Shown: positions 1 to 64,000, counted from the stretch's first letter. The stretch: DNA of 64,000 nucleotides from Candidatus Altimarinota bacterium (GCA_963664295.1 OY760935.1:448001-512000); one strand, 5' to 3'. A program made the numbers and translations. The notes: a model not told the origin generated them from the letters alone.

Positions 1-515
1 TCTGTTGCTGTGACAGACATTTCCGGTAGGACTATTTTTTTGCTTACTGGAAAATCTTTTCTTAGTTTTAGATGTAAATAATTTTGTGATTCGATTATTT
101 CTGCACCAATTTGCACAAAAGCTGATAAGTGTGTGTCTGCTGAGCGTTTGCCAAGTACACATCCTCCTGGAAATGGTATTTTTATTTCTCCAAAACGAGC
201 TAAAAGAGGACCAAGAAACAAAATTGTACCTCTCATTTTTGCAATTCCTTCGTGTTCAATTGTTTTATTTTTTGGTAATTGTACTTTTTCTGTGTTTATT
301 TCTGCTCGATTTCCTGTTTTTTTCACTGTTGCTCCTAGGTCTTCGAGAATTTTCAAAAATACCTGCACATCAGAAATCTCTGGCAGATTTTTAATAACAC
401 TAGTGCCTTTTATAACAAGTGTAGAAGCCAATATTGGCAAGGCAGCATTTTTACTACCATTTACCGAAACTTCTCCTTTTAATTTTTTGCCTCCTTCTAT
501 TTCAAATATTTTCAT
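1..515 (-). CDS. murA: UDP-N-acetylglucosamine 1-carboxyvinyltransferase (5' part; runs off the window)
   Basis: Manual minus-strand translation from ATG at 515: MKIFEIEGGKKLKGEVSVNGSKNAALPIL...LGPLLARFG...PGGCVLGKR, with the MurA motifs KNAALP and PGGC; not in the ORF track. Confidence 0.95.
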   Translation of the reverse strand, partial: MKIFEIEGGKKLKGEVSVNGSKNAALPILASTLVIKGTSVIKNLPEISDVQVFLKILEDLGATVKKTGNRAEINTEKVQLPKNKTIEHEGIAKMRGTILFLGPLLARFGEIKIPFPGGCVLGKRSADTHLSAFVQIGAEIIESQNYLHLKLRKDFPVSKKIVLPEMSVTAT

Positions 516-543
516 CAAAGAAAATTGTGCCTGAAAAGCTTGT

Positions 544-1257
544 TTATGGCAAGGTTTTAGCTTGCTTTTCTGCTTCTGCTTTTGCTTTCATGTCTATTTC
601 CCAAAGCTCTTTATGTGTTTTATAAATAACTACCAAAAGCCCAAGAACACAAAAAATCAAACAAAAAGGCAAAGTTATATACAAATAAGTTTTACCGAAA
701 ATTATAAAAAGAGTGTTAATAATTACAAAAACTATCCTAACTTCTGTTGGACCTATTTTTAAGTAAGAAATACGAAATTCATTTGTGGAAGCAAAGGCAA
801 GATAAGCATTAACCATATAAGCACCTAAAACTGCCAATGTGGAAAAAAGCATAAAATCATACTTCATTGGCACAATAAACGAATAAGAAATCAAAATTGA
901 ACATAAAAAAATATAATCCAAAAAATGATCCATATAATAACCCCATTTTATTAAACCTGTATTTCTATAACGACCTACTGCTCCATCAAAAAGATCTGTA
1001 AAATATTGCAAAATAATACAAACTGAAGACAGCCAAAGCCAGTGCATACTGTATTTTACAGATAAAAAACCAGAAAGCACGATCAAAGCACTCCAAACAA
1101 AAGTCATAAAAGTTAAATGGTATGTTTCTATGCACTTAGGAATTTTTGATACATATTTTTTAACTAATCTTTTTTCTAGCTTACCCAAGAGCGAAAGTCC
1201 GACTTTTTTATCTCCTGCAAAATCTTTTTTATTAGTCATATCAAATAAAATATCCAC
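544..1257 (-). CDS. CDP-alcohol phosphatidyltransferase family protein
   Basis: DLFDGAVGR...GYYMDHFLD matches DxxDGxxAR...GxxxDxxxD; several TM segments; start may be the ATG at 1239. Confidence 0.85.
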   Translation of the reverse strand: MDILFDMTNKKDFAGDKKVGLSLLGKLEKRLVKKYVSKIPKCIETYHLTFMTFVWSALIVLSGFLSVKYSMHWLWLSSVCIILQYFTDLFDGAVGRYRNTGLIKWGYYMDHFLDYIFLCSILISYSFIVPMKYDFMLFSTLAVLGAYMVNAYLAFASTNEFRISYLKIGPTEVRIVFVIINTLFIIFGKTYLYITLPFCLIFCVLGLLVVIYKTHKELWEIDMKAKAEAEKQAKTLP

Positions 1258-1315
1258 TTAATTTTAATTTAATTTTCTCTTGTAAAAAAGGCGTTTTTAA
1301 AGAAAAATATGGGTT

Positions 1316-3127
1316 ATGAAAAATATTAGAAATTTTTGTATTATTGCACATATAGATCATGGAAAATCCACTCTTGCGGACAGGCTTTTAGAAATAACCA
1401 ATACTGTAGATAAACGCTCTATGAAAGAACAATATCTTGATAGTATGGATCTGGAAAGAGAAAGAGGAATTACAATCAAGCTCCAACCTGTGCGTATGGA
1501 TTATAATGGTTATATTTTGAACCTAATTGACACTCCGGGGCATGTGGATTTTACTTTTGAAATTTCCCGCTCACTTTCTTCTTGTGAAGGTGCTATTTTA
1601 GTTGTGGACGCCACTCAGGGCATAGAGGCACAAACTTTGGCAAATTTATACCTTGCACTTGAACAAGATCTAGAAATTATCCCAATTGTAAACAAAATTG
1701 ATCTTCCTTCTGCTGATCCAGAAAGAGTAAAAACGGAAATTTCCAATGTTATTGGCATTGACCCTTCGGAAATACTTGAAGTTTCTGGCAAAGAAGGAAC
1801 TGGGGTTGATAAATTATTAGAAGTAATTATTGAAAAAATCCCCTCTCCTGAAGAAGCTGGACTCAGAAAAAAACTCAATATTAATGACGACAATGAAACA
1901 AAAGCACTTATTTTTGATTCTGTTTATAATCAATTTCGTGGAGTAATTGCCTTCACTCGTGTTGTTTCCGGATCTATAAAAAAAGGGCAAAAAATCCGTT
2001 TATTAAGTACAAATAGCGAACTTGAGGTTATTGATTGTGGCTTTTTTAAGCCAGATTTTGTATCTGCTCCAGAAATTAAAACTGGTGAAGTTGGCTTTAT
2101 TGTCACAGGACTAAAAGATGCAAAAGAAATTCGCAGTGGTGATACTATTTATGCTGGCTCAGAGCCTGCAAAAGAAAAAATGCTCCCTGGTTTTAAAATA
2201 CCTATTCCTATGGTTTATGCTGGCATTTTTCCTGCTGATGCTGATGATTTTGTCACTCTTAAAGAGGCTTTAGAAAAACTATCCTTACAGGATAGTGCTT
2301 TAAAATTTGAACCTGAAACTTCTTCTGCTCTTGGTAATGGGTTTCGAGTTGGTTTTTTGGGTCTTTTGCATTTAGAAATTATCCAAGAAAGACTAGAAAG
2401 AGAATTTAATCTGGAAATTATTGCAACCTCTCCATCTGTACCGCATGAGGTTATCTTAAAAGGCACAAATGAAAAAATAATTGTGCACTCCCCTGTTTTT
2501 TGGCCTGATCCTGCACAAATACAAGATGTGCTTGAACCTTGGGCTTCTTTGGAAATTTTTGTTCCTTCTGAATATGTGGGTACTGTTTTAGATATTGTCA
2601 CCAAAAGACGCGGAGTAATGAAAAATATGCAACACCCATCAGAACTAAGAGCAGTTATTTCCGCAGAAATGCCTTTATGCAATGTTATCACTGATTTTCA
2701 TGATGTCATGAAAAGTGCAACCAAAGGTTTTGCATCAATGAGTTTTGATGTTCTTGATTTTCGCAAAGATGATTTGATTAAGTTAGACATTTTACTTTCT
2801 GGTGATGTTGTCCCCTCTCTTGCACAAATAGTGCATCGTAGCGAAGCTCATCACAGAGGATCTGCAATTTGTCGCACTCTCAAAGAAAACTTACCAAGAA
2901 AACAATTTGCCATAGCAATTCAAGCCGCAATAAGTGGCAGAGTTGTTGCTCGTGAAACTTTGTCTGCCCTCAGAAAAGATGTCACTGCAAAATTATATGG
3001 TGGTGATGTCACTCGTAAAAACAAACTTTTGGATAAACAAAAAAAAGGAAAGAAAAAAATGATGTCCATGGGTAAAGTTGATGTGCCAAAAGAAATTTTC
3101 CTAAAAATCCTTAGAAGAAGGGAGTAA
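1316..3127 (+). CDS. lepA: Elongation factor 4 (LepA)
   Basis: IRNFCIIAHIDHGKSTLADR, DTPGHVDF, GFRVGFLGLLH, RKDVTAKLYGGDVTRK. Confidence 0.98.
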   Translation: MKNIRNFCIIAHIDHGKSTLADRLLEITNTVDKRSMKEQYLDSMDLERERGITIKLQPVRMDYNGYILNLIDTPGHVDFTFEISRSLSSCEGAILVVDATQGIEAQTLANLYLALEQDLEIIPIVNKIDLPSADPERVKTEISNVIGIDPSEILEVSGKEGTGVDKLLEVIIEKIPSPEEAGLRKKLNINDDNETKALIFDSVYNQFRGVIAFTRVVSGSIKKGQKIRLLSTNSELEVIDCGFFKPDFVSAPEIKTGEVGFIVTGLKDAKEIRSGDTIYAGSEPAKEKMLPGFKIPIPMVYAGIFPADADDFVTLKEALEKLSLQDSALKFEPETSSALGNGFRVGFLGLLHLEIIQERLEREFNLEIIATSPSVPHEVILKGTNEKIIVHSPVFWPDPAQIQDVLEPWASLEIFVPSEYVGTVLDIVTKRRGVMKNMQHPSELRAVISAEMPLCNVITDFHDVMKSATKGFASMSFDVLDFRKDDLIKLDILLSGDVVPSLAQIVHRSEAHHRGSAICRTLKENLPRKQFAIAIQAAISGRVVARETLSALRKDVTAKLYGGDVTRKNKLLDKQKKGKKKMMSMGKVDVPKEIFLKILRRRE

Positions 3128-3128
3128 A

Positions 3129-3413
3129 TCAATACAAAACACCTTTGTAGTTCTTTACAATAAATTTAACTGATTCATTCACAAGACTACTTGTAAAAAG
3201 TGTTTCTAATAAATTTTCCAAAGACAAGCCTGTAAATTCTTTTGTTGGCAATTTATTTAATTTGCTCAACAAGTTAATAATTTTTCCCCTAAGCAAAGTC
3301 TGCTTTGCCCACATATCCACACTGGAAATTGGATAATCTATTGAAAAATACACAGGCGACAAAACATTTTGTTCTGGCTTATTTAGGGTTCTTTTTGTCA
3401 TTATTTCGCTCAT
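3129..3413 (-). CDS. hypothetical protein
   Basis: 94-aa ORF filling the gap between lepA and the ATPase gene; no recognisable motif. Confidence 0.5.
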   Translation of the reverse strand: MSEIMTKRTLNKPEQNVLSPVYFSIDYPISSVDMWAKQTLLRGKIINLLSKLNKLPTKEFTGLSLENLLETLFTSSLVNESVKFIVKNYKGVLY

Positions 3414-3475
3414 AAAATAAAAAAGCTTAATAATTATTCATTATTAAACATGAAAAAAAGATGAAACCTAAGTTT

Positions 3476-5980
3476 TTAAGTCACTCTTCTAGCAATTTCT
3501 CTTTCAACAAATTGTTTCTCGCGGGCATGTTTCAAGCGAGACAACTGCCTAAAAGCCTCTGCTCCTTCATAATCTTTTCCAGTAGGATCATAAATAGTGG
3601 CCATAGAAAATCCTTTTGAAGTAGCATTATTGATATTCAATTTTATATAAGCCTGATAATTTGCAATATTGATCAAATCTTGTTCAGAAAACACAGGAGC
3701 AAACTCCTTTGCCATATATTCCGCATCTTGAGCACCAATTTTAAAACACATCATAGAGCCCACATTACCAAACACAGCATCTTTAATTGTGTGATCTTCA
3801 TGCTTACCTTTTCCACCTTCACTCATCTGAGTAATCTGTGAGATGTACTGATGGGCAACAATAAGATTAAGGCGATATTTACGAGCTTCAGATAAAATAC
3901 TAGCAAAAGATTCCGTCACAAAGTTCTGAAACTCATCCACATATAAATAAAAATCTTTTCTTTCTTCTTCTGGAGTATCCACACGGCTCATAGCAGCCAT
4001 TTGCAACTTGGAAACCATAATCATACCAAGTAATTTTGCATTAAGATCACCTAATTTACCTTTTGATAAATTAACAAGTAAAATTTTTCCTTCATCCATT
4101 ACTTTACGGAAATCAAAACCTGATTTTGTTTGACCAAGAATGTTTCTAACTTGAGCATTAGTTGTAAAAGGACCAAATTTAGCCGCAAAATAAGGAATAA
4201 TCTCTTCTTTTTCTCTTTGTCCAGATTTTGCCATTTCTTTATGCCAAAATGAATTCACCACAGGATTAGTTACCTTAGCAACTTTCATTTGCTGATAAGC
4301 CTCATCAGTAAAAAGACGCATAATATCAAGAATAGTTGCTCCTTCTTTTTCATCTGCCATTAAAGTCAAAACAGCATTTCTAAAATAATGTTGCAAGCGA
4401 GGTCCCATAATTTCCTCACCAAACAGTTTAATAAAAATCGCCAATGCCTCTTGGGAAACAAACTCCTTTTGTTCTGCTGTTTCTGCTTCCAAAAGATTAA
4501 GACCCATTGGGCGCTCAAGATCACCAGGGTCAAAAAGAATAACATCATCAGCACGCTCGCGAGGAACACGAAGCAAAGCCGCCTCAACTAAATCTCCATG
4601 TGGATCAACAACTGCAACTCCTTTGCCATTTTCAATATCCTGACGAATCATATTTTCAAGAATTGTAGATTTACCAGTTCCAGATTTACCAATAGCATAA
4701 AAATGTCTTCTGCGGTCATTGTCAGTAATACGCACATCTCTTTTTTCGCCTCTGTAAATATTATGACCTAACAACAAGCCTTCTTTTGGAAGATTGTGCG
4801 GGCCAGGCATAATTTTAAATTCTTGCCATTTTATAGCAGTAGAAGGATTATAACGAATATTTGGAAAATGAAGCAATGAAGCCATTTCTTCAGTAGAAAA
4901 AACCTGTTTCCATTCCCAAATTTTTAAAAATCTCCACAAAGAACCCCAGAAAGGACGGGAAAAATTTCTATAAATATAATCTTTTAATAATTTTCTATGA
5001 GAATGATGATAGGTCACAGAAAAACCATTCATATCCGGCGCATTATATTGCTCAAAAGCACCTTTTAGGTTAGTAAGTTGCATATCCGCAGTTCTTTTGT
5101 TTGGCGCAGAGGTAATCAAGCGAATAATTACATCAAAACCAACTTTTGTGTGTTTTTCCTCAATTGCCTTAACTCTTTCTTGGATAATTGGAGTCACTCC
5201 TGCTCCAGCCTGATCATCACCATCTATTTTAAAATCATCAGCACCACGCACAGCAATATGAAAAAGAGTGCCCAACCAAACAAATGGATTTATTTTACTT
5301 AAAAAACTTTTTTTCTTTTTATTCGCATTAACAGACTCTGCTAAATCTTCACCTTTTTTTTGCCATTCTGTGCCAATCGGACGCAACATAAACTGAATAG
5401 CCGCACCTTCATCAGGCTTAATCTTGGAAAGAGCGTTAGCTAAATTGTTCAAAGGATCGTTTTCTAATCTCTGAAGAGTTCTAATAGGATAAGCATAACT
5501 TTTACCAAGATTAAGATAGGTTGAAACTTGTTTTGATTTTGGTTGAAAAATATTAGGAGGATCAACTTCCTCGATCACTGCATCAGGATAAAAACTAGTT
5601 ATTTGTTTTTCTGCTAATTTTTTTGTGTCTGACGGAATACCAATAAAAAAATGGATCTGACTATCAACAACAGCCATTTCGCAAGTAAAATACTCCTGCC
5701 CAATAAATTTATATTTTAAACGAGAAGATCGCAAAGCATGCATAGAAGCATAAAATTGTTGCATTATACTAGCAACTTTTATCCAGTCTTTAGCAGAACC
5801 AAACTCCTCCCCTTCTGTTTCCCTATCTTCTTTTGAGTCTTTTTTGGGAATTAAAATCTGCAAAAAAACAAGGTCAATTGCTCTTTCTTTGTCACGAAAG
5901 AAAAAAATCAACCATTTAGTAATAAAAAAAATGGCGATTAAGCTCGCTAATATGCCGATAATTATCAAAAATGTATCCAT
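3476..5980 (-). CDS. VirD4/TraG/TrwB-like type IV secretion coupling ATPase
   Basis: N-terminal TM; RRHFYAIGKSGTGKST (Walker A), VVDPHGDL, LYVDEFQNF (Walker B), SEARKYRLNLIVAHQY. Confidence 0.88.
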   Translation of the reverse strand: MDTFLIIIGILASLIAIFFITKWLIFFFRDKERAIDLVFLQILIPKKDSKEDRETEGEEFGSAKDWIKVASIMQQFYASMHALRSSRLKYKFIGQEYFTCEMAVVDSQIHFFIGIPSDTKKLAEKQITSFYPDAVIEEVDPPNIFQPKSKQVSTYLNLGKSYAYPIRTLQRLENDPLNNLANALSKIKPDEGAAIQFMLRPIGTEWQKKGEDLAESVNANKKKKSFLSKINPFVWLGTLFHIAVRGADDFKIDGDDQAGAGVTPIIQERVKAIEEKHTKVGFDVIIRLITSAPNKRTADMQLTNLKGAFEQYNAPDMNGFSVTYHHSHRKLLKDYIYRNFSRPFWGSLWRFLKIWEWKQVFSTEEMASLLHFPNIRYNPSTAIKWQEFKIMPGPHNLPKEGLLLGHNIYRGEKRDVRITDNDRRRHFYAIGKSGTGKSTILENMIRQDIENGKGVAVVDPHGDLVEAALLRVPRERADDVILFDPGDLERPMGLNLLEAETAEQKEFVSQEALAIFIKLFGEEIMGPRLQHYFRNAVLTLMADEKEGATILDIMRLFTDEAYQQMKVAKVTNPVVNSFWHKEMAKSGQREKEEIIPYFAAKFGPFTTNAQVRNILGQTKSGFDFRKVMDEGKILLVNLSKGKLGDLNAKLLGMIMVSKLQMAAMSRVDTPEEERKDFYLYVDEFQNFVTESFASILSEARKYRLNLIVAHQYISQITQMSEGGKGKHEDHTIKDAVFGNVGSMMCFKIGAQDAEYMAKEFAPVFSEQDLINIANYQAYIKLNINNATSKGFSMATIYDPTGKDYEGAEAFRQLSRLKHAREKQFVEREIARRVT

Positions 5981-6233
5981 CTATAATACTTTTTTTGTAT
6001 ATATAAATTTTCTCATAAAAAGCAATTATTCACAAGCTTTGCTTGCTAATAAAATTCAAAGAATTAATGAAAAAAATAATCAAAAAAAATTTGTAAATTT
6101 TATTTAGAAAAAAATAAGAACAGTCTGTGCTAATTTATTACAAAAAAAATTCAAATTGAGTTAAAAAATCTTTTTATTTGACTTATTTCCAATTTTCATT
6201 AAAAATATTCTGGCAAATTTAATTTATAGATAT

Positions 6234-6545
6234 ATGCCAATTATTGCTTCAGCTAAAAAAAGAATGCGTCAAAACGAAAAACGCAGAGTACAAAATCACG
6301 CATTTTTATCAAATATGCGTTCATTATTTAAAAATGTTTTTCACTATACAAAGAAAAAAGAAGGTGAAAAAGCAGGAAAAGCTTATTCTGACGCACAAAG
6401 CGCTATTGATAAATGTGTAAAAAAGAATCTAATTCACAAAAACAACGCAGCCAGAAAAAAAGCAAGACTAGCAAAAGCAATAGCCTCATTAAAAGACGCA
6501 AAAGTGACTAAAAAAACTGTTGTAAAACAAGCAAAGAAAAAATAA
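6234..6545 (+). CDS. rpsT: 30S ribosomal protein S20
   Basis: MPIIASAKKRMRQNEKRR...IHKNNAARKKARL. Confidence 0.96.
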   Translation: MPIIASAKKRMRQNEKRRVQNHAFLSNMRSLFKNVFHYTKKKEGEKAGKAYSDAQSAIDKCVKKNLIHKNNAARKKARLAKAIASLKDAKVTKKTVVKQAKKK

Positions 6546-6935
6546 GTGAAAATCCTAGCCATTGATTACGGCTTATCTCGTTGTGGCCTCGCATTTGGCA
6601 ACAGCGAGCTTTTGGTTGCCTTGCCTCTCTGTATATTAGCTACAAATGAGGATTTAATTAAAAAAATCCTTGAAATTGCTACTGAAAAAGAAATAGAAAA
6701 AATACTAATCGGCGCTCCATATGAACTTAATGGCGCAGAAAGTGAACAAACAAAAGCAGTATATAAATTTATTGAATTATTAAAAAAAGAAACAAAATTA
6801 AAAATAGAACTTTTTGACGAAAGATTGTCCTCAAAAGAAGCAGAAAAAAAACTAAAAGGCAGTGGAATAAAACAAGATGACGACATAGCAGCAACAAATT
6901 TTCTGCAAACTTATTTAGAAAAATTCTATGCTTGA
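6546..6935 (+). CDS. ruvX: RuvX/YqgF pre-16S rRNA nuclease
   Basis: ILAIDYGLSRCGLA, DERLSS, DDIAATNFLQTYL. Confidence 0.93.
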   Translation: MKILAIDYGLSRCGLAFGNSELLVALPLCILATNEDLIKKILEIATEKEIEKILIGAPYELNGAESEQTKAVYKFIELLKKETKLKIELFDERLSSKEAEKKLKGSGIKQDDDIAATNFLQTYLEKFYA

Positions 6936-7761
6936 TTTAACCAACTACAAACAGGTTCGTGACTTACTCAAGCATTTTAAAGTTTGGAAAAAAAAACGCT
7001 TAGGACAGCACTTTTTAGTTAATAAAAATGTGCTTAATAAAATAATTGAAGTTTCAAAAATACAAAAAGGAGAATATATAACCGAAATTGGAGCTGGACA
7101 TGGCGTTCTCACAGTTGAGTTACTTAAAAATGGTGCACTTGTGGATACAGTAGAAATTGATGATGATATGTTGCCAATTCTTAATTTCACAACTAAAAAC
7201 TACCGAGATCAACTAGAAGTTCACCATCAACACATTCTTGGTTATCAACAAAAAAATTTTCCTTATAAAGTGGTGGCAAATATTCCCTACCAACTCACCT
7301 CCCCTATTCTGAGAAAATTCCTTCCTGAAACTGATAATCCACCAAAAAGTATGACTATTTTAATGCAAAAAGAAGTCGCAGAAAGAATATGTAATCAAAA
7401 GAAAAAATCTATTCTTTCACTTATTGTTAGCGCTTTTGGTAAAGCAGAAATTGTTGAAATTGTGCCAGAAGATGCTTTTTTTCCTCCACCAAAAGTAAAA
7501 TCTGCAATTTTGCATATTGACATTTTTGACAAACCAAAAATAAAAATAAAACGAAAAAAGTTTTACACAATGGTAAAAATGGGCTTTGGATCACCAAGAA
7601 AAATGCTTAAAAATGTGCTTTCTGGCGCTTTTCGAAAACCAATATCTGAGATAGAAAAAATCATGGAACAACATAATATTCCATTAAATTCACGAGCAGA
7701 AAATTTGGAAATAAAAGACTGGGAAAACCTAGCAAAAGAGCTTATTTCTGGTGCTCTCTAA
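6928..7761 (+). CDS. rsmA: 16S rRNA dimethyltransferase RsmA/KsgA
   Basis: KKRLGQHFL, EIGAGHGVLT, VVANIPYQLTSP, MQKEVAER, FFPPPKVKS. Confidence 0.97.
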   Translation: MLDLTNYKQVRDLLKHFKVWKKKRLGQHFLVNKNVLNKIIEVSKIQKGEYITEIGAGHGVLTVELLKNGALVDTVEIDDDMLPILNFTTKNYRDQLEVHHQHILGYQQKNFPYKVVANIPYQLTSPILRKFLPETDNPPKSMTILMQKEVAERICNQKKKSILSLIVSAFGKAEIVEIVPEDAFFPPPKVKSAILHIDIFDKPKIKIKRKKFYTMVKMGFGSPRKMLKNVLSGAFRKPISEIEKIMEQHNIPLNSRAENLEIKDWENLAKELISGAL

Positions 7762-8941
7762 AATCATTAACAAAAATAGTAGCAATAGAAGCAAGAGGCA
7801 CAGACAAAATCATGCCAATCACACCCAAAAACTGCCAACCAATAAGCAAAGCAATAATAGTGACAATTGGTGATAAACCAGTAGCTTTTTTCATAACCAA
7901 AGGAAGTAAAATATTCCCCTCAAAAACTTGCAAAATTACATGAAAAATAATCAAAGAAATACCAGTCACCAAAGATTGATTAAAAGCAACCGGAGCCGCA
8001 ACAACAAAAGTAATCAGAGGTCCAACATAAGGCAAAAACTCCGCAAAGCCAGCAACAAGAGCAAGAGTAAGAGCATACTTTAAGCCAATTATTGAAAAAC
8101 CAATATAAGCAATTAAAGCAACAAGAAAAAACAAGGCAACTTGTCCGTGTACCCACTCCCCTATTTTATTTTGAATTGTGCCTGTTTTAACAAAAATATA
8201 TTTTTCGTATTTTTTTGGAAATAAACTAGTAAAAAATTCTTTTAAAGCAGTTTTATCCACAACCATAAAGAAAGAAAGCAGTACAACAAGAATAAGATTA
8301 AAAATACCATCAACAACAGAAGTAATTGCACCAAATGCATTAGCAGCAAAATCAGTTAAATTTTCTGCAATTGTGCTTAATGAAGCTTGTAATTGTTCTA
8401 TTATCTCTTTTTGGTCAATTTGACTTACCACATTTTCCACATAAGGGCGGATAATTTCCGGAAGCATGTCACCAGAGCCATTTTGAATAACATTATTAAG
8501 ATAATCTTTTAAGAAAATAACCATTTCCGAAAGTTGTTCAATAATAATTGGAACCAAGGTGCCAATCATCAAGCTCAAAACAGCAATAACAATTAAATAG
8601 ATAATAATAACACCAGCCCAACGAGGAATTTTATATTTATTTTCAAGTTTATCAACACCAGGATTAAAAGCCGCAGCAATAAATAAAGACAAAAAGAAAG
8701 TAATTAAAATATCTTTCAGTTGAACAATAATATCCTGAACAAATAATAGTAAAAAAATAATTAAAATAATTTTAGTTGCACTCCAAATAGAAATATCCAC
8801 CACCATTCTTTCGGTTTTCTCTTGTGGTAAATGAGTTTTTGCAGATTTACTTTTTTTTGGTTTTTTCTTTAGATCATCTATTTTTTCTTTTACTGAAGAA
8901 AAAAAACTTTTTGATTTTTTTGCTATTTTTTTTAATGGCAT
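7742..8941 (-). CDS. AI-2E family transporter
   Basis: Polytopic membrane protein with FLPYVGP, QVFEGNILLPLVM, GVIGMILSVP. Confidence 0.9.
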   Translation of the reverse strand: MPLKKIAKKSKSFFSSVKEKIDDLKKKPKKSKSAKTHLPQEKTERMVVDISIWSATKIILIIFLLLFVQDIIVQLKDILITFFLSLFIAAAFNPGVDKLENKYKIPRWAGVIIIYLIVIAVLSLMIGTLVPIIIEQLSEMVIFLKDYLNNVIQNGSGDMLPEIIRPYVENVVSQIDQKEIIEQLQASLSTIAENLTDFAANAFGAITSVVDGIFNLILVVLLSFFMVVDKTALKEFFTSLFPKKYEKYIFVKTGTIQNKIGEWVHGQVALFFLVALIAYIGFSIIGLKYALTLALVAGFAEFLPYVGPLITFVVAAPVAFNQSLVTGISLIIFHVILQVFEGNILLPLVMKKATGLSPIVTIIALLIGWQFLGVIGMILSVPLASIATIFVNDFREHQK

Positions 8942-8943
8942 TT

Positions 8944-9297
8944 TTAAGTAGTAAAAAATCGAATAACAAATTCAACAATAACCCAGGACATTATTGCAAT
9001 TGTAAAGCCTATAAGTGCATTTTTAATTATATTTTTTGCTTTATCTTTGTCATCAGTAATCGAACCAATAATATAATAATAACCACCAATCATAACCATG
9101 CCTACAGCAAAAATACCTGCCAATTCAACTAAGGTTTGAATAAGATCAAAACCAAGAACAATAATATCATCTAGAGTAAACTCACCTTCTCTAATTTTTT
9201 TTGTCCACTCTACATCATCAGGCAAAAGAGAGGCATTTGCTACTTTGACTGGCAAAAATACAAAACCTATAATTAAAAAATATAAAAACTTTTTCAT
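8944..9297 (-). CDS. VirB2/TrbC-like pilin
   Basis: Signal peptide followed by two hydrophobic helices: IGGYYYI...DKAKNIIKNALIGFTI. Confidence 0.8.
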   Translation of the reverse strand: MKKFLYFLIIGFVFLPVKVANASLLPDDVEWTKKIREGEFTLDDIIVLGFDLIQTLVELAGIFAVGMVMIGGYYYIIGSITDDKDKAKNIIKNALIGFTIAIMSWVIVEFVIRFFTT

Positions 9298-9380
9298 AAA
9301 CTCAATTTCGCAGATTTTAGCAATTATTGCAAGAACAATCCTGTTATAAACTTGTTAAAACCGTATCCTATAATTAAGGG

Positions 9381-9806
9381 TGTTATTGTGGGCTATATAT
9401 ATCCGCAATCTCGTAAGATGTCATTCTGAGCGGAATGAAATGGAACGAAGAATCTCCTTTGCCATGTGCTCAAGTCCTGTCTTGGGGAATTCAACAGTAA
9501 TGACTACGGGAGATCCTGAATTAAATTCAGGATGACATCATATTTGTCATTGCGGGCTTTTTGGGGTGTCATTGTGGACTTGATCCGCAATCTCGGGAGG
9601 CGAGAGGTGTCATTGTGGGCGTAAAACACTCCCTTGCTGTCATTCTGAGCGAAGTGAAACGGAGCGAAGAATCTCCTTGTCCATGTACTCAAGCCCTGCC
9701 TTGGGTAATTCAACAGTAATGACTACGGGAGATCCTTCGCTTCACTACGCTCACTCAGGATAACAGAGAAAGAAGGCATGGTAAGAAGATAAGGTTCAGG
9801 ATAACG
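9381..9806. repeat. Mosaic of REP-like palindromic elements (TGTCATTCTGAGCG..GAATCTCC / GGAGATCC..CAGGATGACA / TGTCATTGCGGACTTGATCCGCAATCTC)
   Basis: GC-richer intergenic block; two copies of an element at about 9419-9537 and 9638-9765; the same modules recur at 20639-21096. Confidence 0.85.
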
Positions 9807-9876
9807 AAACAAAAAATAATAAACTCTAAAAAGTAATCCTATTGAAAAAAATATTTATTATGAGAAAATTGGCAAG

Positions 9877-10272
9877 ATGATTGATTTACCTATTTTTAGT
9901 GACAAAAACGGCGATTTAATCCCAATAGAACTAAATGAAAAAATACCCTTTGAAGTAAAAAGAGTTTATTTTTTGAAAAATGTACCAAAAAACTCTTTGC
10001 GTGGTGCCCATGCTCATCTAATAGAAAAAGAGGTTTTTGTTTGCATTCAAGGATCTTGCAAAGCCCTTATTGACAAAAATGGCACAGGCAAAAAAGAAAT
10101 TATTCTCAATTCCCCTGCGCAAGGATTATTTTGCGACACTTTATGTTGGCATGAATTTTTTGACTTTTCAAAAGATTGCATACTACTGGCCTTATCCTCG
10201 ACTAATTATCTACCTGGAGATATTAATTATATTACTTCTTATGAAGATTTTTTGAAAAAACATGACAAATAA
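9877..10272 (+). CDS. FdtA/QdtA-family cupin (dTDP-6-deoxy-3,4-ketohexulose isomerase)
   Basis: IPFEVKRVYF, RGAHAH, WHEFFDFS, LLALSS. Confidence 0.9.
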   Translation: MIDLPIFSDKNGDLIPIELNEKIPFEVKRVYFLKNVPKNSLRGAHAHLIEKEVFVCIQGSCKALIDKNGTGKKEIILNSPAQGLFCDTLCWHEFFDFSKDCILLALSSTNYLPGDINYITSYEDFLKKHDK

Positions 10273-11272
10273 AACAGTAATAGTCACTGGTGGCGCTGGA
10301 TTTATTGGATCGAACTTTGTTCACCATATAAAAGAAAAATATCCTGATTGGAAACTTGTTGTTTTTGATGCACTTACCTATGCTGGAAATTTAGAAAACT
10401 TAAAAGGCGTAGAACACGAATTTATACAAGGAGATATTGCCAATAAGGCTGAAGTTGATAGTTTATTTGAAAAATACAAACCAAATTTTGTGCTCAATTT
10501 TGCAGCAGAAACACATGTAGATAGATCCATTCTTGGTCCTGATGTTTTTTTAGAAACCAATGTAAGAGGTACATATAATTTACTAGAAGCTAGTAAAAAT
10601 TATAATATTGAACGCTACTTGCAAGTTTCTACTGACGAGGTTTATGGTGATCTTGGCGATAACTCAACTAACTTATTTACAGAAACAACTCCAATTGATC
10701 CAAATTGTCCTTATGCCACCTCCAAAGCCTCTGCTGATCTTTTTGTGCGTTCTTATTTTGAAACCTATAAAACACCAATAGTAATTACTCGCTGTAGTAA
10801 TAATTACGGCCCTTATCAATTTCCTGAAAAACTAATTCCTTTTTTTATTTTTCGTGCCCTTAACAATGAGCCTTTGCCACTTTATGGCGATGGTAAAAAT
10901 ATTCGTGACTGGCTTTTTGTGCGTGATCATTGCAAAGCCATTGAAACTGTTTTATTAAATGGTCGTCTTGGTGAAGTTTATAATATTGGTGGCAATAATG
11001 AAAAAAGTAATATTGAAATTGCAGAAATAATATTAAACCGCTTAGGTAAACCAAAAACACTAATTACATTTATAGAAGATCGCAAAGCACATGACAGAAG
11101 ATATGCCATGGATGCAACAAAAATAAAAAATGAGCTTGGCTGGGTACCAGAACATTCTTTTGAAGAATGGATTGATGAAACAGTCAATTGGTACTTAAAC
11201 AATAAAAAATGGGTTGAAAATTGCTCAAAAAAAGCCCAAGATTTCATAGAACAAAATTTAAAAAACAGATAA
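10262..11272 (+). CDS. rfbB: dTDP-glucose 4,6-dehydratase
   Basis: VTGGAGFIGSNF, AAETHVDRSI, STDEVYG, RCSNNYGPYQFPEKLIP, HDRRYA. Confidence 0.97.
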   Translation: MTNKTVIVTGGAGFIGSNFVHHIKEKYPDWKLVVFDALTYAGNLENLKGVEHEFIQGDIANKAEVDSLFEKYKPNFVLNFAAETHVDRSILGPDVFLETNVRGTYNLLEASKNYNIERYLQVSTDEVYGDLGDNSTNLFTETTPIDPNCPYATSKASADLFVRSYFETYKTPIVITRCSNNYGPYQFPEKLIPFFIFRALNNEPLPLYGDGKNIRDWLFVRDHCKAIETVLLNGRLGEVYNIGGNNEKSNIEIAEIILNRLGKPKTLITFIEDRKAHDRRYAMDATKIKNELGWVPEHSFEEWIDETVNWYLNNKKWVENCSKKAQDFIEQNLKNR

Positions 11273-11295
11273 TTTAAAAAATTTTTAATAAAAAC

Positions 11296-11856
11296 ATGTT
11301 TAAGCAAATAATTATATCACTTAGTTTAGCTTTTTCTCTTACTGGCTGTGCTGATCAAAACCCAACAAAAGAAGAAATACCTAACCCTGACCCAATAGCA
11401 GAAAAACCTGCAATAGAAAAAGAAATAGAAACTCCAAAACCAGAGGAAAAAGAAGTTGTGGTGACCCCAAAACAACCAAACACAGAAACAATCGGGGGCA
11501 TAAACAAAGACTCAGGCCTTGAAGATTTTAAAGGTAAACCATCAGTAATTATGATTGTAGGAACCTACTGTGGTCACTGCCAAAGATCTGTTCCTAGCTT
11601 TGAAGAAGAAATTTGGAAAAATTACCACGAACAAGCCAATCTTTGGGTTAATGTGATTGATGGTAAATATTTTGCTGTTTATGATGTAGCTCAAGGCTTA
11701 AATAGAAATCTAAGTTATCAAGGAATTACTGGCGAAGAATGTGGTTATATTCCTTCCTGGGTTTTACTTGATAAAGAAGGAGTTGTTGTTATGAGCTCTT
11801 GTGGCAACAAAAAAAGTATGACTGAAATGGAAGAAGCTCTGAAAGAGCTAATCTAA
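11296..11856 (+). CDS. Thioredoxin-fold lipoprotein (CGHC)
   Basis: Lipobox LTGC, Pro/Glu-rich linker, YCGHC, YIPSW cis-Pro motif. Confidence 0.75.
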   Translation: MFKQIIISLSLAFSLTGCADQNPTKEEIPNPDPIAEKPAIEKEIETPKPEEKEVVVTPKQPNTETIGGINKDSGLEDFKGKPSVIMIVGTYCGHCQRSVPSFEEEIWKNYHEQANLWVNVIDGKYFAVYDVAQGLNRNLSYQGITGEECGYIPSWVLLDKEGVVVMSSCGNKKSMTEMEEALKELI

Positions 11857-14800
11857 AATAATGCTTCAACTTTTTTCATAAGTTCCTCACAAGCAAGATA
11901 TTGAGCAATAGTATGCTTATCTTTTCCCTTACCTCTTAGCTCTAAGTACTTTTGATAATGAGGATCATTTTTCATTAAATTTAAATCACCTAATTTTTTC
12001 ATATAATCTTCATATCGATCAAAAAACGGTTGCAAAAGCTCATCTCCTTCCCATGCTTCTGTGTTTCCAAACCATTTTTTTGCCCAGCTCCACTGATAAG
12101 CAGTCTCAAAATTAATTTCAGATGAAATATTATACTTGCTTCTCATTTGCAAATAAATTGCCTCCAAAGTTGGCCTTATCTCATCTTTTCTAGTAGGACT
12201 AGCGCTATGATATTCATGCATCATATTATCAAGACCTTTCAAAAAAGGTTTATATTTATCATCTCCTTCTAATGCCTCTAAAGGCTCTTCTCGTTTAACA
12301 GGAGCACCATCCTGAACTTCATAGTTTTTCAAAAAATAATCAGTAAGCTCATAAGCAACTAATGCTTTTAATACTCTATCTGAACAATATTTATATGCCG
12401 CACTTATCTCTAGCTCAAAATAATGCACATCTTCACCATACATATTCTGCTCTGTATGCACATTAGATATTTTTACCAATTCATCACCTATGTCTTCTCT
12501 GCCTAATCTTTCTGCAAACTCTCCTTCATATTTATTAAACCAACCAATATTTCTTTCTTTTCTAGGAAACCTTATATCACCAAAAGCTTCTAGGCTACCA
12601 ATAAACCTGCCATTGAGAAAACTTTTTACAGACCTTAAGTTTCTAGTAGGTAATTCTGAAGCTCCTGCAATATCAAAGCGTATTTCTTCAAATACTTGCT
12701 CTTCCGACAAATCAATATTAAATCTTCTATCTTGATCATCCATAATGCCATCTCTATCAGTATCTCTAAATCTCAAATTTTCCCTTTCATCAGGCCACAT
12801 AAGATTGCCTTCATCATGATCTCTGCCACTATTTGTATAGTTCAAAATTTCATATCTTTTATATAAATCTTCCCTCATTTCTTTGTATGTTTTTCTTTTT
12901 GTCATGCCTCGAATGAGAGTATCAAGTGCATAAGCATCATCATTACCACGAGTCATTCTTCTGTTTCCAAAAAAATGTGCTTTTGGAAACAAATATTTAA
13001 CATCCGGAGCATAGTAACTCATACTACTACAAGCCGCAAAAAACACCTGTTTATAAAGATCTATATTTCTTTCTCCTTTTGGAGCACTATTTATACTTTG
13101 TGCTAGCTCATTTCCTCCTCCAGCATGACCAAAATAAACAATTCCATCAATTTCTTCATTATTGATCATATCAAATACATTATTTTCAAAACCCTGCTTT
13201 TTTAAACTAGGCTTCACAATCTGCAATTCAATTTCCACTCCATTTAAAGTTTTTTGATATAAATAAAGCTCTTTTCCTTCGCCATTTGCAACTTTCGTCA
13301 CCAAATAGCCTTTTTTATTAACTTTACCCAAAGTTGGTTTGCCTAAAATCTGCGCTTGCCATTGTTCAAAAAAAGGCTGACTCAAAAAATTAATTCTATA
13401 AGTAATTTTTCCATCTTTTAAAATCTCATCATAATTTGGAGATTTAGGTAATATATTTTCTATTTCATTATCTACATAATCTTTTAAGTGCTGATTTTCA
13501 ATCCATCTTTCTTTTGATACCAATATTTGGTTAATCAGACCCCCTATTCTCTTATCAGATTTTATAATTTTCAATAATCTATCCACATATTTACTATCCC
13601 CAGGTGCACGACTGGAAAGCGTCATAACCATTGAAACAAAAGAATAAGTCACCTGGCTTTCGATCTCAGCCATGGTCTCAAACGAAATTTCTTTATTTTT
13701 ATTAATCTCAAAACTATCTTTTTCTTCAAAAAAACCAAACATAATTTCAATAATTTCATCATGAAACCTGCTAAAATCTTCATAATAAATCAATTGACCC
13801 AATTTATCAAAAGCATTTTGTGTAGTTTTTTTATCACTTGAACTTCTAACCACATCAAGTGTTTTTGTTATAATTTCTTCTTGTATTTCTGGTGGCACAA
13901 ACCTCAGTGTTCTCACATCTGACATAAATGAATAAATACGACCCCTCTCTTCATCTGTAAACTCATCTAAACGATCATAAAGCATTATTAATAACTCTTT
14001 TTTAACCTCCTTAGGCACCACAAAATCAGGATCAAGGATAAGATGTAATATTTTTCCTAGAATTATTTCATTGATTTCTTCTCCGCAACAATTAATTTGT
14101 TTACCCATATACTCTTTTACAATTTTTCTGCGATTCTCATCCCTCATCCTAAGTATATTAGCCAAGTGATCAACACTACTTGTAATAGATGTTTTTAATA
14201 TTATTTTTTCTTCATGATCTTTGGTTTCATTAAATCTTTTTATGTTTCCATCCAGGCCTTTTAATAATTTTTTCTTTTGATTTTCTGAGACTTTATCAAA
14301 ATATTGTGGTCTAAACAAAAAATCCAATAAATCCAAACTTCCTTTAAATTTACGACCTTTTTTCCCTAAATAAAAATCAATAAGCAAAGACAAAAAACTT
14401 TCTATACCCTTTTCAAGTGCTGGTTTTAATTCTTTTTCTGTTATTTCAACAGAAAAAATATTTTTTAAAAAATAAAAATCTTTTTCAAAAAAATCTCTAA
14501 CCAAAAATTTATCTTTTATGCTATCAATTTTATCAGCAACATTATTGGTAAATTCTTCTCTTGATGCAACAGGCTTATTGCTAACACTATACATCAATTG
14601 ACCATCTTTATATTTTACTGTACCAAGTGAGATCTTTTGGCGATCATGAATAAATCCTACTTTGACTAAAAAATATCCATCTCCATCACGCATATCAAAA
14701 TAAGCTGATTCTTCAAATTGAACATAAGTTCCGCTATAGCCTATATCTAAAAATTGTTTTTCCAATAAATCCTCCTCTCTCATAAGTAAAGTTTTTTCAT

Positions 14801-16883
14801 TTTCACATTCTTTTTCCCATTCAGCTTTTTCTTCCTGAAAACTAACCTGCACACTCCTAAGCCATTCTTCTATTTCTGCATGATGAGTAATAAAATCATC
14901 GGTTGTTTTTAGTTTACTTTCAAATTTCTCAACAAATTCATCTCCTAATTTTTGTGAACTATAATGAAGCACTCTTTCGCCATGCTGTGTTGAAGTAGAT
15001 ATGCCGGCAAAAAGATTCATTTTTCTAAAAGCTAACTGCGAACCATTAAAAACAAGCGGAAATTCCAATCTAAACATTTCGCTTTTAACATAAAGAGCAT
15101 AGCCCTTGCCATATACGTTGTAATTATGCTGAACATTAAGTTTAAAATTAAAAATTTCAAACTTATTATTAAGCATGTTTACAAACTCATTACATTTTGC
15201 AGTTATTTTTCTCTCTTTTTCTTTGGCCTCTTCAGCTTGCTTGTACGTTTTCTCTTCTTTTGACTCAATAATGTGAATAATTTTTCGCAAAAATTCATAA
15301 TTTGTGAGCTCATCAACAGTTTGCTGGATAGTCGTAATACCTCCTTCAATAAATAATTCTTTTATCTCTGGTGAAATTCTAGTAATTTTTTCAGTTTCAA
15401 AATCAAAAGTTATGCCAACAGCAGCGCGCTCGCTAAAACCTGAACCTAAATATTTATACAAAGTAATACTATTGTCATCGGCAAAAAAATGTAAATCTCT
15501 TGCATGTCTTTCTATGTATCTTCCTATTTTTTTTAAGGAAGAACGTGTTTCTATTTTTCTTTTAGCTTCCTTAATATCAGAAGCATAAGTATGAATGTCT
15601 TTTATATTCTTAAAACCTTTTTTCTTTAAAAGCTTATAAATATATGATGTCTCACCCCATACTAAATCTTCAGTCTCTTGATAATCTATATTCAAATCTT
15701 CATCTACCATAAAAACAATATTGTTAATAAGAATTCCATTTTTTCTATATTCGCTAGTGCCAAGATAAATACCTTTGATAGGATCTTTGCGAAATTCTGT
15801 TATAAAATCTGCTATAGCACTTTCAGTTTTTACTAAGTCAAGCTCTTCTTTTATTATATCATTAACACTTGTTTCTTTTTTTACTAAAAGTTCTGTATTG
15901 CTATCAACAAACTGCTTTAACGATTCATTTGTATTATAACTTGAATGTTTATGTAAAACAGAAATTAAGCCTTTTTTATTTCTACCCTCTTCAGATATAA
16001 ATATTGTTGCAATATCTAAAACAACAGAGGTATCATCCACAAAAAACAAATCTTGCGCCTTATAATAATACATTCTGCTAAAAAAAGTTTCTAATTGATC
16101 TTTTGATAAATATTCAGCATATTGAATTAAAGCATTGGGCTTCATGAGAGCCATTTTTACTACCAAATAATCAAAAAAACCATTTACAGAAAGACTTGAG
16201 TGACAAGCGTCTCTAATTTTTGGGTTTCTATAATTTGTTAAAAATTGCTCCAATGAATCTATATCAACTTGATTCCCTTTAATAAAAAAATCTTTTTTGG
16301 TGTTTTTTGCAAGTGCCCCGATTTCATCAAGCGGAAACCAGCTAAACATTATAATAAGCCTCTGTTTTTCCTGAGGAGTAAAAAACTCATCTCCTCCCTC
16401 AAAAGGAACCATTTTATCCACATAAAGAGGACAAAACCATTCTTGCACCAAAAAATCAAAACCTTCTTTTTCAAAATATTCACTTGTTTCTAAGTATTCA
16501 CTTTTAAATTCAGTATTTTTTTCACCACTCTTATACTCACTAATATCTAACCCTAATTCTTTAATAATTTTTTTTACGCTTTCTAATAACAATTTTTGTT
16601 CTGAGTTTAATTGAGTTTTTTCCAACTGAGAAATTTGTGTTAAATAAAGCTTAAATCTTGTTTCAGTTTGCTCTAATAAGGTTTTTTCTTGTTTTTCTGC
16701 TGATTCTAATTTTTTATCTATATCACTTACTTTGTCTGTGTTTTTATCAAAATTTTCAAGGCTTTTGCGTAATTCTTTCAATCTTTCTTTAGTTGCTTTT
16801 TCTGGCAAGCCCAAAAATCCCTCACCTGGAGACTGATTTTGCTTAAAAATTAATCTTTGCTCATTAAAAAATCTATTCTTCAT
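11853..16883 (-). CDS. 1676-aa hypothetical protein with a putative clan CD (caspase-fold) peptidase motif and a DxDxDG Ca-binding motif
   Basis: Long uninterrupted ORF; GIVYFGHAG...VFFAACSS; DTDRDGIMDDQD. Confidence 0.6.
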   Translation of the reverse strand: MKNRFFNEQRLIFKQNQSPGEGFLGLPEKATKERLKELRKSLENFDKNTDKVSDIDKKLESAEKQEKTLLEQTETRFKLYLTQISQLEKTQLNSEQKLLLESVKKIIKELGLDISEYKSGEKNTEFKSEYLETSEYFEKEGFDFLVQEWFCPLYVDKMVPFEGGDEFFTPQEKQRLIIMFSWFPLDEIGALAKNTKKDFFIKGNQVDIDSLEQFLTNYRNPKIRDACHSSLSVNGFFDYLVVKMALMKPNALIQYAEYLSKDQLETFFSRMYYYKAQDLFFVDDTSVVLDIATIFISEEGRNKKGLISVLHKHSSYNTNESLKQFVDSNTELLVKKETSVNDIIKEELDLVKTESAIADFITEFRKDPIKGIYLGTSEYRKNGILINNIVFMVDEDLNIDYQETEDLVWGETSYIYKLLKKKGFKNIKDIHTYASDIKEAKRKIETRSSLKKIGRYIERHARDLHFFADDNSITLYKYLGSGFSERAAVGITFDFETEKITRISPEIKELFIEGGITTIQQTVDELTNYEFLRKIIHIIESKEEKTYKQAEEAKEKERKITAKCNEFVNMLNNKFEIFNFKLNVQHNYNVYGKGYALYVKSEMFRLEFPLVFNGSQLAFRKMNLFAGISTSTQHGERVLHYSSQKLGDEFVEKFESKLKTTDDFITHHAEIEEWLRSVQVSFQEEKAEWEKECENEKTLLMREEDLLEKQFLDIGYSGTYVQFEESAYFDMRDGDGYFLVKVGFIHDRQKISLGTVKYKDGQLMYSVSNKPVASREEFTNNVADKIDSIKDKFLVRDFFEKDFYFLKNIFSVEITEKELKPALEKGIESFLSLLIDFYLGKKGRKFKGSLDLLDFLFRPQYFDKVSENQKKKLLKGLDGNIKRFNETKDHEEKIILKTSITSSVDHLANILRMRDENRRKIVKEYMGKQINCCGEEINEIILGKILHLILDPDFVVPKEVKKELLIMLYDRLDEFTDEERGRIYSFMSDVRTLRFVPPEIQEEIITKTLDVVRSSSDKKTTQNAFDKLGQLIYYEDFSRFHDEIIEIMFGFFEEKDSFEINKNKEISFETMAEIESQVTYSFVSMVMTLSSRAPGDSKYVDRLLKIIKSDKRIGGLINQILVSKERWIENQHLKDYVDNEIENILPKSPNYDEILKDGKITYRINFLSQPFFEQWQAQILGKPTLGKVNKKGYLVTKVANGEGKELYLYQKTLNGVEIELQIVKPSLKKQGFENNVFDMINNEEIDGIVYFGHAGGGNELAQSINSAPKGERNIDLYKQVFFAACSSMSYYAPDVKYLFPKAHFFGNRRMTRGNDDAYALDTLIRGMTKRKTYKEMREDLYKRYEILNYTNSGRDHDEGNLMWPDERENLRFRDTDRDGIMDDQDRRFNIDLSEEQVFEEIRFDIAGASELPTRNLRSVKSFLNGRFIGSLEAFGDIRFPRKERNIGWFNKYEGEFAERLGREDIGDELVKISNVHTEQNMYGEDVHYFELEISAAYKYCSDRVLKALVAYELTDYFLKNYEVQDGAPVKREEPLEALEGDDKYKPFLKGLDNMMHEYHSASPTRKDEIRPTLEAIYLQMRSKYNISSEINFETAYQWSWAKKWFGNTEAWEGDELLQPFFDRYEDYMKKLGDLNLMKNDPHYQKYLELRGKGKDKHTIAQYLACEELMKKVEALF

Positions 16884-16895
16884 TTTTTTAAAAAA

Positions 16896-17045
16896 CTAAT
16901 CAGAAATATTATTAAGATCACTGTCTAGTTGAATTTCTTTTAATCTGTCTTCAACTAAGTCCAGTTTTTTATTTATTTTTCTCAATTTTTTAATATTATT
17001 TTGTTTTTTTTGCAATAATTCTTCTTTTTGCTTTTCATTAGTCAT
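16896..17045 (-). CDS. small coiled-coil hypothetical protein (49 aa)
   Basis: Manual translation MTNEKQKEELLQKKQNNIKKLRKINKKLDLVEDRLKEIQLDSDLNNISD*; ends 12 bp before the 1676-aa gene. Confidence 0.55.
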   Translation of the reverse strand: MTNEKQKEELLQKKQNNIKKLRKINKKLDLVEDRLKEIQLDSDLNNISD

Positions 17046-17176
17046 TTTTTTGTTTTTATATCATAATATTTTAACATAAAAATACAAAAAAAGCAATAAT
17101 ACAGCAAAAATATACCTAATAATTGATAAATAGCTTTATTTAGGGTATAATTTAAAGAATAATAAATAAAATAAAA

Positions 17177-19798
17177 ATGCAAAAAATATGGCAAAAAAAT
17201 CCAACTGAAGTTTTTGACAACTTTGCAAAAAAATCACAATTCAATCAAGGATTAAGCACAAAAGAAGCAAAAGAAAACTTCTTAAAATATGGAGAAAATA
17301 AAATTCCAGAGAAAAAAAGATCGCTAATAAAAATGTTTTTATCGCAATTTGCTAATTTTTTAATTGGTATTTTATTTATTGCATTAGTTATTTCTATTGT
17401 TATTCCTTTTTTTGAACACAAAAATCCAACAATAATCAATTTTGCTGACGCAATTGTAATTGGCGCTATTATGATTGTTAATGCACTTTTTGGCTTTTGG
17501 GAAGAATTTAAAGTTGAAAAAGAAATAGAAACCTTAAGCCAGTTATCAAGCCCAAAAACCAAAGTATTGCGTGATGGCGAAGTAAAAATTATTGACTCAT
17601 CTCAAATAGTTCCTGGGGATATTATTATTTTTGAAGAAGGTGATCAAGTCTCTGCTGATGCCAGAATTATTGAATCAATTAATATGCTTGTTAATGAGTC
17701 TCTTTTAACTGGTGAATCTGCACCTGTGTCTAAGTTTATTAAAAAAATTTCACAAGAAAAATTAGCACTTGCTGATCAACTTAACATTGCCTTTGCTGGC
17801 ACACAAGTCATTCGCGGACATGGCAAAGCAGTTGTTTATGGCACTGGTATAAATACAGAAATTGGCAAAATTGCCACTCTTGTTTCTGAGAGCACAAAAA
17901 TTGAAACTCCTCTACAAAGAAAAATTAAAAAACTGAGTAAATTCCTTGGAGCTGTTGTTTTAGCGATTTGTGCTGTGATTTTCATAATTGGACTTATCTT
18001 TAATAAACCTTTGATTGAAATTTTTCTTCTTTCTGTTGCTTTGACAGTTTCGGCTGTACCAGAAGGTTTACCAGCGGTAATTACAATTTCTTTGGCACTG
18101 GGAGCAAAAAAAATGCTTGAAAAAAATGTATTGGTACGCAAATTAGAGTCTATTGAAAACCTTGGTGCTATAAATGTAATTTGTAGCGACAAAACAGGCA
18201 CAATCACAAAAAATCAAATGGAGCTTCAAAAATATTATTGTGAAGGTGAAATATATCAAGCTAATGAGATTGCAAAAAATAAAAAAAGTTTTGATCAAAT
18301 TATAGAAGTAGCTATTAATTGTAACTCTGTAATTTCTGAAGAAATTGGTGATCCAACAGAAGTTGCTCTTTATGTTTATGCAAAAGAGCAAAAAGCAAAA
18401 AAATATGAAAAAATAGATGAAATCCCCTTCTCATCAGAAGACAAATTCATGGCAACCATGCACAAAATCGATGGTGAACACATTATTTACAAAAAAGGAG
18501 CTATTGAGGTTGTGCTTAAGGAATGCGAAAAAACCTTAGAAAAAGGCAAAATTCGTAATTTTAAAACAAAAGAAAAAGAAAAAATATTTTCACTAGCAGA
18601 AGAATTAGCAAAAGAAAATTACCGTATTCTTGCTTTTTCATACAAAACAACAAACAAAAATGAAATAAAAGAACATGAACACGAGATGATATTTGCTGGC
18701 TTTGTTTGTTTAATGGATCCTCCACGACCACACGCAAAAAAATCTATTGCTGAAGCAAAAAGCGCAGGAATAAGAACAATAATGATAACTGGAGACAATA
18801 TTACAACAGCCAAAGCAATAGCAAATAGCGTAGGAATTGAGGGCGAAGGAATGACTGGACAAGAGCTAGAAGAATTGAGCGAAAAAGAACTAGAAAAAAA
18901 ATTAAAAACATACTCTATTTTTGCCAGAGTAAACCCAGAACACAAAATGCGCATTTTAAAAGCTTTACAAAAAAAAGGATTAGTTGTTTCTATGACTGGA
19001 GATGGAGTAAACGACGCACCAGCTTTAAAAAGTGCTGATGTTGGCGTTGCCATGGGCAATAAAGGCACAGACACAGCCAGAGCAGCCTCAGACATCATTC
19101 TCCTTTATGATGATTTTTCTGATATTCCGCGAGGCATATTCACAGGTAGAACAATTGATGATAATATTCAAAAATTCATAGTTTTTCTTTTATCTTGCAA
19201 CTTTAAAGAAATAATTATCGTACTTTTTTCTATTCTTTTTGCCTTACCACTCCCCTTTCTGCCTATTCATATTTTGTGGCTTAATCTCGTCACAGACAGC
19301 TTTCCAGCTCTTGCACTTTCTAATGAACCAGCAGAAAAAGACATCAAAACCCGTCCACCAAAAAAGCGTAATGAAAGTATTTTTGAAGGCAAAAAAGCAT
19401 ATATTATTTTTGCTACTCTTATTGGTTCAATTGTTGTAATTTTAAGTTTTGCAATGTTCTCAAATTGGTTTAGTGATTTCAGTAGCATAAATCACATTCG
19501 TTCTGCTGTTATTTTACAGGCTATTTTCCTTGAAATGCTTTTTGTTTTTTCTGTACGTACTGATGATTTTATTTTCAATAAACACTTTTTCACAAATAAA
19601 TATCTACATGCTTCCGTTGTATTGGTTATTTGTTTGCACTTTATATTAATGAGCACACCTATATTGTCGCAATTTTTCCAAATTGAAATGCTGACATCAT
19701 CAGAAATTTTATTAATTTTAATCTTAGCACTAATTGGAGTTCTTGCTCTTGAAATAATAAAATTTTTCTCAAAAAAACTAAAATGCGCTAAAATTTAG
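17177..19798 (+). CDS. Cation-transporting P-type ATPase (P2/Ca2+-type)
   Basis: LTGES, PEGLP, DKTGT, MITGD, GDGVNDAPAL, ILWLNLVTD. Confidence 0.95.
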   Translation: MQKIWQKNPTEVFDNFAKKSQFNQGLSTKEAKENFLKYGENKIPEKKRSLIKMFLSQFANFLIGILFIALVISIVIPFFEHKNPTIINFADAIVIGAIMIVNALFGFWEEFKVEKEIETLSQLSSPKTKVLRDGEVKIIDSSQIVPGDIIIFEEGDQVSADARIIESINMLVNESLLTGESAPVSKFIKKISQEKLALADQLNIAFAGTQVIRGHGKAVVYGTGINTEIGKIATLVSESTKIETPLQRKIKKLSKFLGAVVLAICAVIFIIGLIFNKPLIEIFLLSVALTVSAVPEGLPAVITISLALGAKKMLEKNVLVRKLESIENLGAINVICSDKTGTITKNQMELQKYYCEGEIYQANEIAKNKKSFDQIIEVAINCNSVISEEIGDPTEVALYVYAKEQKAKKYEKIDEIPFSSEDKFMATMHKIDGEHIIYKKGAIEVVLKECEKTLEKGKIRNFKTKEKEKIFSLAEELAKENYRILAFSYKTTNKNEIKEHEHEMIFAGFVCLMDPPRPHAKKSIAEAKSAGIRTIMITGDNITTAKAIANSVGIEGEGMTGQELEELSEKELEKKLKTYSIFARVNPEHKMRILKALQKKGLVVSMTGDGVNDAPALKSADVGVAMGNKGTDTARAASDIILLYDDFSDIPRGIFTGRTIDDNIQKFIVFLLSCNFKEIIIVLFSILFALPLPFLPIHILWLNLVTDSFPALALSNEPAEKDIKTRPPKKRNESIFEGKKAYIIFATLIGSIVVILSFAMFSNWFSDFSSINHIRSAVILQAIFLEMLFVFSVRTDDFIFNKHFFTNKYLHASVVLVICLHFILMSTPILSQFFQIEMLTSSEILLILILALIGVLALEIIKFFSKKLKCAKI

Positions 19799-19801
19799 CG
19801 T

Positions 19802-20578
19802 ATGAAAATAATAACTTGGAATGTAAATGGTGTTCGTGCAATTTATAAAAAAGGTTTTTCAGATTGGCTAAAAAAAGAAAATGCGGATATTGTTTGCCTT
19901 CAGGAAACAAAAGCAGATCCAAAAATATTATCTGATGAATTCAAAAAACCATTAGATTATTTTTCATATTGGAATAATGGCTCAAAAAGCGGTTATTCCG
20001 GAGTTGTCACTTATTCCAAAGTTCAACCCTTGGAAATCACGAATAAATTTCCAAAAACACCCGAATTTCACGAAGAAGGGCGTGTTGTTGAGACAAAATA
20101 TTCTGATTTTACCTTATTAAATATTTATTTCCCCAATGGTGGTACTCGTGCAGATGGTACAGAAATGTTGAGTTATAAACTAAGATTTTATGATTTATTT
20201 ATTGATTATGTGCAAAAAAAGCACAAAAAGGGCGAAAGCGTGATTATTTGCGGTGATTTTAATATCGCTCACACAGAAATAGACATTGCCCGCCCCAAAG
20301 AAAATGAACATTCAATTGGCTTTTTGCCAGAAGAAAGAATAAAGCTGGATAAGCTTATTAAAACTGGCTTTGTTGATATTTTTCGCTGGAAAAATCCCAA
20401 GCTAAAGGATCAATATACTTGGTGGTCATATAGAACTCGTGCCAGAGAGCGTAATGTTGGCTGGAGACTAGATTATTTTTTTGTTTCTCCTGATTTAAAA
20501 AAACGAATAAAAAAAATTGAGATTTTGACTGATGTAATGGGCTCAGACCACTGTCCTGTATTGTTAGAAATTAATTAA
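19802..20578 (+). CDS. xth: Exodeoxyribonuclease III
   Basis: TWNVNG, LQETK, GDFNIAH, YTWWSYR, GWRLDY, SDHCP. Confidence 0.96.
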   Translation: MKIITWNVNGVRAIYKKGFSDWLKKENADIVCLQETKADPKILSDEFKKPLDYFSYWNNGSKSGYSGVVTYSKVQPLEITNKFPKTPEFHEEGRVVETKYSDFTLLNIYFPNGGTRADGTEMLSYKLRFYDLFIDYVQKKHKKGESVIICGDFNIAHTEIDIARPKENEHSIGFLPEERIKLDKLIKTGFVDIFRWKNPKLKDQYTWWSYRTRARERNVGWRLDYFFVSPDLKKRIKKIEILTDVMGSDHCPVLLEIN

Positions 20579-20638
20579 CAATCTAAATTGCAAATAAACC
20601 TGCTCCCTTTTCTGCTATTCCGAGTTAACCTGTCTTTT

Positions 20639-21096
20639 TGAGCATAAAACACACCCTTTCTGTCATTATGAGCGTAATGAAACGGAGCGAAGAATCTCCT
20701 TGTCCATTTGCTCAAGCCCTATCTTGTCATTGCGGACTTTTTGGGTTGTCATTGCGGACTTGATCCGCAATCTCCTTGTCCATGTGCTCAAGCCCTATCT
20801 TGTCATTGCGGACTTTTTGGGTTGTCATTGCGGACTTGATCCGCAATCTCCTTGTCCATGTGCTCAAGCCCTATCTTGTCATTGCGGACTTTTTGGGTTG
20901 TCATTGCGGACTTGATCCGCAATCTCCTTGTCCATGTGCTCAAGTCCTATCTTGTCATTGCGGACTTTTTGGGTTGTCATTGCGGGCTACGACCCGCAAT
21001 CTCCTTGTCCATGTGCTCAAGTCCTGCCTTGGGCAATTCAACAGTAATGACAACGGGAGATCCTTCGCTTCGCCTAAAGGCTCGCTCAGGATGACA
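20639..21096. repeat. REP-like element with an internal 76-bp tandem repeat (4 copies plus a partial)
   Basis: Unit starts at 20700, 20776, 20852, 20928 and 21004 (partial); each carries the hairpin TTGCGGA-CTTGA-TCCGCAA; outer inverted ends TGTCATTATGAGCG / CGCTCAGGATGACA. Confidence 0.92.
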
Positions 21097-21255
21097 AAGT
21101 AAGGAGAGCTCAAAATGACAAAAAAGCACTTAAGATAAAAAAATAACCTGCTTCGTCGCCCACCTAAGCAAATCCCTTGCAATAACAAAAAACACAAAAA
21201 ATAAAAACAATTAAAAAAAATTCATTGCCCTAGATAAAGCCAAATACTCAACACT

Positions 21256-21296
21256 AAAAATGTATTACTGTACCAGTACACTAATACAGTAATACA
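21256..21296 (-). terminator. Putative intrinsic terminator
   Basis: 12-bp inverted repeat TGTATTACTGTA/TACAGTAATACA followed by a T-run on the minus strand, just after the PP2C gene. Confidence 0.55.
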
Positions 21297-21310
21297 AAAA
21301 TAAAATTAAT

Positions 21311-22885
21311 TTACAAAAATTTAACAACCATCAAAGTAATATCATCTTCCTGAGGATAATTACCCATATACTTTCTTACTTCCTCTAAAATTGCATCATG
21401 AACTTCTTGAGCATTCTCTTTTTTTCCATGCTTTTTAATTATCTCTTTAAAATAATCCATACCTAATTGAGTTTCTGGCGCACTATATGCCTCTGGAATA
21501 CCATCAGAATATAAAAACATCATATCTCCGCTCTGATAATCAACTTTTACTGCCTCGGTTTTGCTAGATATATCCGGCAACATGCCCATAGCAAGACCAC
21601 CAGAGGCAAGAGTTTCAATTTCTCCTGTTTCTGCTTTTAATAAAAGTATTTGATCATGTCCACATTGAACAAAGTTCATTATTTTTTCCTGCATATTCCA
21701 ATGGCAAGCAACACAAGTTAAAAATGTTGTTGGCCCTGTCTTTTCTGCCAATATTAAGTTTGTATCATCTACTATTTTCTTTGGGTCTGTGCTATCGAGA
21801 GTAGCCGCATAAAAACCTGAATTTGCCAAAGCAACGAGCAAGCTAGCGCCAACTCCATGCCCTGTTGCATCTCCCACATAGAAAAATTGATTGTCGTCTG
21901 TGAGTTTTTGAAAGTCATAACAATCTCCGCCTACTTCTGAGGCTGGTGAAGTAGATACTGCTATGTCTAATCCTTCTATTTTTGGTGCTTTTGTTGGCAA
22001 AATCCCCTCTTGAATTTTTCTAGCTATTTCTAGTTCTTTTGACACTCTTTCGTGTTCTATTTTTATTTCTATGCTTTTTTCAAGATCAATTGCCATTTGA
22101 TTAAATGTATCTGCCAATAATCTTGTCTCATCATTGGTTTTTACATCAACTCGCACTGTAAGGTCACCAGTGGCTATTTGCTTTGCTCCTTTTGTTAAGC
22201 TCATTATTGGATTTACCAATTTTCGAGCAAAAACAAAAGCAATCAAAAGACCCACAATTGCAATCACCAATAATACAAGCAATATTGTGCGTACTGCTGA
22301 CAATATGCGTTCTTCTAAAAATTTATAAGATACTGAATAAACAATTCTGGTTTGATTATCTCCACTTGGATAAACTATTTCACGCACTATTTCGTCATTT
22401 TGAACTACTGGAACCTCTTTTTCATTTGCATCTACATAAATATTTTCTCCATTATCTCCTTCTTTTACATAAATCACTCTTTTGTCTGTAATTATTGCTG
22501 GTTTTATATCTTGAATTGTTTTTTCTAATCGCTCTTCTACTTCTCCCTGCCCTTGCTCACCTATTGGCAAAGAAGAATCAAAAACAACTTCACCAGAAAA
22601 TTTTGCTATTTGAATACGACTTATGTCTTCATTAAGAGAAAAAATATGATTTAATTCTCTGTCAAAAAATAAATAACTTTCTGATTTAAAATAAAGCTCA
22701 TAAGCATCTTGCAATGGCTCTGTTGCTAATTCTGCAAAATGCACACCATTTTTCCAAATATCTTGTTTTATATCTTTACTTTTTTGGTTTATAAGAAAAT
22801 ATCCACTAACAGCAATACTAAGAACTAATAATATTGATATTAATAATGGTAATTTATGTTTAATTGAGAAAAAAAATCTTTTCAT
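21311..22885 (-). CDS. Membrane HAMP-domain SpoIIE/RsbU-type PP2C phosphatase
   Basis: TM-extracellular-TM-HAMP; ELEIARKIQ, EVGGDCYD, GDATGHG, LYSDGIPE, QEDDITL. Confidence 0.93.
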   Translation of the reverse strand: MKRFFFSIKHKLPLLISILLVLSIAVSGYFLINQKSKDIKQDIWKNGVHFAELATEPLQDAYELYFKSESYLFFDRELNHIFSLNEDISRIQIAKFSGEVVFDSSLPIGEQGQGEVEERLEKTIQDIKPAIITDKRVIYVKEGDNGENIYVDANEKEVPVVQNDEIVREIVYPSGDNQTRIVYSVSYKFLEERILSAVRTILLVLLVIAIVGLLIAFVFARKLVNPIMSLTKGAKQIATGDLTVRVDVKTNDETRLLADTFNQMAIDLEKSIEIKIEHERVSKELEIARKIQEGILPTKAPKIEGLDIAVSTSPASEVGGDCYDFQKLTDDNQFFYVGDATGHGVGASLLVALANSGFYAATLDSTDPKKIVDDTNLILAEKTGPTTFLTCVACHWNMQEKIMNFVQCGHDQILLLKAETGEIETLASGGLAMGMLPDISSKTEAVKVDYQSGDMMFLYSDGIPEAYSAPETQLGMDYFKEIIKKHGKKENAQEVHDAILEEVRKYMGNYPQEDDITLMVVKFL

Positions 22886-22891
22886 GGTTTA

Positions 22892-24388
22892 TTAAAAATG
22901 AATTATGCCATCAGAGCGAATAGAAATATTATATTCTGACGGAAGATAGGCAAGAAGATTGTCTATTGCAAAAAGCGGTAAACCAATCATGTCTTTTGTT
23001 ATAATGATTTCCATGGCTTCCTGAAGAGCTTTTAAGCGCTTTTCCTCGTCAACCTCAAATAAGCTTTTTTTAATATATTTATCAAGCTCCTCATTACTAT
23101 ATTCAAGTAAATTTAATTCACTACTTGAAAAAACAAAATCTCTTAAAAAATCATCTGTACTTCCTTTTGAGAAATCCCAACCAATTAAATAAAAATCTGC
23201 TGTTTTTTCTTTCATACTTTGCACCAATTCCTGCTCTGAAATTGTATTTATGTTTATTCTAATATCTAATTGTTCAAATTGTTCTTTTAAAAATTGTCCC
23301 AAAACCAAGTTTTGTCCTGTTAAATTTAATTCAAAAATTCTTTCTTCTTGAATTTCTATTATTTCTTTTGCTTTTTGCAAATTATATACTGGCAATTCTA
23401 TGTCTGGTTTATAGCCAAAAATACCACTTCCTGCAAATTGGCTTGTTAATTTTATTCCTTTAATTAATTCTTTTATTTTTTCTCTATTTATAGCGATATT
23501 TAATGCTTGTTGATTATTTTTATTTTGTAAAAATTCTGTTTCTGGATTAAATAATAAAAATACTGACTTTATGCCCGGACTTTCTATTATTTTTACACTT
23601 GAGTTGTTTTTTATTTGTTCTATAAAAATTGGTGGAACATCAGCAAGTACCTGTGTTTCTCCACCTAATATTTGACCTAATCTAGCATATTTATTTTCTT
23701 TTTTTTGTAATATTAAATTTTTTGGATAATTTTCTGGATTTTTCCAGTATTGTTCATTTCTTTGAAAATTTACCTTTTTTTCATCTATTTCTTTTAATTT
23801 AAAAGGACCTGTTCCTATATATTCCGAAACTTTTCCTTCTCTTACTTGCTCTTCTGGGGTTATGTAGATATTTGTTAACTCAGAAAGCAAAGTTGGCATT
23901 GGGTCTGCTGTGTTTATTTTGATTGTAAATTCATCTACTTTTTCGATTGATTCAATATTTAAAAGAAAATCTTTAAAAAGAGAATTTGAATTTGACCTTG
24001 CTCTTTCTAAGGTAGCAATTACATCATCTGCATTAAACTCACTGCCATCGTGAAAAACCACTTCTTTTCTAAGATTAAACTGCCATTCTGTTTCTGAAAT
24101 CATGCCCCAAGAAACTGCCAAGGCAGGTTTTATGGCAAAATGATCATCAAAATCCACCAAAGACTCATAAGTAAAAGCTAATTCTCTTTTTCCATAAAAA
24201 TCATAAGCAATTGGGTCTATGTCATCTGATAAATTGTTTACTGTAATAGTAAATTGTTCTTGTTCTGGTGCACTTGAGTGAATTGGACTCTCGTTTAATT
24301 TTTTTATTTGATCTGCATTGTAATAAGCAAAAACTCCTACTGCTAATAAAAAATGTACGCCGATGATTGCTATAAATTTTTTAATCAT
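22892..24388 (-). CDS. ABC-type solute-binding protein, family 5 (peptide/nickel)
   Basis: YESLV, PALAVSW, FNLRKEVVFHDGSEFNADDV, IGTGPFKL. Confidence 0.9.
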   Translation of the reverse strand: MIKKFIAIIGVHFLLAVGVFAYYNADQIKKLNESPIHSSAPEQEQFTITVNNLSDDIDPIAYDFYGKRELAFTYESLVDFDDHFAIKPALAVSWGMISETEWQFNLRKEVVFHDGSEFNADDVIATLERARSNSNSLFKDFLLNIESIEKVDEFTIKINTADPMPTLLSELTNIYITPEEQVREGKVSEYIGTGPFKLKEIDEKKVNFQRNEQYWKNPENYPKNLILQKKENKYARLGQILGGETQVLADVPPIFIEQIKNNSSVKIIESPGIKSVFLLFNPETEFLQNKNNQQALNIAINREKIKELIKGIKLTSQFAGSGIFGYKPDIELPVYNLQKAKEIIEIQEERIFELNLTGQNLVLGQFLKEQFEQLDIRININTISEQELVQSMKEKTADFYLIGWDFSKGSTDDFLRDFVFSSSELNLLEYSNEELDKYIKKSLFEVDEEKRLKALQEAMEIIITKDMIGLPLFAIDNLLAYLPSEYNISIRSDGIIHF

Positions 24389-27300
24389 TTTTTGTTTTTA
24401 TATTTGTTTCTTGTTTTGTTGCTTTATTTTCTTGTCTTCTGCGAATAAAATAAAAAGATGAGATAATAAAGCTAATCAATATCAATAAGTAAAAAAACAT
24501 TTCTAAGCTACCTTCTTCTACGAATATGTATTTATCGTCAATTTTAAAAGGAATTGTTAGTGTTTCACTTTTGATATTATCTGGTGTTATTGCGTATAAA
24601 ATTACTTTATGCTCTCCTGGCTCTAATTTTCGCGGAGAAATAAGCTCAAAATCACCAGCAGGACTATCTGCAATTACTGACGCAGAGGTTAAAATACTTT
24701 GAAAAGTTCCGTGCACTGTTGATCCATAATAAGTATTGCCACGAACAATCACATTGCCGTCTTTTATGATAATTTCTTTTACTGTTAGTGGCACAAATTT
24801 GCCCACTTGATCTGCTTCAAGATAATTATCATTTATTGCTAATACTTGCGGAGAAGGCAGTGCAAAGTCATCGGCCACTATAATTTTTACCGGCCTACTT
24901 TCTTTAATCACATTTCTTGTTTCCACATCTACTGCTGTAGCATGTAGTGTGTATTTGCCTTCTAGTAATTCTACTTCGGAAGGTAAAATATATTTTCCTT
25001 CTGCATCTACTAAAGCAGAACCAAGACGAATAGTTTTGTTATTTTCATCTATTGCCACTATTTCCATCATTTGATTGGCTGGTCCAGCGCCTTTCACAAA
25101 AATACTGCTTTCACCTGTTTTATCGTTGTCGCGCCAATTAGCAATAGTTGCTAATAATTCACCTTGATCTGGCACAAGTGGGTCTGTTCCTAGTTCTAAA
25201 ACCTCTTCACCATCTGTAGCTCCATCGCCATCTGTATCTTTATTGTTTGGATCTGTGCCATATTGAGCTTCTAATCCATCACTAAGACCATCTTGATCAC
25301 TATCTTTAATTCCACTACTTGTTAAGTTATTTAATGCATCTGGCAATACACTTTCGTCCTCAGGCACTATTACTAATTGGTATTGTGTCTCTTCTGGCGT
25401 GTAAATTGCTTCCTCTTCTTCCTCAGGAATAATAGTCACTTCTATCTCCGAAGGGGCACCAAGCAAACATTGCACCAAAAAATTAAGTCCATCAGAAGAA
25501 TTATTTGCATCTAGATTGTGTGATTCTTCCCAGTAATCAGGCATGCCATCATTATCACTATCTATTAGTTTACAATCTTTAAACTCAAGAAATTTATCTG
25601 CAATTATTGCAAATTCACCTCTGTTTATTTTTTCTTCTGGATAAACATTGCCATCTTTATCTGAAATCAAACCTAAGTTGTAGGCTGTGTAAACTTCTTC
25701 TTTATACCAAGCTCCTTCTGGTACGTCTTTTAATGGCTTACTTGCTTGTTCATCAAGCTTCATACCACTTTGACGCAATAAAATTGCTACTGCTTGTGCA
25801 CGAGTAATGTTTTCGTCTGGTCTAAAATATCCATCACCAAAACCCTGCACCACGCCCAAAGCTTTTGATTTTATGATACAAAAATAATACCAAGAATTCG
25901 GCGAAACATCTGGAAATGGCTGTACATTACTATATTTTGCTTTTTCTTCTGCTGTTGGATTAGCACAATTCAAACAATTTGTTGCTCCCATGGCAATTTT
26001 TACATACTCAGATCTGGTTATTTTATCTTCTGGTCTAAATTCTTCCGAAGACATTATTAATCTGCGATCATAAAGACTATAAACTGCCTCATATATAGGA
26101 GTATTTTCTTCTAAATCAGAGAAAAATTCCTCTTGATCTTGATATTGGCTGTATTCAAAAATACTGTCTAGTTTTTCAAGAGTTGTTTGCACTCTTGTAG
26201 CAGAAACTTGCACTCCTTCCTGACCATAATATTCAAGTTCAGCAATAATTTCCCCTATTTGTGCTTGAATTTCTTGATCATAACCTTCCTCATCAGGAAC
26301 ATAGCTCATTAATTTGTCTATGGTTTCTTGGGAAATATACCCTTCTAAACAAGAAAAATTTGAACTTCCTGTTAGATCGCTAGGACTTGCTGGACTTGAT
26401 GGTATTGTTGGAGAAAATGAAGAATCTGGCGAGCTTTCTGCTTCTTCAGACCCCTCTTCTCCTGACTCTTCCGGTTCTTCTTCACCTGATTCTTCAGGTT
26501 CTTCTTCGCCTGGCTCTTCCGGCTCTTCTTCGCCTGGTTCTTCAGGTTCTTCTGGAAGAGGCTCTTGTGCCTCTGCATCTGGCACTATATCAACAAAATA
26601 AGAATAATTACGCTCACAATTTTGCCTATTGTTAGCACTTAAAGTAATTCTTACTGTCCCTTCTTCTGTGATTGAATTTTGTAAACTGCCTTCAGCTTGC
26701 ACATCTCCATTACTTAGTTCTGTAAAAGTTAAATTTATTACTTCACTATCAACAACAGCAGTAATTGAGCTGTTTATTAAATCACTACCTCCACCAGATA
26801 TAGAAAATTGAACATAATTTAATGAACTTATTTCTGCATTATTTTCAGGATTTAAACTATAAAATTGTGGTCTTAAACTTGGAGTACAAGTCACTGGCTC
26901 TGGTGGCTCTGGTGGCTCATCTGACCCAGGGTCATAACCACCTCCTCCACCTCCACCATCATCTGGATCTTCTGGAGGTGCTGTTCCACATGCAATCACA
27001 GTATGATTTTCTAGTTTGCAACTTTCACAATCTTCTCGACTTTCATTACCACCTTCGTCAAAGGCACGAACTAAAAAATCCCAACTTTCACCAACTTGCG
27101 GTGTTGTTAAATTGGCATTGGGTGCTGTTGGCACATTAACTGTTGTTAATAATACATAACTTGCTTCTGAGCTTTTTTTGCCATAAATATGGTAACCTGC
27201 AAGTCCGCCACTCAAAATATGCAGACTGTCCTCCCAGCTAAGCTCCAAGCCAGCTGTATCTCTACAGCCGGCACTAGTGTTAGTGGGAGGAGCAATCTGT

Positions 27301-27428
27301 ACATATACTTGTATATCAACATCTTCGCTCACGTCCGCAAGGACGATATTATTTGTTGCAATTATGGTTATTAAAGCCAATATTGCTAATAATTTTTTGC
27401 CAACAATGTTAAATAATCTGTTTTTCAC
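24381..27428 (-). CDS. SLH-domain surface protein with Fn3-like, DxDxDG, Ig-like domains and a C-terminal TM anchor
   Basis: Signal peptide; FPDVSPNSWYY, GFGDGYFRPDENITRAQ (SLH); DSDNDGMPD, DTDGDGATDG; C-terminal hydrophobic helix plus RRR. Confidence 0.85.
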   Translation of the reverse strand: MKNRLFNIVGKKLLAILALITIIATNNIVLADVSEDVDIQVYVQIAPPTNTSAGCRDTAGLELSWEDSLHILSGGLAGYHIYGKKSSEASYVLLTTVNVPTAPNANLTTPQVGESWDFLVRAFDEGGNESREDCESCKLENHTVIACGTAPPEDPDDGGGGGGGYDPGSDEPPEPPEPVTCTPSLRPQFYSLNPENNAEISSLNYVQFSISGGGSDLINSSITAVVDSEVINLTFTELSNGDVQAEGSLQNSITEEGTVRITLSANNRQNCERNYSYFVDIVPDAEAQEPLPEEPEEPGEEEPEEPGEEEPEESGEEEPEESGEEGSEEAESSPDSSFSPTIPSSPASPSDLTGSSNFSCLEGYISQETIDKLMSYVPDEEGYDQEIQAQIGEIIAELEYYGQEGVQVSATRVQTTLEKLDSIFEYSQYQDQEEFFSDLEENTPIYEAVYSLYDRRLIMSSEEFRPEDKITRSEYVKIAMGATNCLNCANPTAEEKAKYSNVQPFPDVSPNSWYYFCIIKSKALGVVQGFGDGYFRPDENITRAQAVAILLRQSGMKLDEQASKPLKDVPEGAWYKEEVYTAYNLGLISDKDGNVYPEEKINRGEFAIIADKFLEFKDCKLIDSDNDGMPDYWEESHNLDANNSSDGLNFLVQCLLGAPSEIEVTIIPEEEEEAIYTPEETQYQLVIVPEDESVLPDALNNLTSSGIKDSDQDGLSDGLEAQYGTDPNNKDTDGDGATDGEEVLELGTDPLVPDQGELLATIANWRDNDKTGESSIFVKGAGPANQMMEIVAIDENNKTIRLGSALVDAEGKYILPSEVELLEGKYTLHATAVDVETRNVIKESRPVKIIVADDFALPSPQVLAINDNYLEADQVGKFVPLTVKEIIIKDGNVIVRGNTYYGSTVHGTFQSILTSASVIADSPAGDFELISPRKLEPGEHKVILYAITPDNIKSETLTIPFKIDDKYIFVEEGSLEMFFYLLILISFIISSFYFIRRRQENKATKQETNIKTKND
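26440..26560 (-). repeat. Coding tandem repeat (EEPEEPG/E linker)
   Basis: PEEPEEPGEEEPEEPGEEEPEESGEEEPEESGEE in the translation, roughly a 24-bp period. Confidence 0.8.
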
Positions 27429-27483
27429 TTTAAATTTTTTTATTTTTATTTTTTGTTTTTTGCTTATTTCAGTTTAGATCAGT

Positions 27484-28782
27484 TTATTTTTTTGATCTAC
27501 CTGCGTAATAAACAACAACCAAAAGAATTAATACAGCAAGACCTGCTACTGCCATACCTTTTGGAGTTTGTAGGAAACTTTTTGCTGTACCAGCAGCTTC
27601 AGCACCTGTGAAAGTTGCTTCACTTGTTAGCTCTTCGCCAGTAAGACCGTATTTTAAAGCTAATTTAGCTGTGTATTCACCTTCTGGAACTTCTTTACCT
27701 TCTAACCAGTCTATTTTTACTGTTTCAGATGAACCAGGAACAACATATTCCATATCTTCTGGTAAATCAATTTTTACAACAGGAGCATTGTATTCATTGA
27801 ATACCTCAATTGCTCCAACTGGTTTTTCGTATACCTTACCGCTATTTTTAAATTCAATAGCAAAATAAGCTGAACCATTTTCTGTCATCAATTTAAAACT
27901 TTCAACTGAAAGATCAGAACTTGTATCAAAATCTAATTCGCTTGTAAGCATGTCTTCTTCATTACCATAAGCAAGATTTAGCTTAGCTGTGTATTTGCCT
28001 TCAGCAATATTTTCTGACCATGTAGGACGGAAAACTCTAGCACTGCCAGGCAAAACATTACCACCGTTGATATTAACAGGAATTTCATCAGCAACTACTT
28101 CTTTTCCTGTTTCAGGGTCTTTATAGCGAGCAACTTCTTCTAATTTTTCGCCACTCTCGTTATAAAGAGCAATTTCACCAACTGGTTTTGAGTGAATATT
28201 ACCTGTGTTTTTAAAATTAACAGCAAGTGTCACAGCTTGATCACTGTAAAGTTTGTCTTCATAAAGACTAAACTCATCTAATTCACCTGTTAAAATTTCT
28301 TCACCAGTCACCTGAATAAGGATCAAGCTAGCAACTCTGCTACGAACCTGAACACCTTCAGTGTCTTCTACAACTGGTTCATATAAAATTGAAGCATATC
28401 TACCACCTGGTTCAGCACCTTCTGGAACTGTCACTGTAAAAGTGGTTTCTTTTTCAGAATTTGCCTCAAGAGTAATCTCTTCTTCGCCAAATTGAATCCA
28501 TTTTTCAATGTTACGAGGATCATTTTCTTCTAAATCAATGTTTTCTGGATAACCATCAAGATCATTTGCCACATAAACATCAATTTCTGGCTTAACAGTC
28601 ACTTGTTTGTTTTCACTGTTAATAACTTTGATTGTAGCTGTTGCAGAAGAGCCTGGATCAATAGTCAGCTCTGTTCTGAGGGGCTTAACGCCAACAGCAA
28701 GGGCGCTTGAAGCATAAAGTAGAAACGATAATGCTCCCAAAACCAACAATTTGGTCAGTTTTTGTGTGTTAATGTAAGTCAT
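27484..28782 (-). CDS. DUF916/WxL-interacting or PapD-like chaperone-fold protein with a C-terminal TM anchor
   Basis: Signal peptide; GVKPLRTELTIDPG...IKVIN, FTVTVPEGAEPGGRYASI, duplicated FKNTGN/FKNSGK..G.YTAKL.L.YG Ig domains. Confidence 0.7.
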   Translation of the reverse strand: MTYINTQKLTKLLVLGALSFLLYASSALAVGVKPLRTELTIDPGSSATATIKVINSENKQVTVKPEIDVYVANDLDGYPENIDLEENDPRNIEKWIQFGEEEITLEANSEKETTFTVTVPEGAEPGGRYASILYEPVVEDTEGVQVRSRVASLILIQVTGEEILTGELDEFSLYEDKLYSDQAVTLAVNFKNTGNIHSKPVGEIALYNESGEKLEEVARYKDPETGKEVVADEIPVNINGGNVLPGSARVFRPTWSENIAEGKYTAKLNLAYGNEEDMLTSELDFDTSSDLSVESFKLMTENGSAYFAIEFKNSGKVYEKPVGAIEVFNEYNAPVVKIDLPEDMEYVVPGSSETVKIDWLEGKEVPEGEYTAKLALKYGLTGEELTSEATFTGAEAAGTAKSFLQTPKGMAVAGLAVLILLVVVYYAGRSKK

Positions 28783-28855
28783 TTTTTGTATATAAAAAAT
28801 TTTTTAAAATTCTGTCATTTTTTTGCTGTTTAAGCAAGTTTTTTTAATATAAAAA

Positions 28856-30316
28856 TTAAAAAGTAGGTAAAGCAGTATAATAAATAATACCTGAGTAAAT
28901 ACCTGCGGGAGTTAAAAAGTTAATATTTAAGCCATAATATATTGTATGTATCTGCATATTTGTATTTGTTGAATAACCTACAGCATCTATGGTCCCATCA
29001 TATAAATCTAACACTTCAGAAGTATTTGAAAAAACAGAAACTGGATTTGCGTCTGCTTGTAATTCTTCTTTTGTCTTATTCACATCATCATTATAAGCAA
29101 TATAACCAAAAACATTCTCATCTACCTCTGGATCACCAGGTAAAATAGTGCTATCTGGACTTTTTAATGTTGCATTATCTTCGCTATCTAAAAGTTGTCC
29201 CAAAATTTTATAACCACCAATTGCATTAGTGCTTACTTCAATTTTAGTACTTTGGGAATAATCCTCACCATTATTAACAGATGGATCAACGCTGATATTT
29301 ACAATATTACTATCAAGGGTCATAATTAAGGCTTCTTGAACTGTGACAACAACATTAACTCTATTGTCTATATTGACATAGCCAATACCAGCGTCTATGA
29401 GAACATCACTAGTATCTCTGGTAAGTGTACTGATAGTATATTGACCTGGTGATGATGGATTTGTGTCTAAAACAGTAGAGTCAAAAGCCAAATTAATCAC
29501 ATCACCCGCATCAATACTAGAATTTAATTCAATATTTAAAACATTATTAAGAAGACTAGCTGAAGTAATATTGCTTTGAATATTGGTTTCATTAACTGTA
29601 AAACTAGTTATATTAGGTATAATATCTGCAATATTGTCCATCACAAAATCAGCAGGAAAATGAACAACAATGTGACTTCCGCTAGGAAAATCTGATCCCA
29701 AAATAATATCAAAGTCCATTTCAACATTCTCTGCTAAAACAGAACTATTGCTTAATTCTAAGTCAGAAAACAAATCCCCTGCTCCAGGCATTATTATTAA
29801 AGAATAAATTGCTGAAAATGTATCACTGTCGTCAGTGTCAGTAATTATAAAATTAAATTCATAATTATCAGCAATATAAGGATTTACATCTATTACCGTA
29901 GAATCACAACTTATTACTAATTCATCACCAACATCAAAAGAACTATTAGCGGTAAAATGCAACTCTTTAGCTGATAAATAAGTACTTACATCATCTTCAA
30001 CTAAACTAGATGGCGTAGTGTTTATCTCAAGGCTACAATGATCCCAAAGATGATTATCGCCTGGGCCGTTAATGTTATCTGACATAAAAAGATCTGGTAT
30101 TGTAATTGCTATTTCTGCTGTGTGACCAGCCTCAGATGCAATTTCAGAGGTGATAGAAAAAACAGCATTACCAGGCGCTTGATTAGCAATATTGTTATCC
30201 AAAACAATGCTTTCGTTTGAAGCAAAAACAAAATCACTCACAAAAAACAAAGAAACCATACAAACAATGGTTGTAAATTTTTTTGCCAATTTTTTATTAA
30301 GCGATTTTATTTTCAT
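28856..30316 (-). CDS. Secreted acidic beta-rich protein with a WxL/pilin-like C-terminal domain
   Basis: Signal peptide; VSTNAIGGY...TPAGIYSGIIYYTALPTF; paralog of the neighbouring gene. Confidence 0.65.
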   Translation of the reverse strand: MKIKSLNKKLAKKFTTIVCMVSLFFVSDFVFASNESIVLDNNIANQAPGNAVFSITSEIASEAGHTAEIAITIPDLFMSDNINGPGDNHLWDHCSLEINTTPSSLVEDDVSTYLSAKELHFTANSSFDVGDELVISCDSTVIDVNPYIADNYEFNFIITDTDDSDTFSAIYSLIIMPGAGDLFSDLELSNSSVLAENVEMDFDIILGSDFPSGSHIVVHFPADFVMDNIADIIPNITSFTVNETNIQSNITSASLLNNVLNIELNSSIDAGDVINLAFDSTVLDTNPSSPGQYTISTLTRDTSDVLIDAGIGYVNIDNRVNVVVTVQEALIMTLDSNIVNISVDPSVNNGEDYSQSTKIEVSTNAIGGYKILGQLLDSEDNATLKSPDSTILPGDPEVDENVFGYIAYNDDVNKTKEELQADANPVSVFSNTSEVLDLYDGTIDAVGYSTNTNMQIHTIYYGLNINFLTPAGIYSGIIYYTALPTF

Positions 30317-30331
30317 TTTTTTATTTTTTGC

Positions 30332-31357
30332 CTAAAAAGATGGCACAGCAGTATAAACAACACTGCCTGAGTAAATACCAGCTATTGTTTGATAATCAAC
30401 ATAAAGAATATAGTAAATTGTGTGGTCTTGTGAGTTTGTGTTTGATGCAAAACCTACTCCGCTTGCTGTACCGTCGTATAGTGTTAAGTCTGATGATGAG
30501 CTTGTGAATAATGGAGTTGACCCTGTTGCTTCAAGATCAGTTTTTAGACCTGCTTTGTCTTTTGTTGTATCTGCATTATAAGCCAAATAAGTAAACACAT
30601 TTGGCACATATGAACTACCATCGTAAACACTACCTGTATTGATGTTGTGTGTACCGTTTTTTAAAGTAGCATTAGTGTCTGAGTCTTGAAGTTGTGCTTG
30701 GATTTTATAACCATTAGCAGCATTAGTTTTAACGTTAAGTAGTGTTTTTTGAGAATAGTCTTCACCGTTTTTAACAGAAGGATCAACATTCAAATTTATA
30801 CTCGTATCATCAATGGTCATAATTAAAGCCTCTTGAACTGTAGTTGTCACAACAATTTCATTATCAATATCAGCATAAGCAATACCTGTATCAAGAGTTG
30901 TGCTTTCTGTGTCTTTTGTGGTTATTTGTATTCCATATTGTCCTGCAACAGAAGGATTTTGATCAATTACATTCACAGAAGCAGAAAGATTAATTGTGCT
31001 ACTTGCAGTAATTTCTGCACCAACAACAATACTTAATACATTACTAGTAAGATCAGCGCTGGTAATCGTCACACTTGCGCTATCATCCGTAAGAGTAAGC
31101 TCGCCAGTGGCATCAACAATATCGTCCATTGTAAAATCACTAGGAAAATTTACAATTATCTCACCTCCAGAGGGAACAGTAGTATCATTAATAAATTCAA
31201 ATGCAGAAGAAACAGCAGTAGCATCAACACTATTGTCACTCAAAGTGACAGTGGCATCAAAAGCTTTAACAGCAGGAATAAGAACAATTGTAAACAAAGT
31301 GCTAAGCACTACATAGTTCAAAAATTTTCCGATTTTTTTGGCAATTTCACACTGCAT
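30332..31357 (-). CDS. Secreted acidic beta-rich protein with a WxL/pilin-like C-terminal domain
   Basis: Signal peptide; VKTNAANGY...TIAGIYSGSVVYTAVPSF; shares TVQEALIMT and VDPSV.NGEDYSQ with its neighbour. Confidence 0.65.
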   Translation of the reverse strand: MQCEIAKKIGKFLNYVVLSTLFTIVLIPAVKAFDATVTLSDNSVDATAVSSAFEFINDTTVPSGGEIIVNFPSDFTMDDIVDATGELTLTDDSASVTITSADLTSNVLSIVVGAEITASSTINLSASVNVIDQNPSVAGQYGIQITTKDTESTTLDTGIAYADIDNEIVVTTTVQEALIMTIDDTSINLNVDPSVKNGEDYSQKTLLNVKTNAANGYKIQAQLQDSDTNATLKNGTHNINTGSVYDGSSYVPNVFTYLAYNADTTKDKAGLKTDLEATGSTPLFTSSSSDLTLYDGTASGVGFASNTNSQDHTIYYILYVDYQTIAGIYSGSVVYTAVPSF

Positions 31358-31460
31358 TTTATTTTTATCTCAAAACAAACTAATCTTAAAATTTTATTTC
31401 ATATCATTATATCATAAAAAAACCCGTTTTAAAAGGATAAAATCATTATTTTTTAGTATT

Positions 31461-31814
31461 TTAAAGCGGACAATTAAAAAAATAATTCATTGGTTTTCTT
31501 TTAAAAAAACAAAAAAACACATAAGGCAAAAAATCAAAGAAAAAATGCAATAAACCAAGAGGTAAAAATCTAGCAAGATTACCTGTGTCTTTGTGAATAA
31601 AAAAATATTCACCCTGATCTATTGCATGAATATGACGAAAAAGATTTTTTGACCGATAACTTTTCCCTTTATGAAGGCAATTTTTCTCACAAATAAAAAA
31701 CTTTTTAATTTCTAAAAAATCTTCTTTTTTAATCCACAAAAATAACCTATCAAACGGCTTTGTTTGAGCAATTTTTTTAAAAATTATGTAGTTCCACAAT
31801 TCTTTATCACTCAT
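31461..31814 (-). CDS. hypothetical protein
   Basis: Likely start MSDKELW at 31814, just after the MFS stop; the upstream extension overlaps the MFS gene. Confidence 0.5.
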   Translation of the reverse strand: MSDKELWNYIIFKKIAQTKPFDRLFLWIKKEDFLEIKKFFICEKNCLHKGKSYRSKNLFRHIHAIDQGEYFFIHKDTGNLARFLPLGLLHFFFDFLPYVFFCFFKRKPMNYFFNCPL

Positions 31815-31830
31815 AAAAAAACAAAAAAAC

Positions 31831-32397
31831 CTAAAGAACCTCTCTGGGTAAAAAATAAATATACATAGCGCTAAAAAAACAAAAAACAGACATAACAATA
31901 AACATAGCTCCAAAACCAAAAATGGTAACAACCAAACCGCCAACAATAGCACCTATTGCACCAGTGAAATAATTAATCGCCTCCCAGGCTCCCCATTCTT
32001 TGCCGATATTATGAGCATCAAGATGTTTTGAGTAAATCGCATCAAAAGCCGGTGAATATATTGCCTCCCCTAAGCCAATAACAACTTGTATCAAAAAAAC
32101 CGCCACAATTGAATTTGCCCAAACATATAAAGCAAAACCCAACCCCATAATCGCATAACCAAAAGCCATTATCAGCTCTTTATTTTTTATCTGATCACTG
32201 AAACGACCAGAAACCAAACTCACTGTCCCAGCTATAAAAGCAAAAATCGCACCTGCAAAACTAGCATCAAGAAGATCGCCACCAATTTCTTTCACAAAAA
32301 GTGCGTAAATTGGACCAAGCATAGCAGCAGCAAGCAAAATTAAGGCATTTGTTACCAATAAAATCCTTAACGCCTTATTAAATAAAAATCTTTTCAT
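31831..32397 (-). CDS. Half-size (about 6-TM) MFS transporter
   Basis: MFS motif A-like SGRFSDQIKNK; only 188 aa with intact start and stop. Confidence 0.8.
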   Translation of the reverse strand: MKRFLFNKALRILLVTNALILLAAAMLGPIYALFVKEIGGDLLDASFAGAIFAFIAGTVSLVSGRFSDQIKNKELIMAFGYAIMGLGFALYVWANSIVAVFLIQVVIGLGEAIYSPAFDAIYSKHLDAHNIGKEWGAWEAINYFTGAIGAIVGGLVVTIFGFGAMFIVMSVFCFFSAMYIYFLPREVL

Positions 32398-32411
32398 TTA
32401 AATTAATAAAA

Positions 32412-33461
32412 TTAAGGACAAACATTAGGACACTCTTCATGAATTTGCTCAATCCCCTGCTTAATTTCTTCAGAAAGTTTAATGTCCAAAGCAGAAATAC
32501 AGTCTTCTAATTGCTCTACATTTGAAGGGCCAATAATTGTGCTGATCACAAAAAATTGTTCATAAACAAAGGCAAGTGCCATTTGTGGTAAAGTTAAGCC
32601 ATGTTTTTCTGCTAAGGCTTTATATTTTTTAATTAAATTTTCCACTCTTTCTGTGCGATAGCGAGGCACAAAATCAGGATAATTGGTGAAACGACCACCC
32701 GCTGGCTTAGCATTATCTAAATAACGCCCACCCAAAACTCCATAAGCCAAAGGAGAATAAGCCAAAAGACCTATGCCTTCCCTGTGTGTAATTTCTGCCA
32801 AACTATTTTCATAAGTTCGTGTTAGCAAACTATAATTATTTTGAATACTTGCAATACGCGGTAAATCAAACTCTTTTGCCAATCGTAAATACTCCATCAC
32901 ACCCCAAGGGGTTTCATTACTAACTCCAATATGTTTAATTTTTCCTTCTTTTTGCAATTCTTGAGCCACTTTCAAAGTCTCTACAATCGGCACAGCTTTC
33001 TCATCGTCCATAGGCACATAAGCTCGTTGTCCAAATTTGTTCACATTTCTATCTGGCCAATGAAATTGATACAAATCTATATAATCAGTTTTTAGTCTTT
33101 TTAAGCTACCTTCCACAGCCAAACGAATATTTTTACGATCAAAATGAGTATTACCATCGCGTATGTAATTTTCCTCTGCACTACGAGAAGGACCAAAAAC
33201 TTTAGTTGCCAAAACAACTTGATCGCGTTTTTTTCGTGATTCAAACCAACGACCAATTATTTCTTCTGTTAATCCATATGTTTCCTTGGACGGAGGTATT
33301 GAATACATCTCTGCTGTATCCCAAAAATTAATCCCCAATTCCAAGGCTCTATCCATAACTTCAAAAGCGGTTTCTTCTGAGACATGAGCGCCAAAACTCA
33401 TTGTGCCCAAACAAATTTTACTTATTTTAGTATCTGTGCCCGAAAGCTTTGTATATTGCAT
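32412..33461 (-). CDS. Tas-like aldo/keto reductase
   Basis: ICLGTM, DTAEMY, SLKRLKTDYIDLYQFHWPDR, GVSNETPWG, LLAYSPL. Confidence 0.93.
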   Translation of the reverse strand: MQYTKLSGTDTKISKICLGTMSFGAHVSEETAFEVMDRALELGINFWDTAEMYSIPPSKETYGLTEEIIGRWFESRKKRDQVVLATKVFGPSRSAEENYIRDGNTHFDRKNIRLAVEGSLKRLKTDYIDLYQFHWPDRNVNKFGQRAYVPMDDEKAVPIVETLKVAQELQKEGKIKHIGVSNETPWGVMEYLRLAKEFDLPRIASIQNNYSLLTRTYENSLAEITHREGIGLLAYSPLAYGVLGGRYLDNAKPAGGRFTNYPDFVPRYRTERVENLIKKYKALAEKHGLTLPQMALAFVYEQFFVISTIIGPSNVEQLEDCISALDIKLSEEIKQGIEQIHEECPNVCP

Positions 33462-33576
33462 AGTGATTTATAAATACAAAATTATCGTAATGTTTAATTT
33501 ATTTTTGAGCAAACCTAAAAATATACAGTAATCAAGAGAGTTTATTACTATATACACATTTTTAATCTTTAATCAA

Positions 33577-34158
33577 TTATGACTGTGGCTCGTCCAACTC
33601 CTCAGCAACTTCAGCTGTTCTTTGATTATGACCCTGCAAGCCCCTAAAAGAAGCTAATGCATAGTTATTAGCACCTGCTTTTTCAAATTTTTCAACCAAA
33701 GCCTCAATTTTCTTTTCTGAAGACCAGTTCTGAAAATATTTCTGTGCTGTATCAAAAGCTTCTGTGTATTCTTGATTTATAATAACAAATTCAGGCTCTT
33801 TTTTAATTGCACTTTTAAGCGCTTCGTTCAAATTGGCAATAGCATCTTCCCCTCCTTGTTCTATTGCATCTAAGGTTCTTTTTTCTGCCCCTGTTGTGCG
33901 AAAAATTCCAAAAGCTGAATCAATACTATCACTAGTGGCTTCTATATCTCTTTTTAGTCTATCTGCATTAGATTTCATAACACTAACACTGCTTTCTATT
34001 GATTTTAATTTCTCGGCTTTTTTGCCTCCTTCTTCAGTTTCATCATATTTTAAAGCTGATTTTAGCGCATTTGTTTTGTCAAAGGTGCTGTCAAAACCTT
34101 TAGTAGTTCTTAGCTCTTGATCAGAATAATCCGGTTCTAAAAAGTCAGGTGTAGCCAT
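33577..34158 (-). CDS. hypothetical helical protein
   Basis: Likely start MATPDF at 34158, after the upstream gene's stop. Confidence 0.6.
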   Translation of the reverse strand: MATPDFLEPDYSDQELRTTKGFDSTFDKTNALKSALKYDETEEGGKKAEKLKSIESSVSVMKSNADRLKRDIEATSDSIDSAFGIFRTTGAEKRTLDAIEQGGEDAIANLNEALKSAIKKEPEFVIINQEYTEAFDTAQKYFQNWSSEKKIEALVEKFEKAGANNYALASFRGLQGHNQRTAEVAEELDEPQS

Positions 34159-34174
34159 TTTGTTTTTGCTTAAA

Positions 34175-34480
34175 TTAGTTAATAGAATCCAAAAGTTCAT
34201 CAGCCTTTGCACTATCTTCAAGCGCCTGCTGATTATCAAGTTCTTTTAGTTTTTTGCTTCTTATTTTCTTTAAATCATCTAAAAAGCCTTTTTTTACTTT
34301 AAATAGCTCTTGCATATTTTGCACAATCAGAGCCAAAGCTCCTTTTTGCGCCTTTTCGTCCATCTTGGAAATATTTTTAACTATGATTTTTTTAAGGCCT
34401 TCGTCTAAGTCAAAAACTCCCAAATATTCATAAATCAATTCAGTTATTTCAATATCTACATTTTTGTTTTTTATTTGCAT
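34175..34480 (-). CDS. small helical hypothetical protein
   Basis: 101-aa ORF co-oriented with and 16 bp upstream of the next gene. Confidence 0.6.
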   Translation of the reverse strand: MQIKNKNVDIEITELIYEYLGVFDLDEGLKKIIVKNISKMDEKAQKGALALIVQNMQELFKVKKGFLDDLKKIRSKKLKELDNQQALEDSAKADELLDSIN

Positions 34481-34595
34481 ATTTTTTATTTATTTTTCTA
34501 TTTATTTTAGCATTTTTATAAATTTTTTGCAAGGGGGTGAGGCGACCGCTTTATTAGGCGTGAGGTCGCAGAGCCGAGTCAAGTGCGCAAATCAA

Positions 34596-34634
34596 TTTAA
34601 AAAATATTCATGCTTTGCATGAATCTTTTTTAAA
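34596..34634 (-). terminator. Hairpin after tRNA-Pro
   Basis: TTTAAAAAATATTCATGC-TTT-GCATGAATCTTTTTTAAA inverted repeat directly 3' of the tRNA. Confidence 0.6.
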
Positions 34635-34711
34635 TGGTCGGGGCAGCAGGACTCGAACCTGCGACCTCACGGTCCCAAACCGCGCACTCTAGCCAACTGA
34701 GCTATGCCCCG
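34635..34711 (-). tRNA. tRNA-Pro(TGG)
   Basis: CGGGGCATAGCTCAGTTGGCTAGAGTGCGCGG-TTTGGGA-CCGTGAGGTCGCAGGTTCGAGTCCTGCTGCCCCGACCA; full cloverleaf with CCA. Confidence 0.96.
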
Positions 34712-34717
34712 ATGATG

Positions 34718-34966
34718 TTAAAAATCTTTACTGTCCTCCAAAATCTTTTTTAAAAACTCTCTGCCTTTACCTGATTTTAAAAACTTTTCTCTTTTCATTG
34801 CCTCTCCTCTGCTACTTACCTCCTCACAATATACCAATTTCCAAGGGCCTTTCCCAGTTGTCCAACGATTACTACCATTATTGTGAATATCAATGCGTCG
34901 ATCAATATCTTTTGTAATACCTTTATAAAGAATTCCTGCCTGATTTTTAATAACGTAAACGAACAT
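34718..34966 (-). CDS. GIY-YIG nuclease family protein (82 aa), copy 1
   Basis: FVYVI..LYKGIT.DIDRR..HN.G..WT...GPWKLVY.E...AMKREKFLKSGKGR. Confidence 0.92.
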   Translation of the reverse strand: MFVYVIKNQAGILYKGITKDIDRRIDIHNNGSNRWTTGKGPWKLVYCEEVSSRGEAMKREKFLKSGKGREFLKKILEDSKDF

Positions 34967-34973
34967 AAAAAGT

Positions 34974-35032
34974 AAACCTGCGACCTCATCCGCCTAAGGC
35001 GGACGCACTCTAGCCAACTGAGCTATGCCCCG
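34974..35032 (-). pseudogene. Truncated tRNA-Pro copy with the anticodon arm replaced by TCCGCCTTAGGCGGA
   Basis: Identical 5' acceptor strand, D-arm, variable loop and 5' T-stem; stops in the T-loop. Confidence 0.85.
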
Positions 35033-35038
35033 ATGATG

Positions 35039-35287
35039 TTAAAAATCTTTACTGTCCTCCAAAATCTTTTTTAAAAACTCTCTGCCTTTACCTGATTTTA
35101 AAAACTTTTCTCTTTTCATTGCCTCTCCTCTGCTACTTACCTCCTCACAATATACCAATTTCCAAGGGCCTTTCCCAGTTGTCCAACGATTACTACCATT
35201 ATTGTGAATATCAATGCGTCGATCAATATCTTTTGTAATACCTTTATAAAGAATTCCTGCCTGATTTTTAATAACGTAAACGAACAT
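35039..35287 (-). CDS. GIY-YIG nuclease family protein (82 aa), copy 2
   Basis: Identical to copy 1. Confidence 0.92.
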   Translation of the reverse strand: MFVYVIKNQAGILYKGITKDIDRRIDIHNNGSNRWTTGKGPWKLVYCEEVSSRGEAMKREKFLKSGKGREFLKKILEDSKDF

Positions 35288-35294
35288 AAAAAGT

Positions 35295-35353
35295 AAACCT
35301 GCGACCTCATCCGCCTAAGGCGGACGCACTCTAGCCAACTGAGCTATGCCCCG
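35295..35353 (-). pseudogene. Second truncated tRNA-Pro copy with the palindrome
   Basis: Identical to 34974-35032. Confidence 0.85.
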
Positions 35354-35374
35354 ATGATGTTAAAAATCTTTACA

Positions 35375-35426
35375 AGCTCATCCACCACCTAAGGCGGACG
35401 CATTTTACCCAACCAAGCTATGCCCG
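35375..35426 (-). pseudogene. Third, decayed tRNA-Pro/palindrome copy
   Basis: CGGGCATAGCTTGGTTGGGTAAAATGCGTCCGCCTTAGGTGGTGGATGAG on the minus strand; followed only by the last ~12 nt of the nuclease gene. Confidence 0.7.
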
Positions 35427-35698
35427 AATTTTAAACGAGCTTTCCTATTCTAATTAAAAATTAAAATAAATCAATATTTTTATTGCAAAATCATCATTGT
35501 TCAAAAAATGTATTCAATAAATTCAATCATAATAACATTAAAAATAAACATTTTTTACTTACAGAATAAAATTTTTATACATATTATTCATTTCTATTAA
35601 AAGCTATTTATGAATTATGAAATCTATTTAATTTTCAGGTTTGACAGTAATATTTATTTGATTTAAAAAGTAAGTATATGTATAAAAAAATTTAATCA

Positions 35699-36844
35699 AT
35701 GCCTGTTTTAACAAAAAAGACCCTTGGTCTTTTCGAGAGGTGGCTGGATTTTTTACTAACTGCGAATAATAATTCTGCGAATAAAGTGGTTTTAATAGAC
35801 TTTTTCTTAAAAGAATTTACCAAAAACACTAAAGAGTTTTATCGTTTTTTGTTTTATCTGGAAAATATTTTAACAAGCAAAAAACAGAGTCACATTGCGA
35901 CTAGAGATAATCTGGCAACAAAGCATATTAATATTATTTCTCCGCTTAGTGATCGTTTTAATTTTTATGAAGAAAAATGTAAGTTGGACGATATCTGTTT
36001 TAAAATTTTAGAACCTAAAAAATACAAAAAACTTTCCAGAGAGGTTTTGAGGTATAAAAAAAACTCAAAAAAAATAATTAAACAAGGTTCAAATATTTTA
36101 AACAATCTTTTGTTGAATAAAAATTATGAATTTATTCTTAGAGGTCGTTATAAAAACATTTATAGCATCTATCAAAAACTACAAAAAAAGCAAAAAAAGA
36201 AAATAAATAGTCTTAGTGATGTTTTTGCTTTTAGGATTATTCTTAAAAACAATAATCCTCAGGCTTGTTATCAAATACTCAGCCTTCTGCATGATAATTT
36301 TAATGTTTTGTCTAAAAAATTTAAGGACTACATCAATATTCCTAAAATTAATGGCTATCAAAGTATTCACACTAGCTTAAAAGACCTAATACCTAACCTT
36401 GATTTACTTATTGAAGTTCAAATCAGAAGTCAAAAAATGCATGATTTTGCTGAAAAAGGTTTGGCTGCACATTGGCTTTATAAACACCAAATAAGCCACT
36501 TTGAATTTCAAAATAAATTTTTTCCTGCCCATAGAGCTGAGGACATGGTTTACTTTTTTTCTTTTGAGGGTGATCTTTTTAAAATGGAAAAAGGTGTTAA
36601 AATTATAGACTTTGCTTATAATATACATACAAGCATAGGCAACAAGGCAAAATCTGCAATTGTAAATGGTAATATTAAAAATATTGATTATGAAATTAAA
36701 GAGGGAGATAAGGTAAAAATTCTTAAATCTAGTTTTGATAGGGTAAAAATTAAGTGGCTGGAATACACAAGTAATAAAAACACTCGCAAAAAAATAATTT
36801 ATGCTACAAAAAAATATGGAAACAACCTACAAGCAACTAATTAA
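35699..36844 (+). CDS. RelA/SpoT-family (p)ppGpp synthetase domain plus TGS; no HD hydrolase motif and no ACT domain
   Basis: GRYKNIYSIYQK, DVFAFRII, KDYINIPKINGYQSIHT, EVQIRS..MH..AEKGLAAHWLYK, IDFAYNIHTSIG. Confidence 0.88.
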   Translation: MPVLTKKTLGLFERWLDFLLTANNNSANKVVLIDFFLKEFTKNTKEFYRFLFYLENILTSKKQSHIATRDNLATKHINIISPLSDRFNFYEEKCKLDDICFKILEPKKYKKLSREVLRYKKNSKKIIKQGSNILNNLLLNKNYEFILRGRYKNIYSIYQKLQKKQKKKINSLSDVFAFRIILKNNNPQACYQILSLLHDNFNVLSKKFKDYINIPKINGYQSIHTSLKDLIPNLDLLIEVQIRSQKMHDFAEKGLAAHWLYKHQISHFEFQNKFFPAHRAEDMVYFFSFEGDLFKMEKGVKIIDFAYNIHTSIGNKAKSAIVNGNIKNIDYEIKEGDKVKILKSSFDRVKIKWLEYTSNKNTRKKIIYATKKYGNNLQATN

Positions 36845-38375
36845 AAATATGGGTGAAGCTGCCTGGCTTGGTAATATAAATGGAAAAACTACCTTTGCCA
36901 ATACTGCATTTTATAAATTGCTTGATATCAAAAAAGAGACTTTAAATAAAAAAAATATTTTTGATTTCTTAGAATTAAAAAATAAAGGGGTAAAATCTTG
37001 TCATGAGGCTGTTTTATTAAGAAAAAACAAACAAAAAATTCCTATTTATTTACACAATATTAAATTAGATGATGATTGGTGTATAAAAATAGCTACTGAT
37101 TTACGAAAAATAAAAAAACAAGAGTCTGTTTACAAAAAATTGATTGAAAATATGCATGAGGGCGTGTGGATGGGTGATGAAAAAAACAGAACTATTTACG
37201 CCAATCCCCGCTTCTGCTCTATGCTTGATTATTCTTTTGAAGAAATGGCTGGTAAAGACTTTTTTTCTTTTTGGGACAAAAAAAGCATTGAAAAAATTAA
37301 AAAATTAAATAAAACCAAACACAAAAAAGGCTTAAGCACTGCATGCGAAGGAATTTTGCTTTCCAAAAAAAGAGAAATGCCAGTATTTTTAAGCGCCACT
37401 CCTCTGTGTAGCGGTGGTTTTATTGGTATTATTACTGATTTAAGTGAGCTAAAAAAGAAAGAAAAAAGCGAAAAAATGCTCTCAAAAGCAATTAAATATT
37501 CAACTGATGCAATTATTGTCTTCAATGACAAAAGAAAAGTTCTTATTTGGAATAAGGGTGCAAAAACAATGCTTGGTTATAAAGAATCAGAAATAATCAA
37601 CAAAGATATAAAAACAATAATCCCCTTACAAAAGCTAAGATTAATGTTGAAAAATTGCGAAGGTCTACAGAATCTGGAAATCGAAGTAAAGCATAAAAAT
37701 GGAAACAAAATTAAAATTGCTACTACTTTTACTCCTATTTTTAACAAAAAAAACGAAAATCATGACAATGAAGATAATTATTTAATTATTGCCAGAGATA
37801 TTACTACTCAAAGAAGCCTTGAAGAAGAACTCGATATTAAACATCAAAAAATAAAAGAGGTCTATGGCGATCTTGGCAATATTAAGCGCCAAACTGACTA
37901 TATGTTTGAGCTTATTGATCTTTGTAATGAAAATCATGACAAAAAAACAATAGCTGATTTCATTGTGAGTTCTATTGCCATGTTAACCAAAATTGATGCT
38001 TGCGTTTTTAGAATTCATGAGCCTGGAAAAGGTACTCTTGAATTACTTTCTTCTTTTGGAGTTGGTGCTGATTGGGCTGGTAAATCTACCATTAAACTAA
38101 AAAACAGCCTTTTAGAAAGAGCTTACAAAAAAAACTTTCCTTTAAAAATTATTGATATTGGCAAAGAACTTCAGTATCAATCAAAACATTTGGCAAAAAA
38201 AAATAATTTATATTCTTTACTTTTAGTTCCTATTCAGTTTCAGGGTCAATTAATTGGCAGTTTGTCGCTTTATGCAAGTCCGGAGAAAAAAATTAGTATC
38301 TTTGAAAATGATTTTATTGAAAAATACAGCAAGCTCATCAATATGATTGTCTATCACATGGTTTATTTGAGCTAA
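36816..38375 (+). CDS. PAS-PAS-PAS-coiled coil-GAF sensor protein with no output domain
   Basis: YKQLIKNMGEAAW, YKKLIENMHEGVW..YANPRF..ML.Y, DAIIV..WNKGA..MLGY..RDIT; C-terminal SLLLVPIQFQGQLIGSLSLY then stop; alternative start 36801. Confidence 0.85.
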   Translation: METTYKQLIKNMGEAAWLGNINGKTTFANTAFYKLLDIKKETLNKKNIFDFLELKNKGVKSCHEAVLLRKNKQKIPIYLHNIKLDDDWCIKIATDLRKIKKQESVYKKLIENMHEGVWMGDEKNRTIYANPRFCSMLDYSFEEMAGKDFFSFWDKKSIEKIKKLNKTKHKKGLSTACEGILLSKKREMPVFLSATPLCSGGFIGIITDLSELKKKEKSEKMLSKAIKYSTDAIIVFNDKRKVLIWNKGAKTMLGYKESEIINKDIKTIIPLQKLRLMLKNCEGLQNLEIEVKHKNGNKIKIATTFTPIFNKKNENHDNEDNYLIIARDITTQRSLEEELDIKHQKIKEVYGDLGNIKRQTDYMFELIDLCNENHDKKTIADFIVSSIAMLTKIDACVFRIHEPGKGTLELLSSFGVGADWAGKSTIKLKNSLLERAYKKNFPLKIIDIGKELQYQSKHLAKKNNLYSLLLVPIQFQGQLIGSLSLYASPEKKISIFENDFIEKYSKLINMIVYHMVYLS

Positions 38376-38376
38376 T

Positions 38377-39201
38377 TTAATGCACTGTTTGCTTTTGGGT
38401 GGCAAAAATCTCCTCAGCTATTTTAATGTGTTCCTCAAAAAGACCTGCTTCATCTGGAGTAATAACTTCTGGTTTTCCATATTGCAAATGCTTAACCGGA
38501 ACTATAAAGGCTGGATTATCACCTTGAAATAATACTTTATGATGCAAAAGAGGATGATCAAAATTAGTTATATTACCTAAAGCATTGCGCACTCCACTAA
38601 CCTGCCACCTAAATAAATCTAATATATCAGATGGTAAACGACTGTCTGCAAAATAAATAACTTGATCTAACTGATCAGGTGAAAGCAATTTAATTACCGG
38701 TAAATCTGGGTCATTTTTATCTATCTCAAGTGGTAATTCTTGCAAATTATCACGACATTCATTTGCATTTACAGCTATTGGATCTAATGCCTTTTTTTTA
38801 ATAAAACCTCTATAATAAGGGGCGTCTTCTGGTTGCTCAAAAAAATATTGCATTTTTCCGCCTGTGCCAGATTTTTCCCCTTCAAATATTTTTTTCCAAC
38901 CATGCTGAGGATGATACATTTGTCTTCCTGCTTGATATTGAGCAATGGCCATTAAAAGCCTTTTGAAATAATGAATTAACAATTGTTGATATTCTGCGTT
39001 AAATATTTCAGAAGGCACTAATTCTTCAGCTTTTTCAACTCTTTCTTTTTCTTGATAAAGTGCTTTTTTTAAACCATTTTCATTTAAAGCAGTTCTTAAC
39101 ATTGCTTCTCTTTCTTTGTCTGCCTCCTGACCTGATAAAAAACTACTTCTATGATCTTTAATGATCATTCCTGACTTTTCGCTTTTATATTCTGCGGACA
39201 T
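38377..39201 (-). CDS. hypothetical protein
   Basis: 274-aa ORF with its own promoter-like sequence. Confidence 0.7.
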   Translation of the reverse strand: MSAEYKSEKSGMIIKDHRSSFLSGQEADKEREAMLRTALNENGLKKALYQEKERVEKAEELVPSEIFNAEYQQLLIHYFKRLLMAIAQYQAGRQMYHPQHGWKKIFEGEKSGTGGKMQYFFEQPEDAPYYRGFIKKKALDPIAVNANECRDNLQELPLEIDKNDPDLPVIKLLSPDQLDQVIYFADSRLPSDILDLFRWQVSGVRNALGNITNFDHPLLHHKVLFQGDNPAFIVPVKHLQYGKPEVITPDEAGLFEEHIKIAEEIFATQKQTVH

Positions 39202-39222
39202 TTTAAAAAATAAAAGGTTGGC

Positions 39223-39322
39223 ATACTAAAATTGTTTAAGCTATTTGTCAAGCTTAATTATCTCTTCAAGTTATCTTGAACTATTTTAAAATACTTGACA
39301 AAATAAATTTTTAATGTATTAT
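39223..39322. promoter_or_regulatory. Divergent sigma70-like promoters
   Basis: Minus strand: TTGACA(39251-39246)-17-TAGTAT; plus strand: TTGACA(39295-39300)-16-TATTAT. Confidence 0.6.
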
Positions 39323-39344
39323 ATTGACCTTTTTAAATTAAACT

Positions 39345-40547
39345 ATGAAAAACAACCAATCTGACACCAAGATTATTGCAACAGAAACTGATGCGGAATC
39401 TGTAGCACGACAGCTTGATCAATTATCAGAAACTGACCAATCCCAAGCTTTAAAATTAATTATTACAAGTCATAAAGATCAAGTATGTTCCTTATTAGAC
39501 TCTGTACCGCAAGAAAGTCCAAAAAAAGAGCTTCCTTCTCTGCATATAAAGGACGACATTATGAATGATGAAGTTGCGAGCATGATAGAAGAATGTTTTA
39601 AAAAAGTAGGGGGCGAAGTAACAAACTTAGGGCTTGACCAATATAACAATCCATTCATAGAAGGTGAAAACCTATGGGTGCCTCAGATAACACAAGGAAG
39701 CATATCGAAAATTACTTTTGTAGAGGGATTGTTAAGAATAGAAGGAGAAGGTCTTCAGCTTGCAAGTCATTATAAAGATCTAGTTGCAGGAGGCGATATT
39801 AAAAGTGTTATGTTTGCATATAATAGAGATACATTATTTGAAGTAAGCGGGACAGAACTTGTTCTTGGTAGCAAATTTGATAAAGCAGTGAAAAATGGAA
39901 AAGTGACTAGACTAGAAAATAGTTCAAAAGAGTATGAGATAACAGGAGATAATATCGAGTTAGATGAAAGATATAAAACCTTTGTTAGAAAAGGAAATCT
40001 TAAAAGTGTTAGATTTAACAAGAGCGACGGCTTGGATTTATCAAGCATTGAAAGCATGGAAGACGATCACATCCAACTTGGAGATATGTACAAAGAACAA
40101 GTAAAAGGCGATATTCATTATGTCGGCTTTCATGAAAAGAAACATGTAATATCAATGTCTATTAATGACGAAAGTCCAACTAGACACAGTTCATATCAAG
40201 CCTTGCATCATGTAAGCGGAAGCCATCTTCTCTTAGGAAACGCTTATCAAAATTGCACAGCCAATATTCCTACTAGAGGAAATATAACCACTTTGTTCTT
40301 TGACGATGATTTGAGTCAAAATCTTACCACGGTATTCATGAAAAATTGGCAAAAGGAAGACTTTTCTGATTATGTTGTTCCCGAAGATGTTGATTCAAAT
40401 AATAGCGTTCTTATTAGGTTTGATGATGATGGAGAAGTTAACACAGTTGAAGCCCATATGCTTTCTGATAATCTAAACCCAAAAAAATTAGAACCAAAAA
40501 AACCTTCAAAAATCTCAAGGCTTTTATCTGCATTCTCCAGGTCCTAA
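39345..40547 (+). CDS. hypothetical protein with internal ~35-aa repeats
   Basis: 400-aa ORF; repeated hxGxxLxLxxxYKxxVxxGxhxxhxF pattern. Confidence 0.75.
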   Translation: MKNNQSDTKIIATETDAESVARQLDQLSETDQSQALKLIITSHKDQVCSLLDSVPQESPKKELPSLHIKDDIMNDEVASMIEECFKKVGGEVTNLGLDQYNNPFIEGENLWVPQITQGSISKITFVEGLLRIEGEGLQLASHYKDLVAGGDIKSVMFAYNRDTLFEVSGTELVLGSKFDKAVKNGKVTRLENSSKEYEITGDNIELDERYKTFVRKGNLKSVRFNKSDGLDLSSIESMEDDHIQLGDMYKEQVKGDIHYVGFHEKKHVISMSINDESPTRHSSYQALHHVSGSHLLLGNAYQNCTANIPTRGNITTLFFDDDLSQNLTTVFMKNWQKEDFSDYVVPEDVDSNNSVLIRFDDDGEVNTVEAHMLSDNLNPKKLEPKKPSKISRLLSAFSRS

Positions 40548-40652
40548 AAACATCTTAGAAATTCACAAATTTGCAGTAGAAGCGATTATTTCGCCTTTAT
40601 GTACAAATTCATTTGAAAAACAATACTGACTTTCATGGTATTGTTTTTTAAA

Positions 40653-40825
40653 TGGCGTCCCCGACAGGATGCTCATCCGCCTAATCGGCGGATAAGGCCT
40701 TCTGCGCTCGCTCGGAATTTTGCGCAAGCACAAATTCACTCGCTCGCTTGAGTGTCGAACCAGGTTCTCGGTCCTGTGGAAACATAAAAAACAACCTGAT
40801 GACTGCGTCATCAGAACATTTTTTA
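40653..40825 (-). repeat. tRNA-linked repeat element ending in an 18-bp copy of the tRNA-Arg 3' end
   Basis: TGGCGTCCCCGACAGGAT at 40653-40670 and 40826-40843; internal hairpins include ATCCGCC-TAATC-GGCGGAT. Confidence 0.85.
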
Positions 40826-40902
40826 TGGCGTCCCCGACAGGATTCGAACCTGTGACCTCTGGCTCCGCAAGCCAACGCTCTATCCAGCTAAGCTACGGGG
40901 AC
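40826..40902 (-). tRNA. tRNA-Arg(GCG)
   Basis: GTCCCCGTAGCTTAGCTGGATAGAGCGTTGGC-TTGCGGA-GCCAGAGGTCACAGGTTCGAATCCTGTCGGGGACGCCA. Confidence 0.95.
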
Positions 40903-40970
40903 ACAACAAAAATAAGCTTGCCTATTCTTACACACTATCAAGGCAATTTCAAGATTAAATAGAAAACAAA

Positions 40971-41582
40971 TTAACTAATCGCATTTTTACAAATTGTTTT
41001 CCAATCATAAGGAAAACGATAATTCTCATTTGCTCTAACAAGTGCTTCATAAGCACTCCAAATGCTCCCTTCTTTAAAAATAAACGCATTACCACTTTCC
41101 TGATTAGGATTGTAGTCATCAAGCACACCTTTTAATGCTGGCGCAATTGGCACTACTCCATATGAAAGTGCATTAGCAATCTCCTGCTCTGTCTCTTTGT
41201 TCAATGTAAAAAATACTACTGCATCAGCAGCAGCATATAGCTTTCTAAGGTTATCTTCATTGTCCTCTAAAACTGTCACTTTTCCCTGGTGTTTATCTGC
41301 AAAATCTACTATTAATTGCTGAAATTTTGCTGTACCTACTCCTTTGATTGCCAATTGAATATCTAAATTTTCTATGCCAGCCAAAAGATCTTCTAATAAT
41401 TCAAAACCATTGTTGTCTGTTAACTCTGTTGTTATTCCAAGAAGTAATGTTTTCTTTTCTGGTATTAGTGAAAATTCTTTCTGAAACTCTTCCTTGTTAA
41501 GACTTTTTTTCTCAATAGTCTTCTTTGAAAACTTACTATAAATCTTGTTATCGTAAGCCGCTGTAGGGAGATTTGGTGTCAT
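40971..41582 (-). CDS. Stand-alone glycogen-synthase-like C-terminal GT-B domain
   Basis: LYAAADA, ALSYGVVPI, DYNPNQESGNAFIF, ALVRANENY..W. Confidence 0.75.
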   Translation of the reverse strand: MTPNLPTAAYDNKIYSKFSKKTIEKKSLNKEEFQKEFSLIPEKKTLLLGITTELTDNNGFELLEDLLAGIENLDIQLAIKGVGTAKFQQLIVDFADKHQGKVTVLEDNEDNLRKLYAAADAVVFFTLNKETEQEIANALSYGVVPIAPALKGVLDDYNPNQESGNAFIFKEGSIWSAYEALVRANENYRFPYDWKTICKNAIS

Positions 41583-41689
41583 TTTTTTGTTTTTAATTTT
41601 AATTTTCCTTATATAATAACATCTTTTATCTCTTTTTTCAATGTAAACCCCTTGCCTAAAATCAATTCTGGTTATTAAATAAATCTTGT

Positions 41690-42610
41690 ATGAATAATAA
41701 AATTTTACTAATTGACGTTTCTAATTTGTTTTATAGGGCTTTTCACGCTATTCCTAAGACTTTGACTTCACCTGAAGGTGAACCTGTTAATGCAGTTTAT
41801 GGAATTTGTTCTGCCTTGCTTACTTTGATAGAAAATAAAAAACCTAATTATATTTTTGCTTTTCGTGATAAAAAAGAAAAAACTTTTCGCCATGAAAAAG
41901 ATGAAAATTATAAATCTCAGCGTCCACCAATGCCTGATGAGCTTGTTTCTCAGCTTAAAAAAATAGCGGAAACTTTGGATGCTTTTGGCTTTCCCGTTCT
42001 TGCTGAGGCTGGCTTTGAAGCTGATGATTGCATTGCTACTGTTGTACACAAATTTTGTTCAGATAAAAATAATGAAATTAATATTCTTTCGTCTGATCAA
42101 GATTTAATGGGTCTCGTCCATGATAATGTTTATATCCTTAAGCCTATTCAAGGTGGCAAGACTGAAAAAATGGATCGCAACAAAATAAAAGAAGCTATTG
42201 GAGTTTATCCAGAACAAATTGCTGATTTTAAGGCTATTGCTGGTGATAATTCTGATAATCTTGCTGGTGTGCCTGGCATTGGCAAAAAGGGAGCAAGTGA
42301 TTTGCTTGCTGAGTTTGGCGATCTGGAAACTATTTTAAATAATATTAATAAAATCACTGGCAGAAAAGGTGAGCTATTAACACAAGAAAAAGACCAAGCA
42401 ATTCACACAAAAAAAATGGTTGAACTTTATACAGAAGTTCCTGGTTGCGATGTTCCTCTTTCAGAAGGTAATATTAACAAAGTTGATTGGGAAAAAGTTC
42501 GTGATCTATTTGAAAAATATGGTTTTAATAGTCTAATTAAGCGACTTAAAAAAATGAACTTAATCTCAGACAAGCCTGTTAATACCGAGGATCAATTAAG
42601 TTTTTTCTAA
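41690..42610 (+). CDS. Stand-alone 5'-3' exonuclease/flap endonuclease (PolA N-terminal-like)
   Basis: LLIDVSNLFYRAFHA, TFRHE, YKSQR, GFEADD, SSDQD, GDNSDNLAGVPGIGKKGA. Confidence 0.92.
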   Translation: MNNKILLIDVSNLFYRAFHAIPKTLTSPEGEPVNAVYGICSALLTLIENKKPNYIFAFRDKKEKTFRHEKDENYKSQRPPMPDELVSQLKKIAETLDAFGFPVLAEAGFEADDCIATVVHKFCSDKNNEINILSSDQDLMGLVHDNVYILKPIQGGKTEKMDRNKIKEAIGVYPEQIADFKAIAGDNSDNLAGVPGIGKKGASDLLAEFGDLETILNNINKITGRKGELLTQEKDQAIHTKKMVELYTEVPGCDVPLSEGNINKVDWEKVRDLFEKYGFNSLIKRLKKMNLISDKPVNTEDQLSFF

Positions 42611-42614
42611 ATTA

Positions 42615-43049
42615 ATGAAACTAGAAATTACTTTTCAAAATCCTAAAGAAAAAGACATTAATACTCAATCTCTTGAGGAATTATTAAATAAAGCTAATAA
42701 ACTACTTGATATACCTGAGGGTATGATCTCTCTTGTATTTACTAATAATCAAGATATTCAAGAACTTAATAAGCAATGGCGAAATAAAAACATGCCTACT
42801 GATGTGCTTTCTTTTTGTGCTCTTGAAGGAGAACAATTTCCTAAAACTGACGAAGGGCAAATTCTAGGTGAAATTTTTATCTCTACAGAAAAAGCTAAGG
42901 AACAAGCAAGAGAAAAAAATCATTCTTTACAAAAAGAAGTGGAAATATTGTTTGTACATGGTATTTTACACATCATTGGATTTACTCATAATACAGATAG
43001 TAATTATAAAAAAATGCACAAATGGGAAAAGAAAATTCTTGAAAATTAA
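42615..43049 (+). CDS. ybeY: rRNA maturation RNase YbeY
   Basis: LNKQWRNKNMPTDVLSF, LGEIFIS, HGILHIIGFTH. Confidence 0.96.
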   Translation: MKLEITFQNPKEKDINTQSLEELLNKANKLLDIPEGMISLVFTNNQDIQELNKQWRNKNMPTDVLSFCALEGEQFPKTDEGQILGEIFISTEKAKEQAREKNHSLQKEVEILFVHGILHIIGFTHNTDSNYKKMHKWEKKILEN

Positions 43050-43319
43050 AAACGAAAAACAAAAAATTTGTTCAAAAAAATATTGTATAATTTTAACAAT
43101 TATTTTTTAAAAAAAATAATTGTTTTTTTGGCTTCTAGTAAGCATAAACCTGTGGATAAAAAAAGTGAACAAGTGGCTTAAATAAGCCAAAAAAACAATA
43201 AAAAACTTGCATGTGTGTTTTTTTTATGTAAAAATCAGTTAGAAATTTTTTTTAAAAATTCTTAAAAACAAATAATAAAGCAAAAAAACAAAGAATAAAC
43301 TTTTTGTACAACTAAAAAA

Positions 43320-44546
43320 ATGGCTAAAGAAAAAATTATTACCGGTATTGATATTGGCGCTTCAAAAATTAGAACTGTGATTGGCGTCGTTGAACCAGAA
43401 AAAAAAGAACCTCATATTATTGGAGTGGGCATCTCCCCTTCTCTTGGCTTAAGAAAAGGTGCTGTTGTTGATGTTGATGAGGTTATTGCAAATATTTCTG
43501 CCTCTCTTGAGGACGCAGAAAGAATTAGTGGCATTCCTGTTCATCATGTTTTTGTTGGTGTTGGTGGTGCTCACATAGAATCTATAGACTCTCGTGGCGT
43601 TATTGCTATTGGAGGCAAAGAAATCACTGAAGATGATGTAGAAAGAGTTTTAGAAGCAGCCGAGGCTGTTTCTCTTCCTCAAAACAGAAGAATATTAAGA
43701 ATTATTCCAAAAAGCTTTGCTGTTGATGAACAAAAAGGCATTCGCTCACCTATTGGCATGAGCGGTATTCGCCTTGAAGTTGAAGCTCACATTATTACAG
43801 GACAATTACAGTCTGTTGATAATCTTGAAAAATGTATCCATCAAGCTGGTGTGGATATTGATGATTTTGTTCCTTCTTTTTTAGCAGCTGGTGAGGCAGT
43901 GCTTTCTAGGAGACAAAAAGAACTTGGTGTTGTTTCAATAAATATTGGCTCTGATTCTACTTCTCTTGTTGTTTATGAAGATGGCGCAGTTCTTCATTCT
44001 TCTATTATCCCCGTTGGTGGTGCTAGCGTCACCAATGACATTGCTATTGGGCTTAGAAGTTCTGTTGATACTGCTGAAAAAATTAAAATAGAACACGGAA
44101 CTTGTCTTCCTGATGAAGTATCTGAAAGAGAAACTATCGACTTATCACTTGTATCAAAAATAGATAAACAAAAAGTATCAAAAAAACATTTAGCTGAAAT
44201 TATTCAGGCTCGTTATCATGAAATTTTTGTTTTAATTAAAGATGCTTTAAGAGAAATTGGTAGAGATGGTATGTTGCCTGCTGGCGCTATTTTATCTGGT
44301 GCGGCTGTTAAAATGCCTGGAACTACTGAGCTTTCTCGTGAAGTACTTGGTTTGCCTGTACAAATTGGCTTTCCACATGAAGTATCTGGAGTTGTTGATA
44401 AGATAGATGATCCTGCTTTTGCTTCTGCAACAGGGCTTGTGCTCTGGGGATCTCGTTTTGAAGGCAAGAGTTATTCGCTTTCTTTTGCTAATTTTGGAAA
44501 AGCTTTTTCCGCAGTTGGCAATTTTTTCAAAAAATTATTACCCTAA
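43320..44546 (+). CDS. ftsA: Cell division protein FtsA
   Basis: GIDIGASKI, GLRKGAVVD, PIGMSGIRLE, VTNDIAIGL, AEKIKIEHG. Confidence 0.97.
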   Translation: MAKEKIITGIDIGASKIRTVIGVVEPEKKEPHIIGVGISPSLGLRKGAVVDVDEVIANISASLEDAERISGIPVHHVFVGVGGAHIESIDSRGVIAIGGKEITEDDVERVLEAAEAVSLPQNRRILRIIPKSFAVDEQKGIRSPIGMSGIRLEVEAHIITGQLQSVDNLEKCIHQAGVDIDDFVPSFLAAGEAVLSRRQKELGVVSINIGSDSTSLVVYEDGAVLHSSIIPVGGASVTNDIAIGLRSSVDTAEKIKIEHGTCLPDEVSERETIDLSLVSKIDKQKVSKKHLAEIIQARYHEIFVLIKDALREIGRDGMLPAGAILSGAAVKMPGTTELSREVLGLPVQIGFPHEVSGVVDKIDDPAFASATGLVLWGSRFEGKSYSLSFANFGKAFSAVGNFFKKLLP

Positions 44547-44576
44547 AAAAAGGGATTTACACTTTTTTAAAGAACA

Positions 44577-45746
44577 ATGGCTGATGCAAGCTTAAAATCA
44601 TTTTTTTCCGGCAAAAGACCAGAAAATTCAGGCGCTTCTATGTCTCAAGAAGTTAATCCTGAAATTTCACCTGCTGCTGTTATTCGCGTTTTGGGCGTTG
44701 GTGGCTCAGGAGGCAATGCGGTTAATCGCATGATCGAAGCTGGAATAGAAGGAGTTGAATTTATTGCTATCAATACTGATGCTCAGGCTTTATGGCATTC
44801 TAATGCTGGCAAAAAGATTAATATTGGCAAAGGCACTACAAGAGGTCTTGGCGCTGGTTCTAATCCTGAAACTGGTAAAAAATCAGCTGAAGAATCATCT
44901 GAGGAAATCAGATCTATCCTAGAAGGATCTGATATGGTATTTATTACATGTGGACTTGGAGGTGGCACTGGCACAGGCGGTGCTCCTGTTATTGCTGAAG
45001 TTGCTAGAGAACTAGGCATACTTACTATTGGTGTTGTGACTAGACCTTTCTCATTTGAGGGTGCCCGCAGAAGACAACAATCTTTAGATGGTTTTAATGC
45101 ACTTAAAGACAAAGTTGATACTTTGATTACTATTCCTAATGATAAAATTCTTTCTATTATTGATAAAAAAACACCTTTAACAGAAGCTTTTACTGTTGTT
45201 GATGATGTGCTTAGGCAAGGTGTTCAAGGTATTTCTGAGCTTATAACTACTCATGGTCTTATTAACGTGGACTTTGCTGATGTAAAATCTATTATGCAAA
45301 ATGCTGGCTCTGCTTTAATGGGAATTGGTTTTGGTAGCGGTGAAAACAGAGCGGTTGAGGCTGCTCGTGCTGCTATTGACTCCCCTCTTTTGGAAATGTC
45401 TATCGAAGGAGCCAAAGGAATTCTCTTTAATATAACTGGTGGTAATGATATGTCTATGTTTGAAGTTGATGAAGCTGCAAGAATTATTACAGAAAGTTCC
45501 GACCCTGATGCTAATATCATTTTTGGTGCTGTTGTTAATAACAATTTCACAGGAGAAATTAAAGTCACTGTAATTGCTACTGGCTTTGAAACTGAACTAC
45601 CTGAAAAAACAGAAAGTTCTGGCAATACTGCTGTTAATAGGCTTGGTGGAGCACGCGCTTTTAGTGGTAATCCTCAGCGTAACCAACCTCAATCTGAAGA
45701 AGATCTTGAGGTTCCTGCTTTCATGAGAAAAACACTTAATAAATAA
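44577..45746 (+). CDS. ftsZ: Cell division protein FtsZ
   Basis: [24 protein letters not shown]-terminal LEVPAFMR. Confidence 0.98.
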
Positions 45747-45784
45747 TTAAAACACAAAGTGATTTTTTAAAAAGGACTTAATTA

Positions 45785-46858
45785 TTAGTCCTTTTTATTT
45801 TTCCCAAAAAATAAACTGGCCAAAAAAGTACTAATTGGCACAGCAAAAAGCAAAGAGGTACTACCAACAAGAGTTCTTATTACTTCTTCTGAGATTGCTT
45901 CTGAATTTAAAACAAGCCACCAAGGCAACTGGTCAGCAGAAAAAAGAAGCAAAAGAGGTAAAGAAGCTCCTGCATAAGCCAAGGCTAATGTGTTTATTAA
46001 AGAAAATATATGCTCATTACCAATTTTAAAACCACTCTTGATAAGTTCTTTGGTTCCCAAATTATTGTTGGCTTTTTTGAGTTCATAAATAGCTGTTGTT
46101 TGCGTAGTAGTCACATCATCTAAAACCCCCAAAGCACCAATTAAAATTCCTAAAAACAAAATACCCTGAAAATTAAGCTCTGAAAAAACACCCATCTGTG
46201 CATAAAAAGCACTTTCTGAGCCCATGCCAAACAAAAAGCAAATTTCCACAGCAAAAAAAGCAAAAGCAACAGATAAAATCAAAGTAATTAAAGTACTTAA
46301 AAGCGCAATAAGGGTAGTTTTTTTAAAACCATGAGAAATTAAAATTGAGCTTATTGCCATCAAAGGCAAAGACAAAGCACCTACAAAGAAAGTACTTTTG
46401 CCGTTTGCCACCAAAGGCACAATTAAAAAAACAATAAAAGCAATGGTCACCAAAAGACCAATTAAAGCTTTTAAACCTTTACCTCTAGTTAAAATCAGGG
46501 CAAAAATAACAAAAACTAAAAACACAAAAACAATTCTCGAAAAACGATATCTTTCAGCATAAAAATATTGATAAGTATTATCTTCATTTTTTATTATTTC
46601 AATCACTATCGCGTCTCCTTTTTTTAATATTTTTTCTGATTCTGATTCATAAAAATTACTACCAAGTTCAATAGTGATAATTTTACCTTCGGAACTATTA
46701 GGAGGATAAAGAGCTTTAATTATTTTTCCTTCTTGTGTATCAGCAAGCTCTGTCACTACTGCTTTTTCATAAATACTTGTGTTTTCTGCAAAAACACTAG
46801 GGAAAAAAGCTATTATAAACAATAAGCCCAAAAGAATATTTTTTATATATTTCATCAA
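45785..46858 (-). CDS. YibE/F family membrane protein
   Basis: IGALGVLDDVT, INTLALAYAGASLP, EEVIRTLVGS. Confidence 0.9.
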   Translation of the reverse strand: MMKYIKNILLGLLFIIAFFPSVFAENTSIYEKAVVTELADTQEGKIIKALYPPNSSEGKIITIELGSNFYESESEKILKKGDAIVIEIIKNEDNTYQYFYAERYRFSRIVFVFLVFVIFALILTRGKGLKALIGLLVTIAFIVFLIVPLVANGKSTFFVGALSLPLMAISSILISHGFKKTTLIALLSTLITLILSVAFAFFAVEICFLFGMGSESAFYAQMGVFSELNFQGILFLGILIGALGVLDDVTTTQTTAIYELKKANNNLGTKELIKSGFKIGNEHIFSLINTLALAYAGASLPLLLLFSADQLPWWLVLNSEAISEEVIRTLVGSTSLLFAVPISTFLASLFFGKNKKD

Positions 46859-46955
46859 GAACTAACTTTAAGAAAATAAAATAAATTTCACAATAAGCTT
46901 TTTATTGATTTTATTTTAATTTTATTGTATAATATAAAAGAAATAAAAATAAAAT

Positions 46956-47387
46956 ATGAACTTAAATCAATTACCTGCCGGCAAAGAACCGCTTGAGCTA
47001 CCTGCTAGCGAAGAGCATCTAATGCTTCCAGAAGGTCATCTTGAAAACAACTCTGAAATATTCAAGAGTTTTTATCATTTGCTTGTTGCTAATCAATTTT
47101 TACCTATGGCAGACACAAAAGTATCATTAGATCCCAAAAGTAAAATGGTTATAGCGGAACAAGGTGATAAAACTATGCAAATCAACTTAGAGGCTTTACA
47201 AAAAATCGCACCACATATAGCCCAAGTCTGCACAGAAAGAGGATATGTAAAAATAACATATCGAAAAAAAGGCGAAGAAGTACCAAAACACAAAAACATA
47301 ATAAATAAAATAGCAGGACTATTAAATAAAATGGGTATAGCACCACAAGGTCACAAATTAAACCTTACTATTCCTGAAGAAGCTTAA
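46956..47387 (+). CDS. hypothetical protein
   Basis: 143-aa ORF preceded by TTGATT-17-TATAAT. Confidence 0.65.
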   Translation: MNLNQLPAGKEPLELPASEEHLMLPEGHLENNSEIFKSFYHLLVANQFLPMADTKVSLDPKSKMVIAEQGDKTMQINLEALQKIAPHIAQVCTERGYVKITYRKKGEEVPKHKNIINKIAGLLNKMGIAPQGHKLNLTIPEEA

Positions 47388-48739
47388 TTAGAAAACTTTT
47401 CAACAATTTGCGGAGCAAGCCCAAAAAACTGTTCTGGATTGAGTTCAAGTAATCTTTTTTTGTCGTCTTTGTTTATATCAAGACTTTTTATAAACTCTCT
47501 TAGATTTTCAAGAGTAATTTCTTTTCCTCTGGTAAAATCTTTCAATTTTCCATAAGCATCTTCAACTCCATTTTTACGCATAACAGTTTGAATTGCCTCT
47601 CCTAATATTGCTGGACTGTTTTTTAAGTCTTCTAATAATTTTTCTTCATTAACTTCTATTTTGCTTAATCCTTTTGAAAGTTTCCTAAGAGCAATTAATG
47701 TATGTCCAAAAGCAGTGCCAATACTGCGCAAAACAGTAGAATCTGATAAATCTCGCTGAAAACGAGAAATTGGCAACTTAGTTGAAAAATGAATAAAAAG
47801 TGAATTCGCTACACCAAAATTTCCCTCTGCATTTTCAAAATCAATTGGATTTACCTTATGTGGCATAGTGGAGCTACCTGTTTCTGTTGCTACTGCTTTT
47901 TGTTTACAATAATCAAGAGAAATTAGTCCCCATATATCACGAGCAAGATCAGTTAAAATTGTATTCAAACGATAAATAGTGTGAGAAAATTCAGCAATAA
48001 AATCATGCGGTTCAATCTGTGTCACAACGGGGTTCCAAGTTAAGCCAAAACTTTCTACAAACTCTTTAGAAAGCTCAATCCAGTCCACATCAGGAAAAGC
48101 AATAGAATGAGCAGCGAAATTACCAGTTGCACCAGCGAATTTACCTAAATAATCTTGTTTTTTTAGCTGATCTATCTGTCTTTCAAGGCGCAAAACAAAA
48201 ACCAAAAATTCTTTTCCTATTGTAGTTGGAGTGGCTGGTTGACCATGAGTACGAGAAAGCATAGGTATACTTTTCCAATCTTTTGCCATTTTTTTTACTG
48301 TTTCTTTAATTTTTTCAAAATTTGGCACTACCACCTCTTCTATTGATTCTTTAAAAATCAATGACCAGGAAATATTATTAATATCTTCTGAAGTGCATGA
48401 AAAATGTATCCATTCAACAATATCTTTTAATGAAGTTTGTTCTAATTTTTCTTTCAAAAAAAGTTCAACTGCTTTTACATCGTGATTTGTCACTCCTTCT
48501 ATTTCTTTTATTCTTTCTGTATCTTGATCAGAAAAATCTTTAATTATGTTATTTAGTAATTTTTCCTCTTTATCTGTAAATTTTCTTAAAGGAATATCCT
48601 TGCGACCAGAAAGCAAAAAAAGCCACCTAATCTCAACGCCAAGGCGAAAAAAATTAAGAGCTTCTTCAGAGTAATAATCTTTTAATTCTTTTGTATCTGC
48701 TTCATTACGACCATCAACAAGAGATATTGCGTTTTTCAT
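47384..48739 (-). CDS. purB: Adenylosuccinate lyase
   Basis: TNHDVKAVE, RTHGQPATPTT, GSSTMPHKVNPIDFENAEGN. Confidence 0.97.
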   Translation of the reverse strand: MKNAISLVDGRNEADTKELKDYYSEEALNFFRLGVEIRWLFLLSGRKDIPLRKFTDKEEKLLNNIIKDFSDQDTERIKEIEGVTNHDVKAVELFLKEKLEQTSLKDIVEWIHFSCTSEDINNISWSLIFKESIEEVVVPNFEKIKETVKKMAKDWKSIPMLSRTHGQPATPTTIGKEFLVFVLRLERQIDQLKKQDYLGKFAGATGNFAAHSIAFPDVDWIELSKEFVESFGLTWNPVVTQIEPHDFIAEFSHTIYRLNTILTDLARDIWGLISLDYCKQKAVATETGSSTMPHKVNPIDFENAEGNFGVANSLFIHFSTKLPISRFQRDLSDSTVLRSIGTAFGHTLIALRKLSKGLSKIEVNEEKLLEDLKNSPAILGEAIQTVMRKNGVEDAYGKLKDFTRGKEITLENLREFIKSLDINKDDKKRLLELNPEQFFGLAPQIVEKFSN

Positions 48740-48805
48740 AAAAAAATTATTTAAAAATTAGTTTTTATTATAAATAATTATCCATAAAAAACAACAAAAA
48801 TTGCT

Positions 48806-50365
48806 TTATTGATTAGTAGCAAAGCCATTTAGTTTTTTCTTTTCCATTTTTGGGGTGACATTAAATTCTAATTTCTTCCCAGATGCTAAAATAGTTTGAG
48901 CTGTTAAAGAAGGCAAAGAGCCAAAAAACAAAGTCACCACCGGCAAAAGAAGCCATTGAAACAAAAGAGTAAACTTCTGAATTTTTCTTGGCGGAGGTGG
49001 CAAAGTTAAAAAACAAACCAACATAGCCACGAATAAGCCAAGTAAGGCAAAAGTGAAAAAATGTCCTATTAAATAAGCTGAATTTTCTGCAAAAACAGTT
49101 TCTCGAAAATTGGCATTAATAAGTCTTGGCACAGGGGTAGTTAAAGTAATAAGAATTGGTGCTGTTGCCCACATAAAATGAGACTCACACAAAATCCAAG
49201 CACGCCAAAGAGTATACCAAAAAGGTAGTTTTTTCTTATCTTTCCACCAATTTAAAAAAACAAAAGGAATATCGCTCGACCCCCACGCCCAACGCCTAAG
49301 CTGTAAAAACTGACCTTTTAAGCTTTTCCAAAGAGTCTCCTGTTGCATTGCATCTTGATAAACCGGAATAAAAACCGGAACTACCTTGTAATCACCTTGA
49401 AAATGAAAATAAGAACGCCAGTATTGGTGTCCATCTTCTACTATTGTTTTTGTTGACCAAAAATCCATTTCCGCCAAAGCATCAAGAGGTTGAGAATGAG
49501 TAGCAAAATTGCGCACAATATCAGGTCGAACATTAACGATCATGTGCCAAAATCCACTTGCAATAGAAACAAGCCTGTTCATCATTGGCACTTCCCAGAT
49601 ATTGTTAAAGAAAAAAGAAATTGGCTGAAATGATTTATGTTTACGCTTTTTTGCAAGACAATAATTATAAGTCATTGCATTAAAATAATTTTGATGCACG
49701 CAATTATCTGCATCAAGAGTAGTGACTAGCACTTTTTCAAACTTAAGCCCTTCTGCTTGCAAAATTTTTGAAACCTCTCTGCCTGCATGGGTTATATTTC
49801 CACCTTTTCCACGAACCTCACCTGCTATGCCATCTGGGTGTTCTGTATGAAAAATACGCCCAAAAACATCACCATATTGTTCTTTTATTATTTTAGCATG
49901 CTCTAAGCCCCTATCATGATCTCGTTCTTCGGTAGCTAAACATAAATAAATATTTTTTTTATTATAATTAGCATTAGCAACTGAGTTAATAGATTGCTTT
50001 AAAACCTCTAATGGCTCTTTGTAAGTTGCCACCACAACAAGATGGATTAATTCCGAAGGATAAATAAAATCATTGTTATTAACTAATTTTTCTCTTTTTA
50101 ATTGATCTTTTCTTGGTAAATTTACACCTTGCTCCAAGTTATCTATTTTTTTAAACCAATTAATATTCTGACTTCTTTTGTATTTCAAAAAAGAATAAAG
50201 CAAAAACCCCATAAACTCCATTGCTCTCACAAACCACATAGCAGAAAAAGCAACTATAAAAATCGCCACCACCATAGGATATTTAAAAGAAAGCACAACC
50301 GGTAAGATGATTGCTCCCCATGAAAAAAAAGCCGGCATTATTTCCAAAATTCTTCTTACTAACAT
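48806..50365 (-). CDS. Membrane GT2-family glycosyltransferase
   Basis: ATYKE, GKGGN, TLDAD, IVEDG, QLRRWAWG; flanking TM helices. Confidence 0.88.
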   Translation of the reverse strand: MLVRRILEIMPAFFSWGAIILPVVLSFKYPMVVAIFIVAFSAMWFVRAMEFMGFLLYSFLKYKRSQNINWFKKIDNLEQGVNLPRKDQLKREKLVNNNDFIYPSELIHLVVVATYKEPLEVLKQSINSVANANYNKKNIYLCLATEERDHDRGLEHAKIIKEQYGDVFGRIFHTEHPDGIAGEVRGKGGNITHAGREVSKILQAEGLKFEKVLVTTLDADNCVHQNYFNAMTYNYCLAKKRKHKSFQPISFFFNNIWEVPMMNRLVSIASGFWHMIVNVRPDIVRNFATHSQPLDALAEMDFWSTKTIVEDGHQYWRSYFHFQGDYKVVPVFIPVYQDAMQQETLWKSLKGQFLQLRRWAWGSSDIPFVFLNWWKDKKKLPFWYTLWRAWILCESHFMWATAPILITLTTPVPRLINANFRETVFAENSAYLIGHFFTFALLGLFVAMLVCFLTLPPPPRKIQKFTLLFQWLLLPVVTLFFGSLPSLTAQTILASGKKLEFNVTPKMEKKKLNGFATNQ

Positions 50366-50367
50366 TC

Positions 50368-50589
50368 TTATAAAGCTTTAATTAAAAAATAAAAAGAAAA
50401 AACAATTAAAAAAGTGGAAACAGAAACAACAGAGGCAGTAGTATAAAAAACTCGAGGACTTAAGCTACGCACTTCAAAACTACGTTTTACGCACAAAATG
50501 GCAATAACAATATAAGCAACTAAGGCAATGCCAAATAAAATAATCAATAATATATTCATAGCTAATTTTCTTGGCTTAGATTTTGACAT
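50368..50589 (-). CDS. small 2-TM hypothetical protein
   Basis: Abuts the GT2 gene; two hydrophobic segments; start uncertain. Confidence 0.55.
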   Translation of the reverse strand: MSKSKPRKLAMNILLIILFGIALVAYIVIAILCVKRSFEVRSLSPRVFYTTASVVSVSTFLIVFSFYFLIKAL

Positions 50590-50611
50590 ATTTTTTATCA
50601 AAAAGCAAAAC

Positions 50612-50640
50612 TTGACTTTTTTTCTGCAAAGGTCCATAAT
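50612..50640 (+). promoter_or_regulatory. sigma70-like promoter of the thrS leader
   Basis: TTGACT-17-CATAAT immediately before the T-box stem I. Confidence 0.6.
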
Positions 50641-50647
50641 TTTTACG

Positions 50648-50822
50648 AAAGGACATGATTTTTAAGAAAGCGTTTAAGAGAGAATTGAGGTCGTGGCTGA
50701 AAACCTCAAAAATAGCGCTTAAAAATTACCACCTTTGACAAAAATTCGACTAAATCAACCTAAAACGAGTGTTTGGCACTAGCCAAGAAGTTGGGTGGAA
50801 CCGCCCCTAAAGGGTCCCAACA
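50648..50822 (+). promoter_or_regulatory. T-box riboswitch (Thr, specifier ACC)
   Basis: AGAGA and GGCTGAAA stem-I motifs, ACC at 50728-50730, T-box AAGTTGGGTGGAACCGC, antiterminator 3' strand GTCCCAAC; upstream of thrS. Confidence 0.88.
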
Positions 50823-50861
50823 AAAAAACCTCGTTATTTTTATAAATTTTATAATAAAACC

Positions 50862-52595
50862 ATGAAAAAAGATGAAAGACTGGAAAAAATCCGGCACTCC
50901 GCCTCCCATGTATTAGCAATGGCGGTTTTAGAAATGTTTCCAGAAGCAAAGTTAGGCACGGGCCCTGCTATAGATAATGGTTTTTATTATGATTTTGAGC
51001 TTCCTCGTCCGCTTATCCCTGATGATCTTCCTATTCTTCAGAAAAAAATGACAACAATCAAACAAGCCAAAATCCCATTTGAGCACTACACAGAAAAAAT
51101 TGACGATGCAATTAAGTTTTATGAAAAAATTGACCAAGCTTATAAATTGGAACTAATTAAAGACCTTAAGGAAAAAGGTGAAAAAGAAGTTTCTTTTTAC
51201 AAAAATGGTGATGCTTTTGTTGATGTTTGTGCTGGCCCTCACGTTGAACACACTGGCGAAATTGGCGCTTTTAAACTCACTAAAATTGCTGGTTCTTATT
51301 GGCGTGGTGACGCAGAAAACACAATGCTAACTCGTATTTATGGTCTTGGTTTTGAAAATGACAAAGACCTTAGAAAATATGAAAAATTTCTTGAAGAAGC
51401 CAAAAAGAGAGATCATCGAGAAATTGGTAAAAAAATGGATCTATTTTCATTCCATGAAGAAGGAGCTGGTTTTCCATTTTGGCACAAAAATGGCATGATT
51501 GTGCGCAATGAATTGATTGATTACTGGCGCGAAATTCATAAAAGAGAAAACTATGAAGAAATTTCCACTCCAATAATTCTTAATGAGCAACTTTGGCATC
51601 AATCTGGTCATTGGGATAATTACAAAGAAAATATGTACTTCACTCAGATTGATGAACAAAACTTTGCAGTAAAACCAATGAACTGCCCTGGAGGTATGCT
51701 TGTTTACAAGGAAAAATCTCACTCATATCGAGAATTACCTTTAAGAGCTGGCGAGCTTGGATTAGTACACAGACACGAACTTTCCGGTGTTTTGCATGGA
51801 CTATTCCGTGTTCGTGCTTTCACTCAAGACGATGCACATATTTTCTGTACTGAAGAGCAAATGGAAGACGAAATTCTTGGTGTAGTTAATTTAATTGATG
51901 AAGTTTATTCAAAATTTGGATTTCCTTATCATATTGAGCTTTCAACTAGACCTGCAAAATCCATTGGCTCTGAAGAAATGTGGGAATTAGCAGAAAAAAC
52001 TTTACTCAATGTTCTCAAAAAATCAGGTAGAGATTATCAAATAAACGAAGGTGATGGTGCTTTTTATGGACCAAAACTAGATTTTCATATCAAAGATTGC
52101 CTTAATAGAACATGGCAATGTGCAACTGTGCAACTTGATTTTTCTATGCCTATGCGTTTTGAGCTTGAATACACTGGTGCAGATGGTGAAAAACACCGCC
52201 CAGTTATGCTCCATAGAGTAATTTTTGGTAGTATTGAGCGCTTTATTGGCATTCTCATTGAGCACACTGAAGGACTTTTACCGTTTTGGTTAGCCCCTGT
52301 ACAAGCTGTTTTAGTTCCTGTGAACGACGCTCAAATGAAATACGCAGAAGAAATAATGGAAAAAATGAAAAAAGAAAATATGCGTGTTGAGATCTGGACT
52401 CCAGAAAACTCTCTTGGCAAAAGAATTAGACAAGCGGAAATAAACCGCATTCCACAAATTTTAATTATTGGCGACAAGGAAGTGGAAAACAATTCTCTTA
52501 CAATCCGCAAGCCAAAAGAAAAACAACAAGAAAACATGGGAGCCAATGATTATATCAAAAAAATAACTGAAAAAATCAACAAAAGAGAAAGTTAA
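50862..52595 (+). CDS. thrS: Threonyl-tRNA synthetase
   Basis: RHSASHVLA, GFYYDF, RDHR, KPMNCP, RVRAFTQDDAH, GAFYGPK, GSIERF. Confidence 0.98.
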   Translation: MKKDERLEKIRHSASHVLAMAVLEMFPEAKLGTGPAIDNGFYYDFELPRPLIPDDLPILQKKMTTIKQAKIPFEHYTEKIDDAIKFYEKIDQAYKLELIKDLKEKGEKEVSFYKNGDAFVDVCAGPHVEHTGEIGAFKLTKIAGSYWRGDAENTMLTRIYGLGFENDKDLRKYEKFLEEAKKRDHREIGKKMDLFSFHEEGAGFPFWHKNGMIVRNELIDYWREIHKRENYEEISTPIILNEQLWHQSGHWDNYKENMYFTQIDEQNFAVKPMNCPGGMLVYKEKSHSYRELPLRAGELGLVHRHELSGVLHGLFRVRAFTQDDAHIFCTEEQMEDEILGVVNLIDEVYSKFGFPYHIELSTRPAKSIGSEEMWELAEKTLLNVLKKSGRDYQINEGDGAFYGPKLDFHIKDCLNRTWQCATVQLDFSMPMRFELEYTGADGEKHRPVMLHRVIFGSIERFIGILIEHTEGLLPFWLAPVQAVLVPVNDAQMKYAEEIMEKMKKENMRVEIWTPENSLGKRIRQAEINRIPQILIIGDKEVENNSLTIRKPKEKQQENMGANDYIKKITEKINKRES

Positions 52596-52613
52596 TATTA
52601 TACTTTGTAAACA

Positions 52614-52647
52614 AAAAAAGACCTGATACTCAATATCAGGTCTTTTT
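52614..52647. terminator. Bidirectional intrinsic terminator
   Basis: AAAAAGACCTGATA-CTCAA-TATCAGGTCTTTTT between convergent genes. Confidence 0.85.
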
Positions 52648-52670
52648 AATTACTTAATTTAAACTGAACC

Positions 52671-53144
52671 TTAACCCAAACTTCCTCCACTAGGACTGCT
52701 TGAATCAGTTAATCTATCAACAATTGCTCCCATCATTTGAGTAATTTTACTCCAGCTAATATAAGAAACTAAGTCAAAATTAAATATACTTCCTAAAATT
52801 GCAATAATAGTCACAGCAAAAATGGTTACGATAAGACCAATAATAGCATAACGAATAGTATGAACAGCTTGTTTTACTTTATCTTCCTGTCCACCAGAAA
52901 GAATAAAAGAAATACCTCCAACAAAAATATAAAAAACAGAAAGACCAGCCGCTATAATAATAGCTAAAGCAACAAAAAGATTAGCAACATCAACAAAAGT
53001 AAAACCTTGCTCACTTGCAGTAAGAACAGCATTTGTGCCACTACCAGGAGCTACTGTTGTAGTTGTTTCACCGCTAATGTCTGTTGCACTTGTGCCTTGC
53101 AAACCAAAGCTAGTGCTATTGGAAGTATTTGTGTTTTCATCCAT
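52671..53144 (-). CDS. VirB2/TrbC-like pilin
   Basis: IFVGGISFILSGGQEDKVKQAVHTIRYAIIGLIV; Ser/Thr-rich N-terminus. Confidence 0.82.
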   Translation of the reverse strand: MDENTNTSNSTSFGLQGTSATDISGETTTTVAPGSGTNAVLTASEQGFTFVDVANLFVALAIIIAAGLSVFYIFVGGISFILSGGQEDKVKQAVHTIRYAIIGLIVTIFAVTIIAILGSIFNFDLVSYISWSKITQMMGAIVDRLTDSSSPSGGSLG

Positions 53145-53403
53145 CTTGTGAGGGTTCTAAAATTTTTAAATTAACTTGTTGATCTGTTTTAGCTCCCATT
53201 GCTCGCAAAAGGACGCGAACAGATTTTACAGTTTTTCCTCCTTTGCCAATAAATCTACCCATTTCTTCTTCTGGCAATAAAAGCTCAAAAAAGACTCCCC
53301 TATCATCAATTTTGCCTTTTAAATCAGCTTCGTCAGGATTATTTAAAATCCCACTTAAAATGAACTTTAAAAATTCTTCAAATTTTTTAATATCCTCACT
53401 CAT
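53137..53403 (-). CDS. khpA: KH-domain RNA-binding protein
   Basis: MGRFIGKGGKTVKSVR; directly downstream of rpsP. Confidence 0.88.
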   Translation of the reverse strand: MSEDIKKFEEFLKFILSGILNNPDEADLKGKIDDRGVFFELLLPEEEMGRFIGKGGKTVKSVRVLLRAMGAKTDQQVNLKILEPSQDG

Positions 53404-53419
53404 ATTTTATTAAAAATTA

Positions 53420-54034
53420 TTATTTTTCCTCTGTTTTTTCTTCCTCTTTTGCTTCTTCTGCTGGAGCCTCTGCTTTTTCTTCAGCAGGTTTATCCTCTAC
53501 TTTTTCTTCTTCTGCTGGGGCTTCTGTTGCTTCCTCAGCCGAAACTTCTTCAGCTGGCTCTTCTTTCTTTTCTTCTTCAGCAGGTTTTTCTTCTGCTTTT
53601 TCTTCTTTTACTTCCTCAGTAGGAGCTTCTTCGGCTTTTACTTCTTCTGTTGCGCCTTCTGGCTCAGCTGGAGCTTCTGTTGTAGCAACTTCTTCGGCTG
53701 GAGCCTCTGCTTTTTCTTCTTCTGCTTTTTTAGCAGCTTCTTCAGCTTCTCTTTCAGCTTTTGTAGGTTTCATTTGTCTTTCTTCAATGTATTTTTCACA
53801 TTCAGAAATGCCATTTTTTGCGCATAATCTTGCCACTCTATCAGTTGGCAAAGCGCCTTTTGAAATCCAATATGAAATTCTTTCATTTTTTAATGAAATC
53901 TCTTTTGTATTAGGATTAAAATAGCCTAAAATTTCAACAAATCTTCCTTGTACAGGTTTTGAATGTTCGGCAACAACAAGTCTAAAAAATGGTGCTTTTC
54001 GTCTGCCTTGTCTTTGAAATCTGATTCTTAACAT
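53420..54034 (-). CDS. rpsP: 30S ribosomal protein S16 with a long acidic tail
   Basis: MLRIRFQRQGRRKAPFFRLVV..GRFVEILGYFNP..GALPTDRV; E/A/K/P-rich C-terminus. Confidence 0.95.
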   Translation of the reverse strand: MLRIRFQRQGRRKAPFFRLVVAEHSKPVQGRFVEILGYFNPNTKEISLKNERISYWISKGALPTDRVARLCAKNGISECEKYIEERQMKPTKAEREAEEAAKKAEEEKAEAPAEEVATTEAPAEPEGATEEVKAEEAPTEEVKEEKAEEKPAEEEKKEEPAEEVSAEEATEAPAEEEKVEDKPAEEKAEAPAEEAKEEEKTEEK

Positions 54035-54100
54035 ATTTGCTTTAAAAACTAAAATCAAAGCCTATTCTGCTCAAAAAGTCTTGAAAAGTCAATAAAAAAC

Positions 54101-54394
54101 TTAACCTGCCTTAACCACAATGTCATTTATTTTTATGTCCTGCAGGTTTTCATGTAAAAAACCTAATATATCTTGTTTTTTCATATGTATTTGATGAGCC
54201 CAAACAGGAGAAACAACTCTGATATATAAAGTTGCTTTCTTGAAAACAATACCTAAAACAACTTGATTATAGTTATCTTGCCAATTTGCTTGAAAAAATC
54301 TGCGAAAATGCTCAATAACCAAAGAAGACTTGGCAGAATCACCAAGTCCATACTTGTTTAATACTTTTGGCAAAATGTCGCTTAATCGCTTCAT
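54101..54394 (-). CDS. DUF721/DciA-family protein
   Basis: LSDILPKVL...TLYIRVVSPVWAHQIHMKK..IL. Confidence 0.75.
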   Translation of the reverse strand: MKRLSDILPKVLNKYGLGDSAKSSLVIEHFRRFFQANWQDNYNQVVLGIVFKKATLYIRVVSPVWAHQIHMKKQDILGFLHENLQDIKINDIVVKAG

Positions 54395-54954
54395 TCTTGA
54401 ATTCTTTGAAGAAATTTCTTTTCTCTTGTGTCTACTTTTATTTTATCGCCTTCTGATACAAACAATGGCACTTGCACAATTATACCGTTATCGAGAGTGG
54501 CTGGTTTTGTGCCACCTTGTGCTGTGTCACCTTTGACCCCTGGAGGAGTTTCTATAACAGCAAAAACCATAGACACAGGCAATTGAACAGAAATAGGATT
54601 GTTTTCAAAATGCTGAATATCATAAGTTTCCCCTTCTACTAAAAATGGCACTTCTTCTTCTAAATTTTCTGTTGGAATTGCAAATTGCTCATAATCATCT
54701 TCACGCATAAAATTTTGAGATTCATTGTCGCCAAAAAGAAATTGTGCCTTAAAATAACCCACATCCGCAGGTTCTAGCTTTTCATTTCCTTGAAAAGTTT
54801 TTGGCAAACTTGCTCCTGTTTTAAGGTTTTTTACAGTTGTTTTTAAGACTCCACCTCCTCTTGCTTGCTTTGAGTGAATTGCCTTAATTACTAAATATGG
54901 CTCACCATCTAAAACAACTGTGTGTCCTGGTCGAACTTCTCCTATAGATAACAT
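54391..54954 (-). CDS. efp: Elongation factor P
   Basis: KNLKTG, TPPGVKGDTA, KPATLDNG, VPLFV, VDTR. Confidence 0.96.
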   Translation of the reverse strand: MLSIGEVRPGHTVVLDGEPYLVIKAIHSKQARGGGVLKTTVKNLKTGASLPKTFQGNEKLEPADVGYFKAQFLFGDNESQNFMREDDYEQFAIPTENLEEEVPFLVEGETYDIQHFENNPISVQLPVSMVFAVIETPPGVKGDTAQGGTKPATLDNGIIVQVPLFVSEGDKIKVDTREKKFLQRIQE

Positions 54955-55304
54955 AAGTAAATATTTAAAACTTCAAAAAAAATCTTGCCACAAGAAAAAA
55001 GAAAATTCAACCAGAGATTGCCACTTGATTTTTATAATGATGATTAAATTAAAATCTTTTTCTTTCGCCATTTATAATTTTATTTCCTTTTTGGCTGCAA
55101 AAAGGAAAAATAAAAAAATCAAACCCAACTCATTCAGGAGTCTTTTTTGGGCACAAAAAAAGAAATGGAAACAGTTAATAATATTTCATTCCTATAAAAC
55201 TACTATTCAAAAAATATAAAAATTGAATTTATTAAGCAGATCAAACTTTGCATTTTTGCCACTTGATTTTTATAAAAATCTTGTGCAAAATATAAACACA
55301 TAAA

Positions 55305-55482
55305 TCCAAGGAAAATAATTTGTGAAGTTGGAATAATAATAATTTTACTGAAAAACTTAAAATAATGACTTTTTTACATAGCAAACAAAGTAAAAATTTA
55401 GATCAAATTAAAAAAATATAGATCAAAGACAGTTTTTTCTGTGTAAAAATTAAACTTCAAAAAACAAATTTTTATCCTTGGA
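55305..55482 (+). ncRNA. Candidate 6S RNA-like long imperfect hairpin
   Basis: Nested complementary blocks TCCAAGGA/TCCTTGGA, AATTTGT/ACAAATT, GAAGTT/AACTTC, TTTTAC/GTAAAA, AAAAACT/AGTTTTT; 178 nt; promoter-like TTGATT-17-CAAAAT upstream; directly 5' of rny. Confidence 0.5.
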
Positions 55483-55513
55483 AAATATAATTTTCCAAAT
55501 TTTTTAACGCACT

Positions 55514-57064
55514 ATGGAACCTATGCAACTTATCATTGGGATCGCAATTGGTTTAATGGTAGGAATTGGTGCAGGCTACTTTTTTAAACGAGAGGACATT
55601 AGAAAGAAAAGCCTAGAACTTGAAGCTGAAAACGAAAGAAAAATTCGCCGTGCAGAGCAAAAAATTCATGAAAACGAAAAAAAAGCTCAAGACATCATCA
55701 ATTCTGCCAAGGATAAATCCCATGACATTGTTTCAAAAGCAAAAGACGAAGCACATCAATTTAGAAAAGATATCGAAAAAGATGCTGTTCGCATTGAACA
55801 AGAACAAAAAAACCTCAAAGAAAAAACCAAAGAAATCGAAAAACAAGCCCAAACAATTGACAAAGAAAAAGCAGAAATCACAGAAATGAAAGAAGAACTT
55901 ACCCTCACAATTGAAGAAGAAAAATCAAAGCTAGAAAAAATAGCTAAATTAAAACAATCCGAGGCAAAAGACCTTCTTTTAAAATTAGTTGAAAAAACTC
56001 ACGAACAAGACATTCTCGAAAAAATGCGCAGAGCAGAAGAAAATTTAAAAGAAACTCTTGATGACAAAGCAAAAAACACAATTGTCCAAGCTATTCAAAA
56101 AATCGCCTCTGATGTGACAGCAGAGTCTACTGTCACTGCTGTTTCAATTCCAAATGATGAAATGAAAGGACGCATTATTGGTCGTGAAGGTCGTAATATC
56201 AACACATTTGAAAGAGTGACTGGTACTGATGTGATTGTTGATGACACTCCTGGTGTTATTACTATTTCCGGCTATGATCTTCTTCGCAGATTTATTGCAA
56301 AAAGGTCTCTTGAAAAACTAATTGAAGACGGAAGAATTCACCCTGCTCGCATAGAAGAAGTTGTCAAAAAAACAACCGATGAAATTGATAAAATGGTCAA
56401 AGAATTTGGTGAACAAGCTGTATTTGAGACTGGGGTCACTGGCCTTCCTTCTGAGATTGTTAAAATCCTTGGTCGTCTTCGCTTCCGCACTTCATATGGT
56501 CAAAATGTACTTAAGCATGCTATCGAAGTATCTTTCTTGTCCGAAGCTATTGCTAACGAAGTTGGTGCTGATCCTGAATTAGCAAAAAAAGCCGGCTTGC
56601 TTCACGACATTGGTAAAGCAGTAAGCCAAGAAGTTGGCGGAAAACATGCTCTTCTTTCTGGCGAAATCTGCAGAAAATTCAAATTAAATGAAAAAATAAT
56701 CAATGCAGTTGAAGCCCACCATGAAGACAAAGATATGGAAAGCCCAGAAGCATTTATTATTGCTGCTGCTGATGCGATTTCCGCTTCTCGCCCAGGTGCT
56801 AGAAAAGAAACTCTCAACGCCTTTATTAAACGCATGAAAGACCTTGAAGAAATAGGTTGTTCATTTGAAGGAGTTGAAAAATGTTTTGCTATTCAAGCTG
56901 GTCGCGAAATCCGCATTATTGTTGACCCTGAAAAAATATCTGATCTTGATGCCAAAAAACTTTCCTGGGATATTGCTCGCAAAATCGAAAGTGATATGAC
57001 TTATCCAGGCGAAATTAAAGTCTTGGTTATGAGAGAATTAAGAAACGAAGAAATAGCCAGATAA
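55514..57064 (+). CDS. rny: Ribonuclease Y
   Basis: N-terminal TM, coiled coil, KGRIIGREGRNI (KH), RTSYGQNVL, LLHDIGKA (HD), AIQAGREIR. Confidence 0.98.
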   Translation: MEPMQLIIGIAIGLMVGIGAGYFFKREDIRKKSLELEAENERKIRRAEQKIHENEKKAQDIINSAKDKSHDIVSKAKDEAHQFRKDIEKDAVRIEQEQKNLKEKTKEIEKQAQTIDKEKAEITEMKEELTLTIEEEKSKLEKIAKLKQSEAKDLLLKLVEKTHEQDILEKMRRAEENLKETLDDKAKNTIVQAIQKIASDVTAESTVTAVSIPNDEMKGRIIGREGRNINTFERVTGTDVIVDDTPGVITISGYDLLRRFIAKRSLEKLIEDGRIHPARIEEVVKKTTDEIDKMVKEFGEQAVFETGVTGLPSEIVKILGRLRFRTSYGQNVLKHAIEVSFLSEAIANEVGADPELAKKAGLLHDIGKAVSQEVGGKHALLSGEICRKFKLNEKIINAVEAHHEDKDMESPEAFIIAAADAISASRPGARKETLNAFIKRMKDLEEIGCSFEGVEKCFAIQAGREIRIIVDPEKISDLDAKKLSWDIARKIESDMTYPGEIKVLVMRELRNEEIAR

Positions 57065-57093
57065 TAAAATTGCTCATAAGCAAATGGTCTTGT

Positions 57094-57124
57094 AAAATAG
57101 TGGTAAATTTTTGCCACTATTTTT
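57094..57124 (+). terminator. Putative intrinsic terminator after rny
   Basis: AAAATAGTGGTAAA..TTTGCCACTATTTTT. Confidence 0.65.
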
Positions 57125-57141
57125 AATTTAAAAAAATAAAT

Positions 57142-59736
57142 ATGAAAAAAATAATAACAGGATTAATGATTTTAGCTTTGCTCATCTCGCTTTCTTATCA
57201 AGGTAAAGCAATAAGCGAAGATAATATTAACAAAGGAGAATTCATAAAAACAATGATTGATCTCAAAGGAGGACCTCTTGCAGACGATTCTCTACCAGAA
57301 ACTCCCACTTTTTCTGATGTTTTAACTGGTAGTCAATATTTTTCTTATGTTGAAACAGCTTATATACTTAAGTTAATTGAAAAAAACAGTAGTTTTTTTG
57401 AGCCTTTGGGGAATATAAAAAAAGACGAAGCTGTCAAAATATTTGTAAAAACTTTAGGCATACCAACAAACACTAGTAATGGACCTCATTTTAAAGATGT
57501 ACCAGAAAACTGGTGGACATATGAACAAATAGAAAGCCTATATCACAGAGGAGTTATTACCCTTGGTAATGGTTATTTTTATCCAAAAAATGATTTAACA
57601 AATAGTGAGCTCACAGAATGGATAGAAAGAGAAGAAGGCACTTATCATGGCGAAGATAAACCAGATATTACAGTAGACAGTATAGAAATTGAAAAAAGAA
57701 CTAGTAATGGTAAACAATATTATTATTATGAAATATATATAACTAATGTTGGCAATGCGAGTGCTAAAAAATCCAATACAAATGTTGAATTTTTTCCATA
57801 CCAACCAGTAAGCATAGACGGAAAAAACAGCTATGAATGCTTAAGTGAACTAAATAAAACAATTCCAGGTAATTATTTGATCACAGAAGATTCTCTTGAG
57901 CCAGGAGAGCGAGAATTAATTACCGGCTATTTCAACCCTGTTGTTTCCGGTGATTTAAGCATTTCTGTCACAGTGGACACAGAAAACGAACTAGAAGAAG
58001 AAAATGAAAGTAATAACAAATTTACAAAAACATTTTTAGTAACCAAAATAATTGAAAAAATGTATTGTCCTGAGCTGTGTACGAATAAATATTGCAGTAA
58101 TCAAGAAAAAAGACCTGATTTAACCATCGATAGAATTGAATTCAAAAAAAATAGCGTAAATAGCGGACAACTTGCTTATAATTTTTCTGTTTATGTAAAA
58201 AATATAGGCAATAGTGAGGCAGAAAAAGCTAATTTAAAAGTGGAACTATTACCTTCTCAGCCTAAAAAAATAATTCTTGATAATAATGATTTTGAATATC
58301 AGTGTTATAACGAAGCAGAAAGCACTGTTCCAAATGGTTATTTAGTAAAGGAAGATGTTTTACCAGTTGGCGAAGAAGAAGTTTATACCAATTATTTCAA
58401 TCCTATTCAGCCAGGCGAAATAACAATAAAAGCCACAATTGATGAAGAAGAAAACATTGACGAAAGCAATGAGTTTAATAATACATTATCAGCAACATTT
58501 ACTGTTAAAGATCTTGTTGATTCTTCTTTTTGTCCAAACCTTTGTCACGACAATCAATGTGGATCAGTCAATAAAACAGCAACTGACCTAGTATTAGACT
58601 CAATAAACAGCACTAAAACCGGAGAAAATGAATATAAAATTGATTTAACAAGCTGTATGGAGGGAGCAGAAAGCATAGATGATCTTTATGAAAACGGTCA
58701 ATCAAGCAGAGAGCTTGAATATCAATACACAACTTATGACCAAAACAATCTTGAATATACTGTTTCTGCTAGCTCAGGCAAAAGTGGATTTAAAGATGGT
58801 GAATGTGAAAACATTTCTTTTTATGTAAAAGATAACGCAGGCGAAAGAATAAGCCAAAACGCAAAAATAAAAATAAATCTTGACCCAAATAATAAAATCA
58901 CTGAAAAAGACGAAACAAACAATAGCGAGCTTCATTTAGTAAGCATTGGCTGTACTCCAGAAGGACAAATTATGGATATAGGCGGAAATTGTTGTACTGG
59001 CTTAATTATGAGCTCTACTGAATGGAGCGAACGAAGCCAAACTTGCTCAGAAAATAAATTTAAGCGCTGTATCAAATGTGGTGATGGTATTTGTAATACT
59101 GGTGAAGATATTTGCAATTGTCCTGACGACTGCGAAGAAGTGGAAATAGTAAGAAATGAAGACAATGAAGATAGCAATGAAAACAATGCAGAAGAAAATA
59201 ATAAAATTTTTGCAGACATAGACGAAACCACCATAGAAGGAAAAGCATCATTAAATCTTTATGAAAAAGGAATTATTGGTGGCTATCCTGATGGCGAATT
59301 CAAAGGAGAAAATGCAGTAAACAGAGCAGAAGCTGCTAAATTTATTCTTCTTGCGCGTGATGGCGAGATTTCAGAAGAAAGTGATAATCCAGACAGATTT
59401 CCTGATGTCAGCAGTGGTCAATGGTTTCATAAATATGTTATGACTTGTGAGCTTGAGGGAATTATTGAGGGCTATCCTGATGGATTTTTTCGACCACAAG
59501 ACACTGTGAATACTGTTGAGTTTCTAAAAATGCTAGCCATTGCTTTTGATCTTGAACTTGGTCTTGATTATTCCTATGAAGATGTGCAAAAAATAGACTG
59601 GTTTAGTGATTACGCAGGTATTGCAGAAAAATACACTCTTTTTCCAGATCGCATTACTTTATTAGAACCAGATAAAGAGCTAACTCGCAATGAAGTTGCT
59701 GTGGCAATTTATCAACTTTTAAAAGCTGTGGATTAA
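57142..59736 (+). CDS. SLH plus CARDB-like repeat surface protein with a Cys-rich module
   Basis: Signal peptide; SLH at both ends (GYPDGEFK..VNRAE); three PDI/PDL...E.DE.NN CARDB-like units; CGDGICNTGEDICNCPDDC. Confidence 0.85.
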   Translation: MKKIITGLMILALLISLSYQGKAISEDNINKGEFIKTMIDLKGGPLADDSLPETPTFSDVLTGSQYFSYVETAYILKLIEKNSSFFEPLGNIKKDEAVKIFVKTLGIPTNTSNGPHFKDVPENWWTYEQIESLYHRGVITLGNGYFYPKNDLTNSELTEWIEREEGTYHGEDKPDITVDSIEIEKRTSNGKQYYYYEIYITNVGNASAKKSNTNVEFFPYQPVSIDGKNSYECLSELNKTIPGNYLITEDSLEPGERELITGYFNPVVSGDLSISVTVDTENELEEENESNNKFTKTFLVTKIIEKMYCPELCTNKYCSNQEKRPDLTIDRIEFKKNSVNSGQLAYNFSVYVKNIGNSEAEKANLKVELLPSQPKKIILDNNDFEYQCYNEAESTVPNGYLVKEDVLPVGEEEVYTNYFNPIQPGEITIKATIDEEENIDESNEFNNTLSATFTVKDLVDSSFCPNLCHDNQCGSVNKTATDLVLDSINSTKTGENEYKIDLTSCMEGAESIDDLYENGQSSRELEYQYTTYDQNNLEYTVSASSGKSGFKDGECENISFYVKDNAGERISQNAKIKINLDPNNKITEKDETNNSELHLVSIGCTPEGQIMDIGGNCCTGLIMSSTEWSERSQTCSENKFKRCIKCGDGICNTGEDICNCPDDCEEVEIVRNEDNEDSNENNAEENNKIFADIDETTIEGKASLNLYEKGIIGGYPDGEFKGENAVNRAEAAKFILLARDGEISEESDNPDRFPDVSSGQWFHKYVMTCELEGIIEGYPDGFFRPQDTVNTVEFLKMLAIAFDLELGLDYSYEDVQKIDWFSDYAGIAEKYTLFPDRITLLEPDKELTRNEVAVAIYQLLKAVD

Positions 59737-60275
59737 AACTTCAACCACTCTCGCACTTTAAACTCTGCCATTGGAAAAATTTCAGTCTCCAAGTCTCTTA
59801 ATTCAAGGTCTGTAAAACGAGATAAAACAAAGTCAGAAGTGTCTATTGGCGAACCTTTTTCTCTTCTCTCTACGCCAATCTTTAAACGAGCAAAATTTTC
59901 TGTCTTCAAAATATTCATAATACTCAAAATCCCCTTATGACCACCTGACCCGCCACCATCACGAAAACGCAAAGAAGAAAAAGCGAGATCCTTGTCATCA
60001 TGCACAATTAAAAGATTATTATCAGTAATTTTATAAAAACTCTTCACAGCACGCACGCTCTCTCCGGACAAATTCATATAAGTTTGTGGCTTGAGAAAAA
60101 TAATTTTTTGACCTTCTTTTATTCCCTTAGATATTTTTCCTTTAAATTTCACTTCTTTTTTAAAAGCAGTGAAGTCCCATTTTGCCTGAAGATGGTCAGC
60201 CAATAAAAAACCGGCGTTATGACGCGTCTTTTTATATTTTTCGCCGGGATTTCCTAAAAAAACTATTAATTTCAT
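59733..60275 (-). CDS. pth: Peptidyl-tRNA hydrolase
   Basis: LGNPGEKYKKTRHNAGF, KPQTYMNLSG, VHDD, GGHKG. Confidence 0.97.
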   Translation of the reverse strand: MKLIVFLGNPGEKYKKTRHNAGFLLADHLQAKWDFTAFKKEVKFKGKISKGIKEGQKIIFLKPQTYMNLSGESVRAVKSFYKITDNNLLIVHDDKDLAFSSLRFRDGGGSGGHKGILSIMNILKTENFARLKIGVERREKGSPIDTSDFVLSRFTDLELRDLETEIFPMAEFKVREWLKF

Positions 60276-60520
60276 TTCTTTTTAAATCGCTTTATTTTTA
60301 AATTAGGACTTTTAACGAGCCAGCAAAAACCCAATATTATAAAGAGTCTTTTTATATTTTTCGCCGGGATTTCCTAAAAAAACTATTAATTTCATTTCTT
60401 TTTTAAATCGCTTTATTTTTAAATTAGGACTTTTAACAAGCCAGCAAAAACCCAATATTATAAAGAGTCTTTTTATATTTTTCGCCGGGATTTCCTAAAA
60501 AAACTATTAATTTCATTTCT
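60226..60520 (-). repeat. ~120-bp tandem repeat containing the 5' end of pth; two 27-aa mini-ORFs at 60312-60395 and 60433-60516
   Basis: CTTTTTATATTTTTCGCCGGGATTTCCTAAAAAAACTATTAATTTCATTTCT occurs three times. Confidence 0.92.
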
Positions 60521-61897
<1,377 letters not shown>

Positions 61898-61973
61898 TTA
61901 ATTTAAATTTTTTCTGGATTTATAAAAAAAACTCTGGCACAATCAAAAGGTCTTTTTAGCTCCTCTTTAAGTT

Positions 61974-63479
61974 ATGTGCGGAATTTTAGGAATTTCGGCA
62001 AATTCTCCAGTTAATCAAGATTTATTTGATGGACTAACCTCGCTTCAACACAGAGGACAAGATGCTGCGGGTATTGCCACTTATGATGGCAAATTTCATA
62101 TGCGCAAAGGCAATGGTCTTGTGAGAGATGTGTTCTTTTCTCAACACATGGAAAGACTGATTGGTAATATAGGCATTGGTCATGTAAGATATCCCACTGC
62201 TGGTTGCAACTCTTCCTGGGAAGCCCAACCTTTTTTCGTTAATTCCCCTTTTGGTATTGTACTTGCTCATAATGGAAATTTAACCAATGCAGACGAACTT
62301 GCTCCTCATTTATTTAAAGAAAATTTACGCCACTTAAATACAAGTTCAGACTCTGAAGCTCTTTTGAATGTATTTGCTAATAAAATATTAAAACTTGGCA
62401 AAACTCACCTAGAACCAAAAGATGTATTTCAAGGAGTTAGAGACACAATGAGAAGATTAAAAGGTTCTTATGCAATAGTAAGTATTATTGCTGGTCAAGG
62501 ACTAGTTGGTTTTCGTGATCCTCTTGGTATTCGCCCTTTGGCTATTGGTGTACGTGAAAGCTCATTGGGCAAAGAATATTGCCTTGCTTCCGAAGGTCTT
62601 GTTTTTGCTCCACTTGGCTTCAAACTTTTGCGTGATGTTGAGCCTGGTGAAGCTGTTTTAATTAGAGATGGTGAAATATACACAGAAGCCTGCGCAAAAG
62701 ATACATCATTAAATCCCTGCATATTTGAATATATTTACTTGGCAAGACCTGATTCTATGATGGACAATATTTCTGTTCACAAAGCCAGATTGCGTATGGG
62801 AGAAGTTTTGGCAAAAAAAATTAAAGAAAAAATAGATCCAAAAAATATTGATGTAGTTATACCAATTCCTGAAAGTTCTCGTGTTGCGGCTGTACAAGTT
62901 GCCGAAGAGTTGAAACTACCATACAGAGAAGGCTTTATTAAAAATCGTTATATTGGAAGAACTTTTATTATGCCAGGACAAAAAGTTCGCAAAAAATCAG
63001 TAAAATACAAACTTTCTGCCATTGATTTAGAGTTTAAAAATAAAAATGTTCTTTTGATTGATGACTCTATTGTAAGAGGCAATACGTCTAAACAAATTGT
63101 GCAAATGGCTCGTGAGGCTGGTGCAAAAAAAGTATTTTTTGCTAGTGCAGCTCCACCACTGCTTCATCCTTGTGTTTATGGTGTTGATATGCCATCTAAA
63201 CAAGAATTTGTAGCACATAATCTTTCTATTGAAGAAATTCGTCAAGTTATTGGCGCAGATGAACTTGTTTATCAAGATTTAAAAGAGCTTGTAAAAGCTG
63301 TTCTTAGAAAAGGTAAACACAAAATTAATAAATTCTGCACTGCTTGTTTTAATGGAGAATATCCATCGCCAGACATAACTGAAGAAAAACTTGAAGAATG
63401 GGAACTATGCCGAGCTCAAAAACTAGCTGCTGGCGATCAAGAAAGCAGTCAAAACGACAATCCTGTCACCTTATTATAA
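61974..63479 (+). CDS. purF: Amidophosphoribosyltransferase
   Basis: MCGILG, LQHRGQDAAG, GHVRYPTAG, HNGNL, IDDSIVRGNT. Confidence 0.98.
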   Translation: MCGILGISANSPVNQDLFDGLTSLQHRGQDAAGIATYDGKFHMRKGNGLVRDVFFSQHMERLIGNIGIGHVRYPTAGCNSSWEAQPFFVNSPFGIVLAHNGNLTNADELAPHLFKENLRHLNTSSDSEALLNVFANKILKLGKTHLEPKDVFQGVRDTMRRLKGSYAIVSIIAGQGLVGFRDPLGIRPLAIGVRESSLGKEYCLASEGLVFAPLGFKLLRDVEPGEAVLIRDGEIYTEACAKDTSLNPCIFEYIYLARPDSMMDNISVHKARLRMGEVLAKKIKEKIDPKNIDVVIPIPESSRVAAVQVAEELKLPYREGFIKNRYIGRTFIMPGQKVRKKSVKYKLSAIDLEFKNKNVLLIDDSIVRGNTSKQIVQMAREAGAKKVFFASAAPPLLHPCVYGVDMPSKQEFVAHNLSIEEIRQVIGADELVYQDLKELVKAVLRKGKHKINKFCTACFNGEYPSPDITEEKLEEWELCRAQKLAAGDQESSQNDNPVTLL

Positions 63480-63884
63480 ATAGTCCACAACCCTACTGTT
63501 TCTTGGTAAATAAATTTCAAGCTTAAATTGCTCACAAAAATCAAGAGTATTTTTGTTGTATGTGCCTTCTTCTAGCCAAACTCGAAAAATCCCCTTATCT
63601 CTCATTTGGCGTAAAAACTCTATTGTTTGCCAAGGCTCAATATCTGTAATCAAAACTGCATCAGGAAAAGGCCGAACAGAAGAGATATCAGGAAAACAAG
63701 GCTCTCCTTGAACTTCTTTAACAAGACTTTCTTCTGTTTTTACAGGCACAACCTTGTAGCCATTTTCTAAAAAATTTTCAAAAACATAAAAACCAGGCTT
63801 GTGCTTATCGTTAGAAGCACCAACTATTGCAAAAAGAAAATTTTTATTAAGAAATTTCTGAGGATCAAAAACAGTATTAAGCAT
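63474..63884 (-). CDS. CoA-binding (YccU-like) protein
   Basis: [27 protein letters not shown]. Confidence 0.8.
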
Positions 63885-64000
63885 GTTTTATGCAAGCAGA
63901 AATAAAAGAGAAAAAAAGCGGATGAGGTCTGTTTGGACGAGATAAAAACTCAGGATGAAACTGAACACCTAGCATCCAAGGATGATTTTTTGTTTCAACA
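63877..64000 (-). CDS. pyrG: CTP synthase (3' end only)
   Basis: Manual translation ...[24 protein letters not shown]...IKHA*. Confidence 0.9.

Follow-up and report, generated by a model that had tools for sequence, protein, structure and literature searches.

A four-gene operon of an ultra-small CPR (Patescibacteria) bacterium, Candidatus Altimarinota, likely builds an adhesive surface fibre by strand swapping. On balance we favour reading the operon as encoding a divergent Pam pilus relative: a thin fibre would be assembled by donor strands without an usher, and an SLH protein is predicted to close off the base of the fibre and fasten it to both wall and membrane. Three components together place it, as a divergent member, in the Pam / WxL-Elr family: homologous pilins, a DUF916/WxLIP chaperone, and an adjoining module composed of an N-terminal strand and an FN3 domain. 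The kind of system has already been described, in two 2026 preprints: the Pam pilus of the CPR bacterium Candidatus Mycosynbacter amalyticus (Troman et al., bioRxiv 2026, PMC13278184) and the WxL / Elr pilus of Enterococcus faecalis and other Bacilli (Sleutel et al., bioRxiv 10.64898/2026.10.17.759780). Two features are new here: an SLH wall anchor and a chaperone of three domains. The initial annotation had read the locus as a chaperone/pilin fibre of a monoderm-type CPR bacterium, built through donor strands and without an usher. Homologs in the Pam pilus and among WxL/Elr chaperones support this core reading; the equation with a WxL motif lacks support.

All four genes lie where the initial annotation placed them, tightly packed on the minus strand between positions 24381 and 31357 of the window, the whole 64,000-nucleotide stretch of DNA analysed (Table 1), with gaps of 15, 73, and 55 nt in the order short pilin, long pilin, chaperone, anchor. 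Each of the four proteins begins with a hydrophobic signal-like segment, and none contains an LPXTG motif. A promoter-like site, a pattern match only, sits about 50 nt upstream of the short pilin gene, the first of the operon; such sites are not in excess in the region (41 found versus 45.3 expected from shuffled sequence). Whole-genome searches used a closed genome of 1.2 Mb. The usher family (PF00577) has 0 matches across it at E <= 1, and its single sortase gene lies at 715650-716075, about 240 kb from the operon.

Table 1. Features of the operon, with positions counted along the window
Feature	Position	Strand	Description
Short pilin (341 aa)	30332..31357	-	Signal peptide, one beta-sandwich N-domain, linker strand, C-terminal Pam-type pilin domain
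Long pilin (486 aa)	28856..30316	-	Signal peptide, two N-domain copies, linker strand, C-terminal Pam-type pilin domain
Membrane-anchored chaperone (432 aa)	27484..28782	-	Signal peptide, DUF916/WxLIP two-domain core, duplicated third beta domain, C-terminal TM helix
Base/anchor protein (1015 aa)	24381..27428	-	Signal peptide, linker-like strand, FN3, acidic and Gly/Pro linkers, three SLH, TSP3, Big_13-like Ig, TM helix
Predicted donor (linker) strand, short pilin	30827..30865	-	Residues 165-177 (DNEIVVTTTVQEA)
Predicted donor (linker) strand, long pilin	29330..29368	-	Residues 317-329 (DNRVNVVVTVQEA); occupies the short pilin's alignment columns
Predicted donor strand, anchor	27291..27329	-	Residues 34-46 (SEDVDIQVYVQIA); adjoins the predicted signal peptide, with PP coming next
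Promoter-like site	31406..31433	-	TTTAAA-16-TATAAT with TG extension; consensus scan, 10/12 matches

As first recognized, the two pilins are secreted paralogs (44% identity over 95% of the short one, E 4e-68) that have in common a C-terminal domain ending in AGIYSG...YTA.P(S/T)F and carry one versus two upstream beta domains, the second copy in the long pilin being apparent when its residues 30-175 are compared with 176-325 (BLASTP E 4e-7, 40% identity over 45 aa). NCBIfam holds entries for the Pam pilin (NF058581), PamR (NF058578), and PamT (NF058579). The pilin entry matches residues 186-341 of the short pilin (E 2.4e-4, 21.2 bits) and residues 350-486 of the long one (E 8.3e-7, 29.2 bits), both under its curated cut-off of 55 bits, and the best score in the genome is 31.2 bits; a PamA-like protein from a bona fide Pam operon also reaches only 44.5 bits. 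When a 22-row alignment of the C-domain and linker was compared by hhalign with 12 Pam pilin ends, taken from operons with matches over the cut-off, the two aligned across 165 columns that include the linker (probability 96.7%, E 3.3e-10). By sequence, then, the pilin C-domain and the strand that precedes it are homologous to those of canonical Pam pilins. Seven proteins of the genome match NF058581: besides the operon's two pilins, five genes located elsewhere encode this linker and C-terminal domain, preceded by larger payloads (beta-helix, GLUG, DUF2808). In the 22-sequence alignment, conservation is confined to linker and C-domain, and the N-domains vary.

The AF2 monomer model of the short pilin (pLDDT 76.8 overall, about 95 in the N-domain, and below 50 in the linker) follows the plan of Pam pilins, with an N-terminal beta-sandwich (strands 31-164), a single linker strand that is left unpacked (169-175), and a C-domain (178-339). 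Structural matches to the C-domain model are CfaE (Z 8.0-8.1), CfaB (7.4), and CS20 (7.3), a Z near 8 being middling on the comparison tool's own scale; among the matches listed, only donor-strand pilin domains align with the C-domain, and none listed for the pilin model is a WxL chain. The short pilin's linker is among the most conserved stretches of the 22-sequence alignment, with E176 invariant, and lines up with its counterpart in canonical Pam pilins. All seven pilin-domain proteins retain the strand, and all seven also keep N-terminal domains. In the Pam pilus, strand exchange is visible by cryo-EM (PamA/PamB; PMC13278184), and by analogy with those structures the linker would act as donor and strands would be exchanged between the subunits described here. 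In choosing this inter-domain strand as the likely donor, the initial annotation was correct.

The third protein, initially described as membrane-anchored and chaperone-like, matches PF06030 (DUF916 / WxLIP_PGBD) at 29.9 bits, over the cut-off of 27.3 (31.7 bits in the genome scan), and ends in a TM helix (residues 406-430, window 27493-27567). Its match to PF11797 (DUF3324 / WxLIP_HBD) is under the cut-off (17 bits, E 0.0057, versus 28.9); some of its homologs carry a precomputed match to this family. BLASTP aligns it with the counterpart in operon G218 (E 2e-17), a bona fide Pam operon that holds PamR and PamT equivalogs above their cut-offs, and its residues 312-391 match the same region of the G218 chaperone a second time, revealing a duplicated third domain. 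The AF2 model (pLDDT 92.1) matches Enterococcus faecium WxLIP with VIA Z of 14.2 (9i25_C) and 13.7; solved WxLIP structures are 9i1y and 9i25. Residues ~25-289 match Caf1M, DraB, CfaA, FimC, CsuC, and PapD with both domains covered (VIA Z 10.5-12.2; 10.8-11.3 for PapD and FimC). Foldseek, a comparison that the initial annotation had proposed, concurs in matching WxLIP and the classical chaperones. No PapD_N match appears among the chaperone's Pfam matches at E <= 1. The protein thus combines a PapD/FimC-like chaperone with a C-terminal TM helix, as PamC and PamD do, and adds a third domain; it is the single gene of its type in the genome.

The fourth protein carries the two features first assigned to it, three SLH stretches (Pfam E 1.9e-27, window 25608-26123) and a C-terminal hydrophobic helix (residues 973-996, window 24441-24512), together with three TSP3_bac repeats (Pfam). 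Scored with a position matrix derived from 25 distinct linker strands, its predicted donor strand ranks 12th among 1258 ORFs, with pilin-domain proteins making up seven of the 11 ranked higher. In the first 70 residues only, it ranks 3rd of 1258, the two above it being ORFs of 100-101 aa, of which one runs antisense to a pilin gene. By these ranks, the resemblance of the anchor's mature N-terminus to the pilins' linker strand, noted at the outset, exceeds chance within its own genome. A Pam pilin (acceptor) domain was not detected in the anchor, and the PamR and ElrB terminators are likewise without an acceptor domain (PMC13278184; 10.64898/2026.10.17.759780). By analogy with these two, the strand would dock in a pilin groove, and picking it out as a donor-strand mimic was the right call.

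It is possible, though in our view unlikely, that a Pam-type fibre is made and the SLH protein is a separate wall protein, its N-terminal strand being no more than the opening strand of the FN3 domain that follows and the fibre being held by the chaperone or shed. SLH proteins are common in this genome, given 49 SLH matches in 19 open frames, and in M. amalyticus the Pam pili come away readily (PMC13278184). The linker matrix, moreover, fails to single out every anchor N-terminus: among 20 anchors, five score within the top 1% of the null and 16 within its top 10%, the best window lies off the strand in several, and two score about like random ORFs. In the related genomes G443 and G259 the pilin and chaperone pair has no anchor gene behind it. 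Against this, the synteny check across relatives proposed at the start showed that, in 8 of 10 genomes, the module of N-strand and FN3 adjoins a chaperone gene (immediately downstream in all six with E < 1e-40, and adjacent in two of the four weaker cases), despite swaps of the remainder of the protein: in different relatives the module is fused to SLH, to SLH with PG_binding_1, or to TSP3 with TM, a pattern that fits an adaptor joining fibre to envelope. Anchor orthologs open with a strand followed by (A/I)-A-P-P, a conserved break that separates the strand from the FN3 domain, and the layout is that of the published PamR and ElrB terminators. We therefore continue to prefer a base cap tied to wall and membrane.

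The operon resembles the Pam pilus in its homologous C-domain and linker, its homologous membrane-anchored chaperone, the absence of an usher, and a base protein with an N-terminal strand, FN3, and C-terminal TM helix, a layout analogous to that of PamR. It differs in that its pilins score under the NCBIfam cut-off and in that PamR and PamT equivalogs are missing: the anchor has no match to NF058578 at E <= 1 and nothing in the genome exceeds that cut-off, while NF058579 is unmatched throughout the closed genome at E <= 1, leaving the system without an acceptor-only tip subunit. It also has a single three-domain chaperone rather than two two-domain ones, a base protein three times longer with three SLH, TSP3, and Ig modules, and five extra subunits, some of adhesin size, encoded elsewhere in the genome. 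The lineage here is Gracilibacteria/Peribacteria-like, and this class goes unmentioned in the main text of PMC13278184.

With the Csc/WxL clusters and the WxL/Elr pilus, which is reported in Bacillota only and with CPR nowhere mentioned (10.64898/2026.10.17.759780), the operon shares a chaperone of the same Pfam family (PF06030) and fold with a C-terminal TM anchor, predicted assembly by the chaperone alone, large adhesins that end in a pilin domain, and a terminator with a predicted donor strand and no acceptor domain. Unlike in that system, PF11797 is under its cut-off, the predicted donor strand is an internal linker rather than the mature N-terminus, the base is predicted to be held by SLH and a TM helix rather than by LPXTG and sortase, and a WxL domain is undetectable by Pfam or profile: PF13731 matches neither pilin at E <= 1, and a genome-wide scan at E <= 10 also came back empty. 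The proposed equivalence of YTA to the WxL motif is accordingly without support. Classical chaperone-usher systems (class 5 CFA/I, with CfaA, CfaB, and CfaE; Caf1M/Caf1) are similar in the two-domain chaperone fold (Z 10.5-12.2) and in the CfaE/CfaB pilin domains (Z 7.4-8.1 to the pilin C-domain), and differ in that the operon has no usher, implies no outer membrane, tethers its chaperone to the membrane, leaves PapD_N unmatched, and adds N-terminal domains to its pilins. SLH domains bind pyruvylated wall polymer. Like monoderm SLH S-layer and wall proteins, the anchor has three tandem SLH domains in a genome that encodes a PS_pyruv_trans (pyruvyl-transferase) family gene; unlike them, it carries the triplet in mid-protein, is anchored in the membrane, and has an N-terminus predicted to plug into a pilus.

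We regard it as improbable that no fibre forms and that the DUF916-like membrane protein instead holds single subunits or small oligomers in a WxL/Csc-like surface complex, in keeping with an earlier model in which WxL-interacting proteins link bacterial and host surfaces. In its favour, the chaperone's nearest solved relative (PDB 9i25) was described as a WxL-binding surface protein (PMC10599100), the extra third domain could be a binding module, and polymerisation is argued here by analogy. Against it, both homologous systems examined form filaments (PamA/PamB by cryo-EM; ElrD by cryo-EM and SDS-stable ladders, 10.64898/2026.10.17.759780), and the linker that forms the Pam inter-subunit joint is kept in all seven subunits.

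For the favoured donor-strand fibre, the cryo-EM structures of PamA/PamB and the work on ElrD/ElrE suggest, by analogy, a mechanism. Sec would carry the subunits across the membrane, where a chaperone beta-hairpin (~residues 140-158) may occupy the open groove of a subunit's C-terminal domain until the linker strand of the next subunit ousts it, so that the fibre would grow from its base. Adhesin-type paralogs could sit at the tip or within the fibre. Growth would stop when the anchor's N-terminal strand plugs the last groove; its three SLH domains would then bind the base non-covalently to the wall polymer, with the C-terminal helix remaining in the membrane.

Taken together, the Pam pilus of CPR bacteria and the WxL/Elr pilus of Bacilli could represent two branches of a single old family of donor-strand pili that use membrane-tethered chaperones and dispense with an usher, in bacteria that lack an outer membrane, the fibre of the Gracilibacteria/Peribacteria type ending in a donor strand and FN3 adaptor on interchangeable envelope modules (here three SLH domains and a membrane helix). 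We put this joint reading forward tentatively, at slightly under even chances. If true, it would add to usher and sortase a third means of anchorage for donor-strand pili, and a non-covalent one.

The locus belongs, as a divergent member, to a kind of pilus described in 2026, the usher-less donor-strand Pam pilus of CPR bacteria (PMC13278184). Its variant features are two, a base protein with SLH domains and a chaperone of three domains; its mechanism of assembly is suggested by homology. Open reading frames confirm the four genes of the candidate operon proposed in the initial annotation, all on the minus strand, with intergenic gaps of 15, 73, and 55 nt from the short pilin gene to that of the SLH protein. 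All four proteins begin with a hydrophobic, signal-like segment, the chaperone and the SLH protein also have a C-terminal hydrophobic helix, and none of the four carries an LPXTG motif. By pattern match only, a promoter-like site is found some 50 nt 5' of the short pilin gene, and the sole strong terminator-like hairpin on the operon strand comes beyond two further genes. These two, in the region 21261-24388, are an SBP_bac_5 solute-binding gene, which shares 8 nt with the end of the anchor gene, and next after it a gene for a HAMP-SpoIIE (PP2C) membrane phosphatase. Since the only strong hairpin lies beyond both, the six genes may, on this pattern, form one transcript. A similar SpoIIE-like gene (524 aa) is found near the related operon of another genome (G451), on the opposite strand.

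Features of the window and their positions
Feature	Position	Strand	Source
Short pilin ORF, 341 aa	30332-31357	minus	ORF scan
Long pilin ORF, 486 aa	28856-30316	minus	ORF scan
Chaperone ORF, 432 aa	27484-28782	minus	ORF scan
SLH protein ORF, 1015 aa	24381-27428	minus	ORF scan
Terminator-like hairpin	21296-21261	minus	pattern match
76-bp tandem repeat	20693-21025		
321-bp tandem duplication	34638-35373		
tRNA gene with duplicated 3' part	34638-34711	minus	
GIY-YIG-like ORF, two identical copies	34718-34966 and 35039-35287		

The genome is closed (1,215,430 bp) and reads well with table 11, and, among loci in named records, the closest bear the labels Candidatus Gracilibacteria, Candidatus Peribacteria, or 'Patescibacteria group'. 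Genetic code 25 was considered because relatives carry the Gracilibacteria label, and was ruled out: TGA terminates 65 of 497 long ORFs, and read-through gains little. Tandem repeats occur elsewhere in the window: a 76-bp repeat (4.4 copies, 97% matching) between exonuclease-III-like and SpoIIE/HAMP genes, from which spurious overlapping ORFs arise, and a perfect 321-bp duplication (2.2 copies) that takes in the 3' part of a tRNA gene and an 82-aa GIY-YIG-like ORF.

The first two genes had been described as secreted paralogs with a common C-terminal domain and one versus two upstream beta domains, and this holds: the short and long pilins are 44% identical, and the N-terminal domain is doubled in the long one. 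Across 22 aligned relatives, the N-terminal domains are variable, and conservation is confined to the C-terminal ~165 residues and the strand that precedes them (..V.V.ATVQEALI.T..). On the Pam pilin C-domain model NF058581 (CPR_Pam_pilin_C), the short pilin scores 21.2 bits and the long pilin 29.2 bits, both under the cut-off of 55. As a reality check of this weak match, pilins of the operon's type were compared by hhalign with 12 pilins taken from operons of other Patescibacteria genomes with hits above the cut-off; the two sets align over 165 columns with a probability of 96.7% (E 3.3e-10) and with their linker strands, the predicted donor strands between N- and C-domain, mutually aligned. 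Scores under the threshold do occur among true members, since the PamA-like pilin of one of these operons (genome G218) reaches only 44.5 bits in a bona fide Pam operon, one whose terminator PamR and tip subunit PamT exceed the NCBIfam equivalog cut-offs and which adjoins ATP synthase genes, a neighborhood described in the main text of PMC13278184. Judged by their sequences, then, the two paralogs are Pam-type pilins.

Structure prediction for the short pilin (AF2, pLDDT 76.8) gives a confident N-terminal beta-sandwich and a moderately confident C-domain, with the linker between them unpacked and residues 169-175 at pLDDT below 50. The N-domain is similar to Ig folds of the YcnI, YweA, and BslA type (Z 10-11). 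For the C-domain, the matches listed are exclusively donor-strand pilin domains, namely CfaE (Z 8.0-8.1, 127-129 residues aligned), CfaB (7.4), and CS20 (7.3), values that are middling by the structure tool's own scale; no WxL chain or Pam pilin chain is among the matches listed for this model. Searches against PDB sequences returned nothing under E 0.2 with a profile of the C-domain, neither WxL nor Pam chains, and no match with a single pilin sequence.

The third protein is the chaperone of the operon, as its earlier description as a chaperone-like membrane protein had anticipated. It passes the Pfam gathering threshold for WxLIP_PGBD/DUF916 (29.9 versus 27.3 bits), one of the chaperone domains of the WxL/Elr pilus of Bacilli, and does not reach that for the other, WxLIP_HBD/DUF3324 (17 versus 28.9 bits). 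Its alignment to the Pam chaperone of G218 spans 292 residues at 25% identity (E 2e-17), and residues 312-391 align once more to a stretch already covered there, which makes the third domain a duplicate of the second. The predicted structure (AF2, pLDDT 92.1, pTM 0.79) consists of three beta domains followed by the C-terminal helix. Residues ~27-289 match WxLIP of E. faecium best (Z 14.2 over 230/251 residues, and 13.7), followed by classical two-domain chaperones (Caf1M 12.2, DraB 11.9, CfaA 11.7, FimC 11.3, SafB 11.2, CsuC 10.9, and PapD 10.8), with Foldseek concordant. In the same class, 45 of the 151 genomes covered contain relatives of the chaperone (E <= 1e-5).

The fourth protein combines three SLH domains, three TSP3 repeats, one Ig-like domain, and a C-terminal helix, and contains no pilin domain. 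Past its predicted signal peptide it starts with SEDVDIQVYVQIAPP, which leads into an FN3-like domain. This strand stands in register with DNEIVVTTTVQEA and DNRVNVVVTVQEA of the pilins, sharing a V-Q-x-A end and alternating hydrophobic positions, and stops at two prolines at the point where the pilins run on into their own domain. Scored with a matrix derived from 25 distinct linker strands, this segment comes 12th among 1258 ORFs, 7 of the 11 above it being pilin-domain proteins, and 3rd when only N-terminal stretches of 70 residues are scored, in keeping with the initial annotation's claim that this N-terminus resembles the pilin strands. When 20 anchors from other genomes or clusters were scored, 5 fell within the highest 1% of the null and 16 within the highest 10%; two of the 20 score like random ORFs, and some best windows lie off the strand. 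Co-variation between anchor strand and cognate pilin linker, sought by eye, follows no clear pattern (VQ-VQ here, VR-VV in relatives). Docking of the anchor into the pilin groove is best regarded as a well-motivated prediction. By our count, SLH has 49 matches in 19 open frames of this genome and looks like the organism's general wall-anchoring device. A gene of the PS_pyruv_trans family is found at C1:438541-439347 of the same contig, about 9 kb ahead of the window.

Within the class, 22 of the 401 genomes have an ortholog of the N-terminal module (N-strand plus FN3) at E <= 0.001, and in all six with E < 1e-40 its gene stands immediately 3' of the chaperone gene. Four weaker matches were inspected, two of them next to a chaperone and two, on short contigs, next to a giant surface protein; in two related genomes (G443 and G259) the anchor gene is absent behind the pilin and chaperone pair. 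A word-based search with the anchor's N-terminus matched only the anchor protein itself. An exhaustive profile search with the module drew 939 proteins at E <= 0.001, with multi-FN3 giants prevailing; among the best 150 of these, 13 picked by eye, the window's own included, have a single, full-length, N-terminal match. The remainder of the protein varies: in one arrangement it is FN3 and three SLH domains with no membrane helix, in another three SLH domains and PG_binding_1, the TSP3/Ig/TM part being a separate protein nearby, in a third TSP3, Ig, and TM without SLH, and the window's protein combines all of these in a single chain. Twelve cluster representatives with a match to the module at their N-terminus were examined; six carry SLH, four of them with PG_binding_1 in addition, and three short relatives (P0112, P0119, and P0218) have ends that look dockerin-like by eye (D.N.D..VD.LD... 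repeats), on which Pfam gave no match. A recurring module, mostly beside the chaperone, with an exchangeable remainder fits an adaptor linking fiber and envelope. Its likeness is to PamR, which has an N-strand, two FnIII domains, a TM helix, and a predicted insertion into the last pilin, and to ElrB of the Elr pilus, which has a donor strand, lacks an acceptor domain, and carries LPXTG.

In the Pam system, according to the main text of PMC13278184, PamA and PamB filaments solved by cryo-EM show the inter-domain linker of one subunit filling the open C-domain of its neighbor, and AlphaFold models are the basis for regarding PamC and PamD as membrane-anchored PapD-like chaperones and PamR as the proposed terminator. 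In the Elr system, as presented in the main text of 10.64898/2026.10.17.759780, ElrD polymerizes via an N-terminal donor strand, the DUF916/DUF3324 protein ElrE is a membrane chaperone by pull-downs and deletion mutants, and ElrB is the predicted, sortase-anchored base. The locus described here is nearer to Pam in its pilin architecture, internal donor strand, and CPR host, and it has its chaperone family in common with Elr. The former paper regards Pam pili as distinct and specific to CPR; the latter calls WxL pili confined to Bacillota and reports Elr from Bacillota only, plus a small Actinomycetota satellite. The main text of PMC13278184 does not mention WxL, DUF916, SLH, S-layer, or peptidoglycan, nor Gracilibacteria, Peregrinibacteria, or Peribacteria, and that of 10.64898/2026.10.17.759780 does not mention Patescibacteria, CPR, Pam, or SLH, though the supplements of either may name more taxa. 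With a chaperone family common to both systems and neither main text mentioning the other, the locus adds to the evidence that Pam and WxL/Elr are linked. A full-text literature search listed no paper describing a donor-strand pilus with an SLH anchor.

Seven proteins of this genome share the linker and C-domain in a search with NF058581, the two pilins of the operon and five whose genes are scattered (627, 630, 986, 1325, and 1429 aa), with payloads that include a right-handed beta-helix, GLUG repeats, and DUF2808; an eighth match (E 0.25), a proline-rich protein, was dropped as a subunit. No PamT-like acceptor-only subunit was found in the genome. The chaperone gene is the only one of its kind in this complete 1.2-Mb genome and serves all seven genes for subunits. 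The C-terminal domains of the 630- and 627-aa paralogs (C1:919327-921219 and C1:1102695-1104578) are 79-80% identical to that of the short pilin, while that of the adjacent long pilin is merely 52% identical to it, a relationship pointing to an assembly module that was recently duplicated or spread by gene conversion. Among 401 sampled Patescibacteria genomes, a tally that includes this genome and an unpublished one (G154), NF058581 has matches at E <= 0.001 in 117 and above its cut-off in 33; G154 enters into nothing else stated here.

CPR bacteria are presumed to live on the surface of other cells or otherwise attached to them; to our knowledge their attachment organelles are barely known. 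With this locus, the range of the recently described Pam pilus comes to include a Gracilibacteria/Peribacteria-like lineage, and the locus offers a testable candidate for how a fiber could be fixed in an usher-less wall where sortase is not used, through a donor strand joined to SLH domains.
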